Origin: Clostridia bacterium | GTDB lineage: Bacteria; Bacillota; Clostridia; UMGS1883; UMGS1540 | Length of the DNA: 64,000 nucleotides | Assembly (NCBI GenBank): GCA_045648645.1 | Contig: JAZROH010000116.1 | Span: 3,014 to 67,013 of the forward strand | Direction: 5' to 3' | Part shown: piece by piece, positions 1 through 64,000 of the stretch | How the letters are laid out: each line of letters opens with the position of its first letter | Position numbering within the stretch: the first letter of the stretch is position 1 | The notes under the pieces: model-generated | Databases searched by the model: none | Told to the model about the DNA's origin: nothing | Seen by the model: only the letters and a program-made list of their open reading frames with translations | Position numbers and translations under genes: made by a program

Positions 1-38
1 TTGGCGCGTGCTATGGATGGCAGGAGAGAAATCACGTT

Positions 39-1385
39 ATGAACTATATTACAGAAGTTAAACGTCTTGTACAAAATAAAAAAGCGTATGTCCGTACTTT
101 TGGCTGTCAATTAAATGAAAACGATAGTGAAAAACTTTTAGGGATGCTATCGGAGATGGGATACAGCATAACGGAATGCCCGGAAGAAGCGGATTTTGCC
201 CTTTTAAATACATGCGCCATTCGAGAAAATGCGGAAAAGAAAACCTTTGGCGCACTTGGTGTTTTTAAGCATTATAAAGAAAAAAATCCAGGACTTGTTG
301 TTGCAATGAGCGGCTGCATGACCGGAGAAGCACACGTAATTGAAAGTCTTGCTAAAACATATAAACATGTAGATATTGTTTTTGGAGCCAACAATATTCA
401 GGCTCTGCCACGCCTGTTATTTCAGCATTTGACGGAAAACAGGCGTGTTTTTGATACAGAATATGATGCAAATATACTACCCGAGAATCTGCCGACCATG
501 CGAAAATTTTCTTTCAAAGCAGGTGTGCCTGTTATGTACGGGTGCAATAATTTTTGTACATATTGTATTGTTCCGTATGTGCGAGGCAGAGAACGGAGTC
601 GTGAAGTTGCAGATATAATAAAAGAGGTTACCGTACTTCGCGAGAATGGCTGTAAAGAAGTGATGCTACTGGGGCAGAATGTGAATTCATATCGCGGCGG
701 CGGAGAAGAGTTTGCCCGTCTTTTGGAAAAGGTCAGTGATACAGGCATAGAACGTATTCGATTTATGACATCGCATCCAAAAGATTTAAATCCCGCAGTA
801 CTTAAGGTTATGGCGGAGAGAGAGAATATATGCAAATGTTTGCATTTGCCTGTGCAATCCGGAAATAACAGGGTGCTTGCAAGCATGAATCGCAGATACA
901 CAAGAGAAAAATATCTTTCAATTGTAAATCTTGCGCGAGAATATATGCCTGATATAGCTATTACAACGGATATTATTGTTGGTTTTCCGGGTGAAACGAC
1001 GACTGAATTTGAGGATACAATTTCTTTGCTTAAAGAAGTTCGTTATGATGCTATTTTTTCTTTCATTTTTTCACCCAGAAAAGGAACGCCAGCTGAAAAA
1101 ATGGAAGAAGTAATAAGCGAAGAAGAAAAGAAAATGAATTTCGAGCGTCTTTTAGAAGTGCAAAATCTTATTTCCGCTGAGAAAAACGAGCTGTTATTGG
1201 GAAAAGAGATGCGCGTTTTGTGTGAAGGGGTAAGCAAGACGGACGAAAAAATGATGACAGGTCGCACGGAGGGCGGAAAAATTGTAAACTTTAAGGGCGA
1301 ACCGTTTCAATACGGACAGTTTGTTGATGTGAAAATTACAGAAACAAAAACCTGGAATTTGCAAGGAGAAGCGATATGTCGCTAA
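39..1385 (+). CDS. miaB: tRNA-i6A37 methylthiotransferase (MiaB-type radical SAM MTTase)
   Basis: 448 aa; N-terminal MTTase domain (YVRTFGCQLNENDSE). Radical-SAM CxxxCxxC (CNNFCTYCIVPYVRGRERSR). C-terminal TRAM-like region. Confidence 0.85.
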   Translation: MNYITEVKRLVQNKKAYVRTFGCQLNENDSEKLLGMLSEMGYSITECPEEADFALLNTCAIRENAEKKTFGALGVFKHYKEKNPGLVVAMSGCMTGEAHVIESLAKTYKHVDIVFGANNIQALPRLLFQHLTENRRVFDTEYDANILPENLPTMRKFSFKAGVPVMYGCNNFCTYCIVPYVRGRERSREVADIIKEVTVLRENGCKEVMLLGQNVNSYRGGGEEFARLLEKVSDTGIERIRFMTSHPKDLNPAVLKVMAERENICKCLHLPVQSGNNRVLASMNRRYTREKYLSIVNLAREYMPDIAITTDIIVGFPGETTTEFEDTISLLKEVRYDAIFSFIFSPRKGTPAEKMEEVISEEEKKMNFERLLEVQNLISAEKNELLLGKEMRVLCEGVSKTDEKMMTGRTEGGKIVNFKGEPFQYGQFVDVKITETKTWNLQGEAICR

Positions 1386-4300
1386 GGCTTATATACGGAA
1401 AAATCGGTAGCGGAAAAACGAGCTTTTGTATAAAAGAAGCGCTGGAAAGCGGGAAACATATTTATTTTATAACTCCGGAACAATTCACTTTTACGGCTGA
1501 AAAGCGCATTTGCGAACTTGTGAATGTGCACGGTCTTGGCGGCGTGGAAGTATTAAGCCTTAAAAGACTTGCATCTCGTTTTTTGTCGGAAGTGGAAGGG
1601 GCAGCTTTACCACGTCTGGATAGCCGAACAAAAACAATTTTATTACATAAAATAATAGTAGATAATGCTTCAAAATTGACAGTTCTAAAAGGTCTTTCTA
1701 AAGAACAGGGTGTAGCTTCAACGCTCGGTAAGCTTTTCAGCGAAATGAAACGATATAATATAACGGCAGAAGCACTTCGGGAAGCGGCAACAAAGCTTGT
1801 ACATATTGAAAAGAAACTTTTTGATATTGCGCTGCTTTTTGAGGCGTATGAAAAGACTGTCAAGCAAAAGTTTATGGATCGAGATGACGACCTTTTTCGT
1901 TTTGCTCATCTTTTGCAAGACGGTGATATGTTTTGTGATTCTGAAATATATCTAGACAAGTTTGACGGTTTTGATGCTTCAGAATATGCAGTTATAGAAG
2001 CACTTTTGAAAAAAGGTATACGCATTACTGTAACGATGTGTTTTCATCCCGAAGATGAAACGCTTTCGGCTTTTGCCCTCCATTCACAAATGAAAAAACG
2101 GCTTCTGGCAATTGCAAGTGCAAGTGGCGCCAATGTGGAAACGCCTGTTATATTGGAACGCGTACGTCCTGCAAGCCAGGAACTTCTGTTTTTAGAAGAT
2201 GCTTATTTTAAATATCCTTCTTCTGTCTATGGGGATAAACCCGAATGTCTTTCTCTCGTATGTGCAGAAAATCCTCTTGGAGAGATTCATAATGTGGCTC
2301 GAAAAATTCTTTATCTTTGTCGGGAAAAAGGCTATCTTTATCGAGATATTGCAATAACAGCCAGAAATACCGACCTGTATGCAAGATATATTGAAGCGGT
2401 ATTGCCCTCATACGGAATCCCTTTCTTCATGGATCGAACTATTAATATTTTAGAGCATCCTTTCACTGTATTTGTTCTTTCGGCATTAGAGATACTTACA
2501 AAAGGATTTACGTATGAAACAATGTTTCGGTATATAAAATCCGGTTTTCTTCGCATACAGGATGAGGCTGTTGATGCTTTAGAAAATTATGTTCTTGCTA
2601 CCGGAATTCGTGGCGAAATTTGGAAAAACGAGGAGAAGTGGAACGTTCGTGCATCCATGTATGCCACACAGGAAACAGAAGAAACTGCGTTTTTGCATCT
2701 TGCTGATAAAACCAGAAGACAGATTGTTGCACCGCTATTACGTCTCGAAGATAGATTGAAAGCAGGAAAGACAGCGGCAGATAAATGCGAAGCTTTGTAT
2801 TCTTTTTTGGAGGAAATGAAGGCTTCGCGCCGCATTTCGGCTTTAGCCCGCTTGTTTGAAAAAAACGGAGATTTTGTTACAGCCGCAGAGTATCGCGGTG
2901 TATATAATGATTTGATTGATGCTCTGGATGGCGTGTGCGATGCGTTTGGAGAAGAGAATATTAGCATATCTAGGCTCCTAAACGTACTTCGTACGGCACT
3001 TGGAGAAGTTGAAACAGGTGTTATACCTGCAGCACAGGACGGTGTTTCTGTCGGTAGTATAAACAGAATAAAAGGTTATGCTGTAAAAGCTTTATTTGTT
3101 ATTGGTACGCAGGATGGCGTTTTCCCCGCACCACCTGAAAAAAGCGGGATTTTAACCGATATGGAGCGTAGCGCGCTTTCTGATTTCGGTATGGAACTGG
3201 CAAGCAGCGAACATCAATCACTTTTTGAAGAAGAGCATTTAATTTATAAATGCCTTTCAATTCCTTCTGCTTTTTTAGAGTTTAGTTATCCTGCGGCAAG
3301 TATGGAGGGGAATACGCAAAGACCATCACGCATTTATCAAAGAGTATTGCAGCTTTTTCCAAAGCTATGTGAAAAAAATCTTCTTCTTGGTCTTTCATCG
3401 GTTGAAAAAATTTCCGTTCCCGATATAACACTAAGGCATCTTTTGCATGACCTTAAAAACGAGCGTGCAGATAATGCAATGCTGTCAGCATACGGGTGGT
3501 TTTCTGAAAAGTATCCTGAAAAGCTTCAAGCTGCTTTACAATCACTTCACTATACCAATCAAACGATGCGTCTTTCGAAAGAAACGATGCACGCGTATCT
3601 GGGTAAAGCACTAACCAGCAGTGTATCCCGGCTGGAAAAGCTTGCGGCATGTCCTTTTGCCTATTTTGGCACCTATATATTGGGTGCAAAGGAACGGAAA
3701 ATTATGAAGCCTGCAGCGGCCGATTCCGGTCGGTTTCTGCATGATTTCTTAGATGTATTTTCAAGGCGGCTTCGCGAAAACGGAATGGCTTGGCAAGATG
3801 TGGATGACGCATATATAGAACAAGAATTTTCTGAAATTGTTCCGCTTCTTGACAGGCGCTTGAATACGTATATGCTAGAAAACTCTTCTCGATATGCACA
3901 TCTCTTTGTGCGTCTTAGGAGTGCAGTTCGCCTAGGGATACAGATGCTCGTCAAACACATGAAAAAATGTGCTTTTGAACCGCTTGGATATGAACTCTCT
4001 TTTGGAGAAGGTGGAGATTTAAAACCGCTTACCTTTACTTTGCCGGGTGGCGGCAAGGTTACCTTGTCCGGAAGAATTGACCGCGCAGAAGCCCTTTCGC
4101 TTCCTGAAAAACAAGGGACGCTTGTGCGAATTATTGATTATAAATCCGGTGCAAAAACATTTGAACTCGATGATATATACAGGGGATTAAACCTGCAACT
4201 TGCAGTGTATATTTCGGCACTTTGTACACCCGAAAATGCATTTGTGGTGGGGAAGAACGCTAAACCCGCGGGGATGCTCTATTTTCGCTTAGTTGACCCT

Positions 4301-4717
4301 GTGGTCGAAGCATCACCTTTGGAAAACAATGCAGTTATTGAGAATTTGCGCACGAAAAAATTTAAATTACAAGGGCTTGTACTTAGCGATGAAACGGTAT
4401 TAAAGGAAATGGATAGTGAAATTGGAAAAAGCTCCAATATCCTTCCGGCTCGTATTACATCAACCGGTATAAGTGGAAGTGTGGCAGATGCGAAACAATT
4501 TGAAACTTTATCTGCATTTGTGAAAAAAACAGTACAAAAGCTACTATCCTCTTTGGCGGACGGAAATATAGATATTGCACCGTATCGAAAAACCACAAGT
4601 TCTGCATGTGATTTCTGCAAATTATCTGCCTTTTGTGCACATGACGGTAGCGGTTATCGAAACTTTGAAAAACAGGCCGCCCAAGAAATATGGAACGAAA
4701 TGGAGGCGGAAGCATGA
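1376..4717 (+). CDS. addB: ATP-dependent helicase/nuclease subunit B (AddB/RexB)
   Basis: 1113 aa; N-terminal P-loop GKIGSGKTS. C-terminal nuclease/Fe-S cysteine cluster (CPFAYFG ... CDFCKLSAFCAH). Sits immediately upstream of and overlapping addA, the usual Firmicutes addB-addA order. Confidence 0.85.
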   Translation: MSLRLIYGKIGSGKTSFCIKEALESGKHIYFITPEQFTFTAEKRICELVNVHGLGGVEVLSLKRLASRFLSEVEGAALPRLDSRTKTILLHKIIVDNASKLTVLKGLSKEQGVASTLGKLFSEMKRYNITAEALREAATKLVHIEKKLFDIALLFEAYEKTVKQKFMDRDDDLFRFAHLLQDGDMFCDSEIYLDKFDGFDASEYAVIEALLKKGIRITVTMCFHPEDETLSAFALHSQMKKRLLAIASASGANVETPVILERVRPASQELLFLEDAYFKYPSSVYGDKPECLSLVCAENPLGEIHNVARKILYLCREKGYLYRDIAITARNTDLYARYIEAVLPSYGIPFFMDRTINILEHPFTVFVLSALEILTKGFTYETMFRYIKSGFLRIQDEAVDALENYVLATGIRGEIWKNEEKWNVRASMYATQETEETAFLHLADKTRRQIVAPLLRLEDRLKAGKTAADKCEALYSFLEEMKASRRISALARLFEKNGDFVTAAEYRGVYNDLIDALDGVCDAFGEENISISRLLNVLRTALGEVETGVIPAAQDGVSVGSINRIKGYAVKALFVIGTQDGVFPAPPEKSGILTDMERSALSDFGMELASSEHQSLFEEEHLIYKCLSIPSAFLEFSYPAASMEGNTQRPSRIYQRVLQLFPKLCEKNLLLGLSSVEKISVPDITLRHLLHDLKNERADNAMLSAYGWFSEKYPEKLQAALQSLHYTNQTMRLSKETMHAYLGKALTSSVSRLEKLAACPFAYFGTYILGAKERKIMKPAAADSGRFLHDFLDVFSRRLRENGMAWQDVDDAYIEQEFSEIVPLLDRRLNTYMLENSSRYAHLFVRLRSAVRLGIQMLVKHMKKCAFEPLGYELSFGEGGDLKPLTFTLPGGGKVTLSGRIDRAEALSLPEKQGTLVRIIDYKSGAKTFELDDIYRGLNLQLAVYISALCTPENAFVVGKNAKPAGMLYFRLVDPVVEASPLENNAVIENLRTKKFKLQGLVLSDETVLKEMDSEIGKSSNILPARITSTGISGSVADAKQFETLSAFVKKTVQKLLSSLADGNIDIAPYRKTTSSACDFCKLSAFCAHDGSGYRNFEKQAAQEIWNEMEAEA

Positions 4718-7700
4718 ATGTACAATGGACCAAAGAGCAAGAAAAAGCAGTGTATGGGGAAAAGGCAAACTGTCTTGTTTCCGCAGCTGCTGGAAGTGGC
4801 AAAACACAAGTACTAACCGGAAGAATTTTGCACCGAATCATGCATGATAAAATTGATATTCATCGTATATTAGTAGTGACCTTTACGAATGCTGCGGCTT
4901 CAGAAATGCGCGAGCGTATTGCGAAAAGTCTTGCGGATGCGCTTGCAGAATCTCCGAAGGATGAACATTTACAACGGCAAATTTCCCTTTTGGGCTCAGC
5001 TTCCATTACAACGATGGATGCGTTTTGTTTGCAGCTTCTCCGCACGTATTTTGTTGAAGCCGGTGTGGATGCAGGCTTTCGTGTTGCAGATGCAACAGAA
5101 GCAAATTTATTGCGCACCGAAGCGGCACAACTGGCGCTGGAGGAAATGTATCGCAGAGAAGATGCGGAATTTTTGGAATTTGCATCTTGCTACAGCAGTA
5201 TGCGCGATGATAGTGTTTTATGTGATACCGTCATTTCGTTATATAGTTTTGCAGAGAGTATGCCTGACCCTTCGGCATGGCTTTCAGAGAAAGCAGTAAT
5301 GTATGATTTGCCAGACGGTACTGCTTTTGAAAACAGTCCCTTTGCGCTGGCAATACAAGAGGGTGTATTGCAAGAAATCCAAAGTGCGGCAAAACGCTGT
5401 GAAGAGGCAGCTATCAATTTTTCGGAAGCATCCAGCTATGTTGAAGTATTTGAAAAAGATAGGATTGCCCTTTTATCCCTCTGCGACCATTCCGCGACTT
5501 GGGACGGGCTTTTAGATGCGATTGATATGTTTTCATGGGCAAGAAGGCAAAAAGAAACAAACTTAGATTTAGCGCAGGAAGCAGAGTCAGTTCGAAAAGA
5601 CATTAAAAAACAGGTCGAGGATGCTTTTTTGCGCATTGCTTTAACAGCCGAAGACTCTGCGAAAATAATGCGAAATGCCGCGTCGCATGTTCGCGCACTT
5701 TGTGCATTTACCGAATTGTTTGCGGATATATACAGAGAGAAGAAACGAGATAAAAATATCCTGGATTATAGCGACCTTGAGCATTTTGCAATTCGACTTT
5801 TATCTGTAGAAACAGCAGACGGGGATAAACCATCAGAAATTGCATGTTCTCTTCGAGAAAAATTTGATGAAATTTATATTGATGAATATCAAGACAGCAA
5901 CGATGTACAGGAAAAACTTTTCATGCTTATATCCGGAGAAAGTATTGGGGAACCGAATATGTTTATGGTTGGGGACATGAAACAAAGCATATACGGTTTT
6001 CGAAAGACGAGCCCTGAACTCTTTATTCGTAAAAGCGAAACATATAAGGATACAGGTCCTAACCGTCGTGTTACGCTTTCGCAGAATTTTAGAAGCCGAC
6101 CGGAAATACTTTCTTTTGTTAATACAATTTTCAAAAAAATAATGTCGCGTGAAATCGGTGGAATTTCTTATACAGAAAATGAAATGCTTTATCCCGGTGC
6201 AGAATATCCTAAAACAGATGAAAACCTTATTTCGTTTGCAATTGCGGATACAGATGGAAACGCGGCGAAGCGTCTGGAAGCAGAGGCGTTTGTAATCGCG
6301 AATGAAATAAAAAAAGCACTATCTACGGATGTTTATGATATGAGAAGCAAAGCCTATCGCAAGGCGCGATTTGGTGATATTGCAGTTATTATGCGTTCTG
6401 CGCGAGATATGGCATTGCCGCTTCAGGAAGCATGTGCCGCACTGAATATTCCACTTTACTGTGACATGGGCGGCGGTTATTTTGACACAATAGAGATTTC
6501 TGTTTTTTTATCTCTTTTACGAACACTTGATAATCCGCAGGATGATATCCCGCTCTTGGCTTCTATGCGTGCGCCGTTTTTTGCCTTTACCGAAGAGGAG
6601 CTTGCACAAATACGGCTTTGCGACAGAAAGAGTTTATTTTACTTTGCTGTAGTAAAAACTGCAGAGGAAAAAACAGCACTTGGTAAGAAGTGCGCAGCGT
6701 TTCTGAAAAAGATAAAAAAATGGAGAAGACAAGCTGCATTTTTACCGACAGACACTTTGATTTTACGCCTTTTTGAAGAAACAGGCTATCTGCTTTTTGT
6801 AAGCGGAACAGAAGGCGGTGAAGTGAAACGGGCAAATCTCGAACTTTTATTTGAGAAAGCGCATCAATTTGAAAAAACATCCTTTCGCGGCTTGTTTCAT
6901 TTTTTGCAGTACATTGAAAGAATTTCCACTCGTGGAGAGGATTTTGGGGAGGCTAAACTTATCAGCGAAGGTGAAAATGTTGTTCGCCTTATGAGCATAC
7001 ATAAAAGCAAAGGCTTGCAGTTCCCGATTGTCATTTTAGCTGGAACTGAACGTAGATTCAATCGAAAATCAGTACAAGGGCCATTTCTTTTCCATAAAGA
7101 TTTGGGTATAGGCATATCCCATATTGAACCCAAAAGAAGAATACGATATGAAACACCTGCCCGCGCCGCAATTGCTTTGCAAAAGCATAGGGAAGAGATG
7201 GGAGAGGAACTTCGCGTTTTATATGTGGCGTTGACGCGTGCTAAAGAACGATTGATTATTGCAGCGGCATTAGATGCTAAAACCTTAGAAAAAAATAATA
7301 CATCGTCACTTTCGGCAGCAGATGTACTTCATGCAGAAAATTTTTTAGCCCTTTTAATCGGAACAACACAAAGGGATGGTAACATTCCGGTAATAATTTA
7401 TAATCAATTTGAAAAAGCAGATTCGGTTAAAAGTTTTAACAAATTACCAAAACCTATAGAACCAAGTGATGAGATACGAGGGATTTTAGAGTATCGATAT
7501 CCCTTTCCGGATTTACAAAAAATTCCGTCTAAAATCTCAGTGACGGAATATAAAAGACTGAAAGAAGAAGGCGATGAAATATCCCTTCCGCTTTATAAAA
7601 AAACGGAACTGAAAAAACCGCGTTTCCGTTCTTTGGAAGGAAACATTCATGGTGCAAGTCTTGGAACTCTCATGCATTTTATTATGCAAAAGCTTCCATA

Positions 7701-8157
7701 CCAAACGGTCAGGACGCGTGATGAAATCAAAGCCTTTGTGGAGAGCCTTGCAAATAAGCAAATTATATCGGAGGAACAGGCGGCAGCTGTTGACATAGAA
7801 AAACTTTTTATGTTTTGGGACGGAGAAATGGGGCATCGAATTCGAGGGGCAGAGAAAGTATACCGAGAAACACCCTTTACACAAACCGTGCCCGCATCAC
7901 TCCTTACCGGAGATAGTGCGCATAAAGACCAAAAAATTGTTATTCAGGGAATAATTGACTGTTTCTTCTTTGAAAAAAATGGCATTGTTCTTTTGGACTA
8001 TAAAACGGATGCGCTGTGCCCCGAAAATGTAATGATAAAACGCTATAAAACACAGCTTGATTGCTATGCTATGGCACTCGGTCAAAAATATTTTTCAGAA
8101 ATTTCGCAAAAAGTTATTTACTTATTTGCAAATAATGGTATAATAGTAGTAAATTAA
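4714..8157 (+). CDS. addA: ATP-dependent helicase/nuclease subunit A (AddA, UvrD-like SF1 helicase with C-terminal RecB nuclease)
   Basis: UvrD-type motif I AAAGSGKTQVLTGRI. Start ATG at 4714 overlaps the addB stop (ATGA) and has GGAGG 7 nt upstream; the ORF track's alternative start is 4690. Length ~1150 aa is typical for AddA. Confidence 0.85.
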   Translation: MNVQWTKEQEKAVYGEKANCLVSAAAGSGKTQVLTGRILHRIMHDKIDIHRILVVTFTNAAASEMRERIAKSLADALAESPKDEHLQRQISLLGSASITTMDAFCLQLLRTYFVEAGVDAGFRVADATEANLLRTEAAQLALEEMYRREDAEFLEFASCYSSMRDDSVLCDTVISLYSFAESMPDPSAWLSEKAVMYDLPDGTAFENSPFALAIQEGVLQEIQSAAKRCEEAAINFSEASSYVEVFEKDRIALLSLCDHSATWDGLLDAIDMFSWARRQKETNLDLAQEAESVRKDIKKQVEDAFLRIALTAEDSAKIMRNAASHVRALCAFTELFADIYREKKRDKNILDYSDLEHFAIRLLSVETADGDKPSEIACSLREKFDEIYIDEYQDSNDVQEKLFMLISGESIGEPNMFMVGDMKQSIYGFRKTSPELFIRKSETYKDTGPNRRVTLSQNFRSRPEILSFVNTIFKKIMSREIGGISYTENEMLYPGAEYPKTDENLISFAIADTDGNAAKRLEAEAFVIANEIKKALSTDVYDMRSKAYRKARFGDIAVIMRSARDMALPLQEACAALNIPLYCDMGGGYFDTIEISVFLSLLRTLDNPQDDIPLLASMRAPFFAFTEEELAQIRLCDRKSLFYFAVVKTAEEKTALGKKCAAFLKKIKKWRRQAAFLPTDTLILRLFEETGYLLFVSGTEGGEVKRANLELLFEKAHQFEKTSFRGLFHFLQYIERISTRGEDFGEAKLISEGENVVRLMSIHKSKGLQFPIVILAGTERRFNRKSVQGPFLFHKDLGIGISHIEPKRRIRYETPARAAIALQKHREEMGEELRVLYVALTRAKERLIIAAALDAKTLEKNNTSSLSAADVLHAENFLALLIGTTQRDGNIPVIIYNQFEKADSVKSFNKLPKPIEPSDEIRGILEYRYPFPDLQKIPSKISVTEYKRLKEEGDEISLPLYKKTELKKPRFRSLEGNIHGASLGTLMHFIMQKLPYQTVRTRDEIKAFVESLANKQIISEEQAAAVDIEKLFMFWDGEMGHRIRGAEKVYRETPFTQTVPASLLTGDSAHKDQKIVIQGIIDCFFFEKNGIVLLDYKTDALCPENVMIKRYKTQLDCYAMALGQKYFSEISQKVIYLFANNGIIVVN

Positions 8158-8185
8158 AATAATTGAAGGGAAGGTATTTTTACAT

Positions 8186-8740
8186 ATGGAGAAAAAAAGA
8201 CGCACCTATAGCGCTAAAAAAGAACAGGCAAACGGGAATAAGATTTTAGCGGTTATGGGCACAATTGTTGGTTTGATTTTAATATTTTTCATTGCCTTTT
8301 TAATTTCACTTAATTTGTTTAATAGTTCCGGCGATACGCCTGAGGAAAGCATGACACCGCCGCCCTCGATTTCGGATGCTTCGCCCACACCAACGCCGGT
8401 TGATGGTTCTCCTTCTCCCACACCTGTGGATACGGAAGAACCGGAAGAGGATGAGGAAGAAGAGGAAAGACCCACGCAAACTTCTCGTCCCACAGAGCGA
8501 CCGGAGGAAACACGTCGGCCGACTTCGACAGAACGTCCGTCTTCGACATCTCGCCCCACACAAACCAGCAGACCTACGGAAACGACTCACCCGACTTCAA
8601 CACCCACCAGAACGATAGCGCCTACTGAAGCACCTTCTACACCTAAACCCACTGAGGCACCGCAGACTTCTGCACCGACTAAAACGCCACAGCCGACTGT
8701 TTATGTAGATCCCGATAAGGTTTCTGATACAGGTCTATAA
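8186..8740 (+). CDS. Single-pass membrane protein with acidic and Pro/Thr-rich low-complexity extracellular tail
   Basis: Basic N-terminus and one hydrophobic helix (ILAVMGTIVGLILIFFIAFLISL). Then an EEPEEDEEEEE acidic patch and tandem RPT(Q/E)TSRPTE-like repeats. No recognisable catalytic motif. Confidence 0.5.
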   Translation: MEKKRRTYSAKKEQANGNKILAVMGTIVGLILIFFIAFLISLNLFNSSGDTPEESMTPPPSISDASPTPTPVDGSPSPTPVDTEEPEEDEEEEERPTQTSRPTERPEETRRPTSTERPSSTSRPTQTSRPTETTHPTSTPTRTIAPTEAPSTPKPTEAPQTSAPTKTPQPTVYVDPDKVSDTGL

Positions 8741-8800
8741 TACAAAGTGTTAAAAGTATTGAATATAAATTTATCGCCCATGCGGCAGATTGGAGACAAT

Positions 8801-9505
8801 ATGGAAAAACAGTACAAAAGAGTGATGCTGAAAATCAGCGGCGAGGCGCTGGCAGGCGAGAATGGTTTTGGTTTGGATTTTGACACCATTCAGGCAATTG
8901 CAGAAACAATTTCTAAATGCGTAAAAGAAGGTTTTGAAATAGCGCTTGTTGTAGGCGGCGGCAATTTCTGGCGTGGCAGAAGCGGAAAGAAGATGGATCG
9001 GACACGTGCCGATCACATGGGAATGCTTGCAACGGTTATCAATGCGCTTGCACTGCAGGATTCTCTGGGCGCAGTTGGTGTTGATACACGCGTGCAGACA
9101 GGTATTGAAATGCGTCAAATTGCTGAGCCTTATATCCGTGGCCGTGCAGATAGACATCTTGAAAAAGGGCGTGTTGTGATTTTCGGTTGCGGCACAGGAA
9201 ACCCGTATTTTTCAACAGATACAGCTGCTGCGCTTCGTGCGGCGGAAATTGGAGCTGAAATTATTTTGCTTGCAAAGAAAGTAGATGGTGTATACGATAA
9301 AGATCCGCACATCTACGATGATGCTGTTAAATTTGATAAACTTACTTATATTGACGTTTTAAACCGCGGGCTTGGTGTTATGGATTCTACAGCCACATCG
9401 CTTTGTATGGATAACAAAATTCCAATTCGAGTTTTTGGTTTAGAGGATCCGGAAAATATTCTTCGTGCTATGCGCGGAGAGGACATAGGAACTATTGTTG
9501 AATAA
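8801..9505 (+). CDS. pyrH: UMP kinase
   Basis: [19 protein letters not shown] ... [10 protein letters not shown] are hallmark UMP-kinase motifs. The internal ATG at 8801 is the likely start. The pyrH-frr-uppS-cdsA synteny supports the call. Confidence 0.9.
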
Positions 9506-9521
9506 TTAAGGAGGAATCGAT

Positions 9522-10067
9522 ATGTATAAAGTTTATGAAGACAAAATGGAAAAGGTTATGACATTCTTTAAAGAGGAACTGGGCAGCATTCGCGCGGGAC
9601 GTGCAAGCGCTGCGGTTTTGGATAGAATATCTGTAGAATATTATGGTTCAGAATCTCCAATTAATCAGGTTGCATCCATTACATCACCCGACCCCCATAT
9701 GCTTGTAATACAGCCTTGGGATGCAAGCTTGGTAAAAGAAATTGAAAAAGCTATTTTAAAGAGCGAACTTGGTATTACACCTACAAACGACGGTAAATCT
9801 GTTCGTCTTTCCTTCCCGGCACTTACTGAAGAACGCCGAAAAGAACTTGTGAAATCTGTTTCGAAAAAGGCAGAGGATGCAAAGGTTGGCATTCGGAATG
9901 TGCGCCGTGATGCCATGGATGCCTTTAAAAAGCAGGAGAAAAAGGGTGAAATCACAGAAGATGATATGAAGGGTATCGAGAAGGATGTGCAGAAGCTTAC
10001 AGACCAGTACATTAAACGCGTTGAGGATGAAGCGAAAGCAAAAGAAAAAGAAATTTTAGCAATATGA
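9522..10067 (+). CDS. frr: Ribosome recycling factor
   Basis: 181 aa; RISVEYYGSESPINQVASI is conserved Frr sequence. RBS AGGAGGA precedes the ATG. Confidence 0.9.
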   Translation: MYKVYEDKMEKVMTFFKEELGSIRAGRASAAVLDRISVEYYGSESPINQVASITSPDPHMLVIQPWDASLVKEIEKAILKSELGITPTNDGKSVRLSFPALTEERRKELVKSVSKKAEDAKVGIRNVRRDAMDAFKKQEKKGEITEDDMKGIEKDVQKLTDQYIKRVEDEAKAKEKEILAI

Positions 10068-10792
10068 TGTATTTACGTAAGAAAAAAGTTGACATGACAA
10101 GTTTGCCTCGGCATATTGCCATTATTATGGATGGAAATGGTCGCTGGGCAAAAAAAAGAGGACTCCCACGAAGTGCCGGTCATGTCAAGGGCGCTGATAA
10201 TTTTAGAAGAATTGTACGTTTTTGCGGTGAGATAGGAATTTCCTATCTTACCGTATATGCGTTTTCAACTGAGAATTGGACGCGTCCAAAAGAAGAGGTT
10301 GACGCGCTTATGCGTCTTTTGGCTGAATATCTTGAAAGAGCATATAAAGAACTGGATGAAAGAGTGCGTGTTCGCATTATAGGCGAGCGAGAAATGCTTT
10401 CTCCCGAGCTTCTTGAAAAAGTAGAAGCTTTGGAAGCGTATACGGAAGATCGTACAGGAATGGTTTTGAATATAGCGCTTAGTTATGGAGGCCGACAGGA
10501 GATACTTCATGCCGCTCGCGTATGCGCTAAAAAAGTTGAGAGTGGAGAAATGAAAGCGGATGATGTAACGCTTGAAACTCTTGGAGAAGCTTTATATACA
10601 GGCGATCAACCCGATCCGGATTTGATAATTCGTCCGAGTGGAGAAAAGCGTATTAGTAATTTTCTTCTGTGGCAATCGGCATATGCTGAGTTTTGGTATT
10701 CCAATGTGCTTTGGCCGTCCTTTAAACCTGCACATTTGATGGATGCCATATCTGAATTTCAGGGTAGAAACAGACGCTTTGGCGGTGTTTGA
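10064..10792 (+). CDS. uppS: Undecaprenyl-diphosphate synthase (cis-isoprenyl transferase)
   Basis: HIAIIMDGNGRWAKKRGLPRSAGH and FSTENWTRP motifs; C-terminal RFGG. Confidence 0.9.
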   Translation: MMYLRKKKVDMTSLPRHIAIIMDGNGRWAKKRGLPRSAGHVKGADNFRRIVRFCGEIGISYLTVYAFSTENWTRPKEEVDALMRLLAEYLERAYKELDERVRVRIIGEREMLSPELLEKVEALEAYTEDRTGMVLNIALSYGGRQEILHAARVCAKKVESGEMKADDVTLETLGEALYTGDQPDPDLIIRPSGEKRISNFLLWQSAYAEFWYSNVLWPSFKPAHLMDAISEFQGRNRRFGGV

Positions 10793-10821
10793 TTTCTTAA
10801 GTATTAAGCGCAATTAAAGGA

Positions 10822-11616
10822 GTGTTTCCTGTGCTAAAATCAAGAGTTTTATCGGGATTTATTGGCGCAATTATTTTGTTCATCGTAGTGCTTAGTGGTG
10901 TATTGCCGCTTCGAATCGGTGTAGCACTAATTTCCATGCTTATGCTCGCCGAAGTTTTCCGAGCCGTAAATTTACGAACTATATTGATTTTTCCTTCGTT
11001 ACTTTTAGTGGTATTTCTTAGTGCAGATATACTGTCTTCAACAGTACGCGAAACAGCAATTTATATTTATTTGCTTATTCTGTTTTTGATTTTATTGATA
11101 AAGCATAAAAGTTTACATATAAGCGACGCATCTCTTGCTTTTTTGATGACGATATATATAGGCAGTTTTATGGGATGTATTACTAAAATCAGAATGACAT
11201 CTGCCGGCGCCTATTGGATTTGGTTGATTTTTATTGGTGCTTGGGGCAGCGATGTTTTTGCTTATTTTAGCGGAAAATTTTTTGGTAAGAGGAAACTGAT
11301 GCCTTCGGTTAGTCCCAAAAAGACCGTGGCGGGTGCTATAGGTGGCGCAGCTGGTGCCGCGCTTGGATTTTTGATTTTCGGTTTTTTTGCCGCAGATAAG
11401 ATGGGGGAAATTCATCTTGCAAGTCTATTTGTAGCCGGATTGGTTATTGCTGTTTTTGGACAACTTGGTGACCTGGTCGCATCAGTCATAAAAAGACAGT
11501 ATGGCATGAAGGATTATGGTAAAATTATGCCCGGTCATGGCGGCGCTATGGACCGATTTGACAGCGTTCTTTTTGTAGCACCTTTGTTATTTTTGTATAT
11601 GCAATTTGTTTTATAA
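10822..11616 (+). CDS. cdsA: Phosphatidate cytidylyltransferase
   Basis: Polytopic membrane protein with a GTG start. C-terminal CTP-transferase signature (KRQYGMKDYGKIMPGHGGAMDRFDS). Confidence 0.85.
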   Translation: MFPVLKSRVLSGFIGAIILFIVVLSGVLPLRIGVALISMLMLAEVFRAVNLRTILIFPSLLLVVFLSADILSSTVRETAIYIYLLILFLILLIKHKSLHISDASLAFLMTIYIGSFMGCITKIRMTSAGAYWIWLIFIGAWGSDVFAYFSGKFFGKRKLMPSVSPKKTVAGAIGGAAGAALGFLIFGFFAADKMGEIHLASLFVAGLVIAVFGQLGDLVASVIKRQYGMKDYGKIMPGHGGAMDRFDSVLFVAPLLFLYMQFVL

Positions 11617-11636
11617 CAGGAGAAAGGATAAACCAC

Positions 11637-12791
11637 TTGAAAAAAGTTTGTATTTTAGGGTCAACGGGCTCGATAGGCACACAAACGCTTGATATTGTAG
11701 AGTATACAGGACAATATGAAGTAACTGCACTTGTGGCAGCACGGAATATTACCCTCTTAGAAAAACAGATTCGTCAATTTCGTCCTAAATGTGCAGCGGT
11801 ATATGATGAAGAACTTGCAAAAGTTCTTCGAGAAAATGTAAAGGACACAAAAACAAATATTCTAGCAGGCTTGGATGGTGTAAGAGAGGCTGCATCAAAT
11901 AGTGGCGCCGATATAACGGTAACTGCGATGGTAGGAAGTATTGGAATTCTGCCTACACTAGATGCTATAGAAGCGGGAAGTGATATTGCACTTGCAAACA
12001 AAGAAACCATGGTTTGTGCAGGTGATCTTGTTCGCGCTGCCGCGAAAAGGAAAAACATCCGAATTGTTCCCGTAGATAGCGAGCATAGTGCAATTTTTCA
12101 ATGTATTGGTGAAAAGAAAGAAGCGGTAAAACGCATTTTTCTTACGGCGTCCGGTGGTCCTTTTGCCGGAAAAACAAGAAATGAGCTTACAAATATTTCT
12201 GTTAAAGAAGCACTCTGTCATCCCAATTGGAGTATGGGGGCGAAAATTACAATTGATAGTGCAACCATGATGAATAAAGGGCTTGAAGTAATTGAAGCTG
12301 TACAGTTATTTGGTGTTCGCCCGGAAAACATTGAAGTAGTTGTGCATAGACAAAGCATAGTGCATTCTATGGTGGAGTTTCACGATAATTCTGTAATTGC
12401 ACAACTTGGCTGGCCGGATATGCGGCTTCCAATCGGTTACGCACTTTCTTATCCGAACTGTGTTCCAACGCCAACAAAGCCGCTTGATTTCTCCTCTTTA
12501 ATGACACTTACCTTTGAAAAACCGGATACAGATACGTTTGGATGTCTTCGCCTTGGATATGCTGCTGCAATTGAAGGGGGAACGATGCCAACAGTATTCA
12601 GTAGTGCCGGAGAAGCGGCAGTTGAACTGTTTCTCTCTGAAAAATGCACATTTCTTGAAATTGAGACACTGGTTGAAAAAACCATGCAGGCACATAACAA
12701 GGTCATAAATCCTTCAATTTCGTGTATAATAGATACAGATAAATGGGCGCGTACGCAGGTAAAGACGCTTTGGGAAGGAAATATAAGATGA
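11637..12791 (+). CDS. dxr: 1-deoxy-D-xylulose-5-phosphate reductoisomerase
   Basis: ILGSTGSIGTQTLDIV NADPH-binding N-terminus and LANKETMV motif; TTG start. Confidence 0.9.
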   Translation: MKKVCILGSTGSIGTQTLDIVEYTGQYEVTALVAARNITLLEKQIRQFRPKCAAVYDEELAKVLRENVKDTKTNILAGLDGVREAASNSGADITVTAMVGSIGILPTLDAIEAGSDIALANKETMVCAGDLVRAAAKRKNIRIVPVDSEHSAIFQCIGEKKEAVKRIFLTASGGPFAGKTRNELTNISVKEALCHPNWSMGAKITIDSATMMNKGLEVIEAVQLFGVRPENIEVVVHRQSIVHSMVEFHDNSVIAQLGWPDMRLPIGYALSYPNCVPTPTKPLDFSSLMTLTFEKPDTDTFGCLRLGYAAAIEGGTMPTVFSSAGEAAVELFLSEKCTFLEIETLVEKTMQAHNKVINPSISCIIDTDKWARTQVKTLWEGNIR

Positions 12792-13801
12792 CGATTCTGT
12801 TTGGGATTCTTTTGTTTGGCGTATTGATTTTTGTGCATGAATTGGGGCATTTTCTTACAGCTCGATTTTTTGGGATTAAAGTACATGCGTTTTCAATAGG
12901 GATGGGACCGGCTGTTTTTAAAAAAGAACATAAAGGAATAGAATATTCTGTCAGAGCATTACCAATTGGCGGATATGTAAAGCTTGAAGGGGAAGATGAA
13001 AAATCCGATGATCCTGCAGCATTTGGGAATAAGACGCCACTTGCTCGTATTCTTGTTCTTTTTGCCGGTGGATTCATGAATGTATTAATTGGCTTTCTTA
13101 TTTTCGTTCTTGTATTTTCCGGTGTAAGACAAGTAAGTGTCCCGATTGTAGATTCTGTGCTTTCCGGTTCACCGGCTGAAACAGCCGGTATTTTACCCGG
13201 CGATGAAATAATTAAAATTAATGGACAATCTATTCATATTCAAAATGATGTATCCCTCGCGCTTATGAAAAATGGGTCTGGTCCCATTGATGTGGCGATA
13301 CGGCGGGGGGCTGACAAGGTTTCAATGATTTTAACACCACAGTATGATGCCGGAACCGGTAGCTTTATTCTTGGTTTTTATCCGCAAATTAAAACCATAA
13401 CGCCTGCCCTTTCAATCAAAACGGCGTTTTATAATACTTTTTTTGTTGTAAAGCTTGTCTATTTTTCGCTTGGAGAAATGATTTCAGGAAATGTAAAACT
13501 TGCAGATATGGCGGGCCCTGTCGGTATTGTTAGCGAAATGAATGCGGTTGCAAAATCGGAGATGCCGCTTTTGAATATGCTAAATTTCATGGGGCTTATT
13601 GCGGTAAATCTGGGTGTTATGAATCTTTTGCCCATTCCCGCACTGGATGGTGGACGCATTTTCTTTGTATTGGTTGAACTTTTAAGAAGAAAACCCATAA
13701 AGCCCGAACATGAAGGCATAATCCATTTCATTGGTTTTGCACTACTCATTTTGTTGATGCTGTTAATTACGTTTTCGGATATTAAAAAATTATTTGCTTA
13801 G
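12788..13801 (+). CDS. rseP: RIP metalloprotease RseP (site-2 protease)
   Basis: HELGHF zinc motif in the first TM helix, a central PDZ segment and C-terminal LDGG. The ATG at 12788 overlaps the dxr stop. Confidence 0.85.
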   Translation: MTILFGILLFGVLIFVHELGHFLTARFFGIKVHAFSIGMGPAVFKKEHKGIEYSVRALPIGGYVKLEGEDEKSDDPAAFGNKTPLARILVLFAGGFMNVLIGFLIFVLVFSGVRQVSVPIVDSVLSGSPAETAGILPGDEIIKINGQSIHIQNDVSLALMKNGSGPIDVAIRRGADKVSMILTPQYDAGTGSFILGFYPQIKTITPALSIKTAFYNTFFVVKLVYFSLGEMISGNVKLADMAGPVGIVSEMNAVAKSEMPLLNMLNFMGLIAVNLGVMNLLPIPALDGGRIFFVLVELLRRKPIKPEHEGIIHFIGFALLILLMLLITFSDIKKLFA

Positions 13802-13813
13802 AGAGGAATTATC

Positions 13814-14248
13814 ATGAGAAAGAATGCAAGAGAAGATGCTTTTCGGCTACTGTTTGAACAGCATGTAAATCCTGAGAATGCAGCTGAAAAATTAAAAAGA
13901 TACTTTGAAACGGCAAAGGAAGAACAAAAAGCAGAGGAACCCTTTTATGTAAATCGTCCGTCTGCAGCTGATATTGCATATACGGAGAAGATTGTCGAGG
14001 GAGTTCAAGAAAACCTTCAGGAAATAGACGCCCTGATTGAAACGAATCTTAAAGATTGGGAAATGGATCGTGTTTCTAAAATTAGCATAGCAGTTTTACG
14101 CCTTTCCATATTCGAAATTTTACATATGGAAGATATTCCGGCGGAGGTTTCTGCGAGTGAAGCTGTTACTATTGCTAAAAAATATGATAGCCCTAGTGCC
14201 GGCGCTTTTGTAAACGGAGTTTTGGGAAATATAATTAAATCGAAATAA
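13814..14248 (+). CDS. nusB: Transcription antitermination factor NusB
   Basis: 144 aa; ARE(D)AFRLLFE N-terminus is typical of NusB. Confidence 0.8.
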   Translation: MRKNAREDAFRLLFEQHVNPENAAEKLKRYFETAKEEQKAEEPFYVNRPSAADIAYTEKIVEGVQENLQEIDALIETNLKDWEMDRVSKISIAVLRLSIFEILHMEDIPAEVSASEAVTIAKKYDSPSAGAFVNGVLGNIIKSK

Positions 14249-15450
14249 TGGAACGTAGAATCGTGGCTGTAAGCCAGCTAAATGCTTATATAAAAAATAG
14301 TTTAGATAGTGATTTCCTGTTGCAAAATGTATGGGTAAAAGGAGAAATTTCAAACTTTAAGCTTCATTACTCCGGGCATATGTACTTTAGCTTAAAAGAT
14401 GATGGCGGGATAATTAAAGCAGTTATGTTTAAAAGTGCTGGAATGGCGCTTCGGTTTAGACCGGAAAACGGAATGCAGGTACTGGCACGTGGCAGGGTTT
14501 CTGTTTTTCCCCGTGATGGTGTGTATCAGCTTTACGCTGAAGAAATGGAACCGGAGGGCGTTGGTGCATTATATATTGCTTTTGAACAAATGAAAGCGAA
14601 GCTTGCGGCCGAAGGCCTTTTTAGTGAAGAAAGAAAGAAGCCTATTCCTGTTTATCCCAAAAACATTGGCGTTGTAACAAGTGCAACGGGTGCAGCAGTG
14701 CAGGATATTTTGAATATTTTACAGCGTAGATGGCCTCTTGCCCAAATACAAGTTTATCCCGTTTTGGTGCAAGGCGAAGGCGCTGCACAGGAAATTGCGA
14801 AAGCCATTCGTCATCTTAACGCTGAGAAAGCCGCAGATGTTTTAATTGTTGGGCGTGGAGGCGGCTCACAAGAAGATTTATGGGCTTTTAATGAAGAGAT
14901 TGTAGCACGAGCGGTTGCGGAATCTCAAATTCCTGTAATTTCTGCAGTGGGACATGAAACTGACTTTACAATTTGCGACTTTGTTTCGGACCTTCGTGCT
15001 CCAACTCCGTCAGCTGCCGCAGAACTCGCTGTTCCGGATGTCACAGAGGTTCAAATGAAGCTTTCTGCATTTGAAAAACGTTTATCTTCTGTTTTATCTT
15101 TATCTGTGAGTCGAAGCCGTGAACAGCTCACACTACTTGCGAATCGTATGTCCGCTTTAAAAAGAAGAACAGATGATTTACAGTATGCGCTCGATGGGCT
15201 TACTACACGTGCAGTAAATGCTGTATTTTTATATATAGAGGGGAAAAATCAAAACGTTTTACAAAATGCAGCAAAACTCGATGCTTTGTCACCGCTCAGA
15301 GTCTTAACGCGAGGATATACGGTTGCATTAAAAAGTGGAGAGGCAGTCCGCACGGTTGAAGAAATTGAAAACGGAGATATGCTTAGTGTACTTTTTGCGG
15401 ATGGTAGTGCACAATGCAAAGTGGAAACAATCGAAAGGAATGAATTGTGA
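14248..15450 (+). CDS. xseA: Exodeoxyribonuclease VII large subunit
   Basis: 400 aa; OB-fold N-terminus (VWVKGEISNFKLHYSGHMYFSLKD) and a catalytic core with GRGGGS. Confidence 0.85.
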   Translation: MERRIVAVSQLNAYIKNSLDSDFLLQNVWVKGEISNFKLHYSGHMYFSLKDDGGIIKAVMFKSAGMALRFRPENGMQVLARGRVSVFPRDGVYQLYAEEMEPEGVGALYIAFEQMKAKLAAEGLFSEERKKPIPVYPKNIGVVTSATGAAVQDILNILQRRWPLAQIQVYPVLVQGEGAAQEIAKAIRHLNAEKAADVLIVGRGGGSQEDLWAFNEEIVARAVAESQIPVISAVGHETDFTICDFVSDLRAPTPSAAAELAVPDVTEVQMKLSAFEKRLSSVLSLSVSRSREQLTLLANRMSALKRRTDDLQYALDGLTTRAVNAVFLYIEGKNQNVLQNAAKLDALSPLRVLTRGYTVALKSGEAVRTVEEIENGDMLSVLFADGSAQCKVETIERNEL

Positions 15451-15651
15451 TTGAATTTTGAAGAATCGATGTTGGAACTTGAAAAAATTGTTAAACAATT
15501 AGAAGAGGGAACACTCCCCATCGAAGAATCCATTGGGGCGTTTGAAAAGGGCATTCGTTTGATACAAAACTGCAGAACGCTTTTGGATTTTGCACAAAAA
15601 AAGGTAACTACTTTAATCGGAGATATCAATAATGAGAAAGAAACAGATTGA
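15451..15651 (+). CDS. xseB: Exodeoxyribonuclease VII small subunit
   Basis: 66 aa; FEESMLELEKIVKQLEEG is the canonical XseB start. Immediately downstream of xseA. Confidence 0.85.
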   Translation: MNFEESMLELEKIVKQLEEGTLPIEESIGAFEKGIRLIQNCRTLLDFAQKKVTTLIGDINNEKETD

Positions 15652-16459
15652 AGATTATTTAAATAAACTTATTCCCGAAGAAGGAAAATTATATGAAGCG
15701 ATGCGTTATAGCCTTTGTGCAGGAGGAAAAAGACTGCGTCCACAGCTTGCTATGATGGCAGCCGCTGCACTCGGCGGCAAAGAAACGGACGCACTTTGTT
15801 ATGGAGCGGCACTGGAATGTATACATACATATTCGCTCATTCATGACGACCTTCCCTGTATGGATGATGATGATTACCGTCGTGGACGCCTTACGTGTCA
15901 TAAAAAATTTGACGAAGCAACAGCAGTTCTTGCAGGGGATGGCTTGTTAACACTTGCGTTTGATATCGCAGCAAATGCTCCCCTTACTGCCAAACAGAAT
16001 TTAGCTGCCGTAAAAGTTCTTTCTGAAACTGCAGGCGCATATGGTATGGTACAGGGGCAGGTTTTAGACATGACACTATCTTCGCCGAAAGAAACGGAAA
16101 TTCTAAACATGTATCGCTTTAAAACCGGTGCTCTTCTTCGTGCAGCAGTATCCCTCGGCGCAATTGCTGCTGGTGGCAAGGGTGATGAATTAGAAATATA
16201 CGCGGTAAATCTTGGGTTGGCTTTTCAAATTCAAGATGATATATTAGATATTGTCGGGGATGCGTCAGTTTTAGGAAAGCCGGTTCAAAGTGATATAAAG
16301 AATGAAAAAAATACGATTGTATCTATTATTGGCCTGGATGAGGCAAGACGCTGGGTGCGGAGATACACAGAAACCGCTGTGAAATCCTTGGATTTTCTTG
16401 GCGGGCACGGCGAAGCACTCTCAGCGCTTGCGGGCAGTCTTATTGAAAGGGAGATGTAA
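15632..16459 (+). CDS. ispA: Farnesyl-diphosphate synthase (geranyltranstransferase)
   Basis: First and second aspartate-rich motifs: LIHDDLPCMDDDDYRRG and FQIQDDILD. Confidence 0.85.
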   Translation: MRKKQIEDYLNKLIPEEGKLYEAMRYSLCAGGKRLRPQLAMMAAAALGGKETDALCYGAALECIHTYSLIHDDLPCMDDDDYRRGRLTCHKKFDEATAVLAGDGLLTLAFDIAANAPLTAKQNLAAVKVLSETAGAYGMVQGQVLDMTLSSPKETEILNMYRFKTGALLRAAVSLGAIAAGGKGDELEIYAVNLGLAFQIQDDILDIVGDASVLGKPVQSDIKNEKNTIVSIIGLDEARRWVRRYTETAVKSLDFLGGHGEALSALAGSLIEREM

Positions 16460-16461
16460 TT

Positions 16462-17031
16462 ATGTATGTTTGTGCACTTAATGGAAGTCCGAATGCGGAT
16501 GGGAATACGGTTTATCTTTTAAAAAGTGTTTTAGAGCAATTAGAGGGGGAAGAAACTGAAATTATACATATTGCTAAAGCAATGGAAGCCCTCCCCAAGG
16601 CGTTTTGTACTTCTTGTGCCACACCTTGCACCAAAGCTTGCTTTAAAGGGACCGAAGTCGAAGAAGCTTTTGAAAAAATGAGGCGCGCCGATGTGATTTT
16701 ATTTGGAAGTCCTGTCTATTTTGGCGGACCGTCTGCGCAAATAAAAGCCTTTTTTGATAAAAGCCGTTCCTATCGCGGGGAGAAGGCTTTTGTTGGTAAA
16801 TATGGGGCGGCACTTGTTTGTGGCGCATCCAAATATGGAGGACAAGAAGCAACGGTAAGCAGTCTGCATCATTCCATGCTTGTGCAAGGGATGACGATTA
16901 TTGGGCCCGGCTCCCATTTGTATGATGCGGGGCATTTAGGCGTATGTGCATCCAGACCTGCGAATGAAGATGATTTTGCAAAATCTCGTTGCACGTCCTT
17001 AGCGGCACGGATTATGGAACTGTGTAAATAA
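16462..17031 (+). CDS. NADPH-dependent FMN reductase / flavodoxin-like flavoprotein (Cys-rich insert, Isf-like)
   Basis: Flavodoxin-like fold signature (YVCALNGSPNADGNT ... ILFGSPVYFGG) plus a CTSCATPCTKAC cysteine cluster. Confidence 0.55.
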   Translation: MYVCALNGSPNADGNTVYLLKSVLEQLEGEETEIIHIAKAMEALPKAFCTSCATPCTKACFKGTEVEEAFEKMRRADVILFGSPVYFGGPSAQIKAFFDKSRSYRGEKAFVGKYGAALVCGASKYGGQEATVSSLHHSMLVQGMTIIGPGSHLYDAGHLGVCASRPANEDDFAKSRCTSLAARIMELCK

Positions 17032-17048
17032 AAGTGGGGGCTGTACAT

Positions 17049-18041
17049 ATGAACATTCGCCTGCAGCAAGAAGAAAATGAAAGAAAATTTTTATCTCCGT
17101 TTGCCACACTATCGGCTGAGAGTAGAGGCAGACTTCGTTCATCTTCGCCGTGCGATATCCGGACTGAATTTCAACGGGATAGAGATAAAATTATTCATTC
17201 AAAAGCGTTTCGAAGGCTTAAGCATAAAACGCAAGTTTTTATAACGCCTGAAGGCGACCATTATCGAACGCGTCTTACACATACTCTTGAAGTCGCGCAA
17301 ATTGCCAGAACGATTGCACGTGCCCTTCGATTAAATGAAGATTTAACAGAAGCAATTTCATTAGGACATGATTTGGGGCACACTCCTTTTGGGCATGAAG
17401 GAGAACGTGCACTTGATAGGGTAAGTCATCTTGGGTTTAAGCATAATGAACAAAGTCTTCGTGTTGTTGATGTATTAGAAAATGGAGTGGGACTCAATTT
17501 GACGGAAGAAGTACGCGATGGAATACTGTGTCATACAGGAGACCGAAAAGCGTTCACCCTAGAAGGGGAAATAATTTGTCTTGCAGACCGAATTGCTTAT
17601 ATAAACCATGATATTGATGATGCCATTCGAGGCGGCATTATTCGTGCGGACGCACTTCCGCACGAATGTGTCAAAGTTTTGGGCGAAACGCACAGCCGTC
17701 GTATAGATACAATGGTACGGGATATAATTGAAAACAGCATGGATAAACCGCATATATCCATGAGCGAGGAAGTTCATGCAGCGATGCTTAGACTTCGCAC
17801 GTATATGTTTGATGCAGTTTATATTGGTTCAGAGGCAAAAGCGGAGGAGAAAAAAGCAGGGGATATGATTGAAAGCTTGTTCCTTTTCTTTTTGGAAAAT
17901 TTCCACCTGCTTCCCGGTGGTACTGATGGGGCGGATGCAGAAAAAGAACGACAAATTATAGATTATATTGCAGGCATGACAGATACCTACGCAACACATA
18001 TCTATAAAAAGCACTTCATCCCGAAGGGATGGTATAGATAA
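17049..18041 (+). CDS. dgt: dGTP triphosphohydrolase-like HD-domain phosphohydrolase
   Basis: HSKAFRRLKHKTQVF, RLTHTLEVAQIAR and GHDLGHTPFGH motifs of the HD dNTPase family. Its position directly upstream of dnaG is conserved in Firmicutes. Confidence 0.8.
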   Translation: MNIRLQQEENERKFLSPFATLSAESRGRLRSSSPCDIRTEFQRDRDKIIHSKAFRRLKHKTQVFITPEGDHYRTRLTHTLEVAQIARTIARALRLNEDLTEAISLGHDLGHTPFGHEGERALDRVSHLGFKHNEQSLRVVDVLENGVGLNLTEEVRDGILCHTGDRKAFTLEGEIICLADRIAYINHDIDDAIRGGIIRADALPHECVKVLGETHSRRIDTMVRDIIENSMDKPHISMSEEVHAAMLRLRTYMFDAVYIGSEAKAEEKKAGDMIESLFLFFLENFHLLPGGTDGADAEKERQIIDYIAGMTDTYATHIYKKHFIPKGWYR

Positions 18042-18081
18042 AAGTTTTTTGTATAATATTGTAAATTTTGGTCAAACTTAA

Positions 18082-18129
18082 ACACTGTCGGGAAATTATG
18101 GATTTTAAACCCGACGGTGTTTTCTTTTG
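18082..18129 (+). terminator. Rho-independent terminator after dgt
   Basis: Inverted repeat ACACTGTCGGG ... CCCGACGGTGT followed by TTTTCTTTT. Confidence 0.55.
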
Positions 18130-18235
18130 CAGAAAATTAGTAAAAAAGTTTGGAAAAAAAGAAGGAATTATATAATGCATGTCGAAATAAGACATGAGAA
18201 AATTTTGTTTAAATACTGCGAAAGAGAGGAACAAA

Positions 18236-19954
18236 ATGGCAGAGCGAATACCGGAACAATTGATCCAGGATATTATTGCAGCTAACGACATTGTTGCGCT
18301 GGTAAGTCAATATGTTCAGCTTCGTCGTAGCGGTAGCTCATATGTTGGACTCTGTCCCTTTCATAAAGAAAAAACCCCCTCTTTCCATGTTACGCCGGAT
18401 AGGCAGTTATACTATTGTTTTGGTTGCGGTACGGGCGGAAATATTGTTGAATTTGTAAAAAATATAGAACATCTTGATTTTGTAGAAGCGATTCGCTTTC
18501 TGGCTGAACGAGCCGGAATTCGCATCGATTCTTTATCGTTTTCAAGTGAAGACAAAAAACAATATGAATTAAAACAAAAGTATTTACAAATCAATAAAGA
18601 TGCAGCACGCTTCTTTCGTGATAAATTATTTACCTCCGATGCAAAAAAGGCGCAGGAATATGTAAAAAAGAGAAAACTAACCTTAGAAACTGTAAAAATA
18701 TATGGAATCGGGTATGCGCCGGATGATTGGGATGCACTTACTAAACATCTTCTTCAAAGTGGATATGCGCGGGATGAACTTGTGCAAGCGGGTGTTGCTG
18801 CGTTTACGAAAACGGGGAAAGTTATTGATCGTTTTCGGGACAGGCTTATGTTTCCGATTATTGATGTTCGAGGAAATGTAATCGGCTTTGGCGGCAGAAT
18901 TTTGGGGGATGGCAATGTTAAATATCTTAACTCTCCCGAAACACCGGTTTTTAATAAAGGGCAAAATTTGTTCTCAATGCAGATTGCAAAACGAAGTCAG
19001 GAACTTATTTTGGTAGAAGGATATATGGATGTTATTTCTTTGTTCCAAAATGGCGTTCAAAATGCAGTAGCATCGCTAGGGACAGCGCTTACAAGTGAGC
19101 AGGCTCGTCTTATTGCAAAATATGCGGAGAAAGTGACGGTTTGCTATGATACAGATGCCGCAGGAATTAAAGCAGCTATGCGTGCAATTGAAGTTTTTCG
19201 CGGTATAGATATAAAACTTCGCATTCTTTCTCTTCCTGAAGGAAAAGATCCGGATGAATTTATTAAAGCAAACGGAGCGACTAAATTTTTTGAACTTCTT
19301 CAAAAAGCGGACACCCCCGCAGGTTTTCAAATTGCACAGCTTCGAAAAAAATATAATATTACAGACGAAACACAAAAAATTGAATATGTGGAAGCTTGCA
19401 CAAAGGTTATCAGCAGTGTTCAAAGCGGCGTGGAACGCGAGGTTTTACGTGAGCGGCTTGCAAATGAAACAGGCATTCGAGGGTCTGCTATCGAAAATGA
19501 AGTGGAAAAGAAACGTTTAAGAACCGAGAAACGTGAAAAATGGAATGTTAAGAGACCGCAAATTAAAACACAAGGCATAATTAAAAGTCATACGGCTGAG
19601 AAAATTATCTCACTTTGCCTAAAAGATATTTCTTTGTTTTCGAAGCATCAGAAATTGCTTATGGAGGTTATAGACGACCCTGTTCATATTAGAATTCTCG
19701 AATATATTTCCAAAGCTGAGGATGCTGCGCAAATTCTCACTCATTTTAAGGATGAAGAGATGCAAAAGGCGGCAGCGGCACTCAGTATGCCTGTGAATTA
19801 TGAAAATAATGAATCGGCACTGCAAGAACTTTTAGAGTCACTAAAAAAAGAAAAATATAACAATAAAGTGAAAGAAGCTATTGAATCTGGTGATTTATCA
19901 ATGTTAAATGATTTGCTAATGAAAAAAAATGTCAACAAGGAAGGAGGGCACTAA
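18236..19954 (+). CDS. dnaG: DNA primase
   Basis: Zinc-ribbon CPFHKEKTPSF...CFGCG, TOPRIM core (EGYMDVISL, CYDTDAAG). The ATG at 18236 has a GAGAGGA RBS; the ORF track start is 18194. Confidence 0.9.
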   Translation: MAERIPEQLIQDIIAANDIVALVSQYVQLRRSGSSYVGLCPFHKEKTPSFHVTPDRQLYYCFGCGTGGNIVEFVKNIEHLDFVEAIRFLAERAGIRIDSLSFSSEDKKQYELKQKYLQINKDAARFFRDKLFTSDAKKAQEYVKKRKLTLETVKIYGIGYAPDDWDALTKHLLQSGYARDELVQAGVAAFTKTGKVIDRFRDRLMFPIIDVRGNVIGFGGRILGDGNVKYLNSPETPVFNKGQNLFSMQIAKRSQELILVEGYMDVISLFQNGVQNAVASLGTALTSEQARLIAKYAEKVTVCYDTDAAGIKAAMRAIEVFRGIDIKLRILSLPEGKDPDEFIKANGATKFFELLQKADTPAGFQIAQLRKKYNITDETQKIEYVEACTKVISSVQSGVEREVLRERLANETGIRGSAIENEVEKKRLRTEKREKWNVKRPQIKTQGIIKSHTAEKIISLCLKDISLFSKHQKLLMEVIDDPVHIRILEYISKAEDAAQILTHFKDEEMQKAAAALSMPVNYENNESALQELLESLKKEKYNNKVKEAIESGDLSMLNDLLMKKNVNKEGGH

Positions 19955-19957
19955 GAT

Positions 19958-21034
19958 ATGTCGGATGCAGCAAGTAAGAAGGCTATAATAAAAGAACTGG
20001 TCGAAAAAGGCAGAAAAAAGGGGATGCTCACCTATAAAGAAATCAATGAATCCCTGGAAGAATTAGAAGTCGATCCGGAACAGATTGAGAAAATCTATGA
20101 GTCCATCGAGCATATGGGAATCGAAGTAATCGAGGACATGGATGAGGATTTAAAACAGATCGCCACGAACGAGGAAGAAATTGATTTAAGTCTGCCTGAG
20201 GGCATTAATGTAGATGACCATGTTCGCATGTATCTGAAAGAAATTGGTAAAGTGCCGCTATTGTCACCCGAGGAGGAAATTGGACTTGCCCAGCGTATGG
20301 TGGATGGGGATGAAGATGCTAAAATGCGTCTTACGGAGGCAAATCTTCGTCTTGTAGTAAGCATCGCCAAACGGTATGTGGGGCGTGGTATGCTCTTTTT
20401 GGATTTGATTCAGGAAGGAAATTTAGGTCTTATTAAAGCTGTTGAAAAATTTGATTATTCCAAAGGCTTTAAATTCAGTACCTACGCCACATGGTGGATT
20501 CGTCAGGCAATTACCCGTGCCATTGCTGACCAGGCACGTACGATTCGTGTACCAGTTCACATGGTAGAAACCATCAATAAACTCATTCGTGTATCACGTC
20601 AGCTGTTGCAGGACCTTGGAAGAGATCCGCTTCCGGAGGAAATTGCCCGGGAAATGAATATGTCTATTGATAAAGTGCGTGAAATTATGAAAATTGCACA
20701 GGAACCCGTATCGCTGGAAACACCTATCGGCGAAGAAGAGGATAGTCATCTTGGTGACTTTATTCCGGATGATGATGCACCGGCTCCCAGTGAAATGGCA
20801 TCTTTTACCCTTTTGAAAGAGCAGCTTATGGATGTATTGGATACACTGACATCTCGTGAAGAAAAGGTGCTTCGTTTACGCTTTGGTCTGGATGATGGAA
20901 GACCGCGCACACTGGAAGAGGTGGGCAAGGTTTTTGATGTAACGCGTGAACGCATTCGCCAGATTGAAGCGAAAGCCCTACGTAAACTGCGTCATCCCAG
21001 TCGCAGTAAGAAGCTAAAGGATTTCCTTGAATAG
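19958..21034 (+). CDS. sigA: RNA polymerase primary sigma factor
   Basis: Region 2 to 4 signatures: [51 protein letters not shown], and C-terminal [30 protein letters not shown]. Confidence 0.95.
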
Positions 21035-21695
21035 GTTTATTACGCCCCGGCTGGCAGCAATTGCTTCCCTTGTACAGCCCGGTGCGTCTGTAATTGATGT
21101 AGGAAGCGACCATGCATATATACCGATATTTTTGCTGAAAGAGAAAAGGGCAGTTTGTGCACTGGCTACGGATGTACATGATGGTCCTCTTGCGCGTGCA
21201 CTTTCCAATATTCGACAGTTTGGTCTTATGGATAAAATCTGTGTACAAAAAGCGAATGGACTAATTGGTGTTAGAACTGAAATCTATAATACAGTGATAA
21301 TTGCCGGAATGGGCGGGATGCTTATCGCGGATATTCTTTCCGGTGCAGGGTCACTTTCGGGAAAACATTTGATTTTACAACCTATGACAGCGATAACGGA
21401 GCTTCGTTTTTTTCTTAGCACAAACGGGTTTCGTATAGTAAGAGAGAAGATTGTGCAGGAAGAAGATAAGCTTTATATTGTTATAGAAGCTGAAAGCGGG
21501 GAAGATGCCCCTTATAGTGACGTAGAACTTCTTCTGGGAAGAAATAATAAATCAGAGCCGCTTTATTTGGTTTGGAAAAAGGAAATAGAGGGTAAACTCC
21601 AAAAAAAGATTTCCGGGCTTTGTGTGGCTTCGGTTCGTCAAGAAGAGGAAATAGCAAAACTAAATATGATATTGCGGGAGCTTAAAGAATGGTAA
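21027..21695 (+). CDS. trmK: tRNA (adenine22-N1)-methyltransferase TrmK (YqfN family)
   Basis: [30 protein letters not shown]-terminus. TTG start overlaps the sigA stop. The sigA-trmK linkage is conserved. Confidence 0.75.
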
Positions 21696-22861
21696 CAAAG
21701 ATTATAAACGGGCGTATTATTACAAATATAATCGAAAAAGATAAGGCAGTATACATACAAGATGATAAAATTCTTGCTGTAACTGCTGATGATATTGCAG
21801 CAGATGTGGTGTTAGATGCCCAAGGAGCATATGTAAGTCCCGGTTTTGTAGATTTACATACCCATGGTGCCGGCGGGACAGATTTTATGGATGGTACAGA
21901 AGAAGATGTAAGAATTGCTCTTTGTGCGCATGCGGCACATGGGACCACGGCGATTATGCCCACGGCTACAACCGCAAACCCCGTATCTTTTCGAAAAAGT
22001 ATCGAGGATATTGGCGCGGTCATGCGTGAAAAAAATCCAAGTTTACCGGAAGTCCTCGGTGCACATCTTGAAGGTCCTTATTTTTCGCATGCGCAGAGCG
22101 GTGCACAGGCACCCGAGTTTATTACGTCGCCTATTGAGAATGAGTATAAAGAGCTGCTCGAAAAATACAAGGGAATCATTGCAAGGTGGAGCTTTGCACC
22201 CGAATTGAAAGGCTCTGTAGAATTCTGTAGAACGCTTCTTGATAATGGCGTTATTCCTTCGATTGCACATACGAATGCAACATATGAAGAAATTATGCCT
22301 GTTTATGATGCTGGTTGTCGGCTGATGACGCATTTTTATTCCGGTATGTCCCTTCTTACGAGAAAGGAAGGTTTTCGCGTTTTAGGGGCTGTGGAAACAG
22401 GATATCTTCTGGATGATATGTATGTAGAAACCATTGCGGACGGTAAACATTTACCGCCTGCGCTTTTGCGCCTGATATACAAAGTAAAAACCTCTGACTA
22501 TATTTGCATGGTTACAGATTCCATGCGCGGTGCGGGCGTTGATGGTATTCGAGAAATGATATTAGGTCCCATTGCAGATAACCGCATCGCAATTATTGAA
22601 GATGGGGTTGCAAAAATGCCGGACAGAGTCAATTTTGCCGGTAGTATTGCTACTACTGACCGCCTTGTTCGTGTGATGCATAAAGAAGCAGGCGTTGATA
22701 TTGTAAACGCTGTTAAAATGATGACAAAAATTCCTGCAAAAATAGCGGGCGCAGACCATATTGGCGCTATTGAGGCGGGACGTGATGCAGATATTGTTTT
22801 ATTTAATGACAATATAGAAATTCAAAAAGTATTGCTGAAAGGCAAAGAAAGGAAGATGTAA
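21689..22861 (+). CDS. nagA: N-acetylglucosamine-6-phosphate deacetylase
   Basis: GFVDLHTHGAGG metal-binding motif and HLEGPYFS; amidohydrolase fold length. Confidence 0.8.
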   Translation: MVTKIINGRIITNIIEKDKAVYIQDDKILAVTADDIAADVVLDAQGAYVSPGFVDLHTHGAGGTDFMDGTEEDVRIALCAHAAHGTTAIMPTATTANPVSFRKSIEDIGAVMREKNPSLPEVLGAHLEGPYFSHAQSGAQAPEFITSPIENEYKELLEKYKGIIARWSFAPELKGSVEFCRTLLDNGVIPSIAHTNATYEEIMPVYDAGCRLMTHFYSGMSLLTRKEGFRVLGAVETGYLLDDMYVETIADGKHLPPALLRLIYKVKTSDYICMVTDSMRGAGVDGIREMILGPIADNRIAIIEDGVAKMPDRVNFAGSIATTDRLVRVMHKEAGVDIVNAVKMMTKIPAKIAGADHIGAIEAGRDADIVLFNDNIEIQKVLLKGKERKM

Positions 22862-22862
22862 A

Positions 22863-23066
22863 ATGGCAAAAGTGACAAAGGACACTATCATTGCAGATGT
22901 ACTTCGCATGGATGCGGGAACTGCACCGTTTTTCTTGGAAATCGGTATGCATTGTCTGGGATGTCCCTCTGCAAGCGGTGAAAGCGTTGAAGCAGCTTGC
23001 ATGGTGCACGGCGTTGATGCAGATGAATTGATTGCAAAAATTAATGCATACCTCGAATCCAAATAA
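22863..23066 (+). CDS. DUF1858-type small redox/disulfide domain protein
   Basis: 67 aa with MHCLGCPSASGESVEAACMVHGVD, resembling hybrid-cluster-protein-associated DUF1858 domains. Confidence 0.5.
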   Translation: MAKVTKDTIIADVLRMDAGTAPFFLEIGMHCLGCPSASGESVEAACMVHGVDADELIAKINAYLESK

Positions 23067-23072
23067 GAATAC

Positions 23073-23108
23073 GGGGAGGCAGCTTCCTGCCTCTCCTTTA
23101 TTCTGTTA
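23073..23108 (+). terminator. Rho-independent terminator
   Basis: GGAGGCAG-cttc-CTGCCTC(TCC) hairpin followed by TTTATTCTG. Confidence 0.6.
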
Positions 23109-23163
23109 AAATTAAGCCATTGGCTATTACATAAAAATCAAACAAACAAAAGGGAGTGTACAT

Positions 23164-24906
23164 ATGAATGTTTTTGATGTATTGACTTTAATTGGCGGTT
23201 TATGCCTGTTTTTGTTCGGCATGAACATCATGGGAGATGCACTTGAACGTCGTGCAGGAAACAAATTGAAAACACTTATCGGCAAACTTACCGGAAATAA
23301 GCTTGCAGGACTGCTTACCGGTCTTGGTGTTACGGCTGTAATACAAAGTTCTTCCGCTACGACGGTTATGGTTGTCGGCTTTGCAAACTCCGGTCTTATT
23401 ACACTTAAGCAGTCCATTGGCGTCATTATGGGTGCTAATATTGGAACGACTGTCACGGCGTGGCTTTTAAGTCTCGGTGGTATTGAAAGCAGTAATATTT
23501 TCTTACAGCTTTTAAAGCCAACGTCATTTACACCTGTTTTAGCACTCTTTGGAATTATTTTTTATATGTTTTGCAAAAGCGGAAAGAAAAACGATACTGG
23601 AATGATTTTTCTCGGCTTTGCAACGCTTATGTTCGGTATGGAAACTATGTCGGATGCAGTGGCAGGTCTTGCGGATGTACCGGCGTTTGGTCAATTGTTT
23701 TTGATGTTTACAAATCCTATTTTGGGTGTTTTGGCAGGTGCAGTTTTAACAGCAATCATTCAATCCAGTTCCGCATCGGTCGGTATCTTACAGGCGCTTG
23801 CGGTAACGGGACAGGTTTCTTACGGAGCTGCTATTCCGATTATAATGGGCCAGAACATCGGCACATGTATTACGGCAATGCTTTCCTCTGTGGGAACAAA
23901 TAAGAATGCAAAACGCGCGGCGATGGTGCACCTCTGTTTTAATATCCTTGGAACACTTTTTTGGCTTAGTGTTTTTTGGCTTGCAAAGTTATTTCTGCAG
24001 CCGATTCTTTTTACAGAAGAAGCTACTCGATTTGGCATTGCGGTAGCACACTCTGTCTTTAATATTTTATGTACGCTACTAATGTTTCCTTTATCCGGTG
24101 TACTTGAAAAAATCGTATTAAAGCTTGTGCCGGATGCAAAAACATTGGAGGTTGACACCGAACTTGACGAACGCCTTCTTGCCACGCCACCTATTGCGCT
24201 GGAGCGCTGTCGTGTTTTAACTGAAAAAATGGCAGTATCGGCAGCGGATGCCCTTAGAGATACGCTTCGCGCGTTTGAGTCTTATTCGCCGGAACTTGCC
24301 GAGTCGATTCGTGCAAGTGAGGAACAAACAGACCATTATGAGGACATTTTAGGCACTTATCTTGTTAAACTTAGTGGGCGAGGCATCAGCAGCGCAGATA
24401 GTGTAGAATCCGCAAAACTTCTAAAGCTTATCAGTGATATAGAGCGTATTTCTGACCATAGTGTGAATATTTTGGAGTCTGTGGAAGAATTACGCGAGAA
24501 AGAAATTAGCTTTACGCCTGCGGCAAAAAAAGAGTTAAATGTGTTAATAGATGCTGTTCATGAAATATTAGATCTTTCCATGCTTTCGTTTTTAAATAAT
24601 GATTTGCAAGCTGCGGAAAAAGTTGAGCCGCTCGAACAGATTATTGACAATTTAAAGGAGCACATGCGCACAAGTCATATTTTACGTCTGCAACAAGGAA
24701 ATTGCACAATTGAAGCGGGTTTTGTCTGGTCTGACTTACTTACCAATTTGGAACGTATTTCTGATCATTGCTCTAACATGGCAGGCTGTGTCATTGACAT
24801 GACACATAATAATATGAATTTGCATGCATCCCTTAGGGCATATAAAATGAACGATCCTGCATATGGAGAAAATTACGAAAAGTTTAAATCAAAATACGCA
24901 CTTTGA
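23164..24906 (+). CDS. Na+/phosphate cotransporter family protein with C-terminal PhoU-like domain
   Basis: Two NptA-type repeats (GANIGTTVTAW ..., GQNIGTCITAM). The C-terminal ~230 aa form a helical PhoU-like region. Confidence 0.75.
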   Translation: MNVFDVLTLIGGLCLFLFGMNIMGDALERRAGNKLKTLIGKLTGNKLAGLLTGLGVTAVIQSSSATTVMVVGFANSGLITLKQSIGVIMGANIGTTVTAWLLSLGGIESSNIFLQLLKPTSFTPVLALFGIIFYMFCKSGKKNDTGMIFLGFATLMFGMETMSDAVAGLADVPAFGQLFLMFTNPILGVLAGAVLTAIIQSSSASVGILQALAVTGQVSYGAAIPIIMGQNIGTCITAMLSSVGTNKNAKRAAMVHLCFNILGTLFWLSVFWLAKLFLQPILFTEEATRFGIAVAHSVFNILCTLLMFPLSGVLEKIVLKLVPDAKTLEVDTELDERLLATPPIALERCRVLTEKMAVSAADALRDTLRAFESYSPELAESIRASEEQTDHYEDILGTYLVKLSGRGISSADSVESAKLLKLISDIERISDHSVNILESVEELREKEISFTPAAKKELNVLIDAVHEILDLSMLSFLNNDLQAAEKVEPLEQIIDNLKEHMRTSHILRLQQGNCTIEAGFVWSDLLTNLERISDHCSNMAGCVIDMTHNNMNLHASLRAYKMNDPAYGENYEKFKSKYAL

Positions 24907-25043
24907 TTTAATGCAAAAAAATTACCTAAGATTTAAAAAAGTATTAAAAAAATATTTTTTTATAAATCGTATTTACTAACTGGAAAATTCCTGTTATAAT
25001 ATATACGAATTTGTAATATACAAATAATACTACTGACAAATGT

Positions 25044-26819
25044 ATGGGGGTATACAACTTGAAATCGCTTAATAAAAAGCCTGTGATTATTGGAATATGT
25101 GCAGCTTTGCTTTTGGCAATTATACTGGGAGCATCCGTAGCCCGTGCGTACAGCATAGATAAAATATGCGGAGGGGTTACTGCAGGGGGCATTTCTATTT
25201 CAAAATTATCCGTTACTAAAGCGGAAGAGAAGCTTCGCGAAAATCTGCACGAGGAGATGTTTGATACTCCGGTACATCTTGTGTTAGGCGATGTGGAGAA
25301 GAGTGTAAAACCGTCTGATTTTCTAGCTGCATATGACTATAAAAAGACTGCAGAAAAAGCAATTTCATACGGTCATAAGGGTTCATTTTTTCAAAGAATA
25401 GGGCAGACGCTTCGTGCATTCTTTATAAAGAAAAATATAGAGATGGAAATATCTTACGATGAGGCTGCTTTTGCGGACATTATGGAAAATCTTATGACGG
25501 GTGTGGGAGAAAAAGTGCAGGAACATGCATGGGAAATTCAGGATGATGTACTTTTGGTTACCACAGGACACCCCGGCCTTCTGCCTGATGAATCCAGTGT
25601 TGCCGAAGCGATTTTACAGGCAATCCGAAAAGGGGAATATGACGAAAAAATTGTTTTCGAGAAAGAAAGCCGAAATCCGGCGCAACTTTCTGCCGAAACG
25701 CTCTATAGCGCCGTCAGTTCCGTTGCATCAGATGCGTCATATGCAATTGAAAACGGAAAAGTTGTTATGCATCCGCACACACTTGGAATTTCTTTTGATA
25801 AATCTAAGGCACAGGAAATTATTGATTTACATGAGGGATTTGGCGTAACATTTAAAATTCCGTTAGAGATTGAAGAACCGGAAGTAACGATAGAAGATAT
25901 AGAGGCAAAATTATTTTCTTCTATTATTGGTCAATACACTACAACTTTTAAAACGAGTGATGTAAGTCGAACGAAAAATATTGCTCTGGCAACCAATAAA
26001 ATTAACGGGACTATTCTGGCTCCCGATGAGATTTTCTCTTATAATGATGTTGTTGGTGAAAGAAGCTACAGCGAAGGATTTCAAGATGCAAAGGTTTATG
26101 TAAACGGAGAAACAGTTGATGGTATTGGCGGCGGTATTTGTCAGGTTTCTTCCACTCTTTTTAACGCTGTTGTATTTGCAAATCTTGAAATTGTGGAACG
26201 TGTTAACCATCAGCTTACCGTTTCGTATGTGCCGCTTGGTCGAGATGCCACGGTTGATTATGGCAATATTGACTTTAGATTTAAAAACAATACAGGGTAT
26301 CCTTTGAAAATTGTTTGCAGCGCTGAGGGCGGCAAAATGTATATGGCAATTTACGGATACAAAGAAGATAAAAGTGAAAAGATATCTTTTGAAACCGTAA
26401 CGATAGGGCACACAGCGCCTCCGGAGCGCAAGGTGGATGACCCCACGCTTCCGCTTGGCGAGGAAAAAGTGGAGTCTGAGGGGAGCTCCGGATTTGTCGT
26501 TGATACGTATAAGATTATACAAAAAGACGGTGAAGATGCGGAAAGAGTGTATCTTTGTCGCAGCAACTACCGCGGAAACTTGCGTATAATACGTGTGGGA
26601 ACAGGAGAGGCAGTACCTTCGCCGTCGCCGACAGAAGGAATTGAACTTTCCCCGTCACCAATGGAAAGTATAGATCCAACGCCTCAAAATACGCCAGAGC
26701 TCACGGCTGCCCCCGAACCTTCGCCTGCAACGCCAACTGTTTTTGCACCTGCAACGGAAGCACCAAAGGAAACGCCTGTTGAAACGGTAAGCAATGCTGT
26801 TTCTGAGAATGGTCTTTGA
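25044..26819 (+). CDS. VanW-family protein with C-terminal Pro/Ser/Thr-rich tail
   Basis: N-terminal TM anchor; VanW core (ILAPDEIFSYNDVVGERSYSEGFQDAKVYVNGETVDGIGGGICQVSSTLFNAV). C-terminal SPSPTEGIELSPSPMESIDPTP low-complexity tail. TTG at 25059 with a better RBS is an alternative start. Confidence 0.75.
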   Translation: MGVYNLKSLNKKPVIIGICAALLLAIILGASVARAYSIDKICGGVTAGGISISKLSVTKAEEKLRENLHEEMFDTPVHLVLGDVEKSVKPSDFLAAYDYKKTAEKAISYGHKGSFFQRIGQTLRAFFIKKNIEMEISYDEAAFADIMENLMTGVGEKVQEHAWEIQDDVLLVTTGHPGLLPDESSVAEAILQAIRKGEYDEKIVFEKESRNPAQLSAETLYSAVSSVASDASYAIENGKVVMHPHTLGISFDKSKAQEIIDLHEGFGVTFKIPLEIEEPEVTIEDIEAKLFSSIIGQYTTTFKTSDVSRTKNIALATNKINGTILAPDEIFSYNDVVGERSYSEGFQDAKVYVNGETVDGIGGGICQVSSTLFNAVVFANLEIVERVNHQLTVSYVPLGRDATVDYGNIDFRFKNNTGYPLKIVCSAEGGKMYMAIYGYKEDKSEKISFETVTIGHTAPPERKVDDPTLPLGEEKVESEGSSGFVVDTYKIIQKDGEDAERVYLCRSNYRGNLRIIRVGTGEAVPSPSPTEGIELSPSPMESIDPTPQNTPELTAAPEPSPATPTVFAPATEAPKETPVETVSNAVSENGL

Positions 26820-26846
26820 TTCAAATACGTGTAGGAGGAAAATGTC

Positions 26847-27734
26847 GTGAAAAGATTTGTTTGCCTTCTAATTTGTATATGCGGCATTTTTATGCAGACA
26901 CATGCGCAAATTATTGGAGCGGCATATGCAACTGATATTTGTGCTTATATAGATTATTTAATGGTACCCTCCTATAATATTGATGGATACACAGCGGTAG
27001 TTGTGCGGGATCTTGAAAATTTCGGCTATACAGTAAACTGGGACGAAACGACAAAAACGGTTTCTTTTTATAGGGATTTTGTCAAACCCTTGACACCTCT
27101 TGTTCCTGTTTTTGAAAACAGACCTGTGGGAACAAAGGTGTTTGATGTGTACCAAACTGATATTCGGACCGTTTTTAAGGGCACAGAGATCCCTTCATAC
27201 AATATTGGTGGTCGCACAGCGGTAAGACTTCGTGATCTTGCCATGGTTGGTGAGGCAATGTTCGATGAAAAGTATCGAAGCGCCGATGTGTTCTCTATGG
27301 AAGCCGAATACTTTGAGGATGAAATTGACTTTATTAAAACTAAGGTTTATGGAAACTTGCGCCTGATGTCCGAAGCTGATTTTGCATTACAACCATTGAT
27401 AGCTATGTTACAAAACGGCGAATATGACTGGCAAAAGGTGGCGGCTTACCAAACGTTTCACAATGACATGGTGAACAGTTTTAATGCATATAAGTCATTT
27501 ATTGAGCCGTATGGTTTTTCGGAAACGGCACAAGAACTTTGGTGGGCGATGGTAAATCTGCGGTATGCCGGAGAAACGGCTTTGATTATGGCAGACACAC
27601 TTTATAAAGGTGGCAACATTACGCAGGCCATGGGCTATTATAATCAGTATTTATCTGATTCTGTAGAGCAAAGGCGAATTACACTTTTGACATTAGATGA
27701 AGAAATGCGTGCCCTTACCTTATTCTGGGGTTAA
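26847..27734 (+). CDS. Secreted protein with two copper-amine-oxidase N-terminal-like (stalk) repeats
   Basis: Signal peptide MKRFVCLLICICGIFMQTHA. Repeats YNIDGYTAVVVRDLENFGYTVNWDETTKTVSF and YNIGGRTAVRLRDLAMVGEAMFD. Confidence 0.5.
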   Translation: MKRFVCLLICICGIFMQTHAQIIGAAYATDICAYIDYLMVPSYNIDGYTAVVVRDLENFGYTVNWDETTKTVSFYRDFVKPLTPLVPVFENRPVGTKVFDVYQTDIRTVFKGTEIPSYNIGGRTAVRLRDLAMVGEAMFDEKYRSADVFSMEAEYFEDEIDFIKTKVYGNLRLMSEADFALQPLIAMLQNGEYDWQKVAAYQTFHNDMVNSFNAYKSFIEPYGFSETAQELWWAMVNLRYAGETALIMADTLYKGGNITQAMGYYNQYLSDSVEQRRITLLTLDEEMRALTLFWG

Positions 27735-27779
27735 AAAAGGAAATGAATTATTAAAAAATAAAAAAATTCCAAAAAACAC

Positions 27780-27926
27780 TTGACAAATAAAAGAAAATAT
27801 GCTATCCTTTATATCGTAGCAAGCAGGGCATAGCCCTCACCGTATCGTTTCAAAGTACGCATACGGTTAATTATCACCGGTTAACAAAGGCGGTATTGCT
27901 TGCGCAATGCCGTTTTTATATTTTTT
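27780..27926 (+). promoter_or_regulatory. infC operon promoter plus L20-responsive leader with attenuator terminator
   Basis: TTGACA at 27780 with a -10-like element ~17 nt downstream. A leader of ~160 nt ends in the hairpin CGGTATTGC-ttgc-GCAATGCCG followed by TTTTTATATTTTTT (27889-27926), directly upstream of infC. Confidence 0.5.
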
Positions 27927-27955
27927 GGGAGGTGCTGTATATCAGTAAGGAAGTT

Positions 27956-28450
27956 ATGATCAATGAGGAAATCCGTGATAAGGAGGTTCGGCTCATTGAC
28001 AGCGACGGGTCTCAGCTTGGTATTGTAAATGCCAAAGAGGCACAGAAAATTGCATACGGCAAGAACATGGACTTGGTTAAAATCGCGCCTCAGGCAAAGC
28101 CGCCTGTTTGCAAAATTATGGACTATGGTAAGTATAAGTTTGAGGCAGCGAAGAAGGAAAAAGAAGCCAGAAAAAATCAGAAGGTTGTTGCTTTAAAGGA
28201 AGTACGGCTTTCTCCGTCGATTGATGACCATGATTTCCAGACGAAAGCACGAAATGCCACGAAGTTTTTATCTTCCGGTGACAAAGTTAAGGTAAGTGTT
28301 CGTTTCCGCGGAAGAGAATTACATCATGCTTCTCTCGGAGAAGATATTTTGAAGCGTTTTGCTGAAGCTGTAAGCGAAGTTGGTTCGGTGGATAAATTGC
28401 CGAAACTGGAAGGCAGAAGCATGACCATGTTTATATTACCCAAAAATTGA
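27956..28450 (+). CDS. infC: Translation initiation factor IF-3
   Basis: [24 protein letters not shown]-terminus. The start is ambiguous: ATG 27956 (RBS AAGGAAG close upstream) or in-frame ATC 27941 (GGGAGGTG 6 nt upstream); IF-3 genes often use atypical start codons. Confidence 0.85.
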
Positions 28451-28500
28451 TTGAAAGCCGTCAGGCTTTGAATATATCACTTAGAAAAGGAGAGAGTAAC

Positions 28501-28698
28501 ATGCCGAAGTTAAAGACGCACAGAGGTGCGGCGAAGCGTTTTAGCCTTACAAAATCCGGCAAGGTAAAGAGAGGAAAGGCATACAAAAGCCATATTTTGA
28601 ACAAGAAGTCTACAAAGCGTAAGAGAAGACTTCGCAAGACGGCATACGCATCAATTCCCAATGCCGTAACAATCAAGAAGCTGATACCGTATAAATAA
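28501..28698 (+). CDS. rpmI: 50S ribosomal protein L35
   Basis: [14 protein letters not shown]; 65 aa; RBS AAAGGAGAG. Confidence 0.9.
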
Positions 28699-28713
28699 TA
28701 GGAGGAGTAGGAA

Positions 28714-29067
28714 ATGGCACGCGTAAAAGGCGCTTTAAGCACAAGAAAAAGACGTAAGAAAATATTAAAGCTGGCGAAAGGTTACAGAGGACATAAGTCT
28801 AAGAACTTTCGCGTAGCAAATCAGGCTGTAATGAAGTCGCTGGTTTATGCCTACATAGGCAGAAAGCAGAAAAAACGTGATTTCAGAAGACTTTGGATCA
28901 CTCGTATTTCTGCGGCGACAAAAATGAACGGAATGAATTATTCCCAGTTCATGAACGGACTGAAGAAGGCAGGCATTGAAATTAATCGTAAAATGCTTTC
29001 CGAAATCGCAATCAACGATGCAGAAGCTTTTAAGGCTCTGGTAGAGAAGGCAAAAGCAAGCTTATAA
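28714..29067 (+). CDS. rplT: 50S ribosomal protein L20
   Basis: [26 protein letters not shown]; 117 aa. Confidence 0.9.
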
Positions 29068-29158
29068 AAAACAAAGCTGCTGTGAAGTGATGATTTATCT
29101 GACTTTACGGTGGCTTTTTTCATATGAATATAAACTGACCATAAGGATATCGTTTGTT

Positions 29159-29911
29159 ATGATAGAAATAAACAGTACAGATAACCAAATGCTGAAACAC
29201 ATTCGAAAATTGTATTCGCATGTATACCGTGTTAAAAGCGGAGAAACGATTTTGGAAGGTGAACGAATTGTAAATGACTGCATTAAGTACGGTGGAGAAA
29301 TCCACACGGTATTTTTGCGTGAAGATTATAACGGAAAAGTACCCGATTGTCAAAAAATTTATAAAGTACCAGCAAAACTTTTTGACACACTTACGGAAAC
29401 AAAAACGCCACAGGGCATTCTTGCCACGGCGTCTGCATCTTTTGTAAATACCGACAAGGTTATGCGAGGCGGTCTTGTTGTAGTATGCGACAGAGTGCAG
29501 GATCCCGGAAATTTGGGAACTATATTTCGAACTGCACATGCAGTAGGGGCTGACGGGGTTATCCTTCTAAAAGGTTGTACGGATCCATTTGCGCCCAAAA
29601 CGGTTCGTGCGTCTATGGGGTCTGTTTTTGCCCTCTCAATTGCAGCAGAGGATTGTCTTCCGCAAAGCAATATCTATACTTCTTTTTGTGGCACACTATC
29701 ATCAAAAACGATTTCCTTATTTAATACAGATTTTCCAAAGGCGACTATGCTTATTTTAGGAAACGAAGCCAATGGTGCAAGTGATTCTGTTATTAAACAA
29801 TCCCAAAATCACGTTTTTATACCCATGCCGGGTGGAGCAGAATCATTAAATGTAGCAGCGGCAGGCGCAATTATGATGTATGAATACTTTAGGCAGGTAC
29901 AGCATGTATAA
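29159..29911 (+). CDS. TrmH/SpoU-family RNA 2'-O-methyltransferase
   Basis: SPOUT motifs DRVQDPGNLGTIFRTAHAVGADGV, ILGNEANG and ESLNVAAAGAIMMYE. The ORF track start is 29087; the internal ATG at 29159 is more plausible. Confidence 0.75.
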   Translation: MIEINSTDNQMLKHIRKLYSHVYRVKSGETILEGERIVNDCIKYGGEIHTVFLREDYNGKVPDCQKIYKVPAKLFDTLTETKTPQGILATASASFVNTDKVMRGGLVVVCDRVQDPGNLGTIFRTAHAVGADGVILLKGCTDPFAPKTVRASMGSVFALSIAAEDCLPQSNIYTSFCGTLSSKTISLFNTDFPKATMLILGNEANGASDSVIKQSQNHVFIPMPGGAESLNVAAAGAIMMYEYFRQVQHV

Positions 29912-30623
29912 CGATTTTGCCAACATATATGATTTGGTTATGCGTGATACACCTTATGATGAATGGGTAACGTATTACCAGTCTGTGTTTGAAAAATTTA
30001 ATAAACAACCAAGATTGATTCTGGATATGGGCTGTGGGACGGGGAACATTACATGTCGCATGGCGAAAGCGGGATATGACATGATTGGACTTGACGCTTC
30101 CATCGAGATGCTTTCGAAAGCGAGAGAAAAGAATCAGGATATCCTTTATCTTAATATGGATATGCAGAACTTTGAGTTATATGGTACGGTAGATGCCATT
30201 GTAAGTGCACTTGATTGTATAAACTATATTACGGAGGATATAGAGAATGTATTTTCTCTTGTATATAACTATCTCAATCCCGGAGGGCTCTTTATTTTTG
30301 ATATAAACAGCGCGTACAAGCTTCGCAATATTTTAGGAAATGAAACTATTGTATGCGACGAAGAAGATATTTTCTACGTTTGGGAAAATGAACTCGAAGA
30401 AGATATGTGTCATTTTTATATCACATTTTTCGTTCGTGATGCGAGTGGGGTGTACAGAAGATGCGATGAATTTCAAACACAGAGAGTTTATACAATGGAA
30501 GTACTTGAAAATGCTGCCAAAGCGGCAGGACTTAAAGTTTTAGGTGTATATGACAATTTGTCCTTCGATGCGCCGAAAAAGGAAAGCGAACGAATCTTTT
30601 TTGTTTTAAGTAAGGAGAACTAA
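29904..30623 (+). CDS. Class I SAM-dependent methyltransferase
   Basis: Motif I ILDMGCGTGNIT and motif II VDAIVSALD. Confidence 0.7.
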   Translation: MYNDFANIYDLVMRDTPYDEWVTYYQSVFEKFNKQPRLILDMGCGTGNITCRMAKAGYDMIGLDASIEMLSKAREKNQDILYLNMDMQNFELYGTVDAIVSALDCINYITEDIENVFSLVYNYLNPGGLFIFDINSAYKLRNILGNETIVCDEEDIFYVWENELEEDMCHFYITFFVRDASGVYRRCDEFQTQRVYTMEVLENAAKAAGLKVLGVYDNLSFDAPKKESERIFFVLSKEN

Positions 30624-30624
30624 G

Positions 30625-31857
30625 TTGCAAGTTATTGTAATTGGCGGTGGCCCGGCGGGGATGATGGCAGCCGGGGTTGCAGCGGAAGCGGGCGTACAGG
30701 TATGCCTTGTAGAAAAAAATAAACAGCTTGGAAGAAAACTGCGTATTACAGGTAAAGGGCGATGTAACCTGACAAATATTTGTACGCATGAGGATTTGAT
30801 TGCAAACACAGTTGTAAACGGACGCTTTTTGCATAGTGTTTTTCGCGGATTTTCGAATAACGATTTGATTTCGTTTATTGAGAATATTGGCGTTCCGGTA
30901 AAAACCGAACGTGGGGGACGCGTATTTCCGCAAAGCGACAAAGCAGTAGATGTAGTTTCGGCTCTTGCCAATTGGATGCATCGAAAAGGAGTGCACGTAG
31001 TACAGGAAAAGGCAGACGGACTTTTGGTGCAAAACGGCAAAATTCGCGGTGTGCGATTTGGAGATAAAGCGATTGCGGCAGATTGTGTTGTAATAGCCAC
31101 AGGTGGTGCAAGCTATCCGCAAACCGGTTCTACGGGTGATGGATATTACATCGCAAAAAAAGTAGGACATTCAATCGTTAATCCCAGACCATCTCTTGTA
31201 CCACTTATTTGCAAGGAGCAATATGACCTTGCGGGGTTAAGTTTAAAAAATGTTCAGTTGTCTGTCCTTTTGGGTGAAAAGTGTGTGTATACGGAATTTG
31301 GGGAAATGATGTTTACACACGATGGAATTTCCGGACCGATTGTGCTTAGCGCAAGCGCGCACATGCGAAGTGAAGACAATTATAAAGCGGTTATTGATTT
31401 AAAACCTGCATTATCCGCGGACATGCTGGATAAGCGTTTGGTGCGGGATTTTGAGAAATATTCCAAAAAAGATTTTTTAAATGCACTTGATGACCTGTTA
31501 CCTAAAAGACTTATCAATACGGTAATAGAAAAAACAAAGATACCATCGCATAAAAAGACTGGACTGCTCACAAAGGAAGAACGATATACTGTTTTAGAAA
31601 CGCTGAAAAATTTTACGCTTACAATTGAAGGGTTTCGTCCAATAGCAGAGGCAATTGTCACCTCCGGTGGAGTTAAAACGAACGAAATCAACCCCAAGAC
31701 AATGGAAAGTAAAATTGTGGATGGACTATATTTTGCAGGGGAAATTATAGATGTGGATGCATATACAGGCGGATTTAACCTTCAGATTGCTTTTTCTACG
31801 GGTTACGCTGCCGGAAAAGCCATTGGGGAAAGGGAGATAAAGAATGAACGGGAGTAA
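30625..31857 (+). CDS. NAD(P)/FAD-dependent oxidoreductase, HI0933/BaiN (YhiN) family
   Basis: VIVIGGGPAGMMAAGVAAEAG dinucleotide-binding N-terminus, GKGRCNLTN, and C-terminal TSGGV...GEIIDVDAYTGGFNLQ typical of this family. Confidence 0.75.
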   Translation: MQVIVIGGGPAGMMAAGVAAEAGVQVCLVEKNKQLGRKLRITGKGRCNLTNICTHEDLIANTVVNGRFLHSVFRGFSNNDLISFIENIGVPVKTERGGRVFPQSDKAVDVVSALANWMHRKGVHVVQEKADGLLVQNGKIRGVRFGDKAIAADCVVIATGGASYPQTGSTGDGYYIAKKVGHSIVNPRPSLVPLICKEQYDLAGLSLKNVQLSVLLGEKCVYTEFGEMMFTHDGISGPIVLSASAHMRSEDNYKAVIDLKPALSADMLDKRLVRDFEKYSKKDFLNALDDLLPKRLINTVIEKTKIPSHKKTGLLTKEERYTVLETLKNFTLTIEGFRPIAEAIVTSGGVKTNEINPKTMESKIVDGLYFAGEIIDVDAYTGGFNLQIAFSTGYAAGKAIGEREIKNERE

Positions 31858-32251
31858 GGAAGTTGCGGCATGTGCTATTCAAATGGCCATGACACCGGAT
31901 CGTGAAAGCGAACAAAGAATGAAGTCACAATACGAGAAAATGGGCGTGTCAGTAGCAGCAGCTGATTTTGGTGGTGAATTTATAACATCTGTAAATAAGT
32001 TGATTGAAAGAACGGTTGTGGCAGCGCGTAGAGAAGGTCTTATTGCAACAAGTCATAGTGATGAGGGTGCCGTAGCAGGTGCTGCGCGGGAAGCTGTTTC
32101 TCAAATTGTTACAAAGGCAATTGGGTTAAATGTTGGTGGGAAAATTGGAATAGCAAGAAGCGGCGAACATGTTTGTGTGTGCATGTTTTTTGGTATTGGT
32201 TTATTACATCTTAATGAAATGGCAATTGGTTTAGGCCATCGCGCATTATAG
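31844..32251 (+). CDS. HutP-like small protein (putative RNA-binding regulator family)
   Basis: 135 aa; Gly/Ala-rich core (SHSDEGAVAGAAREAVSQIV ... GLNVGGKIGIARSGEHV) resembling HutP-family proteins. This is a weak, motif-level call. Confidence 0.4.
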   Translation: MNGSKEVAACAIQMAMTPDRESEQRMKSQYEKMGVSVAAADFGGEFITSVNKLIERTVVAARREGLIATSHSDEGAVAGAAREAVSQIVTKAIGLNVGGKIGIARSGEHVCVCMFFGIGLLHLNEMAIGLGHRAL

Positions 32252-32261
32252 GGAGGTACAA

Positions 32262-33134
32262 ATGAAAGATTATATTATTCGTGCAGTTACAGCCGATGGT
32301 GCAGTTCGTGCTTCTGCTGCAATCACAACAAATATGGTAAATGAAGCACATACAATTCATGGCACAACGCCTACGGCAACAGCGGCTCTCGGCAGATTAT
32401 TAACGGCGTGTGCAATCATGAGCGATATGATGAAGGGAGATAAAGATAGCCTCACTTTACAAATTGATGGTGGTGGACCTATTGGAAAACTTATTGCAGT
32501 TGGTGATAGTCAAGCAAATGTAAAAGGATATGTTGCAAATCCCGCTGTAGACCTTCCGCTTAAAAACGGAAAACTTGATGTTGGAGGGGCTGTAGGTGCA
32601 GACGGTACACTCGGCATCATTCGGGACTATGGTTTGAAAGAACCCTACATGGGGCATGTTAAACTCTGTACAGGTGAAATAGGGGATGATATTGCATTAT
32701 ATTATGCAAGAAGTGAACAAATTCCCTCAGTGGTAGCACTGGGTGTATTAGTTGATAGAGATTATTCCGTAAAAGCGGCAGGCGGGATGATTTTGCAAGT
32801 TATGCCGGAAGCTACGGATGAGCAAATTTCACAGCTTGAAGCAATGGTAAAGGAAATGCCGGCAATTACCACGATGCTGGAAGATGGTGCAACACCTGAA
32901 GATATTTTAGCATTTGCTTTGCGGGATTTCTCATCGTACACATTTGAAACGAGTGAAACAGCGTATCAGTGTGATTGCTCCAGAGAAAGAATAGAGAGAG
33001 CAGTACGTAGCCTTGGAAAAACGGAAATCAAAGATATTATTGAAAAGCAAATTCATGCTGAACTAACCTGTCATTTTTGTAATAAGAAATATGTTGTAAC
33101 AAAAGAAGAACTGGAAGCGATGATTTCTGAATAA
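32262..33134 (+). CDS. hslO: Redox-regulated chaperone Hsp33
   Basis: 290 aa; C-terminal zinc centre CDCSRERIERA ... CHFCNKKY (CxC...CxxC). Confidence 0.85.
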   Translation: MKDYIIRAVTADGAVRASAAITTNMVNEAHTIHGTTPTATAALGRLLTACAIMSDMMKGDKDSLTLQIDGGGPIGKLIAVGDSQANVKGYVANPAVDLPLKNGKLDVGGAVGADGTLGIIRDYGLKEPYMGHVKLCTGEIGDDIALYYARSEQIPSVVALGVLVDRDYSVKAAGGMILQVMPEATDEQISQLEAMVKEMPAITTMLEDGATPEDILAFALRDFSSYTFETSETAYQCDCSRERIERAVRSLGKTEIKDIIEKQIHAELTCHFCNKKYVVTKEELEAMISE

Positions 33135-33199
33135 TTTTTCCGGACAAGCACAATTTATGCATAAATCCTATATCTTAGTATTTGAAAGGAGATATGCAT

Positions 33200-34240
33200 A
33201 TGAAAGAAAAACACATGTTTGCCGGTGTGAATTCTCCAAAAGGTTTTTTTTCGCGTTTTGATCATATTATGCCTGAATTACCTGATGGAAGAAAAATTTT
33301 CATTAAAGGAGGACCCGGAACCGGTAAGTCTTCTTTAATGAAAAAAGTAATAAAACAAGCTGCAGCGGAAGAGTTGGACTGCGAGGTTTTTCACTGTTCT
33401 TCTGACCCTTCTTCCATTGACGGTGTGCACATACCTGCATTAAAAACGGCAATATTAGATGCAACAGCCCCGCACAATGGGGATCCTTTATACCCTTGTA
33501 TTGGCGGCGAACTTTTTGATGTTTCACCATTTATACAAAAAGAAAAGCTTAAGTTTGAGCCTGATGAAGTTATGTTTTACTCGTTGCAGAAAAAACGCTC
33601 GTTTACGAAAGGGTACTATTATCTTTCGGCAGCGCTACCTCTGCTTCGACATATAGATAGTGAATACACAGAAAAAACAGATATTCGTGAAATTTATTTG
33701 CAAGCCGAAAAGTTGGCACATCGTGTTTTGGAAGCTGTAGCTTTCCATGATGCAGGGGGAAAAAGAGAGCTTTTTATTAGTGCTATAACCCCGGAGGGGT
33801 TTGTAAATTATGCGGATACAGTGTTCTCCAACACGTATTCTATTGCAGTAAAAGGAAGGTATGGGACTGCACTGTTTATGCGGCGATTTGCAGAAATTGC
33901 CGGGATGAAGGGTTTTTCTCCTATTTTGTTTTATTGTCCAATGCGTTTGGATGAAAAAATGGAACATATATATATTCCGGAGATTAATATTTCAATTACA
34001 ACATATGATTATTATACGCATGCATCTTCGGCAGAAACGATTGATTTGGATACATTTATTTATTCGACATCTAGTCAAGAGGAAAGCCGCGGTTATGCAA
34101 ATATACTGATGCAACAAGCAATAGATGCCTTCGCCGAGGCAAAAAATGCGCATACACGGTTGGAAAAAATTTATATACCTGCTATGGACTTCGACGGCCT
34201 TAACGAAAGGACAAAGTCACTTATAGATTCCATTTTTTAA
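33200..34240 (+). CDS. P-loop NTPase-like hypothetical protein
   Basis: Walker A IFIKGGPGTGKSSL near the N-terminus; the remaining ~300 aa carry no motif I recognise. ATG at 33200 is preferred (GGAG 9 nt upstream); the ORF track start is 33182. Confidence 0.5.
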   Translation: MKEKHMFAGVNSPKGFFSRFDHIMPELPDGRKIFIKGGPGTGKSSLMKKVIKQAAAEELDCEVFHCSSDPSSIDGVHIPALKTAILDATAPHNGDPLYPCIGGELFDVSPFIQKEKLKFEPDEVMFYSLQKKRSFTKGYYYLSAALPLLRHIDSEYTEKTDIREIYLQAEKLAHRVLEAVAFHDAGGKRELFISAITPEGFVNYADTVFSNTYSIAVKGRYGTALFMRRFAEIAGMKGFSPILFYCPMRLDEKMEHIYIPEINISITTYDYYTHASSAETIDLDTFIYSTSSQEESRGYANILMQQAIDAFAEAKNAHTRLEKIYIPAMDFDGLNERTKSLIDSIF

Positions 34241-34254
34241 AACGAGGGTTACAT

Positions 34255-35034
34255 ATGAAGATTTTTGAAATTACAAATATAATAGAAAGATATGCGCCCA
34301 AAAGTTTAGCCTCTTCTTTTGATAATGTTGGGCTAATGCTGGGAGATGAAACAAGGGATGTATCCATAGTTCTTTTATCTTTAGATGTGGATTTGTCTAT
34401 AGCTATGGAGGCTAAGGCAATAGGTGCTGAGCTTATTATATGTCATCATCCGCTTATATTTCATCCACTTAAAAACATTACTGCAGACACGCCGGAAGGA
34501 AAATGTCTTTTGTTTTTAGCTGAGAATAAGATTGCCGTATATTCTGCACATACCAATTTAGACAGTGCACTTGGTGGACTCAATGATCTCGCCGCACAGT
34601 TCTTACGTCTGGAAAATACTATTCCGTTGGAAACAAACGAGGGGCCCGGAATAGGAAGAATTGGGAAACTACCACAAACAGCCACATTAAAAACAATTGC
34701 TGAAGAAGTAAAACATATATATCGGCTGCCCTTTATTCGTTTTATCGGGGAAGAAGATACGCCAATTTCAACAGTTGCGCTTTGTACTGGAAGTGGAGGA
34801 GACCTTGTTTCAATCGCAAAAGAAAAGGGTGCGGATTTATATATAACCGGAGATATAAAATATAATGTGGCGCGTGATGCAGCAGCAGCCAAACTTGCCA
34901 TGCTTGAACTTGGCCATTATGAAAGTGAATATATTGTTGTGGATTTATTAGAAAAAATAATTTTGAATTATGGCAACATACAGATAAAACTTTATAAATC
35001 ACGTGCGAATAAAAATGTTTTCAAAACTTTATAA
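34255..35034 (+). CDS. Nif3-like dinuclear metal-centre protein (YqfO family)
   Basis: MKIFEITNIIERYAPKSLASSFDNVGLMLGD N-terminus and CHHPLIFHPLK motif. Confidence 0.8.
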   Translation: MKIFEITNIIERYAPKSLASSFDNVGLMLGDETRDVSIVLLSLDVDLSIAMEAKAIGAELIICHHPLIFHPLKNITADTPEGKCLLFLAENKIAVYSAHTNLDSALGGLNDLAAQFLRLENTIPLETNEGPGIGRIGKLPQTATLKTIAEEVKHIYRLPFIRFIGEEDTPISTVALCTGSGGDLVSIAKEKGADLYITGDIKYNVARDAAAAKLAMLELGHYESEYIVVDLLEKIILNYGNIQIKLYKSRANKNVFKTL

Positions 35035-35036
35035 AA

Positions 35037-35089
35037 GAAATCCGCAAATTTGTTTCAGTTTGCGGATTTCTTTTTTTTAGTCAAGTATA
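35037..35089 (+). terminator. Rho-independent terminator after nif3-like gene
   Basis: GAAATCCGCAAA ... TTTGCGGATTTC inverted repeat followed by TTTTTTTT. Confidence 0.7.
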
Positions 35090-35184
35090 TGTAAATAATA
35101 ACCATAAAACGATTATTATAATATATTATTTTCTGTTTTTTTACAATAAACGCTAAAAAAAATGATTTTTTTCGTTTAAAATGC

Positions 35185-35212
35185 TTGACATCGAAAAAAA
35201 TAGTGGTATAAT
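35185..35212 (+). promoter_or_regulatory. Sigma-A-type promoter for gdhA
   Basis: TTGACA, a 16-nt spacer, then an extended -10 TGgTATAAT, ~35 nt upstream of the gdhA RBS GGAGGG. Confidence 0.55.
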
Positions 35213-35217
35213 AATAA

Positions 35218-36579
<1,362 letters not shown>

Positions 36580-36593
36580 TTAAAAAACATAAA

Positions 36594-36630
36594 ATAAGAG
36601 GCGGTGTTATTACACTGCCTCTTATTTTAT
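36594..36630. terminator. Bidirectional rho-independent terminator between convergent gdhA and mltG
   Basis: ATAAGAGGCGGTGT-tatta-CACTGCCTCTTAT, flanked by T-runs on one side and A-runs on the other. Confidence 0.65.
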
Positions 36631-36646
36631 AATCTCGATATAATGT

Positions 36647-37609
36647 TTAACGCGAAGCGTTTATATGCTCGTCATATGTTTTTGAAAAAATATGTCCACC
36701 GGTTCCATCTGCTACAAAGAAAAGAAAATCTGTTTCTTCGGGATACAACGCCGCATGTAGACTTTCTTCTCCTGGAGAAGAAATAGGAGCAGGGGGTAAG
36801 CCTTCATTTTGATACGTGTTGTATGGAGAAGCAATTTTTGTATCTGTAATGGATAAAACATCTTTTCTTTCTTTTAGAATGTATTGCACGGTTGCACAGG
36901 ATTCAAGTCGCATGTTTTTTCTTAAACGGTTGTGAAACACGGAGGATACAAGCGTTCTTTCTTCGTCCTTTGCAGCTTCACGTTCAATTATGGAAGCAAG
37001 AGTCAACACTTCACGAAAATCTAGGCTCAATTCTTCGCTTCGTTTAAGGTTTTCTTCCGTTATCATTTTTTGAGAAAAAGTCTGTAGCATTATATCTACA
37101 ACAAAATCAGGAGAACTTTCTGGTAAAAATTCATACGTAGCTGGGAAAAGATATCCTTCCACATTTCCGTCAGAAGGCAGGAAATCATATCTTGCGTGTG
37201 CTGTTTTACATGCTTCATTAAACGCGGATGCAGAAACTATGCCGTTCATCTCCAAAAGCGAGGCTATCTCTCTTGCTTCAAATCCTTCCGGTATAGTTAT
37301 TACAATTGAATTCTCAAGAGGAACAACAGTCTTCAATTCTTCCAATGCATCTTTGTAGCCCATTCTTTTTTTGAAATGGTGGACGCCTGCTTTTAAGTTT
37401 GCTGCATCCTTTTTTATGTATTGTGTAAAAAGAAAAGGGAAAGATATTATTTTATTTTCTTTTAACAGGGCTACAATTTCTGTTGCACCACTGCCTTGCG
37501 GGATTGAAACTGTAACGCCTTTGCCATCAAGACCACTATAGTCAAGAAAAACAGAGATGCCCAATGCTGTTAAAATGAAAATTAAAAAAATACATATTAT
37601 CTTTTTCAT
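36647..37609 (-). CDS. mltG: Endolytic murein transglycosylase MltG (YceG-like)
   Basis: N-terminal TM helix and YceG-family length. The catalytic region, including the conserved Glu context (TLASIIEREAAKDEE), resembles MltG. Confidence 0.75.
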   Translation of the reverse strand: MKKIICIFLIFILTALGISVFLDYSGLDGKGVTVSIPQGSGATEIVALLKENKIISFPFLFTQYIKKDAANLKAGVHHFKKRMGYKDALEELKTVVPLENSIVITIPEGFEAREIASLLEMNGIVSASAFNEACKTAHARYDFLPSDGNVEGYLFPATYEFLPESSPDFVVDIMLQTFSQKMITEENLKRSEELSLDFREVLTLASIIEREAAKDEERTLVSSVFHNRLRKNMRLESCATVQYILKERKDVLSITDTKIASPYNTYQNEGLPPAPISSPGEESLHAALYPEETDFLFFVADGTGGHIFSKTYDEHINASR

Positions 37610-38133
37610 GTTATAATTCCTTCTTCTGTAAGAATCATGTCTAACTGAATATCATGCGGTTCTTTAGGGATTTGCGGAACAATTTGACAAGAAAATGCAA
37701 GACCTATTGTTGTTGCATTACTGTTACGCAGAAAACGATCGTAATATCCCTTGCCATAGCCAATTCGATTTCTATCTATATCAAAAACAACACCGGGTAC
37801 AAATATTAGGTCTATGCTATTAACCGGTATTCCATTCGGTTCCCAAATGCCAAATGCCCCACGAGAAAATCCGTTTCCCTCAAGACTTACTGCGTCCATT
37901 TTTTCTTCATTTAATACTTGAGGAAAGCATATTTTTTTCCCAAATCGGTGTGAAAGCGCAATTAGGCGAGTGGTATCAACTTCACTCCTATTGCTTAGGT
38001 ACAGCATAACGGCATTTGCCTTTTTAAATGCGGAAAGAGAAGCTGCTTTTTGGCATATTAAAGCCGACACTTCGGGGGAGAAGCATTCTTTTCTTCTTGC
38101 TAATATTTCCTTTCTAAGTTCCGATTTATGCAT
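37606..38133 (-). CDS. 5-formyltetrahydrofolate cyclo-ligase
   Basis: 175 aa; KxxLRKEILARR N-terminus, and C-terminal GYGKGYYDR / DxxLDxIxTE motifs. Confidence 0.75.
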   Translation of the reverse strand: MHKSELRKEILARRKECFSPEVSALICQKAASLSAFKKANAVMLYLSNRSEVDTTRLIALSHRFGKKICFPQVLNEEKMDAVSLEGNGFSRGAFGIWEPNGIPVNSIDLIFVPGVVFDIDRNRIGYGKGYYDRFLRNSNATTIGLAFSCQIVPQIPKEPHDIQLDMILTEEGIIT

Positions 38134-38668
38134 ATTGCATGTCCTTTTTTAATGTTTCTACGTCTTTTCCAAGTACCTCAAGTATACTATAGGCAAAGGA
38201 GAATACGGCGCCCGGACCTTTTGCGGTTATGATATTCTCATCGATGCAGAGCGTTTTTTCTATAATCGCATTTGTAAGAAAGATTTCAAATCCTGGATAG
38301 CAGGTGGCATGTTTCCCGGCTAGAAGCCCTTTTTTACCTAAAATGAGAGGCGCGGCACATATAGCAAAAAGCCATAGATTGTTTTCAGCTGCAAAATCAA
38401 TCAAAGCTGAAAGTCTTTTGTCATTATCTAAATTATTTGTCCCCGGCATACCGCCCGGAAGAATGATTCCTTCCATTTTATCCGGTTCAACTTGGTCCAT
38501 TAAAATATCAGCTTCAACACGTATCCCATGTGCGCCTTCTACTTTTTCACCTGATATGCCGACTGTAAGAACAGAAACACCTGCTCGTCTTAAAATATCA
38601 ACAGTTGCCAGCGCTTCGATTTCTTCGAAACCATCTGCTAAAAATAAATAAAACATTTTTAAAACCAT
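38126..38668 (-). CDS. DJ-1/PfpI (ThiJ) family protein
   Basis: 180 aa; nucleophile elbow AICAAP and general DJ-1 fold pattern. Confidence 0.7.
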   Translation of the reverse strand: MVLKMFYLFLADGFEEIEALATVDILRRAGVSVLTVGISGEKVEGAHGIRVEADILMDQVEPDKMEGIILPGGMPGTNNLDNDKRLSALIDFAAENNLWLFAICAAPLILGKKGLLAGKHATCYPGFEIFLTNAIIEKTLCIDENIITAKGPGAVFSFAYSILEVLGKDVETLKKDMQYA

Positions 38669-39534
38669 CCTAACATATTAATATAATTTTCCATGCAATC
38701 AGGAAAAGGTGCTTTCGTAAAAGCTTTTCCCATTGCGTGTGGATATCTCTTTTCTTCAAAAACATTTTCGCATAATATTTTTCGTATTTCTCCGTTTGAA
38801 GAAGTACGAATTCTAAAATTTCTCACTTCCGAACGATGTGCGTAAATAAACCCAAGTAATCTTCGTAGAGATATTTCATTGCTATAAACACATTCTAATA
38901 CAGTAAATGTTGAGTTTTGAAGGGTATATAATATATATCCTTCATCGCTGTCTAAAGTATAACAATAAGCGTCACTGCAAAGCCGGAAAATTTCGTCCGT
39001 ATAGGTATGGCTATTTCTTTTTAAATGCAGAGGAAATTTTTCGATAAATTTTGAATAGGCTTTCAGTGGCGGGCACGATACAGGCGAAAGTAGTCCATCT
39101 GTCAAAATAAAGGGCCTAAGTTCTGAGATTTCCCCTGAGATTTCAGACAGAAAACTGATACAGGTATACCCTAATTTTTTGTAAAATTCAAAACGAAAGG
39201 GGACCAGAAAGGAAATGTCAATTTGATTTTCACGCATATACTTTTCTGCATATTGCATAAGACTTGATGCCACGCCTTTCCCTCGATGCGAGGGCAAAAC
39301 ACTTACACCCCCAATGTATGTTCCTTTATATTCCTTGTTGTGTATAGAAATGAAATGTGGAATTATTTGCATGGCGGCAACTATTGTATCCTTATCCCGT
39401 GCAACAATCGTATTTTTAGTTTTATAAACATGAGAAAAATATGCATCTAAGTATGAATCAGTGTCTTGAAAACAATATTGCCAAATAGCGCGGACATCCT
39501 TCTTATCTAAATCCGTTGCAAACGAAATTTCCAT
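38659..39534 (-). CDS. GNAT-family N-acetyltransferase
   Basis: Acetyl-CoA-binding motif A: YIGGVSVLPSHRGKGVASSLMQYAE. Confidence 0.6.
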   Translation of the reverse strand: MEISFATDLDKKDVRAIWQYCFQDTDSYLDAYFSHVYKTKNTIVARDKDTIVAAMQIIPHFISIHNKEYKGTYIGGVSVLPSHRGKGVASSLMQYAEKYMRENQIDISFLVPFRFEFYKKLGYTCISFLSEISGEISELRPFILTDGLLSPVSCPPLKAYSKFIEKFPLHLKRNSHTYTDEIFRLCSDAYCYTLDSDEGYILYTLQNSTFTVLECVYSNEISLRRLLGFIYAHRSEVRNFRIRTSSNGEIRKILCENVFEEKRYPHAMGKAFTKAPFPDCMENYINMLGWF

Positions 39535-39536
39535 TT

Positions 39537-40397
39537 TTATGCCTCCGTTACCGTGAATTTCTCAATAAGAAAAACAGGTCGATATGAAAGTTTGGCTTTC
39601 CTAAGCCCTTCAATACCCATGTCTTCTTCGCGATTAATATATTTTGTCTTCGGGAAAAAGTTTTCAACAAACAATTGATTTACGGCGGCATAGGCCCCTT
39701 GAAAAGTGGTATTTGCTTTTTCAACATGTATAAGAGCAGTATCACAATTTATTTGTTCGCCTAATGTTACTGCAACAAGCGTTTCATCAACATATAAAAG
39801 CATACCCGTAAGACCCAGTTCAAAATACGCATCAAATAGACGCATCATGGCTATACTTTCATCATTAGTATAAGAATAATGAATCACAAAAGATTTTGCC
39901 TCTAAAATGTTCTCCTTTGTTATTTCTTTTACATGAAATGAATATGATGATTTAAAAGTATTTAAATGATTTCTTTTGGCGTGAAGTTTTTTTCCGGCAA
40001 GTGTACGAAGTGCCTCTGTTTCATATACATACTCAGCACTGTTTCTGGAGGGTTGTATTTTTACTTTGTCTTTAAATAAACCCTCAATAACAGGAATATC
40101 TTGTTTTAATAGCCAGTGCAATGAAAAGGGAATAGATAAATCATGACACTGTTCGTAAAGGTTTTTTAGAAAAACTTCTTTATTTCCGGTGCCAACCGGC
40201 ATCATATAGTACGGAATTCCTTCGCGATTTTTGCCCTGAACACATAAAAGATCATTTTCTATGCAAAGCGCGGTGTAAAAGCTTTTTGCCCAGGCATATG
40301 AAGTGGTAAAACTTGCATCTGAAGCCATTCGATATGTTGCCCGATAATATTTTTCATAATTCGTTTTATCCTTTAACTGTATTGGCTGAAATTCCAT
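39537..40397 (-). CDS. DUF2156 (MprF C-terminal-like) domain protein
   Basis: KRNHLNTF and GLRKAKLSYRP motifs characteristic of the DUF2156 / lysyl-PG-synthase C-terminal domain. Confidence 0.55.
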   Translation of the reverse strand: MEFQPIQLKDKTNYEKYYRATYRMASDASFTTSYAWAKSFYTALCIENDLLCVQGKNREGIPYYMMPVGTGNKEVFLKNLYEQCHDLSIPFSLHWLLKQDIPVIEGLFKDKVKIQPSRNSAEYVYETEALRTLAGKKLHAKRNHLNTFKSSYSFHVKEITKENILEAKSFVIHYSYTNDESIAMMRLFDAYFELGLTGMLLYVDETLVAVTLGEQINCDTALIHVEKANTTFQGAYAAVNQLFVENFFPKTKYINREEDMGIEGLRKAKLSYRPVFLIEKFTVTEA

Positions 40398-41058
40398 AAA
40401 TTACACCTTCTGTCACTTTTACAATTTCATTGTGTATATCATCAATGCTTCTAATTTCGTCGTCTTTAACACAAGAAATAAAATGCCAGTTGTATTTTCT
40501 GGCAACATAAACTGCATTATTATATGCTTTTATAATGTGTGAGGCATCACGTTCGTGGATATCTTTTTCAGATTTTCCAGTGAATTTATTTGCCCGTTTT
40601 TCCATAAGTTTTTCTGCATAAATAGGGGGCATATCAAGAAAAAATACAAGGTCTGGTTTCGGTAGCTCCATTTTTTCATATTCCAAATCGTATAACCAGG
40701 ATAAAAATGCATCCTTTTTGCTGGGGTTTTCGATTTTTGCTGCCTGATGCACCATGTTGGATGTTGTATAACGATCACAAATTACAATTCCATTTTGGTT
40801 TAAAAAATCGCCCCATTTTGTTTTATAAGAAGCAAAACGGTCTGCAGCATAAAATGTTGATGCTGCATAAGGTGAAACCGAATTTGCGTCTTGACCGAAC
40901 ATGCCGCCGAGATACATTTTAACCAGAGAGGAAGAATCACTCTCATAGTCGGGAAAGCTTATCTGCATAACATTTTCTTTTTTGGAAAGATGTTCTGCTA
41001 AAAGCGATGTCTGTGTAGCTTTTCCACTGGAATCAACACCCTCAAGAACAATCAGCAT
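40366..41058 (-). CDS. Thymidylate kinase-like protein with non-canonical P-loop
   Basis: Tmk-like layout: [15 protein letters not shown]-loop, DRY motif (ICDRYTTSN), LID-like basic segment and VFFLDMPP. The Walker A reads GKAT rather than GK(T/S)T. Confidence 0.6.
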
Positions 41059-41822
41059 TTTGCGTCCCCCTTGTAAATAACCCGTTTTTCAATGGCTTTC
41101 CCGCAAGACATTTTTCCTTCCGGACAGTTTCCGTAAACACAGGGAGGCGCGCAACGGGCAAAAAGAGTGGGTGCCACTTCTTTAACAAGTCGCAGCATTT
41201 CCTCGGCAAGCGCACGGATTTCCCATTGTGCACGTTCACAAAGGCGGTGTGCAAAAAAGTTATGAAGACTTCTTGCATTAAAGGTTGCCATAAGCTTGGT
41301 TTCGCAAGCATTCGGAAGCACATACCTTGCATCCTCAATTGCTTTCTTCTGCGCCTTATTTTGCGCTGTTTTTTCATCTATTCCTTGTGCAATAAAAGTA
41401 GCCTTATGCTTTTCAAATAAGATTGCCGTAAGTGCATCGTAGTCTTTTTGGTTTTTTTGCATTGCATTTAGGTAAATTTCCTTTGCTTTCGGGTCTTTTT
41501 CTATTTCCGGCGGAATAACAAAAGTAAAGGCGCCTTCTGTTACATATCTTTGGCTTTTTACGCTGTAACTGGCAATTCTATGTCGCGTGAGCTGCGCCAG
41601 AAGAGAACGGCTTACACCTTCAATTCCAAATGTAAAAGAAACGTGTTCTGTGGGACTTTCGTGTCCGATAGAAGTAAGCATATGAAGGAATTTTTCGGTT
41701 TTTTCCGCATCTAAATTTTCCAGCACATCATCAATATCAGCATTTGAATAACACAATTTTGCAGATGCTGCAACAAGCTGTTCTGCGTTTGGGGTATATT
41801 GAAGCAATTGAACTTTTAACAT
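41052..41822 (-). CDS. thyX: Flavin-dependent thymidylate synthase
   Basis: ThyX signature [14 protein letters not shown] (RHR-x7-S-x-R-Y). Confidence 0.85.
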
Positions 41823-41825
41823 TTC

Positions 41826-42569
41826 TTATCCTTTCTGCCGTTTCCCGTGCAATAAAACTTTTAAAGCAAAGCGAGGTAAATCAAGCATCCGACCTGCACG
41901 CGAGGGCTGTTTTATCAATCTGTAAAACCATTCAAGATTTAGTTTTCTGAAAATAGCAGGAGCACGTTTAACCGTGCCAGCAAAAACATCTAAACTTCCA
42001 CCCGCACCAATTAACACTTTCGCGCCTGTAGCATCTTTATAACAGTCAATCCAGTTTTCTTGCTTAGGAGCACCAAGGCACACAAGAACAATATCGGCAC
42101 CGGTTTCCTTAATTTCAGAAGCAATATGATCATAATTTTTATGATACCCATGATTTGTTCCCGCTATGATAATGCCGGGATAAAGAACAGTGATTTTTTC
42201 CGCCGCTAAATCAGCAACCCCCGGTTTCCCGCCAAACAAATAAAGGCGTTTGCCGGTTTCTCCCGCATATGCAAGCAGTGCGCAGGATAAATCATATCCG
42301 GCAACTCGTTCTTTTACAGGCCGTCCCACAATTTTAGAACCGTATACCACACCAATGCCGTCCGGCACAACCATATCTGCACGATTTAATACGGCGGCAT
42401 AGTCCGAGCTGCGATATGCATGCATAATAATCTCAGGATTTGGTGTATAGATTGCATGCGCGTGTTCTCCGTTTAAAAAATCTTTTGCTCGTGCGAGTGC
42501 GGTCTTAAAATCAGACCGATCTACCATTACGCCCAAAATATCAACTGTATCACGGCTTAGGTTTTCCAT
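41826..42569 (-). CDS. WecB/TagA/CpsF-family glycosyltransferase
   Basis: ~245 aa with the TagA-family pattern (VDILGVMVD ... YLFGGKPGVADLAAEK ... EWFYRL). Confidence 0.75.
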   Translation of the reverse strand: MENLSRDTVDILGVMVDRSDFKTALARAKDFLNGEHAHAIYTPNPEIIMHAYRSSDYAAVLNRADMVVPDGIGVVYGSKIVGRPVKERVAGYDLSCALLAYAGETGKRLYLFGGKPGVADLAAEKITVLYPGIIIAGTNHGYHKNYDHIASEIKETGADIVLVCLGAPKQENWIDCYKDATGAKVLIGAGGSLDVFAGTVKRAPAIFRKLNLEWFYRLIKQPSRAGRMLDLPRFALKVLLHGKRQKG

Positions 42570-43839
42570 AAAGCATATCTCCTTTACAATCCAGAATTTT
42601 TATTGGCAGGATTTTTCCTTGTAAAGATTCTTCCGTTACTGAATCTATAATCACCCGTACAAAATGAGGTGTAAAACCGGATAGTTCGCCTTCTTTATGC
42701 TCAAATAAAACATTTTGTTCTGTGCCGATAAATGATTGCACGTATTGATGTCGTAATTCTTCAGCTTTAGCAATTAAGATTTTGGCTCGACTTTCGCGGA
42801 GTGAGCGGGGAAGATGTCCTTCCATTTTGGCTGCACGCGTCCCTTCGCGAATAGAATAGGGAAAAACGTGTATGCCGCTAAGCTTTACTTTTTCAACAAA
42901 TTGAAGTGTTTCAGAATACTCTTCCTCAGTTTCACCGGGAAAGCCGGTTATAATATCTGTGGTCACTGCCGTATCCGGCCGGATTAGACGGAGTTTATTA
43001 ATTGTTTCTGCATACTCCTCTGCTGTATATCTTCGGTTCATACGTCTAAGAACGGAGGTTGAACCGCTTTGAAGTGAAATGTGAAAATGTGGACAAAGCT
43101 TTTCAACATCCTTATATGTAGTAAGAATCTCATCATCAAATGCAGTAGGGTCAATGGAACTTATGCGAATTCGCTTTATACCGTCAATTTCTGCTACCAT
43201 TCGAATAATTTTGCTTAAGCTTACATCCGTACCACGTCCAAAAGAGGCAACGTGGATACCCGTGAGTACCACTTCCTGAAAACCGTTTTGGGATAAAGTT
43301 TCAATTTCCGAAAGTATATCTTTGGGGTCTCTGCTTCTTACTTTACCACGAACATAGGGGATGATACAGTAACTGCAAAAGCGGTCGCATCCATCCTGAA
43401 TTTTAACAAAAGCCCTATCTCTTTCTTCAAAATTTGAAACCTTAAGTTCTTGATATTCGGTAATACAAGAAAGGTCGTCCAGTAATGAGCGCTGTTTTTT
43501 TGCGCCTTCTACAGCATTAACGATATTTTGTTTTTGCGTCACGCCGACAATGACGTCAACTTCGGGCATATTAGATAAAAATTCACCGGATGATTGTGCC
43601 ATACAGCCCACAGCGGCTACGATTGCATCAGGGTTTTTCGACTTTGCGCGACGTAAAATTTGTCTGCATTTCCGTTCGCTTTCCGCCGTGACAGTGCATG
43701 TATTAATAATATAAATATCTGCCGTTTCTTCAAAAGGAAGAACGGTGTAGCCGTTTTGTATGAACAGTGACTCCATAGCCGCCGTTTCATATTGATTTAC
43801 CCGACAACCTAAAGTATAAAATGAAACCGTTTTTTTCAT
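42550..43839 (-). CDS. mtaB: Radical-SAM methylthiotransferase, MtaB-like (tRNA ms2t6A)
   Basis: MTTase N-domain (FYTLGCRVNQYE), radical-SAM CDRFCSYCIIPYVRGKVRSR and C-terminal TRAM. The ~430 aa length fits MtaB rather than MiaB or RimO. Confidence 0.7.
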   Translation of the reverse strand: MKKTVSFYTLGCRVNQYETAAMESLFIQNGYTVLPFEETADIYIINTCTVTAESERKCRQILRRAKSKNPDAIVAAVGCMAQSSGEFLSNMPEVDVIVGVTQKQNIVNAVEGAKKQRSLLDDLSCITEYQELKVSNFEERDRAFVKIQDGCDRFCSYCIIPYVRGKVRSRDPKDILSEIETLSQNGFQEVVLTGIHVASFGRGTDVSLSKIIRMVAEIDGIKRIRISSIDPTAFDDEILTTYKDVEKLCPHFHISLQSGSTSVLRRMNRRYTAEEYAETINKLRLIRPDTAVTTDIITGFPGETEEEYSETLQFVEKVKLSGIHVFPYSIREGTRAAKMEGHLPRSLRESRAKILIAKAEELRHQYVQSFIGTEQNVLFEHKEGELSGFTPHFVRVIIDSVTEESLQGKILPIKILDCKGDMLYGKPKP

Positions 43840-43950
43840 AGTATTTCCTTTAAATTTAAATTCCTCTTTATTTTACCATAATAAAAAAATAAAGTCAAAT
43901 GCAAAATACGCATTTGAAAGAAAACTTATCAAATTAAAAGTATCAACATA

Positions 43951-43989
43951 GAAAAATCCTTGTAACACTTACAATTACAAGGATTTTTC
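43951..43989. repeat. Perfect 15-bp inverted repeat with 9-nt spacer
   Basis: GAAAAATCCTTGTAA-cacttacaa-TTACAAGGATTTTTC in the mtaB/giant-ORF intergenic region. It is not followed by a clean U-tract on either strand. Confidence 0.5.
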
Positions 43990-44166
43990 TATCTTTATAC
44001 AGGTGTTTCAAGTGAACGCCCTATTAATTTATTTAATTCCCATTAAAAGTTCCATAACATACATTTCGAGTGCTTCGTAATTTCTTTCTTCCATTCATTT
44101 CTTTTCAAAAGCATAGTCGTAGCGATTCAGCTTTTCTTCCAGCATTTTTGTAATCTTCAAGCTGTT

Positions 44167-47100
44167 TTGCTTCGAGGTTTAAATGATGACCAGGCATTTT
44201 CTTTGGGTGTTATTGCAGCAGCAGTTGAGGGGCTAACGGAGAAATATTCCCTGGAGGCACTTTTAGATGACAGCGTCAAAGGATGGAGATACATCGCGCA
44301 AAACGCTCTGACGGAAGCGAGCGAAGAAACAGCCTCGAGCGCTATAAACTTTATGGCGGATATAGCCGTTTCCAAAGAAAAATTGGAATGGATAAAAGCA
44401 ATCGAACGATATGAGAAGAGCGGTCACAGCGCAAAAGAGGCATACGGAAAAGCCTTTGGGGACCAACTTCTTTCCATTGGGTTAGATGCGCTGGGCGGTG
44501 CGATTTCGGGCGGCGTTTTAGCGGGCTCTATCTCTTTGATTAACAGCGTTTCGAACAGCCGAGAAAACCGCGCGGAGCGAAAGGCAGCATTGGCGGGACT
44601 CCGAGAAGATGCGCAAAAAGAGCTTGCAAAGCGGGAAGGGATGCAGCCGATAACAGAGGCAGACGCGCCGACGATAGCACCTTCCTCTAACGGCGCACAG
44701 GGCGTCCGGGGTATTACCCCTACAAAAACCACACCGAGCATCGTTCTTCCGACAGCCGAAACAGCCGGACAAACAATTACATTGCCGACAGCAAAGGACG
44801 CTATGGGGCAGAATGCCGAAGCAGCTAACGGCGGCATGACGGAAGAAGACTACGATGCAAGAATGGACGTTCTGGAAGCTGAGGCGAGCATGGCGGGCGA
44901 AAGCATGCTGTACGAGGATGGGCGGCAATTTTCGATTGTGGGAAAAACTGAGGACGGAAGGAAAATATATAAAACCAACTATCCAAAGGGTACGCCGAAG
45001 GCTGTAAAACAAAACGATGTCATCCAAATGGTGCAAAACATCTGGTCGAAAAAGCCGATTGAATTGACAATTGTAAACGAGGAGACAGGAGAAACAGAAA
45101 CAATAACAGCAAAATTCAATCCGGAACTCGGGGAACGCAGCGACCTTTCAAAAATTGCTTTCGGGAACAGAAAGGGAACCGGTAGCGAAAAAAGAATGAC
45201 TTTAGACTTGGCTCCCGATTTTTACCAAATTGCGCAGGATGCAAGCCATACCGGCGGGAAGGCGGAAACAGGGAAAGACAATCCGGCGCATGATGATGTG
45301 AAAAGATGGGAATATTTTGTTACAAATCTTGTATACGAAGATGAACAGGGCATGCAAACAGATGCACATATGAACATTGACGTGAAAAGAACAAGCGATG
45401 GAGAGTTTTTCTATTCTTTCGGAATGGAAAAAGGAACTGCCCCACAGGCTTTACTTGCTGTGGTAGACGAAGATGCTTCGCCAACAGTTCCTGAAAATAG
45501 TATACCACAATCCACGCCCGATAGTCAAGAAAATTCTGGGTCAAATCTTTTTGGACCGACTGTACTGCCGACAGCGAAGGAACAAATGGAGCAGGCAAAG
45601 AGAGAAAAACGGGCAGCAAAGGCAAAAACGGAGACGGAACGGACAGGGATACTCTTAGGCGTTCCGGACAAAATTATACAGGAAGCCGTACGGATATCAA
45701 AAGCGCTCGGCGTTGACGTTCTTTTCTATCGAAACACAGGCGGCAAGGTAACAAACGACCGGGGGTATTATAATCATAATAACGGCAAAATTTATCTTAA
45801 CGCCGACATCACGGATCCTATTGCGTTCATCTTAGGGCATGAGATGATACACGACATACAGCTTACGGACGGATATATAAAATTTGCAGATGCGGTACTT
45901 AAAAAAATTCAGAAGGATGGCGGGGACCTTGCGGCAATCCGAAAGGAACTTCGGGACCGCTATGCCAGAAACGGCGTAAAGCTTGATTCCATCGCCAAGA
46001 TAGACCAGGATGTGATAGCGGAATATGCGCAGGAGCATCTTTTTACGGATGAGGCAAGCATTGTTTCCGTTGTAAATGCCGACAAGGAAAGCGGCAATGC
46101 GATTTTACGCTTCTTAGATAAAACGCTTGCGGCGCTGGGAAACACAAATGCGCGGGAAAGGGTATTCGTCGAAAAGGCGCGTTCCTTATATGCGGCAGCG
46201 CTTCGGCAGAATGCAGGTATGAAAAACGCCGAACGATGGAAGGGCGAAACAAAGGCGGCACAAACACAAACGACGGCAGACTACGCTTCCGGAGATATGA
46301 CGGACGCGGAATACGACGAGAGAATGGACGTTCTGGAAGCTGAAAGAAGTATGGCGGGCGAAAGCATGCTGTATGAGGATGGGCGGCAGTTTGCAATCGG
46401 AAAAGACAAAGGGGTTGCAAAACGGGATGAAAAGAGATATAATAATTTAAACGATAAATCGGGAGGAGAAAGTCATGCCGATACTGGAAAACATGACAGT
46501 GTCAGAACGACACAATTACGAGAGAATGAAAAAACGGGGATATACAGACGAACAAATCAAGAAAATGCTCCAAGATATACGAGACATACCGAAGGAGAAA
46601 AAGGAGGAAATTTACCGTCTTATCCGCGAGAAAATGACGGTGACATCCCAAAAAGAGGAATCATAAAGAGCGTTTTTCATGGGACGCCGTACAGATTCAA
46701 GGCGTTTTTAAAAAGCTATATTGACATAGGAATTCATTTCGGGACTAAGGCTCAGGCAGAGGCAAGACTTTCAGACGTTAAGGGGCATATCGACGAATTT
46801 GATTTAAGAATTGAAAACCCACTTGTCACAAAGGATATTTTTGGTGAAAGAGTTGCGGAACAATATGCAGAAGAGATATTGCAAGAGGCGAATCTTTCAG
46901 AAAACGAGAAAACAGTTTTCCAAAAAGAACTTGATGAGTTTTACAATTCCGACATTAAAATGCTGGCGACTGATTCCCTTAAGGAAAAGCTATCTGAAGG
47001 AAAACATAAATTAAATGTGGATATTCAAACGGACGGCATACACGTTACCTTGGCATTGGTTGACGATGAACTTAAAATCAACGAAATTCCAATGGCGGAG

Positions 47101-50100
47101 CTTATTGATAAAAACAAGTTGGTCGAGATTTTAGGATTTAAGGATACCATTCAAACGCTTGAAAGTAAAAGTTTATCCGAGAAGGCAATAGGGAAAATAA
47201 CTCCATACATTTTCGACGCAGTGCTCCCGTTTGAAGTTCAGTTTTTAAAGCTTCGAAAAATCGAGAGCATATTACAATCTTTTGGCTATGATGGCTTCGC
47301 CTACAGAAACGAAAATGAAGGAGAAGGATGGTCGTACGCTGTTTTTGATGACAGCCAAATTATTAGAAAAACAGATATAACGAACGAAGATTTACTGGAG
47401 CGCCAGTACGCTATCGCAAAAGACAGCACTGCAGAAACCGTAGCTGAGAATTTACCACGAAAAGCACAGGCAGCACTAAGCCAGACGGAAAACAGGTTAT
47501 CGGAGCGTATCGGGGAAATCTTAGGCGTTCCAAAGCAGGCGCAGAGAGAATACCTAAAAGAGATTATCCGGGACATATCGGAAGACTACCTGCAGAGCGG
47601 CACCATCGACCGGGCGAAAGCGGACGCACTTTTTGAGGAAGCTTACAAGCAGGGCATTGTGGTGGATGCTGACTATTACGAAAAATATAAACATATCCGC
47701 GACCATCTGCGAGACACACAGCTTACCATTTCGCCGGAGGATAGTTCGAGCATTGTGGATTTCAATGCCTTCCGGAAAAGCACTTTCAGGAAGCTTCGTA
47801 TCGTAAACGAAGGGGGACTCCCGGTAGACGTGGCGTATGCAGAGCTTACGGAGATGGCGCCGGAATTATTCCCGGAGGACATTACCCATCCGGCGGACCA
47901 GCTGCAGCACATGTTTGAAATTGCGGACGGCATACGAAAAACAGAGCAGACGCTGGACGAAGCCTACGGGGAGGACGCGGAAACCTTCAAGGAGGCAGCA
48001 AGAGACGAATTCCATGCGGCACTCAACTCCGCGGCGGCGGATTTTAAACGGGTCAAGCGCTATTCTGAAGACAGAAACAGAATTGCCGGAGAACAGGAAG
48101 CGGAGAAGAAGGAAACCGTGCAAAGCCGGGAGGAGCTGGACGAGGCGTACAAAAACCTGAAAACAGCCCGGCGGAACATGGAAAAGGTAAAACGAAGCGC
48201 GCTACTGACAGAGCAGGACGAAATGCGTGTGGGACAGCTTCTGCGCGGGGAAATCAGCCCTATGATGCTGGATCCGGAAACGGACAATGTAAAAGACATT
48301 CTGACGGTGTATCGCGCAAAGCAAGAATATGAAAAATATGCAAAGCGCATCCGGGACTGGAACAGAAGACGTCGGGAAGGTTTAGCGGCACAGGCGAGAG
48401 AATACCTTACAAACATCAGAAAATGGAAAGATAAGGTACACCTTGGCGGACTTCGATATTCCCGCGAAACCATGGAACGAAACTTCCGGGATATTATGGG
48501 CACGGATGCAGATGCACTTATTGCAGAATATCTTACGCCGGTACATAAGGCGCAGGCGGCGGCGACGCGGCTTAAAAACGAAATGCGAGGAAAGGTGAAA
48601 TCCTTACAGCTTTCCCGCAAGGTGGCGGCGGGAAACACCGTTTCCGAAGCGCATGCAGTGCAGCTCCTTGGAGAAGCGGAGGACAACATTGCCGTTTTAA
48701 AAGTGATGCCAAAGGACACAAAGCGAGACGGCAAGACGCTTTCGGAGTGGGAAGGGACTGTCGCAAAGCTTTGGGCGGAAAACCCCAATTTGGACAAAGG
48801 GAAAATCCGCGGGGCGGTGCAGACCTTCCGGGACATATACGACGACCTCTTTGCGCAGATGAACGAGGCAAGAGTGCGGAACGGGTACGAACCGGTAAAC
48901 TATCGAAGAGGATACTTCCCGCACTTTCAACCGGGAGACGAAGGGGTATTGGCGCAGTTTGGCAGAGCTCTTGGGATTGACACGGCGGTATCGGCGCTGC
49001 CGACAACCATTAACGGCATGACGCATGTGTTTAAGCCCGGCATACGATGGCTCGGAAACGCACAGGAACGTCTTGGCTTTAACACGGTGTACGATGCGGT
49101 GGAAGGATTTGATAAGTACATCGAGGGCGTGGCGGACGTTATCCACCAGATAGACAACATCCAGAAGCTCCGCGCGCTTGCGAAGGAAATCCGCTATGCG
49201 GCATCGGATGAAGGCGTTAAAAAACAGGTAGACCAGATAGAAGCAAATCCTGCGCTTTCCAGAGACGAGAAGGATGCGCTGATTTCGCAACTTTATGAAA
49301 ACGCCAAGTTCGCTCTGGGCAATTTCGTGGTGGAACTTGACGAATACACAAACCTTTTAGCCAACAAAAAGAGCCGGGCAGACAGGGAAATGGAACGGAA
49401 GCTCGGGAGAGGCATGTACAATATTATGCAGCGGGTAAACGGAAACGTTGCAGGGAACATGGTGGCTCTCAACATTCCGTCATGGCTTACAAACTTTATT
49501 CCGCTGACGCAGGCGTGGGGTCTGGTGAACACAAGGTATTTGCTCCGGGGCATGGGCGATACGATAAAGGCGTACCATAGCGGCGACGACATTGTTTCCC
49601 GCAGCACATTCCTTACAAACCGCCGCGGCACAGACCCGCTTGTACAGATTTGGGAGCAGGGCGAAGAGGCGAAAAATATTCTCGGCAAAATGTGGCGAGG
49701 GTATCAGGCAGGCGTAAACAAGCTTTCGGGCGGCATGGAATTTATTGACGCGTTCACTTCGGATTCCATCGTCCGGGCGAAATACTACCAGAATTTAGAC
49801 GCCGGCATGAGCGAAGCGGCGGCTATGGATGACGCGGACGCTTTTGCAGCGGGTGTTATGGCGGACAGAAGCAAGGGGGCAATGCCCACGACCTTCCACG
49901 AAACCAATCCGGTGAAAAAGCTGTTTACACAGTTTCAACTTGAAGTCAACAATCAGTACAGTTACATGTTTAAGGATATGCCGCGGGCGGTGAAGGAAAG
50001 AGGCATGGCGGAATTTAAAGCCGTCCTCAAAAAGAGAATCAATGAAAAAGAAGAACAATACAATGCACTTTTGCAAAATCTGTCCTCAGGAGCTTTGCCG

Positions 50101-50336
50101 CCTGCAGTTTTGACCGATCTTGGAAAGAAAATGCAGAAGATTAAAGAGGAAATAGAAAGCCTGAAAGCTACCGAGCCGCCGAAGGAATTTGCAGCCCCGG
50201 TTGTCCTTTCATGGCTTGAAAACCTTAAAAACCATCCAGACGATGAAGCGGTTCGTCTCCTGATTGAGAGAATTGATGTAAAAAGCACAACAGACTTCAA
50301 TATGCATAGCACATTAAAGTCTGTTGTGGGTAAAAT

Positions 50337-50358
<22 letters not shown>
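44167..50358 (+). CDS. Giant multidomain protein (2063 aa), polyvalent-protein-like: zincin HExxH metallopeptidase-like module, duplicated module, coiled-coil and large C-terminal domain; possibly 5'-truncated
   Basis: The longest ORF in the window. Its frame opens at 44047, with no ATG and no RBS before a TTG at 44167. HEMIH motif at 45838-45852 (AFILGHEMIHDIQ). A ~105-nt near-identical module occurs at 44832-44936 and again at 46292-46396. A Gly-rich hydrophobic segment sits near the N-terminus. The 3' end overlaps a tRNA gene. GC content is visibly higher than in flanking DNA. Confidence 0.6.
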
Positions 50359-50413
<55 letters not shown>

Positions 50414-50442
50414 ATATTGATATAATTTTCTGAACGAATTAT

Positions 50443-50471
50443 ATTATACTATATTGTTATGCGTTTGTCAA
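50443..50471 (-). promoter_or_regulatory. Consensus sigma-70 promoter for tRNA-fMet
   Basis: On the minus strand: TTGACA, a 17-nt spacer, then TATAAT, ~30 nt upstream of the tRNA 5' end. Confidence 0.65.
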
Positions 50472-50567
50472 GATTTTTATTAAAAAAATTTTATCTTTCC
50501 TAAAAAGAATAAAATTCTTTACATTTCTCCCAAAATATGTTAACATAGAAAGGAGGTGAGATTACAA

Positions 50568-51710
50568 ATGATAGATCTCATATATTTAATGTGGTTACAT
50601 CTTAAAAAAAGCGTAACACCCTTACTAGCGCACCAATTACTTAATAGTTTTGGCTCTGCAGAAAGGGTATATCTTGCCGATAAATGCTCTTATATCAATC
50701 AAGGTTTAACTAATTCACAAATTTTAGCTGATTTGATGGATAAAAATATTGAATCGGCTGATTTTGAAATAAAAAAAGCAAACCAGCTAGGAATATCATT
50801 GTTGGGATTTGGTGTGGAAGGATACCCTGCTCTTTTGTATGAAATAGCCGATCCGCCATTGATTTTATATGTGCAAGGTGATACATCTGTTTTACAAAGG
50901 CGCAATATCTTTTGTATTGTTGGGACTAGAAGGAGTACAGTCTATGGAATGAGTGCTTCACTAGGTGTGGCAGAACAACTGGCACGTTGCGGGATGATAA
51001 TTATCAGTGGTGTTGCTGTTGGAATTGATGCTGCGGCACACCGTGGTGCAGTAAGAGGTGGCGGAAAGACAATTGGGATAATGGGATGTGGTTTAGATGT
51101 GGATTATCCTGCAGAAAACAGAGATGTTCGGCGTCAAATTATAGAAAATGGTGCTTTAATTAGCGAATTCCCGTTTGGCACTCCACCAATACCTTCTAAT
51201 TTTCCTGTTCGTAACCGTCTATTAAGTGCCTTTTCTCTTGGTGTGGCTGTTATGGAGGCTGGTGAGAAAAGCGGCGCACTGATTACTGCTAAATATGCAG
51301 CAGAGCAGGGAAGAGATGTTTTTGCACTTCCCGGTAATATTTCGAATCCTATGTCTGCAGGAACAAATCGTTTAATACAAGACGGTGCCTCTCTTTTAAC
51401 TGGAGCAGAGGTAATAATAACCGAATATTTAATGCGTTATCCTGAGTTTTTTCATTTATCTGAGACACAAGATGAGCAATGTGGTGAAGCCAAGGATAAT
51501 AAATCGAAACTTGAAGTTTCTTCTTTACAAAGATTACAACTTTCTGGTACAGAAAAAAAGATTTTTTCAACACTTGAAAAAGAGCCATTACACATTAATG
51601 AAATTTCGCGACGTGCCGGAATTTCAATTGCAGAAACACTATCGACTATAACCATTTTGCAAATTAAAGGGAAAGTAAAAGAACATCCGGGAAATCAGTT
51701 TAGTGTTTAA
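50568..51710 (+). CDS. dprA: DNA processing protein DprA (Smf)
   Basis: Rossmann-like DprA core (FCIVGTRRSTVYG ... ISGVAVGIDAAAHRGA ... PGNISNPMSAGTNRLIQDGA) and C-terminal winged-helix. RBS AGGAGGTG precedes ATG 50568. Confidence 0.85.
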   Translation: MIDLIYLMWLHLKKSVTPLLAHQLLNSFGSAERVYLADKCSYINQGLTNSQILADLMDKNIESADFEIKKANQLGISLLGFGVEGYPALLYEIADPPLILYVQGDTSVLQRRNIFCIVGTRRSTVYGMSASLGVAEQLARCGMIIISGVAVGIDAAAHRGAVRGGGKTIGIMGCGLDVDYPAENRDVRRQIIENGALISEFPFGTPPIPSNFPVRNRLLSAFSLGVAVMEAGEKSGALITAKYAAEQGRDVFALPGNISNPMSAGTNRLIQDGASLLTGAEVIITEYLMRYPEFFHLSETQDEQCGEAKDNKSKLEVSSLQRLQLSGTEKKIFSTLEKEPLHINEISRRAGISIAETLSTITILQIKGKVKEHPGNQFSV

Positions 51711-51732
51711 CTTTTTATTTCTTTTGACATAT

Positions 51733-51762
51733 AAGTAAGAATGTGTTATAATTATATTAATT
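51733..51762 (+). promoter_or_regulatory. Sigma-A-type promoter for MazG-like/yybS/gdpP/rplI/dnaB operon
   Basis: TTGACA, a 17-nt spacer, then an extended -10 TGtTATAAT. Confidence 0.55.
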
Positions 51763-51782
51763 TTGTATTATTTGAGGAAAAA

Positions 51783-52079
51783 ATGGTTGAGAATATAAAT
51801 TTAGTTGAAATAATTCGAAAGACTGAATTATTAAAAAGTGAAATCATATGTCAAACCGGGGCGTTATATAAGTCTATGTTAGAAGAGAATTCAACGTGTG
51901 GTATTTCCAATATACTAGCAAATTTAATTATAGACATATATCAATTGGGTGATATCATTGGCGTATCTCCGTTTGATTTGGAGCAATCTATTACTGAGAG
52001 ATTAAGTTCAGAGCATAACATAAGTCAGGCAGTTGTAAATAGTTTTTTAAAGGCAAGAAAAACAGGGAAGGGTTTTTAG
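51783..52079 (+). CDS. Small MazG-like nucleotide pyrophosphohydrolase-domain protein (tentative)
   Basis: 98 aa from ATG 51783 (RBS GAGGA). The helical pattern LANLIIDIYQLGDIIGVSPFDLEQSITERL resembles the EExxE/D metal-binding helices of MazG-like proteins. Confidence 0.4.
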   Translation: MVENINLVEIIRKTELLKSEIICQTGALYKSMLEENSTCGISNILANLIIDIYQLGDIIGVSPFDLEQSITERLSSEHNISQAVVNSFLKARKTGKGF

Positions 52080-52082
52080 ATA

Positions 52083-52988
52083 ATGAATAAACATAAACTT
52101 TTTAAGTGGGCTTTTTTTCCATTCATGCTTTTGACTGCGCTTTTGTGTGTTTATGATTATATATTTCTCTCTTTTTTTATAGGGAGTGTATTAATTGCTT
52201 GGTATACTGCACGTTTTGGGATTCAGTATTCCGCATGGGGATTACTTCCGCTTCTGCTTTGTTGTTTACTTACCGGAAATGTAAATATAGCTTTTTTTCT
52301 TTTTTTGCAAAGCATTACAGCGTATATCATAGGCATGTTTATTTATAAGCGTTTGTCATTCTCTTTAATGTTAATTATTGCAACACTGTTTGAAACCTTT
52401 ATTTTAGTTTTGTTTTCACTCAAAATTTGTAATACATTGAACACATCACCTGCTAATCTATTGTTTGGAGAAAGTTTACAGAATTTTTTAAATTTTGCTT
52501 CTCTTTCGGGTGGTTTAGATTCTAAAAAGGTAATGGAAATGAAACAAACACTGCAGATGATATCTAAAATGCTGCAAAGTATGCTGCCTTTTTTTTACCT
52601 ATGTGTATCTTTGCTATGCGTTTATTCAATTTTTGGAGTTACCAGATTCTGTTTAAAAAAACAAAAAACAGAAATTGACACGATGCCTTATTTTTATGAA
52701 TTGTGGTTACCCAGAAGTTGCAGCGTAATTTTTGTTATGTTGTTTTTAATATCTTTCTTTGCTGATTCACCGATTCTAGTAAACGTGACCTCATTCATGT
52801 TTACAATTCATGTAATATGCGGTGTGTCTGTAATTGATTTTTATTTACGAAGAAAAAAAATACTCGGTATATTACGAGTAAGTATTATAAGTCTTCTTTT
52901 GTTCATATCTTCATTTTTAGGGGGGATCTTCACCTCTGTTTTGTGTTGTATTGGAATGACAGAAAAAGCACGTGAATTAAGAAGGTAG
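52083..52988 (+). CDS. yybS: DUF2232 membrane protein (YybS-like)
   Basis: A polytopic membrane protein directly upstream of gdpP-rplI-dnaB. This is the conserved Firmicutes yybS-yybT-rplI-dnaC arrangement. Confidence 0.65.
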   Translation: MNKHKLFKWAFFPFMLLTALLCVYDYIFLSFFIGSVLIAWYTARFGIQYSAWGLLPLLLCCLLTGNVNIAFFLFLQSITAYIIGMFIYKRLSFSLMLIIATLFETFILVLFSLKICNTLNTSPANLLFGESLQNFLNFASLSGGLDSKKVMEMKQTLQMISKMLQSMLPFFYLCVSLLCVYSIFGVTRFCLKKQKTEIDTMPYFYELWLPRSCSVIFVMLFLISFFADSPILVNVTSFMFTIHVICGVSVIDFYLRRKKILGILRVSIISLLLFISSFLGGIFTSVLCCIGMTEKARELRR

Positions 52989-52994
52989 TATATA

Positions 52995-54971
52995 ATGAAA
53001 AATAAAAATTGTTTGCCACGTTTTTATACCGGTGATGTTTATTCTAAAATAATCATTATAATTTCCATTGCTTTTGCGCTTGCATTAAGATTATTTCTTT
53101 TTGCTGGGTTTATGGCATGTGCACTATTGTTTTCATTTTTCTTTAGTGAGCTTGCTTATCACAAAGGTGTAAAACAGATGCATTCATATCTTGAATCTGC
53201 TGCTTTACATGTTGGCGCCTCTGAATCAATGCCGGGATTCCCTTTTCCTGCAGTTTCTGTTACAGATAACGGAAAAATCACCTGGTATAATAGTGCAATG
53301 GATAAACTTGTAGATGGTGAACTTCTTTTCCAAAAGGATATACGTGAATATGTGAAAGATTTTGATATTTCATCAATGGATGAAACAGGTCTTTATCCGA
53401 TATATAAAGCACTAATAAAAGGACGCAATTTCTCTGTGTATGCACATAAAACGCCACCACAAGAAGATGGGGGAGTATTAATACTTATGTACTTTCTTGA
53501 TATAAGTACATATGAAAAATTGCAAAAAAAGTATTTAGATGAGAAATTTGTTTCAATTGCTGTTTCATTTGATAATTTTGAAGAGGTTATGCAAGGAATG
53601 GAAGACGAAGCTCGAAACGCACTACAGTCTTCCGTTGACCGTAGCCTTACCACTATGACCACGGAAATAGGAGGTGTTTTAAAGAAAATCGAACGTGATC
53701 GGTATTCGATTTATATAAACGCACACGCTCTTCAAATATTAATTCAAAGAAAATTTCCTATTTTAGATACAGTTCGGGAAATTAATAATGGCAATACGAT
53801 TTCCCCTACTCTTAGCATAGGTATTGGTGTAGACGGTGATTCTTTCCTAGAGAATGATAATTTTGCGCGAACTGCATTAGATATGGCACTTGGACGCGGT
53901 GGAGATCAAGTTGTCATAAAGGATAATAACACAATGCAGTACTTTGGTGGGAAAACGCGAGAAGTTGAAAAACGAACCAAAGTTAAAGCGCGTGTTGTTG
54001 CCTACGCTCTTCGGGAACTAATTAAACAAAGCGAGAACATTATTATTCTTGGGCATAAAAATGCAGATGTTGATTGTATTGGCGCGGCTATGGGTATTGT
54101 TGCTGTGGCAAGAAGTCTTGAAATAAAAGCATACATTTTACAACACGACTATGATGATACGGCAACAGCTGTATGCAATAAAGCCGAAGAAGAACCTCAG
54201 TATAAGGGGGTATTTATTAGACGCAACATGATTGATGATTTGGTGACGCCAAAATCTCTTATACTAATTGTTGATACGAATTCACCTTCATATATGGAGG
54301 GAACTGATTTACTTGGTTCAACGGAGCAAATTGTTCTGATTGACCACCATAGACGAAGCAGTGACTTTTTAAAAAATCCTACATTAGCATATCATGAGCC
54401 GTATGCTTCTTCAACATGTGAAATGATCACTGAAATGTTACCATATTTAAATAATAAAAATATTTTGCTTAAAATAGAGGCAGAAGCGTTATATGCAGGT
54501 ATTTATCTTGATACGAAGAGTTTCACATTCAAAACCGGCGTTCGAACACTTGAGGCTGCAGCTTACCTGCGTCGAGCAGGCATAGACCCAATTACAGTTA
54601 AACAGTTTTTCAAGAGTAACCTAGAAACCTTTACCATGAAAGCCACGCTGATACAAGGAGCAAAAGTGGTAAAAAAACATATTGCTATTTCTGTAACAGA
54701 TGAGTTCAGAACACCATCTGTTGTTGCCCAAGCCGCAGATGAGCTTTTAAATATTGCTGGAATTGACACGTCTTTTGTTATTGCACGTAATGAATCCAGT
54801 TGTATTGTTAGTGGACGTTCTACAGGTAAAATTAATGTGCAGATTATCTTGGAGCAGCTAGGTGGTGGAGGACATTTTTCTGTAGCAGGTGCGCAAATAA
54901 AAGATGCTTCTCCTCATGAGGTGGAAATGCAACTTATGCATATTTTAGAAGCGTATTTAGCAGAAGTTTAG
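52995..54971 (+). CDS. gdpP: Cyclic-di-AMP phosphodiesterase GdpP (TM-PAS-degenerate GGDEF-DHH/DHHA1)
   Basis: Two N-terminal TM helices. DHH motifs (GHKNADVDCIGAAMG, LIDHHR) and DHHA1 GGGH at the C-terminus. Conserved position before rplI. Confidence 0.85.
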   Translation: MKNKNCLPRFYTGDVYSKIIIIISIAFALALRLFLFAGFMACALLFSFFFSELAYHKGVKQMHSYLESAALHVGASESMPGFPFPAVSVTDNGKITWYNSAMDKLVDGELLFQKDIREYVKDFDISSMDETGLYPIYKALIKGRNFSVYAHKTPPQEDGGVLILMYFLDISTYEKLQKKYLDEKFVSIAVSFDNFEEVMQGMEDEARNALQSSVDRSLTTMTTEIGGVLKKIERDRYSIYINAHALQILIQRKFPILDTVREINNGNTISPTLSIGIGVDGDSFLENDNFARTALDMALGRGGDQVVIKDNNTMQYFGGKTREVEKRTKVKARVVAYALRELIKQSENIIILGHKNADVDCIGAAMGIVAVARSLEIKAYILQHDYDDTATAVCNKAEEEPQYKGVFIRRNMIDDLVTPKSLILIVDTNSPSYMEGTDLLGSTEQIVLIDHHRRSSDFLKNPTLAYHEPYASSTCEMITEMLPYLNNKNILLKIEAEALYAGIYLDTKSFTFKTGVRTLEAAAYLRRAGIDPITVKQFFKSNLETFTMKATLIQGAKVVKKHIAISVTDEFRTPSVVAQAADELLNIAGIDTSFVIARNESSCIVSGRSTGKINVQIILEQLGGGGHFSVAGAQIKDASPHEVEMQLMHILEAYLAEV

Positions 54972-54986
54972 AGAGGAGTAAAGAAA

Positions 54987-55433
54987 ATGAAGGTAATTTT
55001 GTTATGTGATGTAAAAGGTAAAGGAAAAAAAGGACAGATGATAGACGTAAGTGATGGGTATGCAAGAAATTTTCTTCTGCCAAGAAATCTGGCGCAAGAA
55101 GCAACAAAATCAGCAATGAATGATTTTCAGGGTAAAGCTGATTCTGCCCGCTATCATAAGGAACAGGAAGTTGCAGCAGCAAAAGAAATGGCTAAAAATT
55201 TAGAGGGAAAAACTGTTGTTATACGTGCTAAAAGTGGTGAAAACGGCAAACTATTTGGTTCTATTACAGGGCAGGCGGTTGCCGATGCAATTAAGATGCA
55301 GCTTCATATTGTAGTGGATAAGAGAAAGATTGTTGTCGGGGATGGAATTAAAAGTATTGGCATAACGGATATCGAGATTAAAGTATATCCTGAGATTACC
55401 GCTAAAATTCAGGTGCGTGTAGAACAAGAATAG
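54987..55433 (+). CDS. rplI: 50S ribosomal protein L9
   Basis: [36 protein letters not shown] is canonical L9. Confidence 0.9.
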
Positions 55434-55446
55434 AGAGGTGAATACC

Positions 55447-56769
55447 TTGGAAGAACAACTGGGGAGAAATGTACCATACAGCCTCGAGGCCGAACAAGCT
55501 GTCTTAGGCTGTATGATAAAAAACAGTTCAGCACTATCGCGTGTTATGGAACTCCAACTTCATGCGAATGACTTTTATTTTGAACAGCATAAAGTTATAT
55601 ATGATGCTGTAAGTCATTTGTTTCTGGAAAACGTTCCTCTGGATTTAATTGTTCTATCCGGGGAGCTGAAAGAAAAGTTAGATACAGTCGGTGGTGTATC
55701 TTATCTTGCAACGATTGTCGAAAGTGTTGATACAACAGAAAATGTAAAATATTACCTAGATATTATAAAAGAAAAAGCTGTTTTAAGACGTTTGATTGAT
55801 GCGGCAAATGAAATAGCAGACATGTGCTATACAGCAGAGGATGATATTTCAAAAATCCTTGATAGTGCTGAACATAAAATCTTTAGTATTTTACAGGGCC
55901 GAGATTTAAAAGGGTTTTATCATATTCGTGATGTTATGCCGGATGTTATTAAAAACATTGAAAACATTCGTGCTACAGGCGGAAAAATGGGAGGGCTTCC
56001 CACAGGCTTTAGACAATTGGACTCTATTACTTCTGGTCTTCAAAAAACAGACCTTATCATTCTTGCTGCACGCCCGGGTATTGGGAAAACAAGTTTTGCC
56101 TTAAATATAGCAGGTCATGTTGCAAAAGCAACAAAAGAACCTGTTGCGATATTTACACTTGAAATGTCGAAAGAACAACTTGCAAACCGTCTTTTATGGA
56201 GTGATGCCAAAATTGAAGGTGAAAAATTCCGTACGGGAAATATTACCGGAGAAGACATGAAAAAAATTGCACACGCTCTCGGCGGTCTTGTGAAAGCACC
56301 AATATATATAGATGACACACCTAATATTCCTGTTTCAGAAATGCGCGCAAAATGCCGCAGATTAAAACTGGAAAAAGGACTAGGGATGGTTGTTATTGAT
56401 TATTTACAGTTAATGCAAGGTGGAAAAAAATCAGAAAGTCGCCAACAAGAAGTTTCGGAAATTTCACGTTCCTTGAAAATAATGGCCAAAGAATTAGATG
56501 TTCCTGTATTGACGCTTTCACAGCTTTCTCGTGCTTCTGTCACGCGTGATCAACCAATTCTTAGTGATCTTCGTGAGTCTGGTGCTATTGAACAGGATGC
56601 TGATATTGTTATGTTTTTAAATCGAAAAACAGGCGATGAAGTTTCACCTGACGAAGCAAATTTGGCAGAATGCATAATTGCAAAACACAGAAATGGTTCA
56701 ACAGGAAAAATTGACCTTGTTTGGCGTGGGGAATATACAACATATATGGAGCCGGATATGGTTCATTAA
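55447..56769 (+). CDS. dnaB: Replicative DNA helicase (DnaB family; dnaC in B. subtilis nomenclature)
   Basis: Walker A AARPGIGKTSFALN, Walker B VVIDYLQLM and an arginine finger region. A TTG at 55447 after GAGAGGTG is the likely start; the ORF track start is 55438. Confidence 0.9.
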   Translation: MEEQLGRNVPYSLEAEQAVLGCMIKNSSALSRVMELQLHANDFYFEQHKVIYDAVSHLFLENVPLDLIVLSGELKEKLDTVGGVSYLATIVESVDTTENVKYYLDIIKEKAVLRRLIDAANEIADMCYTAEDDISKILDSAEHKIFSILQGRDLKGFYHIRDVMPDVIKNIENIRATGGKMGGLPTGFRQLDSITSGLQKTDLIILAARPGIGKTSFALNIAGHVAKATKEPVAIFTLEMSKEQLANRLLWSDAKIEGEKFRTGNITGEDMKKIAHALGGLVKAPIYIDDTPNIPVSEMRAKCRRLKLEKGLGMVVIDYLQLMQGGKKSESRQQEVSEISRSLKIMAKELDVPVLTLSQLSRASVTRDQPILSDLRESGAIEQDADIVMFLNRKTGDEVSPDEANLAECIIAKHRNGSTGKIDLVWRGEYTTYMEPDMVH

Positions 56770-56781
56770 TGGGGGTTTCAT

Positions 56782-58056
56782 TTGCTGTTCGCATCCTTTA
56801 TTTCAAAAATTGAAACTGAAAACTTAGTTAAAGCAGGGGATTGGGTTGTAGCCGCGGTATCCGGTGGTGCAGACTCTATATGTTTATTACATCTCCTACA
56901 TCGTCTTCGTACGCAAAAACATTTTCGACTTTCTTGTGCACATGTAAATCACGGACTCCGAAAAGAAGCTGCAGATGATGCAAGATTCGTTGAACAGCTT
57001 TGCCGATTATGGGACATACCTTTTTTTCTACATGAAACCGATATTACAAAAGAAGCAAAATTGAGAAAAATTTCTGTAGAATTGGCTGGACGCGAAGTTC
57101 GATATGAATTTTTAAAAAATTTTAATGCAGACGTCATTATGACAGCACATAATAAAAACGATGTGGCTGAAACTGTTCTATTACACCTCATTCGTGGATG
57201 TGGACTTGATGGCCTTTGTGGTATTCCTTCCAAAAGAGAGGATGGCATTTGTCGCCCGCTTTTGAATTTTTCAAGAGAGCAAATCGAGGGATATCTCCTG
57301 TCACATAATCTATCTTGGCGCGAAGATGCCACAAATATGGAAACAGTGTACACCAGAAATAAAATAAGAAACAATATATTGCCGATAATTGAAGAAATAA
57401 ACCCGTCTTTTATCGATGCTATAACTAGAATGACAGATATACTGTCGGAAGAAAATAAGTTTTTACATGAACTCACGAAGAAAAATAGAACATTTCATCA
57501 AGAAAATGGAATAATTATTCTTAGCATAAATGAATTAGAACAAATGCCCTTAGCTTTAAGGCGACGAATGGTTTTACATGCAGTTGAAAATTTTGCAGAA
57601 ACAAATGGTATTTTAAGCCTTATCAACAAAAAAACCGGAAGCGTTTTTAAACTAAGCGGAGGTAAAATTGCAGAAAAAGAATACGATAAAATTATAATTC
57701 ATACACCTAAAGAGAAGATAATTACACCTATAAAACTTCCAACCAATGGCGAAGTTATTTTTGGAAATTATAGAATCACCGTTGGTGAAACTGGTTTAGC
57801 ACTTCCCAAAATGGACTATATTGTAAGAACACGAATGAATGGGGATGTATTTTCCCCGGAGGGAATGGATGGGCGAAAAAAAATCAAAGATTATTTCATT
57901 GAGAAAAAAATCCCACGCCGCTTTCGAGAACAAATCCCAATTATAACACATAAAAATGAAATTGCTGCGGTTGGAAATTTACGTCGAAGTCGTAATTTTG
58001 TTCCTAAAAACGAAGATGTACTATATATTAAAATTGAACGAATAAAACACGTGTAA
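56782..58056 (+). CDS. tilS: tRNA(Ile)-lysidine synthetase
   Basis: PP-loop VVAAVSGGADSICLLHLL; the tilS-hpt-ftsH order is conserved in Firmicutes. Confidence 0.85.
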   Translation: MLFASFISKIETENLVKAGDWVVAAVSGGADSICLLHLLHRLRTQKHFRLSCAHVNHGLRKEAADDARFVEQLCRLWDIPFFLHETDITKEAKLRKISVELAGREVRYEFLKNFNADVIMTAHNKNDVAETVLLHLIRGCGLDGLCGIPSKREDGICRPLLNFSREQIEGYLLSHNLSWREDATNMETVYTRNKIRNNILPIIEEINPSFIDAITRMTDILSEENKFLHELTKKNRTFHQENGIIILSINELEQMPLALRRRMVLHAVENFAETNGILSLINKKTGSVFKLSGGKIAEKEYDKIIIHTPKEKIITPIKLPTNGEVIFGNYRITVGETGLALPKMDYIVRTRMNGDVFSPEGMDGRKKIKDYFIEKKIPRRFREQIPIITHKNEIAAVGNLRRSRNFVPKNEDVLYIKIERIKHV

Positions 58057-58080
58057 GAATAAAGAAAGAAGGATATACTT

Positions 58081-58623
58081 ATGATGCAGGTGATAGAAAA
58101 GGTACTTATTTCTGAAGAAGAATTAAAAACAAAAGTGCAGGAACTTGCAAATACAATTTCTGCAGATTACGAAGGAAAAGATTTACTTTTGGTTTCTGTT
58201 TTAAAAGGTGGGTTCGTTTTTGCAGCCGATTTATTCCGTAATCTAACAATTCCTGCCTCTGTTGATTTTATGGCTGTATCAAGCTATGGGGCTTCCAGTA
58301 AATCGAGCGGTGTTGTTAAAATATTAAAGGATTTAGATTTTTCTGTTGAAGGAAAAGATATTTTAATTGTGGAAGATATACTAGACAGTGGAATTACACT
58401 TAATTATTTAAAAGATTTATTCATTCGACGTGGGGTAAACAGTTTGAAAATTTGCACAATTTTAAACAAACCGGATCGCAGAAAAGCACCGATTTACGCA
58501 GATTATGTTGGATTTGATATACCGGATGAATTTGTTGTAGGATACGGACTAGATTATGCGGAAAAATATCGAAATTTGCCTTTTGTAGGTATTTTAAAAC
58601 GTGAAGTGTATGAAAATAATTGA
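58081..58623 (+). CDS. hpt: Hypoxanthine-guanine phosphoribosyltransferase
   Basis: PRPP-binding motif [14 protein letters not shown] and N-terminal [12 protein letters not shown]. Confidence 0.9.
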
Positions 58624-58708
58624 TTTTAATGTTTTTTATATACACCCTTGCATTATTTTGTAGAGCGTGATAAAATAAAATGACTATCAAGATTAAGGAG
58701 ATGCATAT

Positions 58709-60547
58709 ATGCCTAAAGCATTAAAAAGTATAAGTTTTTATATCGTCTTAATTGTTGCAGTATTGCTACTATGGAATTTTCTGGATGCAGATATAACTGA
58801 AAATCATAGTTTTTCTGAATTAGTGAACTGGATACAGGAAGGAAAAATCGAGAGAATTATCGTTGAAGAACAGCAAGTGATTGCAACTATGCGTGAAGAT
58901 AACCGCGATGTTATTGTTCCAGTTGTTTCACCAAATGATTTAACTTTATATGCAGGGGATACCATTAAAGAACAAATTAATAATAATTCCCTACGCGTAG
59001 AATATGCGCCTCCTGAACCCATGCCATTTTGGCTTTCCATTTTACCTACGCTACTTATTGTTGTAGTTGTAGCTGTATTTTGGTTTATTATGATGCAACA
59101 ATCCCAAGGGGGGGGCGGAGGCAGAATATCGTCTTTTGGTAAAAGCCGTGCACGCAAAATGTCGGACAACGCAACTAAGAAAACTTTTGCCGATGTTGCA
59201 GGTGCAGAAGAAGAAAAGCATGAGCTAAAAGAAATTGTTGACTTTTTAAAGGCGCCAAAGCGCTTTTTAGAGCTCGGTGCACGTATCCCCAAAGGTGTAC
59301 TCCTTGTTGGCCCTCCTGGAACCGGTAAAACTCTTCTTGCAAAAGCTGTTGCAGGGGAAGCTGGGGTTGCTTTTTTCAGCATAAGTGGTAGTGATTTTGT
59401 TGAAATGTTTGTTGGTGTTGGTGCATCCCGTGTACGTGACCTTTTTGCTGAAGCGAAAAAAAATCTTCCCTGTATTATTTTTATTGATGAAATTGATGCT
59501 GTTGGACGGCATAGAGGCGCAGGACTTGGCGGCGGACATGATGAAAGAGAGCAAACCTTAAATCAATTGCTTGTTGAAATGGATGGTTTTGGAGCAAATG
59601 AGGGCATTATCATCATTGCTGCCACTAACAGACCCGATATATTGGATCCGGCGTTACTTCGTCCTGGTCGATTTGACAGACAAGTAGTTGTAGATATTCC
59701 GGATGCAGGAGAAAGAGAAGCAATTTTAAAAGTACATGCAAAGGGCAAACCATTTGCTGATGATGTGAATTTGAGAGATATTGCTAAAGGTACAACTGGC
59801 TTTACCGGTGCTGACCTTGAAAACTTATTGAATGAAAGCGCGATTTTGGCTGCAAGAGGGGCGCAAAATAAAATTTCAAAAGCAAACATGGATGAAGCCT
59901 TAATCAAAGTAATTGCAGGCCCAGAAAAAGCCAACCGCATTCGAAATGAAAAGGCAAAAAGACTTACTGCTTTTCACGAAGCGGGTCATGCATTGATTGC
60001 AAAACTTTTGCCGTCACAAGATCCGGTACATCAAATTTCAATTATTCCGCGTGGTAGAGCGGGAGGATATACCATGTCTTTACCTAAGGAAGATAAGCTT
60101 TTTGAATCCCGTCAGGATATGTTAGAGGATATAATTTCTCTTCTTGGGGGACGTGTGGCTGAAAAGCTAGAACTGGATGATATTAGCACAGGAGCGTCCA
60201 ATGACATGCAACGTGCTACGGCGATTGCGCGGGATATGGTGACGAAATATGGTATGAGCGAAAAACTTGGACCCATGACTTTTGGTTCGCAGCATGATGA
60301 AGTTTTCATCGGACGGGATTATGCACAGCAAGCGAAAAATTATTCAGAAAAAACTGCATCTGATATTGATGCTGAAATTTCTGCAATTATTCAAAATTGT
60401 TACCAAAAGTGCGAAATGCTTTTGAAAGAAAACAGAGATAAGTTACGCCTGATTGCGAATACACTTCTTGAAAAAGAAAAAATTGACGGCGATGAATTTG
60501 AACAACTTTTTTCTGGTGTAGAAGAAATAGAAAACACCAAAGAATAG
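58709..60547 (+). CDS. ftsH: ATP-dependent zinc metalloprotease FtsH
   Basis: AAA+ Walker [17 protein letters not shown], and zinc motif HEAGHAL. Confidence 0.95.
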
Positions 60548-60559
60548 GAAGGAGAAACT

Positions 60560-61939
60560 ATGGAGAATTCATTATCCTATAAACGCCAATGTGTCTGGCT
60601 GGATAAATCTGTAGATAAAAATGCAATTTTTGATTTTTGTGATGATTATAAAACTTTTTTAAATTGCGCTAGAACAGAACGGGAATTTGTTGTACAGGCT
60701 GAAAAAGCAGCTATAAAAAATGGTTTTGTTTCCTTAAAAGAAAAAGCATCTTTGAATCCGGGTGATCGTGTTTATCTTATAAATCGCGGCAAAGGGATTA
60801 TTTTTGCTGTAATTGGAAGTGCACCAATTGAAGAGGGCGTTAATATTGTTGGTGCACATATTGACTCTCCGCGTCTTGACTTAAAACAAAACCCGTTATA
60901 TGAAGACGGGGAAATGGCATTTTTAAAAACTCATTATTATGGCGGACTAAGAAAGTATCAATGGCTTGCAACTCCTCTTGCCATGCACGGAACCGTTATT
61001 CTTACTGATGGGAAAAGTATTGATATTTCTTTGGGTGATGAAGACGATGATTTTACTTTTACCATAAGTGACCTTCTTCCGCATCTTGCAAAAGAACAGG
61101 GCGGCAAGCCGCTTCGCGATGCCTTTGATGGTGAAAATTTAAATATTATTGTGGGAAGCATTCCGGTAGAGGATGAAGAGTGTAAAAAGCCGATAAAAGA
61201 AACTATTTTACAATATTTGCATAAAAAATACGGAATGATAGAAGAAGACTTTCTTAGTGCTGAAATTGAAATGATTCCTGCAATTCGTGTTCGTGATGTT
61301 GGCTTAGATAGAAGCATGATTGGTGGTCCTGCACAGGATGATCGTGTTTGCGCTTATACTGCGATGCAGGCAATTTTTGAAGCAAGCGTGCCAAAACGAA
61401 CTGCGATTTGTCTTCTTGTAGATAAAGAAGAGATTGGGAGCATGGGGAATACGGGTATGCAGTCCAGATTTTTTGAAAACACCCTTGCTGAAATTTGCTA
61501 TATGCTTGGAAAAAACGAAAATATTTCTGTTCGAAGATGTTTGTCCGCATCCAAATGTTTATCCGCAGATGTAAACGCTGCTTTCGACCCGAATTATGCA
61601 AGTGTATATGAAAAAAATAACGCAGCGCATCTTGGGCATGGTGTAACAATTAGCAAATATACAGGACATGGCGGAAAATCGGAGTCCAGTGATGCTTCGG
61701 CAGAATTCATGGGTGAAATCCGTCGTTTGTTTAATGCAAACGGAGTTATATGGCAAACGGCAGAACTTGGGAAAGTAGGTGCAGGCGGTGGTGGAACCAT
61801 TGCACAATATGTTGCAAATCTGGATGTCGACACAATAGATTGCGGCACGGCTCTTTTATCTATGCACGCACCTTTTGAAATATCCAGTAAAGCTGATGTT
61901 TATATGACCTATAAGGCATATAAGTGTTTTTTAGCTTAA
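60560..61939 (+). CDS. M18-family aminopeptidase
   Basis: GAHIDSPRLDLKQNP (M18 HTDSPxLxxKP-like motif); ~460 aa. Confidence 0.7.
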   Translation: MENSLSYKRQCVWLDKSVDKNAIFDFCDDYKTFLNCARTEREFVVQAEKAAIKNGFVSLKEKASLNPGDRVYLINRGKGIIFAVIGSAPIEEGVNIVGAHIDSPRLDLKQNPLYEDGEMAFLKTHYYGGLRKYQWLATPLAMHGTVILTDGKSIDISLGDEDDDFTFTISDLLPHLAKEQGGKPLRDAFDGENLNIIVGSIPVEDEECKKPIKETILQYLHKKYGMIEEDFLSAEIEMIPAIRVRDVGLDRSMIGGPAQDDRVCAYTAMQAIFEASVPKRTAICLLVDKEEIGSMGNTGMQSRFFENTLAEICYMLGKNENISVRRCLSASKCLSADVNAAFDPNYASVYEKNNAAHLGHGVTISKYTGHGGKSESSDASAEFMGEIRRLFNANGVIWQTAELGKVGAGGGGTIAQYVANLDVDTIDCGTALLSMHAPFEISSKADVYMTYKAYKCFLA

Positions 61940-61952
61940 TTGAGGTAATGAA

Positions 61953-62660
61953 ATGTTTGAACTCAAACGACAAATTTCTTATAGCCAGCTTTCACCGGAC
62001 AAAACTGTAAGCCCTACCGAATATCTTCGAATTTTTCAGGATGCAGCAGTAGCACACACAAATGCTTGCGGATATTCTCTGGAAAAGCTTTCTGATTTAA
62101 ATCGCGCATGGATTTTGTTGTCAACGCATCTTAAACTTGAAAACCCTCTTTATCTTGATGAAGAGATTATAATCAAAACATGGACGTATGATTTTACAAG
62201 GGTAAGTGGACCGCGTGCTTTTATTGTTGAAAGTGCAAAAAGTGGAATGGTATATGCCAGTGCCGTGGCTATGTGGGCTTTTGTGGACACAGAAACAGGA
62301 CGACCCAAAGAAATCCCGAAGGATATGCTTGAAAAATTTGGAAACGGCAAATCATTGTTGCTTCCATACATACGACGTGCACCTAAGTTTGATACCGAAA
62401 TCCATATTGGAGATTTTAATGTACTTAAAAGAGATTTGGATTCAAATGGGCACATGAATAATGTACGGTATGTAGAGTATGCTATGGAGGCAGTACCTTT
62501 AGATGCTGAAATTTCCGAGCTTGAAGTTTTTTACAAACATTCCACATTTTATCAGGATAAGATTTCCTTGCACAGTAAACAAGACGAGAGAACAATTTTT
62601 AATGAATTTAAAACTAAAGATGGTGAAACCTGTACGTATATTCGTTTTATTTTAAAATAG
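61953..62660 (+). CDS. Acyl-ACP thioesterase
   Basis: Two hot-dog halves; NGHMNNVRYVEYAMEAVP matches the catalytic NxHxNN region of FatA/B-like bacterial thioesterases. Confidence 0.7.
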   Translation: MFELKRQISYSQLSPDKTVSPTEYLRIFQDAAVAHTNACGYSLEKLSDLNRAWILLSTHLKLENPLYLDEEIIIKTWTYDFTRVSGPRAFIVESAKSGMVYASAVAMWAFVDTETGRPKEIPKDMLEKFGNGKSLLLPYIRRAPKFDTEIHIGDFNVLKRDLDSNGHMNNVRYVEYAMEAVPLDAEISELEVFYKHSTFYQDKISLHSKQDERTIFNEFKTKDGETCTYIRFILK

Positions 62661-62678
62661 AAACTTGGTAGATAACAT

Positions 62679-63173
62679 ATGAAGATTTTGGGAATTGACC
62701 CTGGCTATGCAATTGTAGGCTTTGGCGTAATTTCGCATGAAAACGGAAGATTTAGACCTTTAGATTGCGGTGTACTCACAACGCCGCAGGACATGCCCTT
62801 TCCTAAGCGATTAAAAAGACTATATGATGCCGCTACTTTATTGATTGAAGAAAAAAAACCTGATGTAGTAGCTATTGAAACACTGTTTTTTAATACAAAT
62901 GTAACGACGGCAATTGCTGTTGGTCATGCTCGTGGCGTGTTAATATTGGCTGCAGAAAATGCTGGAATACCTGTTTTTGAATATACACCCCTACAAATTA
63001 AACAAGCAATAACAGGGTATGGTCGTGCAGATAAAACGCAAATGCAACAAATGGTTAAAATGCTTCTTGGGCTTGCGATTGTTCCTAAGCCTGATGATGC
63101 GGCAGATGCACTTGCGGTTGCAATTTGTCACGGTCAGTCCTATAAATTGAACCAAAAATTAGGTGAAAAATAA
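62679..63173 (+). CDS. ruvC: Crossover junction endodeoxyribonuclease RuvC
   Basis: MKILGIDPGYAIVGFGVI catalytic Asp N-terminus; 164 aa. Confidence 0.9.
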   Translation: MKILGIDPGYAIVGFGVISHENGRFRPLDCGVLTTPQDMPFPKRLKRLYDAATLLIEEKKPDVVAIETLFFNTNVTTAIAVGHARGVLILAAENAGIPVFEYTPLQIKQAITGYGRADKTQMQQMVKMLLGLAIVPKPDDAADALAVAICHGQSYKLNQKLGEK

Positions 63174-63754
63174 TGTTTTATTATCTTAAAGGAATAGCGA
63201 CACATAAAGGTGAAAATTTTTTAGTTTTAGATATTTCAGGAGTGGGATTTAAAGTTTTTACATCGAATACAACACTCTCCGATGTCACGCTTAAAACAGA
63301 ATGTACCGTTTATACATATATATATGTGCGAGAAGATGCCCTCGAAATATTTGGATTTTTAACTGCGGATGAATTAACTTTCTTTCAAAAATTAATTTCT
63401 ATTTCGGGTGTAGGGCCACGACTTGCATTGGCAATATTATCTACATTTCCTTCTACAGAACTTGTTCTGGCGGTTCTTACAAGTGATGTAAAAAAACTTT
63501 CTAAAGCTCCCGGTGTAGGGCCTAAGCTTGCGCAGCGTATTATTTTAGAACTCAAAGATAAAATGAAAGCTGAAGAGGTGGAGGAGGCGGCACTCAACCA
63601 AAATACGCTTCCATCAGGTGCGTCTGAAGCTTTAAGCGCACTTTTAGTACTTGGTTACGGAGAAGCCGAAGCACGACATGCTATATCTATAGTCGGGGAA
63701 GGTTTTAGTCTGGAAGATACAATTAAGAAAGCACTTATAGTTTTGTCAAGATAG
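63173..63754 (+). CDS. ruvA: Holliday junction DNA helicase RuvA
   Basis: OB domain, two HhH motifs ([35 protein letters not shown]) and a C-terminal RuvB-binding domain. Confidence 0.9.
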
Positions 63755-63765
63755 GGGATTAAGTA

Positions 63766-64000
63766 TGGATTTTGAGGAAAATAGAATTATAACATCCATG
63801 CAGCTTGAACAGGAAAATGATATAGAAGTAGCGCTAAGGCCAAGGCGCTTAGAAGAATATGTTGGTCAGGGGAAACTCAAAGAAAATCTTTCTGTATTCA
63901 TTGAAGCTGCAAGACTTCGCAGAGATGCGCTTGACCATTGTTTATTATACGGTCCTCCCGGACTTGGGAAAACAACGCTTGCGGGCATTATTGCAAATGA
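63766..64000 (+). CDS. ruvB: Holliday junction DNA helicase RuvB (5' fragment, runs off window)
   Basis: [19 protein letters not shown] ... [22 protein letters not shown]+ N-terminus; truncated by the window end. Confidence 0.9.

Follow-up and report, generated by a model that had tools for sequence, protein, structure and literature searches.

In polymorphic toxin systems, short demarcation motifs (VENN in CdiA and PxxxxDPxGL in Rhs proteins) stand where a conserved region gives way to an exchangeable cassette; they can be sites of processing and also landmarks for recombination. Further, conserved sequences beside the variable toxin ends of polymorphic toxin genes allow cassettes to be swapped by homologous recombination. 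Prohead-protease motifs (L/I-x-E for T4 gp21; S/A/G-x-E in phiKZ-like phages) direct the maturation of packaged virion-internal proteins. We know of no maturation protease in P22-type or T7-type phages. For the polyvalent proteins of phages, processing by zincin-like peptidases is predicted in the available portion of Iyer et al. (Iyer, Burroughs, Anand, de Souza and Aravind, 2017; PMC5512222), in which we found no inter-domain recognition or cleavage motif or site defined. The words "motif", "linker" and "junction" are absent from Jamet et al. (2017) on MuF-type polymorphic toxins. According to the available portion of a preprint (bioRxiv 10.64898/2026.04.10.717836), the podovirus polyvalent protein phi24B gp47 (2811 aa) was detected in virions and is proposed to be an ejection protein, which supports a packaged-and-injected life of the polyvalent class; we found no junction motif or processing reported in that portion.

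The window, a stretch of 64,000 nucleotides from a Clostridia bacterium, carries a giant ORF that resembles the polyvalent proteins as presented in that portion of Iyer et al. (2017), in that it encodes a very large chain of unrelated effector domains (Table 1). Unlike them, it is a truncated orphan fragment rather than a gene in a phage, and its domain set differs from that given for phi24B gp47 in the same part of the preprint (LPD5, LPD1, LPD38 and MuF-C). A HExxH domain, an ART-PolyVal-like domain and domain X, which is possibly a BECR-fold RNase, lie together in one frame; this is a polyvalent multi-domain layout in which the individual assignments are weak. No polyvalent-specific Pfam domain exceeded its gathering threshold in the ORF; the ART-like domain matched PF18760 (E = 1.7e-5; 26 bits, under the 31.2-bit cut-off). 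Homologues at 50-75% identity carry PF18760, PF18819, PF18838 and PF18798 in precomputed annotation. There was no MuF match in the ORF, the N-terminus of which is truncated, and MuF_C (PF18819) is present in some homologues. The reading that we prefer, with confidence about evenly balanced, is that two repeated stretches of the ORF (modules A and B) are copies of one module, which marks junctions between the domains of a phage polyvalent protein and has one reader per protein, probably a processing protease.

Table 1. Features of the giant ORF and the adjoining host unit (positions in the window)
Feature	Positions	Strand	Remarks
Giant ORF	44167-50358	+	2063 codons, TTG start; internal fragment of a phage polyvalent/internal-virion protein gene
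Linker with two LPTA[EK] motifs (aa 194, 206)	44746-44796	+	Upstream of module A
Module A (aa 224-257)	44836-44937	+	SHOCT-like helix, then SMAGESMLYEDG, then junction core RQFSI
Domain X (aa 258-445)	44938-45501	+	Highly conserved cassette
Third LPTAK motif (aa 467)	45565-45579	+	In linker upstream of HExxH domain
Putative zincin-like metallopeptidase (HExxH) domain (aa ~495-700)	45649-46266	+	HEMIH at 45838-45852
Module B (aa 711-744)	46297-46398	+	Ends in RQFAI; C-terminal tail of HExxH domain
Basic low-complexity linker (GKDKGVAKRDEKRYNNLN...)	46399-46653	+	Genuine in-frame sequence; in frame in P0004, P0018 and P0002
ART-PolyVal-like ADP-ribosyltransferase domain (aa 830-1062)	46654-47352	+	Pfam PF18760
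Short junction core RQYAI (aa 1079-1083)	47401-47415	+	Between ART-like domain and conserved body
Conserved body (aa 1095-1956)	47449-50034	+	52-75% identity with full-length homologues
ORF tail, non-homologous	50035-50358	+	Last 24 codons antisense to tRNA-Met terminator and gene
Host tRNA-Met unit	50286-50471	-	Consensus promoter 50471-50443, tRNA 50413-50337, terminator 50328-50286

The first-pass annotation placed the two copies at 44832-44936 and 46292-46396. The repeat itself was borne out by nucleotide and protein alignment and by blastn, with a register that had been one base off: the offset is 1461 nt rather than 1460 nt, and at the latter the identity is 25%. In register, the copies lie 487 codons apart, both in the frame of the ORF, and share 85 of 102 nucleotides (83%) and 28 of 34 residues (MTEEDYDARMDVLEAEASMAGESMLYEDGRQFSI and MTDAEYDERMDVLEAERSMAGESMLYEDGRQFAI); blastn aligned 96 nt at 85.4% identity (E = 1.2e-26). 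When the ORF was compared with itself, this pair was the sole significant direct self-repeat. The 22-nt run GAATGGACGTTCTGGAAGCTGA occurred exactly twice in the window and in none of 100 shuffles, and the other long identical runs quoted earlier, of 23 and 14 nt, were also found. The description "near-identical" was overstated, because the copies differ at 17 of 102 nucleotides, comprising six synonymous single-base changes and 11 bases in six replaced codons. Of the 24 positions at which both copies encode one and the same residue other than Met, 18 also share the codon, compared with 9.4 predicted from the codon usage of the ORF (P approximately 2e-4). The two copies are thus more alike as DNA than their common residues and codon usage can account for.

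The full module was found in approximately eight of 1.84 billion protein cluster representatives, with one to four copies per gene; a common motif of unrelated proteins was ruled out. A scan of genome contigs returned just two loci; IMG/VR was scanned with the module and JGI metagenome contigs with both the module and a 161-aa segment, and these scans gave only unconfirmed pattern matches. The module has no Pfam family. Among 13 copies from different genomes, 14 alignment columns were invariant.

The proposal of a recent duplication was not supported, as copy B is as near to its P0004 orthologue (0.84 nucleotide identity; 16 of 26 codons) as to copy A (0.83; 18 of 24 codons). Further, module copies from all genes share 0.65-0.92 of their nucleotides in pairwise comparison, which means that most of the identity is old and was kept by selection at the protein level. 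A neutral, functionless product of recent duplication or gene conversion would account for the identical runs of 22, 23 and 14 nt and for the surplus of shared codons; we nevertheless regard it as improbable, given the conservation of the module in eight protein clusters (up to four copies per gene), the invariant columns, and the replacements between modules A and B, which cluster on the helix surface and leave the core fixed.

A fusion of two originally separate ORFs had also been suggested. Single ORFs of independent assemblies (P0019, P0026 and P0005, which align to residues 192-760 of the query) carry module A, domain X, the HExxH domain and module B colinearly in this order, and the suggestion was therefore dropped. 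It is very improbable that the layout stems from an error of assembly or that two genes were fused in frame by accident. The contig does come from a metagenome-assembled genome, and the ORF, a foreign segment, shows abrupt shifts in GC content; against this, the recurrence of the layout in independent assemblies and the 17 differing sites exclude collapse or expansion of the assembly, and the reading frame of the linker that follows copy B is conserved. The in-frame translation after module B looks odd. An RBS-like GGAGGAG and an ATG that opens a 63-codon ORF in an alternative frame (46475-46666) suggested a frameshift or a second gene at this place. We rejected this idea because the in-frame linker is conserved in three homologues (Table 1) and the alternative-frame peptide has no homologue.

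Each module consists of an amphipathic SHOCT-like helix (TxxEYDxRMDVLEAExSMA) followed by a disordered segment, YEDGRQF(S/A)I, which ends in the core RQ[FY][SA]I. As had been claimed, low-complexity linkers lie upstream of both copies and unrelated sequence lies downstream, namely a folded domain after module A and the basic linker after module B. Module A has a linker on one side and domain X on the other; module B is flanked by the HExxH domain and a linker. The claim that the module recurs where domains meet in a polyvalent-type protein was thus supported. The more specific proposal that it precedes each effector domain was correct for module A and incorrect for module B, which is the tail of the HExxH domain and is separated from the ART-like domain by the 85-residue linker. 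The third boundary, between the ART-like domain and the body, has the short core without the full module, and the ORF thus carries three marks: RQFSI, RQFAI and RQYAI. In AF2 models, the helix of module A (aa 226-242) was predicted with low confidence and a confident fold began at about aa 254; the helix of module B (aa 713-730) had pLDDT 71-84, and the core from aa ~732 was disordered (pLDDT <50).

In its first half (G-x-(M/I)-T-(D/E)-x-E-Y-D), the module resembles the helix consensus of SHOCT (PF09851); unlike the module, SHOCT is typically C-terminal, and the junction core lies outside it. The module could accordingly be a structural spacer, in which a SHOCT-like helix and a flexible tether space or oligomerize the domains, or dock the protein to the capsid or portal for packaging, with no cleavage. 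The confidently predicted helix of module B is consistent with such a role, as are weak SHOCT matches in the window (E = 0.014) and in four of 18 homologous segments (best E = 2.3e-5). Module B, however, scored 15.6 bits, well under the 27-bit Pfam cut-off. Moreover, the helix half is missing at most junctions of the family, which keep the short core alone; this makes the core rather than the helix the conserved functional unit. We consider the spacer unlikely, although a non-catalytic binding partner would explain the uniformity of marks within proteins (below) equally well.

A boundary mark, [RKQ][YF][SA][ILV], sits between domain cassettes across the family; RQ[FY][SA]I is its form in this clade, and modules A and B are elaborated local forms of this short mark. 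The short core precedes domain X in approximately 60 homologues that lack the full module, and most homologues have [RKQ][YF]S[ILV] before the body, at the position equivalent to RQYAI. The core pattern occurred 332 times, compared with 165 ± 12.5 in shuffles. Homology blocks started beside a mark 1868 times versus 471 expected (4-fold) and ended beside one 1375 times versus 468 expected (2.9-fold), these being counts over non-independent pairs. Proteins with the HExxH domain showed a greater excess of marks (224 versus 90 expected) than those without it (108 versus 70). There was no association between the I/V or L variant of the mark and the presence of the HExxH family (Fisher P = 0.13 by site and 0.57 by protein).

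The variant of the mark was uniform within proteins at three positions, with Y/F as the exception. Agreement at positions 0, 2 and 3 was 0.66, 0.64 and 0.55, versus 0.35, 0.47 and 0.32 after permutation, and none of 2000 permutations reached the observed values; at the Y/F position, the observed and permuted values were the same (0.53). Further, the variant before domain X follows the host protein, being RQFSI, TRYAL or VKYSL and matching in each case the other junctions there. Homogenization at the DNA level would have covered the Y/F position too, and the pattern therefore indicates a shared reader. Part of the uniformity could have arisen from cassette exchange among close relatives or from tandem cassette duplication (P0026 and P0019). 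At junction A, the core may be partly structural, because it abuts the first strand of domain X in the model.

The mark resembles the CdiA VENN and Rhs motifs as a short sequence at a cassette border. Unlike those motifs, it recurs between internal cassettes rather than occurring once before a C-terminal toxin, and it has neither an accompanying immunity gene nor sequence similarity to them. With prohead-protease motifs it shares recurrence as a short motif in virion-internal proteins, and it differs from them in consensus. The related prophages carry P22-type portal and T7-type internal-virion genes.

The modules might instead matter mainly as DNA, providing similarity at cassette boundaries by which domains are added, deleted or swapped. 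Several observations are in keeping with such a recombination joint: the surplus of shared codons; the identity of copy A with copy B of its own gene (0.83), which is higher than that with its A orthologues (0.76-0.78); the B-type copy at the A position of P0019 (aa 988), which is 0.92 identical to P0005_1278 and thus indicates module swapping; and the difference between homologues in whole cassettes bounded by these elements. However, the family-wide core is just 4-5 residues long, its conservation is at the protein rather than the DNA level, and the Y/F position is not homogenized within proteins, whereas the three other positions are. Further, recombination between modules A and B would remove the HExxH domain along with domain X, whereas homologues without domain X retain the HExxH domain, and the indel is bounded by LPTAK linkers. 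LPTA[EKQ] occurred 55 times in 121 homologues versus 0.6 times in shuffles, and a 29-nt self-match joins the third LPTAK motif to the region of the first. On balance we doubt that recombination is the main role of the modules.

Under the preferred reading, that of a junction module with one reader per protein, all marks within a protein would be read by the same partner. Most likely, this partner would be a processing protease by which the giant protein is split, once packaged or injected, into separate effectors, and the candidate is the HExxH domain between modules A and B. Were the cut to fall before the aromatic residue of the mark, domain X would come free and keep its first strand whole. 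The analysis shows the repeat, its siting at domain boundaries, its narrow distribution, the disordered core and the within-protein uniformity of the mark; from these we infer the existence of the reader, its nature as a protease and the position of the cut. As a secondary effect, the modules and LPTAK linkers may allow cassettes to be gained, lost or swapped by recombination because of the DNA similarity among them.

The HExxH domain is a putative protease on the basis of its motif and of family matches below threshold. H558, E559 and H562 were invariant in 18 homologues. In the AF2 model (pLDDT 80.8), predicted strands E39-42, E54-57 and E62-66 are followed by a helix (72-86) bearing HEMIH; the modeled arrangement, with HExxH in a helix after a small beta-sheet and conserved metal ligands, is that expected of a zincin-like metallopeptidase. 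Weak matches were to DUF6782 (10 of 18 members; best 7e-5) and to the metallo-protease phrog_87 (5e-5). Both fold searches returned no zincin match for this domain and were uninformative.

The giant ORF is shortened at both ends relative to homologues of 2700-3300 aa, and its homology corresponds to their positions ~520-2200. The native C-terminus of the homologues (...NPFDTSVGTQVYNAL...) is missing; because of this absence, the weak similarity between aa 1985-2040 and the ends of some homologues was rejected as spurious. GC content is 45-55% in the ORF and 35-40% in its flanks. The ORF is flanked by housekeeping genes of the host, without any further phage gene, and it adjoins a tRNA gene; with the foreign composition and the truncation, these are the features of a prophage remnant. 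Full-length homologues, in contrast, lie in prophages near P22-type portal, terminase and internal virion protein genes, and P0005 and P0006 adjoin portal, terminase, internal virion protein and integrase genes. DNA homology to the prophage locus L001 stops at window position 50011, and the tRNA-Met flank (83% identity from window position 50263) also borders another polyvalent fragment in L008. Upstream of the ORF, we found no RBS and no convincing promoter on the + strand. The window copy is therefore probably inert, being a truncated remnant of a prophage that lacks obvious signals for expression. Orphan fragments of the polyvalent gene occupy at least six host chromosomal sites and have breakpoints in common; they may reflect a specific process of capture or deletion, or a reservoir or decoy retained by the host.

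As a dead remnant, the window copy is of little importance in itself, and the find is a fairly ordinary one, yet it hints at a possible cutting or recognition code for polyvalent proteins. These are thought to be the first strike of the phage, giant packaged polypeptides that bring many anti-defense enzymes in with the DNA. The mark provides a practical rule for splitting polyvalent proteins of 2000-3400 residues into domains for annotation and expression. Further, being recurrent, exposed and tuned to the lineage, it is a concrete, mutable target for asking whether polyvalent proteins act whole or cut. Tentatively, and with more doubt than expectation, we suggest that [RKQ][YF][SA][ILV] might serve phage polyvalent ejection proteins generally as a code for processing or recognition, its variant tuned in each lineage, at every junction of the protein, to one cis-encoded peptidase or other reader. 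If true, the polyvalent class would have in this mark its first defined "cut here" signal.

Comparison of the giant ORF with itself revealed a single significant direct repeat, namely the look-alike stretches module A and module B, each ending in the core RQ[FY][SA]I. The first-pass annotation had reported two repeat copies; both are present and lie in the frame of the ORF, but the second interval had been placed one base off. The copies are 1461 nt (487 codons) apart, and identity is only 25% at an offset of 1460. In register, 85 of 102 bases (83%) and 28 of 34 residues are identical (blastn: 85.4% over 96 nt, E=1.2e-26), and a 22-nt run shared by the modules has exactly two occurrences in the window and none in 100 shuffles. 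The 17 differences comprise six synonymous changes and 11 bases within six replaced codons. Further, the same codon is used at 18 of the 24 positions with a matching non-Met residue, compared with 9.4 expected from the codon usage of the giant ORF (P about 2e-4).

Pfam detected only a sub-threshold ART-PolyVal match in the giant ORF (aa 830-919). A search of 5.8 billion proteins returned 142 homologues, most of which are 2000-3400 aa long with the polyvalent domains PF18760, PF18819, PF18838, PF18798, PF18812 and PF18814. The full-length relatives P0005 and P0006 are encoded in prophages, adjoining an amidase, a P22-type portal and terminase subunits, with phrog_511 'internal virion protein', a sigma factor and an integrase as further neighbors. 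Because these genes sit beside portal, terminase and internal-virion genes, we infer that the family is a virion-internal polyvalent protein. The class was defined by Iyer et al. 2017 (PMC5512222), and one such protein has been found in virions of phi24B, according to passages of a preprint (bioRxiv 10.64898/2026.04.10.717836). The giant ORF is a member of this class, but as a truncated remnant.

Features of the giant ORF, in the order of its parts, and of its surroundings (window positions; aa, residues of the giant ORF)
Feature	Position	Strand	Description
Giant ORF	44167-50358	+	2063 codons, TTG start
Part 1			conserved N-terminal piece
Part 2	44746-44760, 44782-44796		linker upstream of module A; two LPTA[EK] motifs (positions)
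Part 3, module A	44836-44937	+	34 residues, in frame
Part 4, domain X	aa 258-445		conserved cassette, possibly BECR-fold RNase
Part 5	45565-45579		linker upstream of HExxH domain; LPTAK motif (position)
Part 6, HExxH domain	aa ~495-700		putative zincin-like metallopeptidase; HEMIH 45838-45852
Part 7, module B	46297-46398	+	34 residues, in frame
Part 8			basic linker, 85 residues
Part 9			ART-like domain
Part 10			short core RQYAI
Part 11	aa 1095-1956		conserved body
Part 12			non-homologous tail
tRNA-Met transcription unit	50286-50471	-	complete: promoter, tRNA, terminator
tRNA-Met gene	50413-50337	-	perfect consensus promoter TTGACA-17-TATAAT
tRNA-Met terminator	50328-50286	-	20-bp stem
Recurrent breakpoints	44167-44200; L004 10001-10040; L003 ~14180-14200; L004 ~14220-14240		polyvalent fragments in the window and other loci

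The linker after module B also holds an alternative-frame ORF of 63 codons (46475-46666) behind a strong RBS-like GGAGGAG; it has no homologue, the main frame is conserved at the same place, and it is probably due to chance.

The giant ORF covers just positions ~520-2200 of the full-length proteins and lacks their C-terminus. Its GC content is 45-55% vs 35-40% in the flanks, where host genes lie on one side (YceG, GNAT acetyltransferase, ThyX, WecG/TagA, MiaB-like enzyme) and on the other (DprA, DUF2232, GdpP). Neither an RBS nor a convincing promoter was found upstream, the last 24 codons are antisense to the terminator and the 3' end of tRNA-Met, and the stop codon lies inside the tRNA-Met gene on the opposite strand. 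The truncation, GC shift, host neighbors, missing signals and antisense tRNA-Met end thus indicate a prophage remnant at the tRNA-Met site. From where phage homology ends to where the tRNA-Met flank begins (50035-50262, about 230 nt), the open frame continues with no match among the retrieved sequences. The AT-rich spacer that separates the MiaB-like gene from the polyvalent fragment contains a perfect hairpin (ATCCTTGTAA...TTACAAGGAT; 43955-43995) between A-runs and T-runs, which resembles a bidirectional terminator.

Isolated internal fragments of the polyvalent gene were found among host housekeeping genes at at least six different chromosomal sites (the window, L002, L003, L004-L007, L008 and L010), each with an open frame of 1419-2251 codons; the fragment encoding P0018 recurs on 15 contigs, drawn from several metagenomes. 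Just two or three relatives lie within genuine prophages (L001, L009, L011). Some fragments have breakpoints in common: those of the window and P0018 start within about one codon of one point, (R/K)GL..D.QA..LG, and in P0004 and P0018 alike the break lies 1-2 nt past PVHKAQA, despite unrelated host flanks. The tRNA-Met flank (50263-50496) is 83% identical, terminator hairpin included, to that at L008 (16703-16934), and adjoins two different polyvalent fragments in the two genomes. Because the same host junction joins different phage sequence, this suggests an attachment-site hot spot with subsequent variable deletion.

An HMM built from both modules placed full modules in the closest relatives only, with 1-4 copies per gene; in P0019, two short copies accompany four full ones. 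When 1.84 billion cluster representatives were searched exhaustively with a profile, 10 matches at E<=0.001 were obtained, two of which were spurious repeat proteins. With about eight real clusters remaining, the full module is a narrow-clade feature rather than a motif common among unrelated proteins, the possibility raised against it in the first-pass annotation. None of the curated families covers the module, and its helix half is SHOCT-like below threshold. In the AF2 models, aa 713-730 of module B form a helix predicted with confidence (pLDDT 71-84), after which the core is disordered (pLDDT <50). For module A confidence was low, and domain X is confidently folded from about Q254/F255 onward, so that the core of module A abuts the first strand of domain X. 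The HExxH domain of more distant homologues closes with G-E-I-T-E-E-E-F/Y-D ... x-Y-S-I, a degenerate form of the module; module B therefore represents the conserved tail of this domain, and module A is a second copy set in front of domain X.

At the DNA level, identity among all module copies of all genes is 0.65-0.92. The earlier suggestion of a recent duplication is not borne out, since module B is as near to its P0004 orthologue (0.84) as to module A (0.83). Module A is 0.76-0.78 identical to orthologous A copies, and these values suggest that there may have been some within-gene homogenization or that module A derives from a B-like copy. Conservation of the module across genomes and a layout colinear with independent assemblies make both a neutral duplication and the assembly artefact envisaged earlier unlikely. 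Modules do move: in P0019, B-type sequence (0.92 to P0005_1278) occupies an A-type position (aa 988). Whole cassettes distinguish homologues from one another: P0002, P0003, P0004 and P0018 lack module A and domain X, yet retain the HExxH domain and module B, and LPTAK linkers flank this indel. As a rival reading, the junction may be a recombination joint, which is compatible with the other readings. LPTA[EKQ] is a second punctuation motif (55 occurrences in 121 homologues vs 0.6 in shuffles), and in the window it bounds the cassette missing from other homologues.

The core extends beyond the full module. In about 60 homologues without the full module, x-[KRQ]-[YF]-[SA]-[LIVF] precedes domain X, and most homologues carry RQYAI, KQYAI, IRYSV, TRYSI, RRYSI or similar within 20-45 residues ahead of the conserved body. 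The four-residue mark [RKQ][YF][SA][ILV] occurs 332 times in 121 homologues vs 165 +/- 12.5 in shuffles, and adjacent to it starts and ends of homology blocks are enriched 4x and 2.9x, respectively, among non-independent pairs. Its extended consensus is (P/D)(G/D)(I/R)-[RQK]-[YF]-[SA]-[ILV]-(S/P)(E/D)(D/E), in an acidic, low-complexity context. We consider it very probable that the modules and the mark are an inter-domain junction element. Passages of Iyer et al. 2017 (PMC5512222), Jamet et al. 2017 and the phi24B preprint do not mention a repeated, lineage-tuned junction mark.

The mark variant is the same throughout one protein and differs from clade to clade: RQ[YF][ASM][ILM]/IQYAI in the window clade, x-R-[YF]-A-L in another, and IRYS[VIL] or VK[FY]SL in others. 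Among 54 de-replicated proteins, agreement within proteins at mark positions 0, 2 and 3 was 0.66, 0.64 and 0.55 (permuted: 0.35, 0.47 and 0.32), which was attained in none of 2000 permutations, whereas Y/F agreement equaled expectation exactly (0.53 vs 0.53). Domain X is about 60% identical between clades, yet bears the variant found elsewhere in its host protein. Since DNA homogenization would homogenize Y/F too, the pattern is in keeping with selection by a single reader for each protein. The excess of the mark is larger among proteins that carry this HExxH family (224 vs 90 expected) than among those lacking it (108 vs 70); the I/V vs L variant showed no association with presence of the family.

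The marks may therefore be exposed recognition sites, each protein having one partner that reads them. A docking or spacer element without cleavage is a rival reading, compatible with this as with the others, and only tentatively do we regard the mark as a cleavage site. A cut ahead of its aromatic residue would leave domain X intact and would suit zincins, since these usually prefer a bulky hydrophobic P1' residue. The most likely partner would be a processing peptidase, such as passages of Iyer et al. (PMC5512222) predict for the polyvalent class, which would split the polyprotein into individual effectors once injected.
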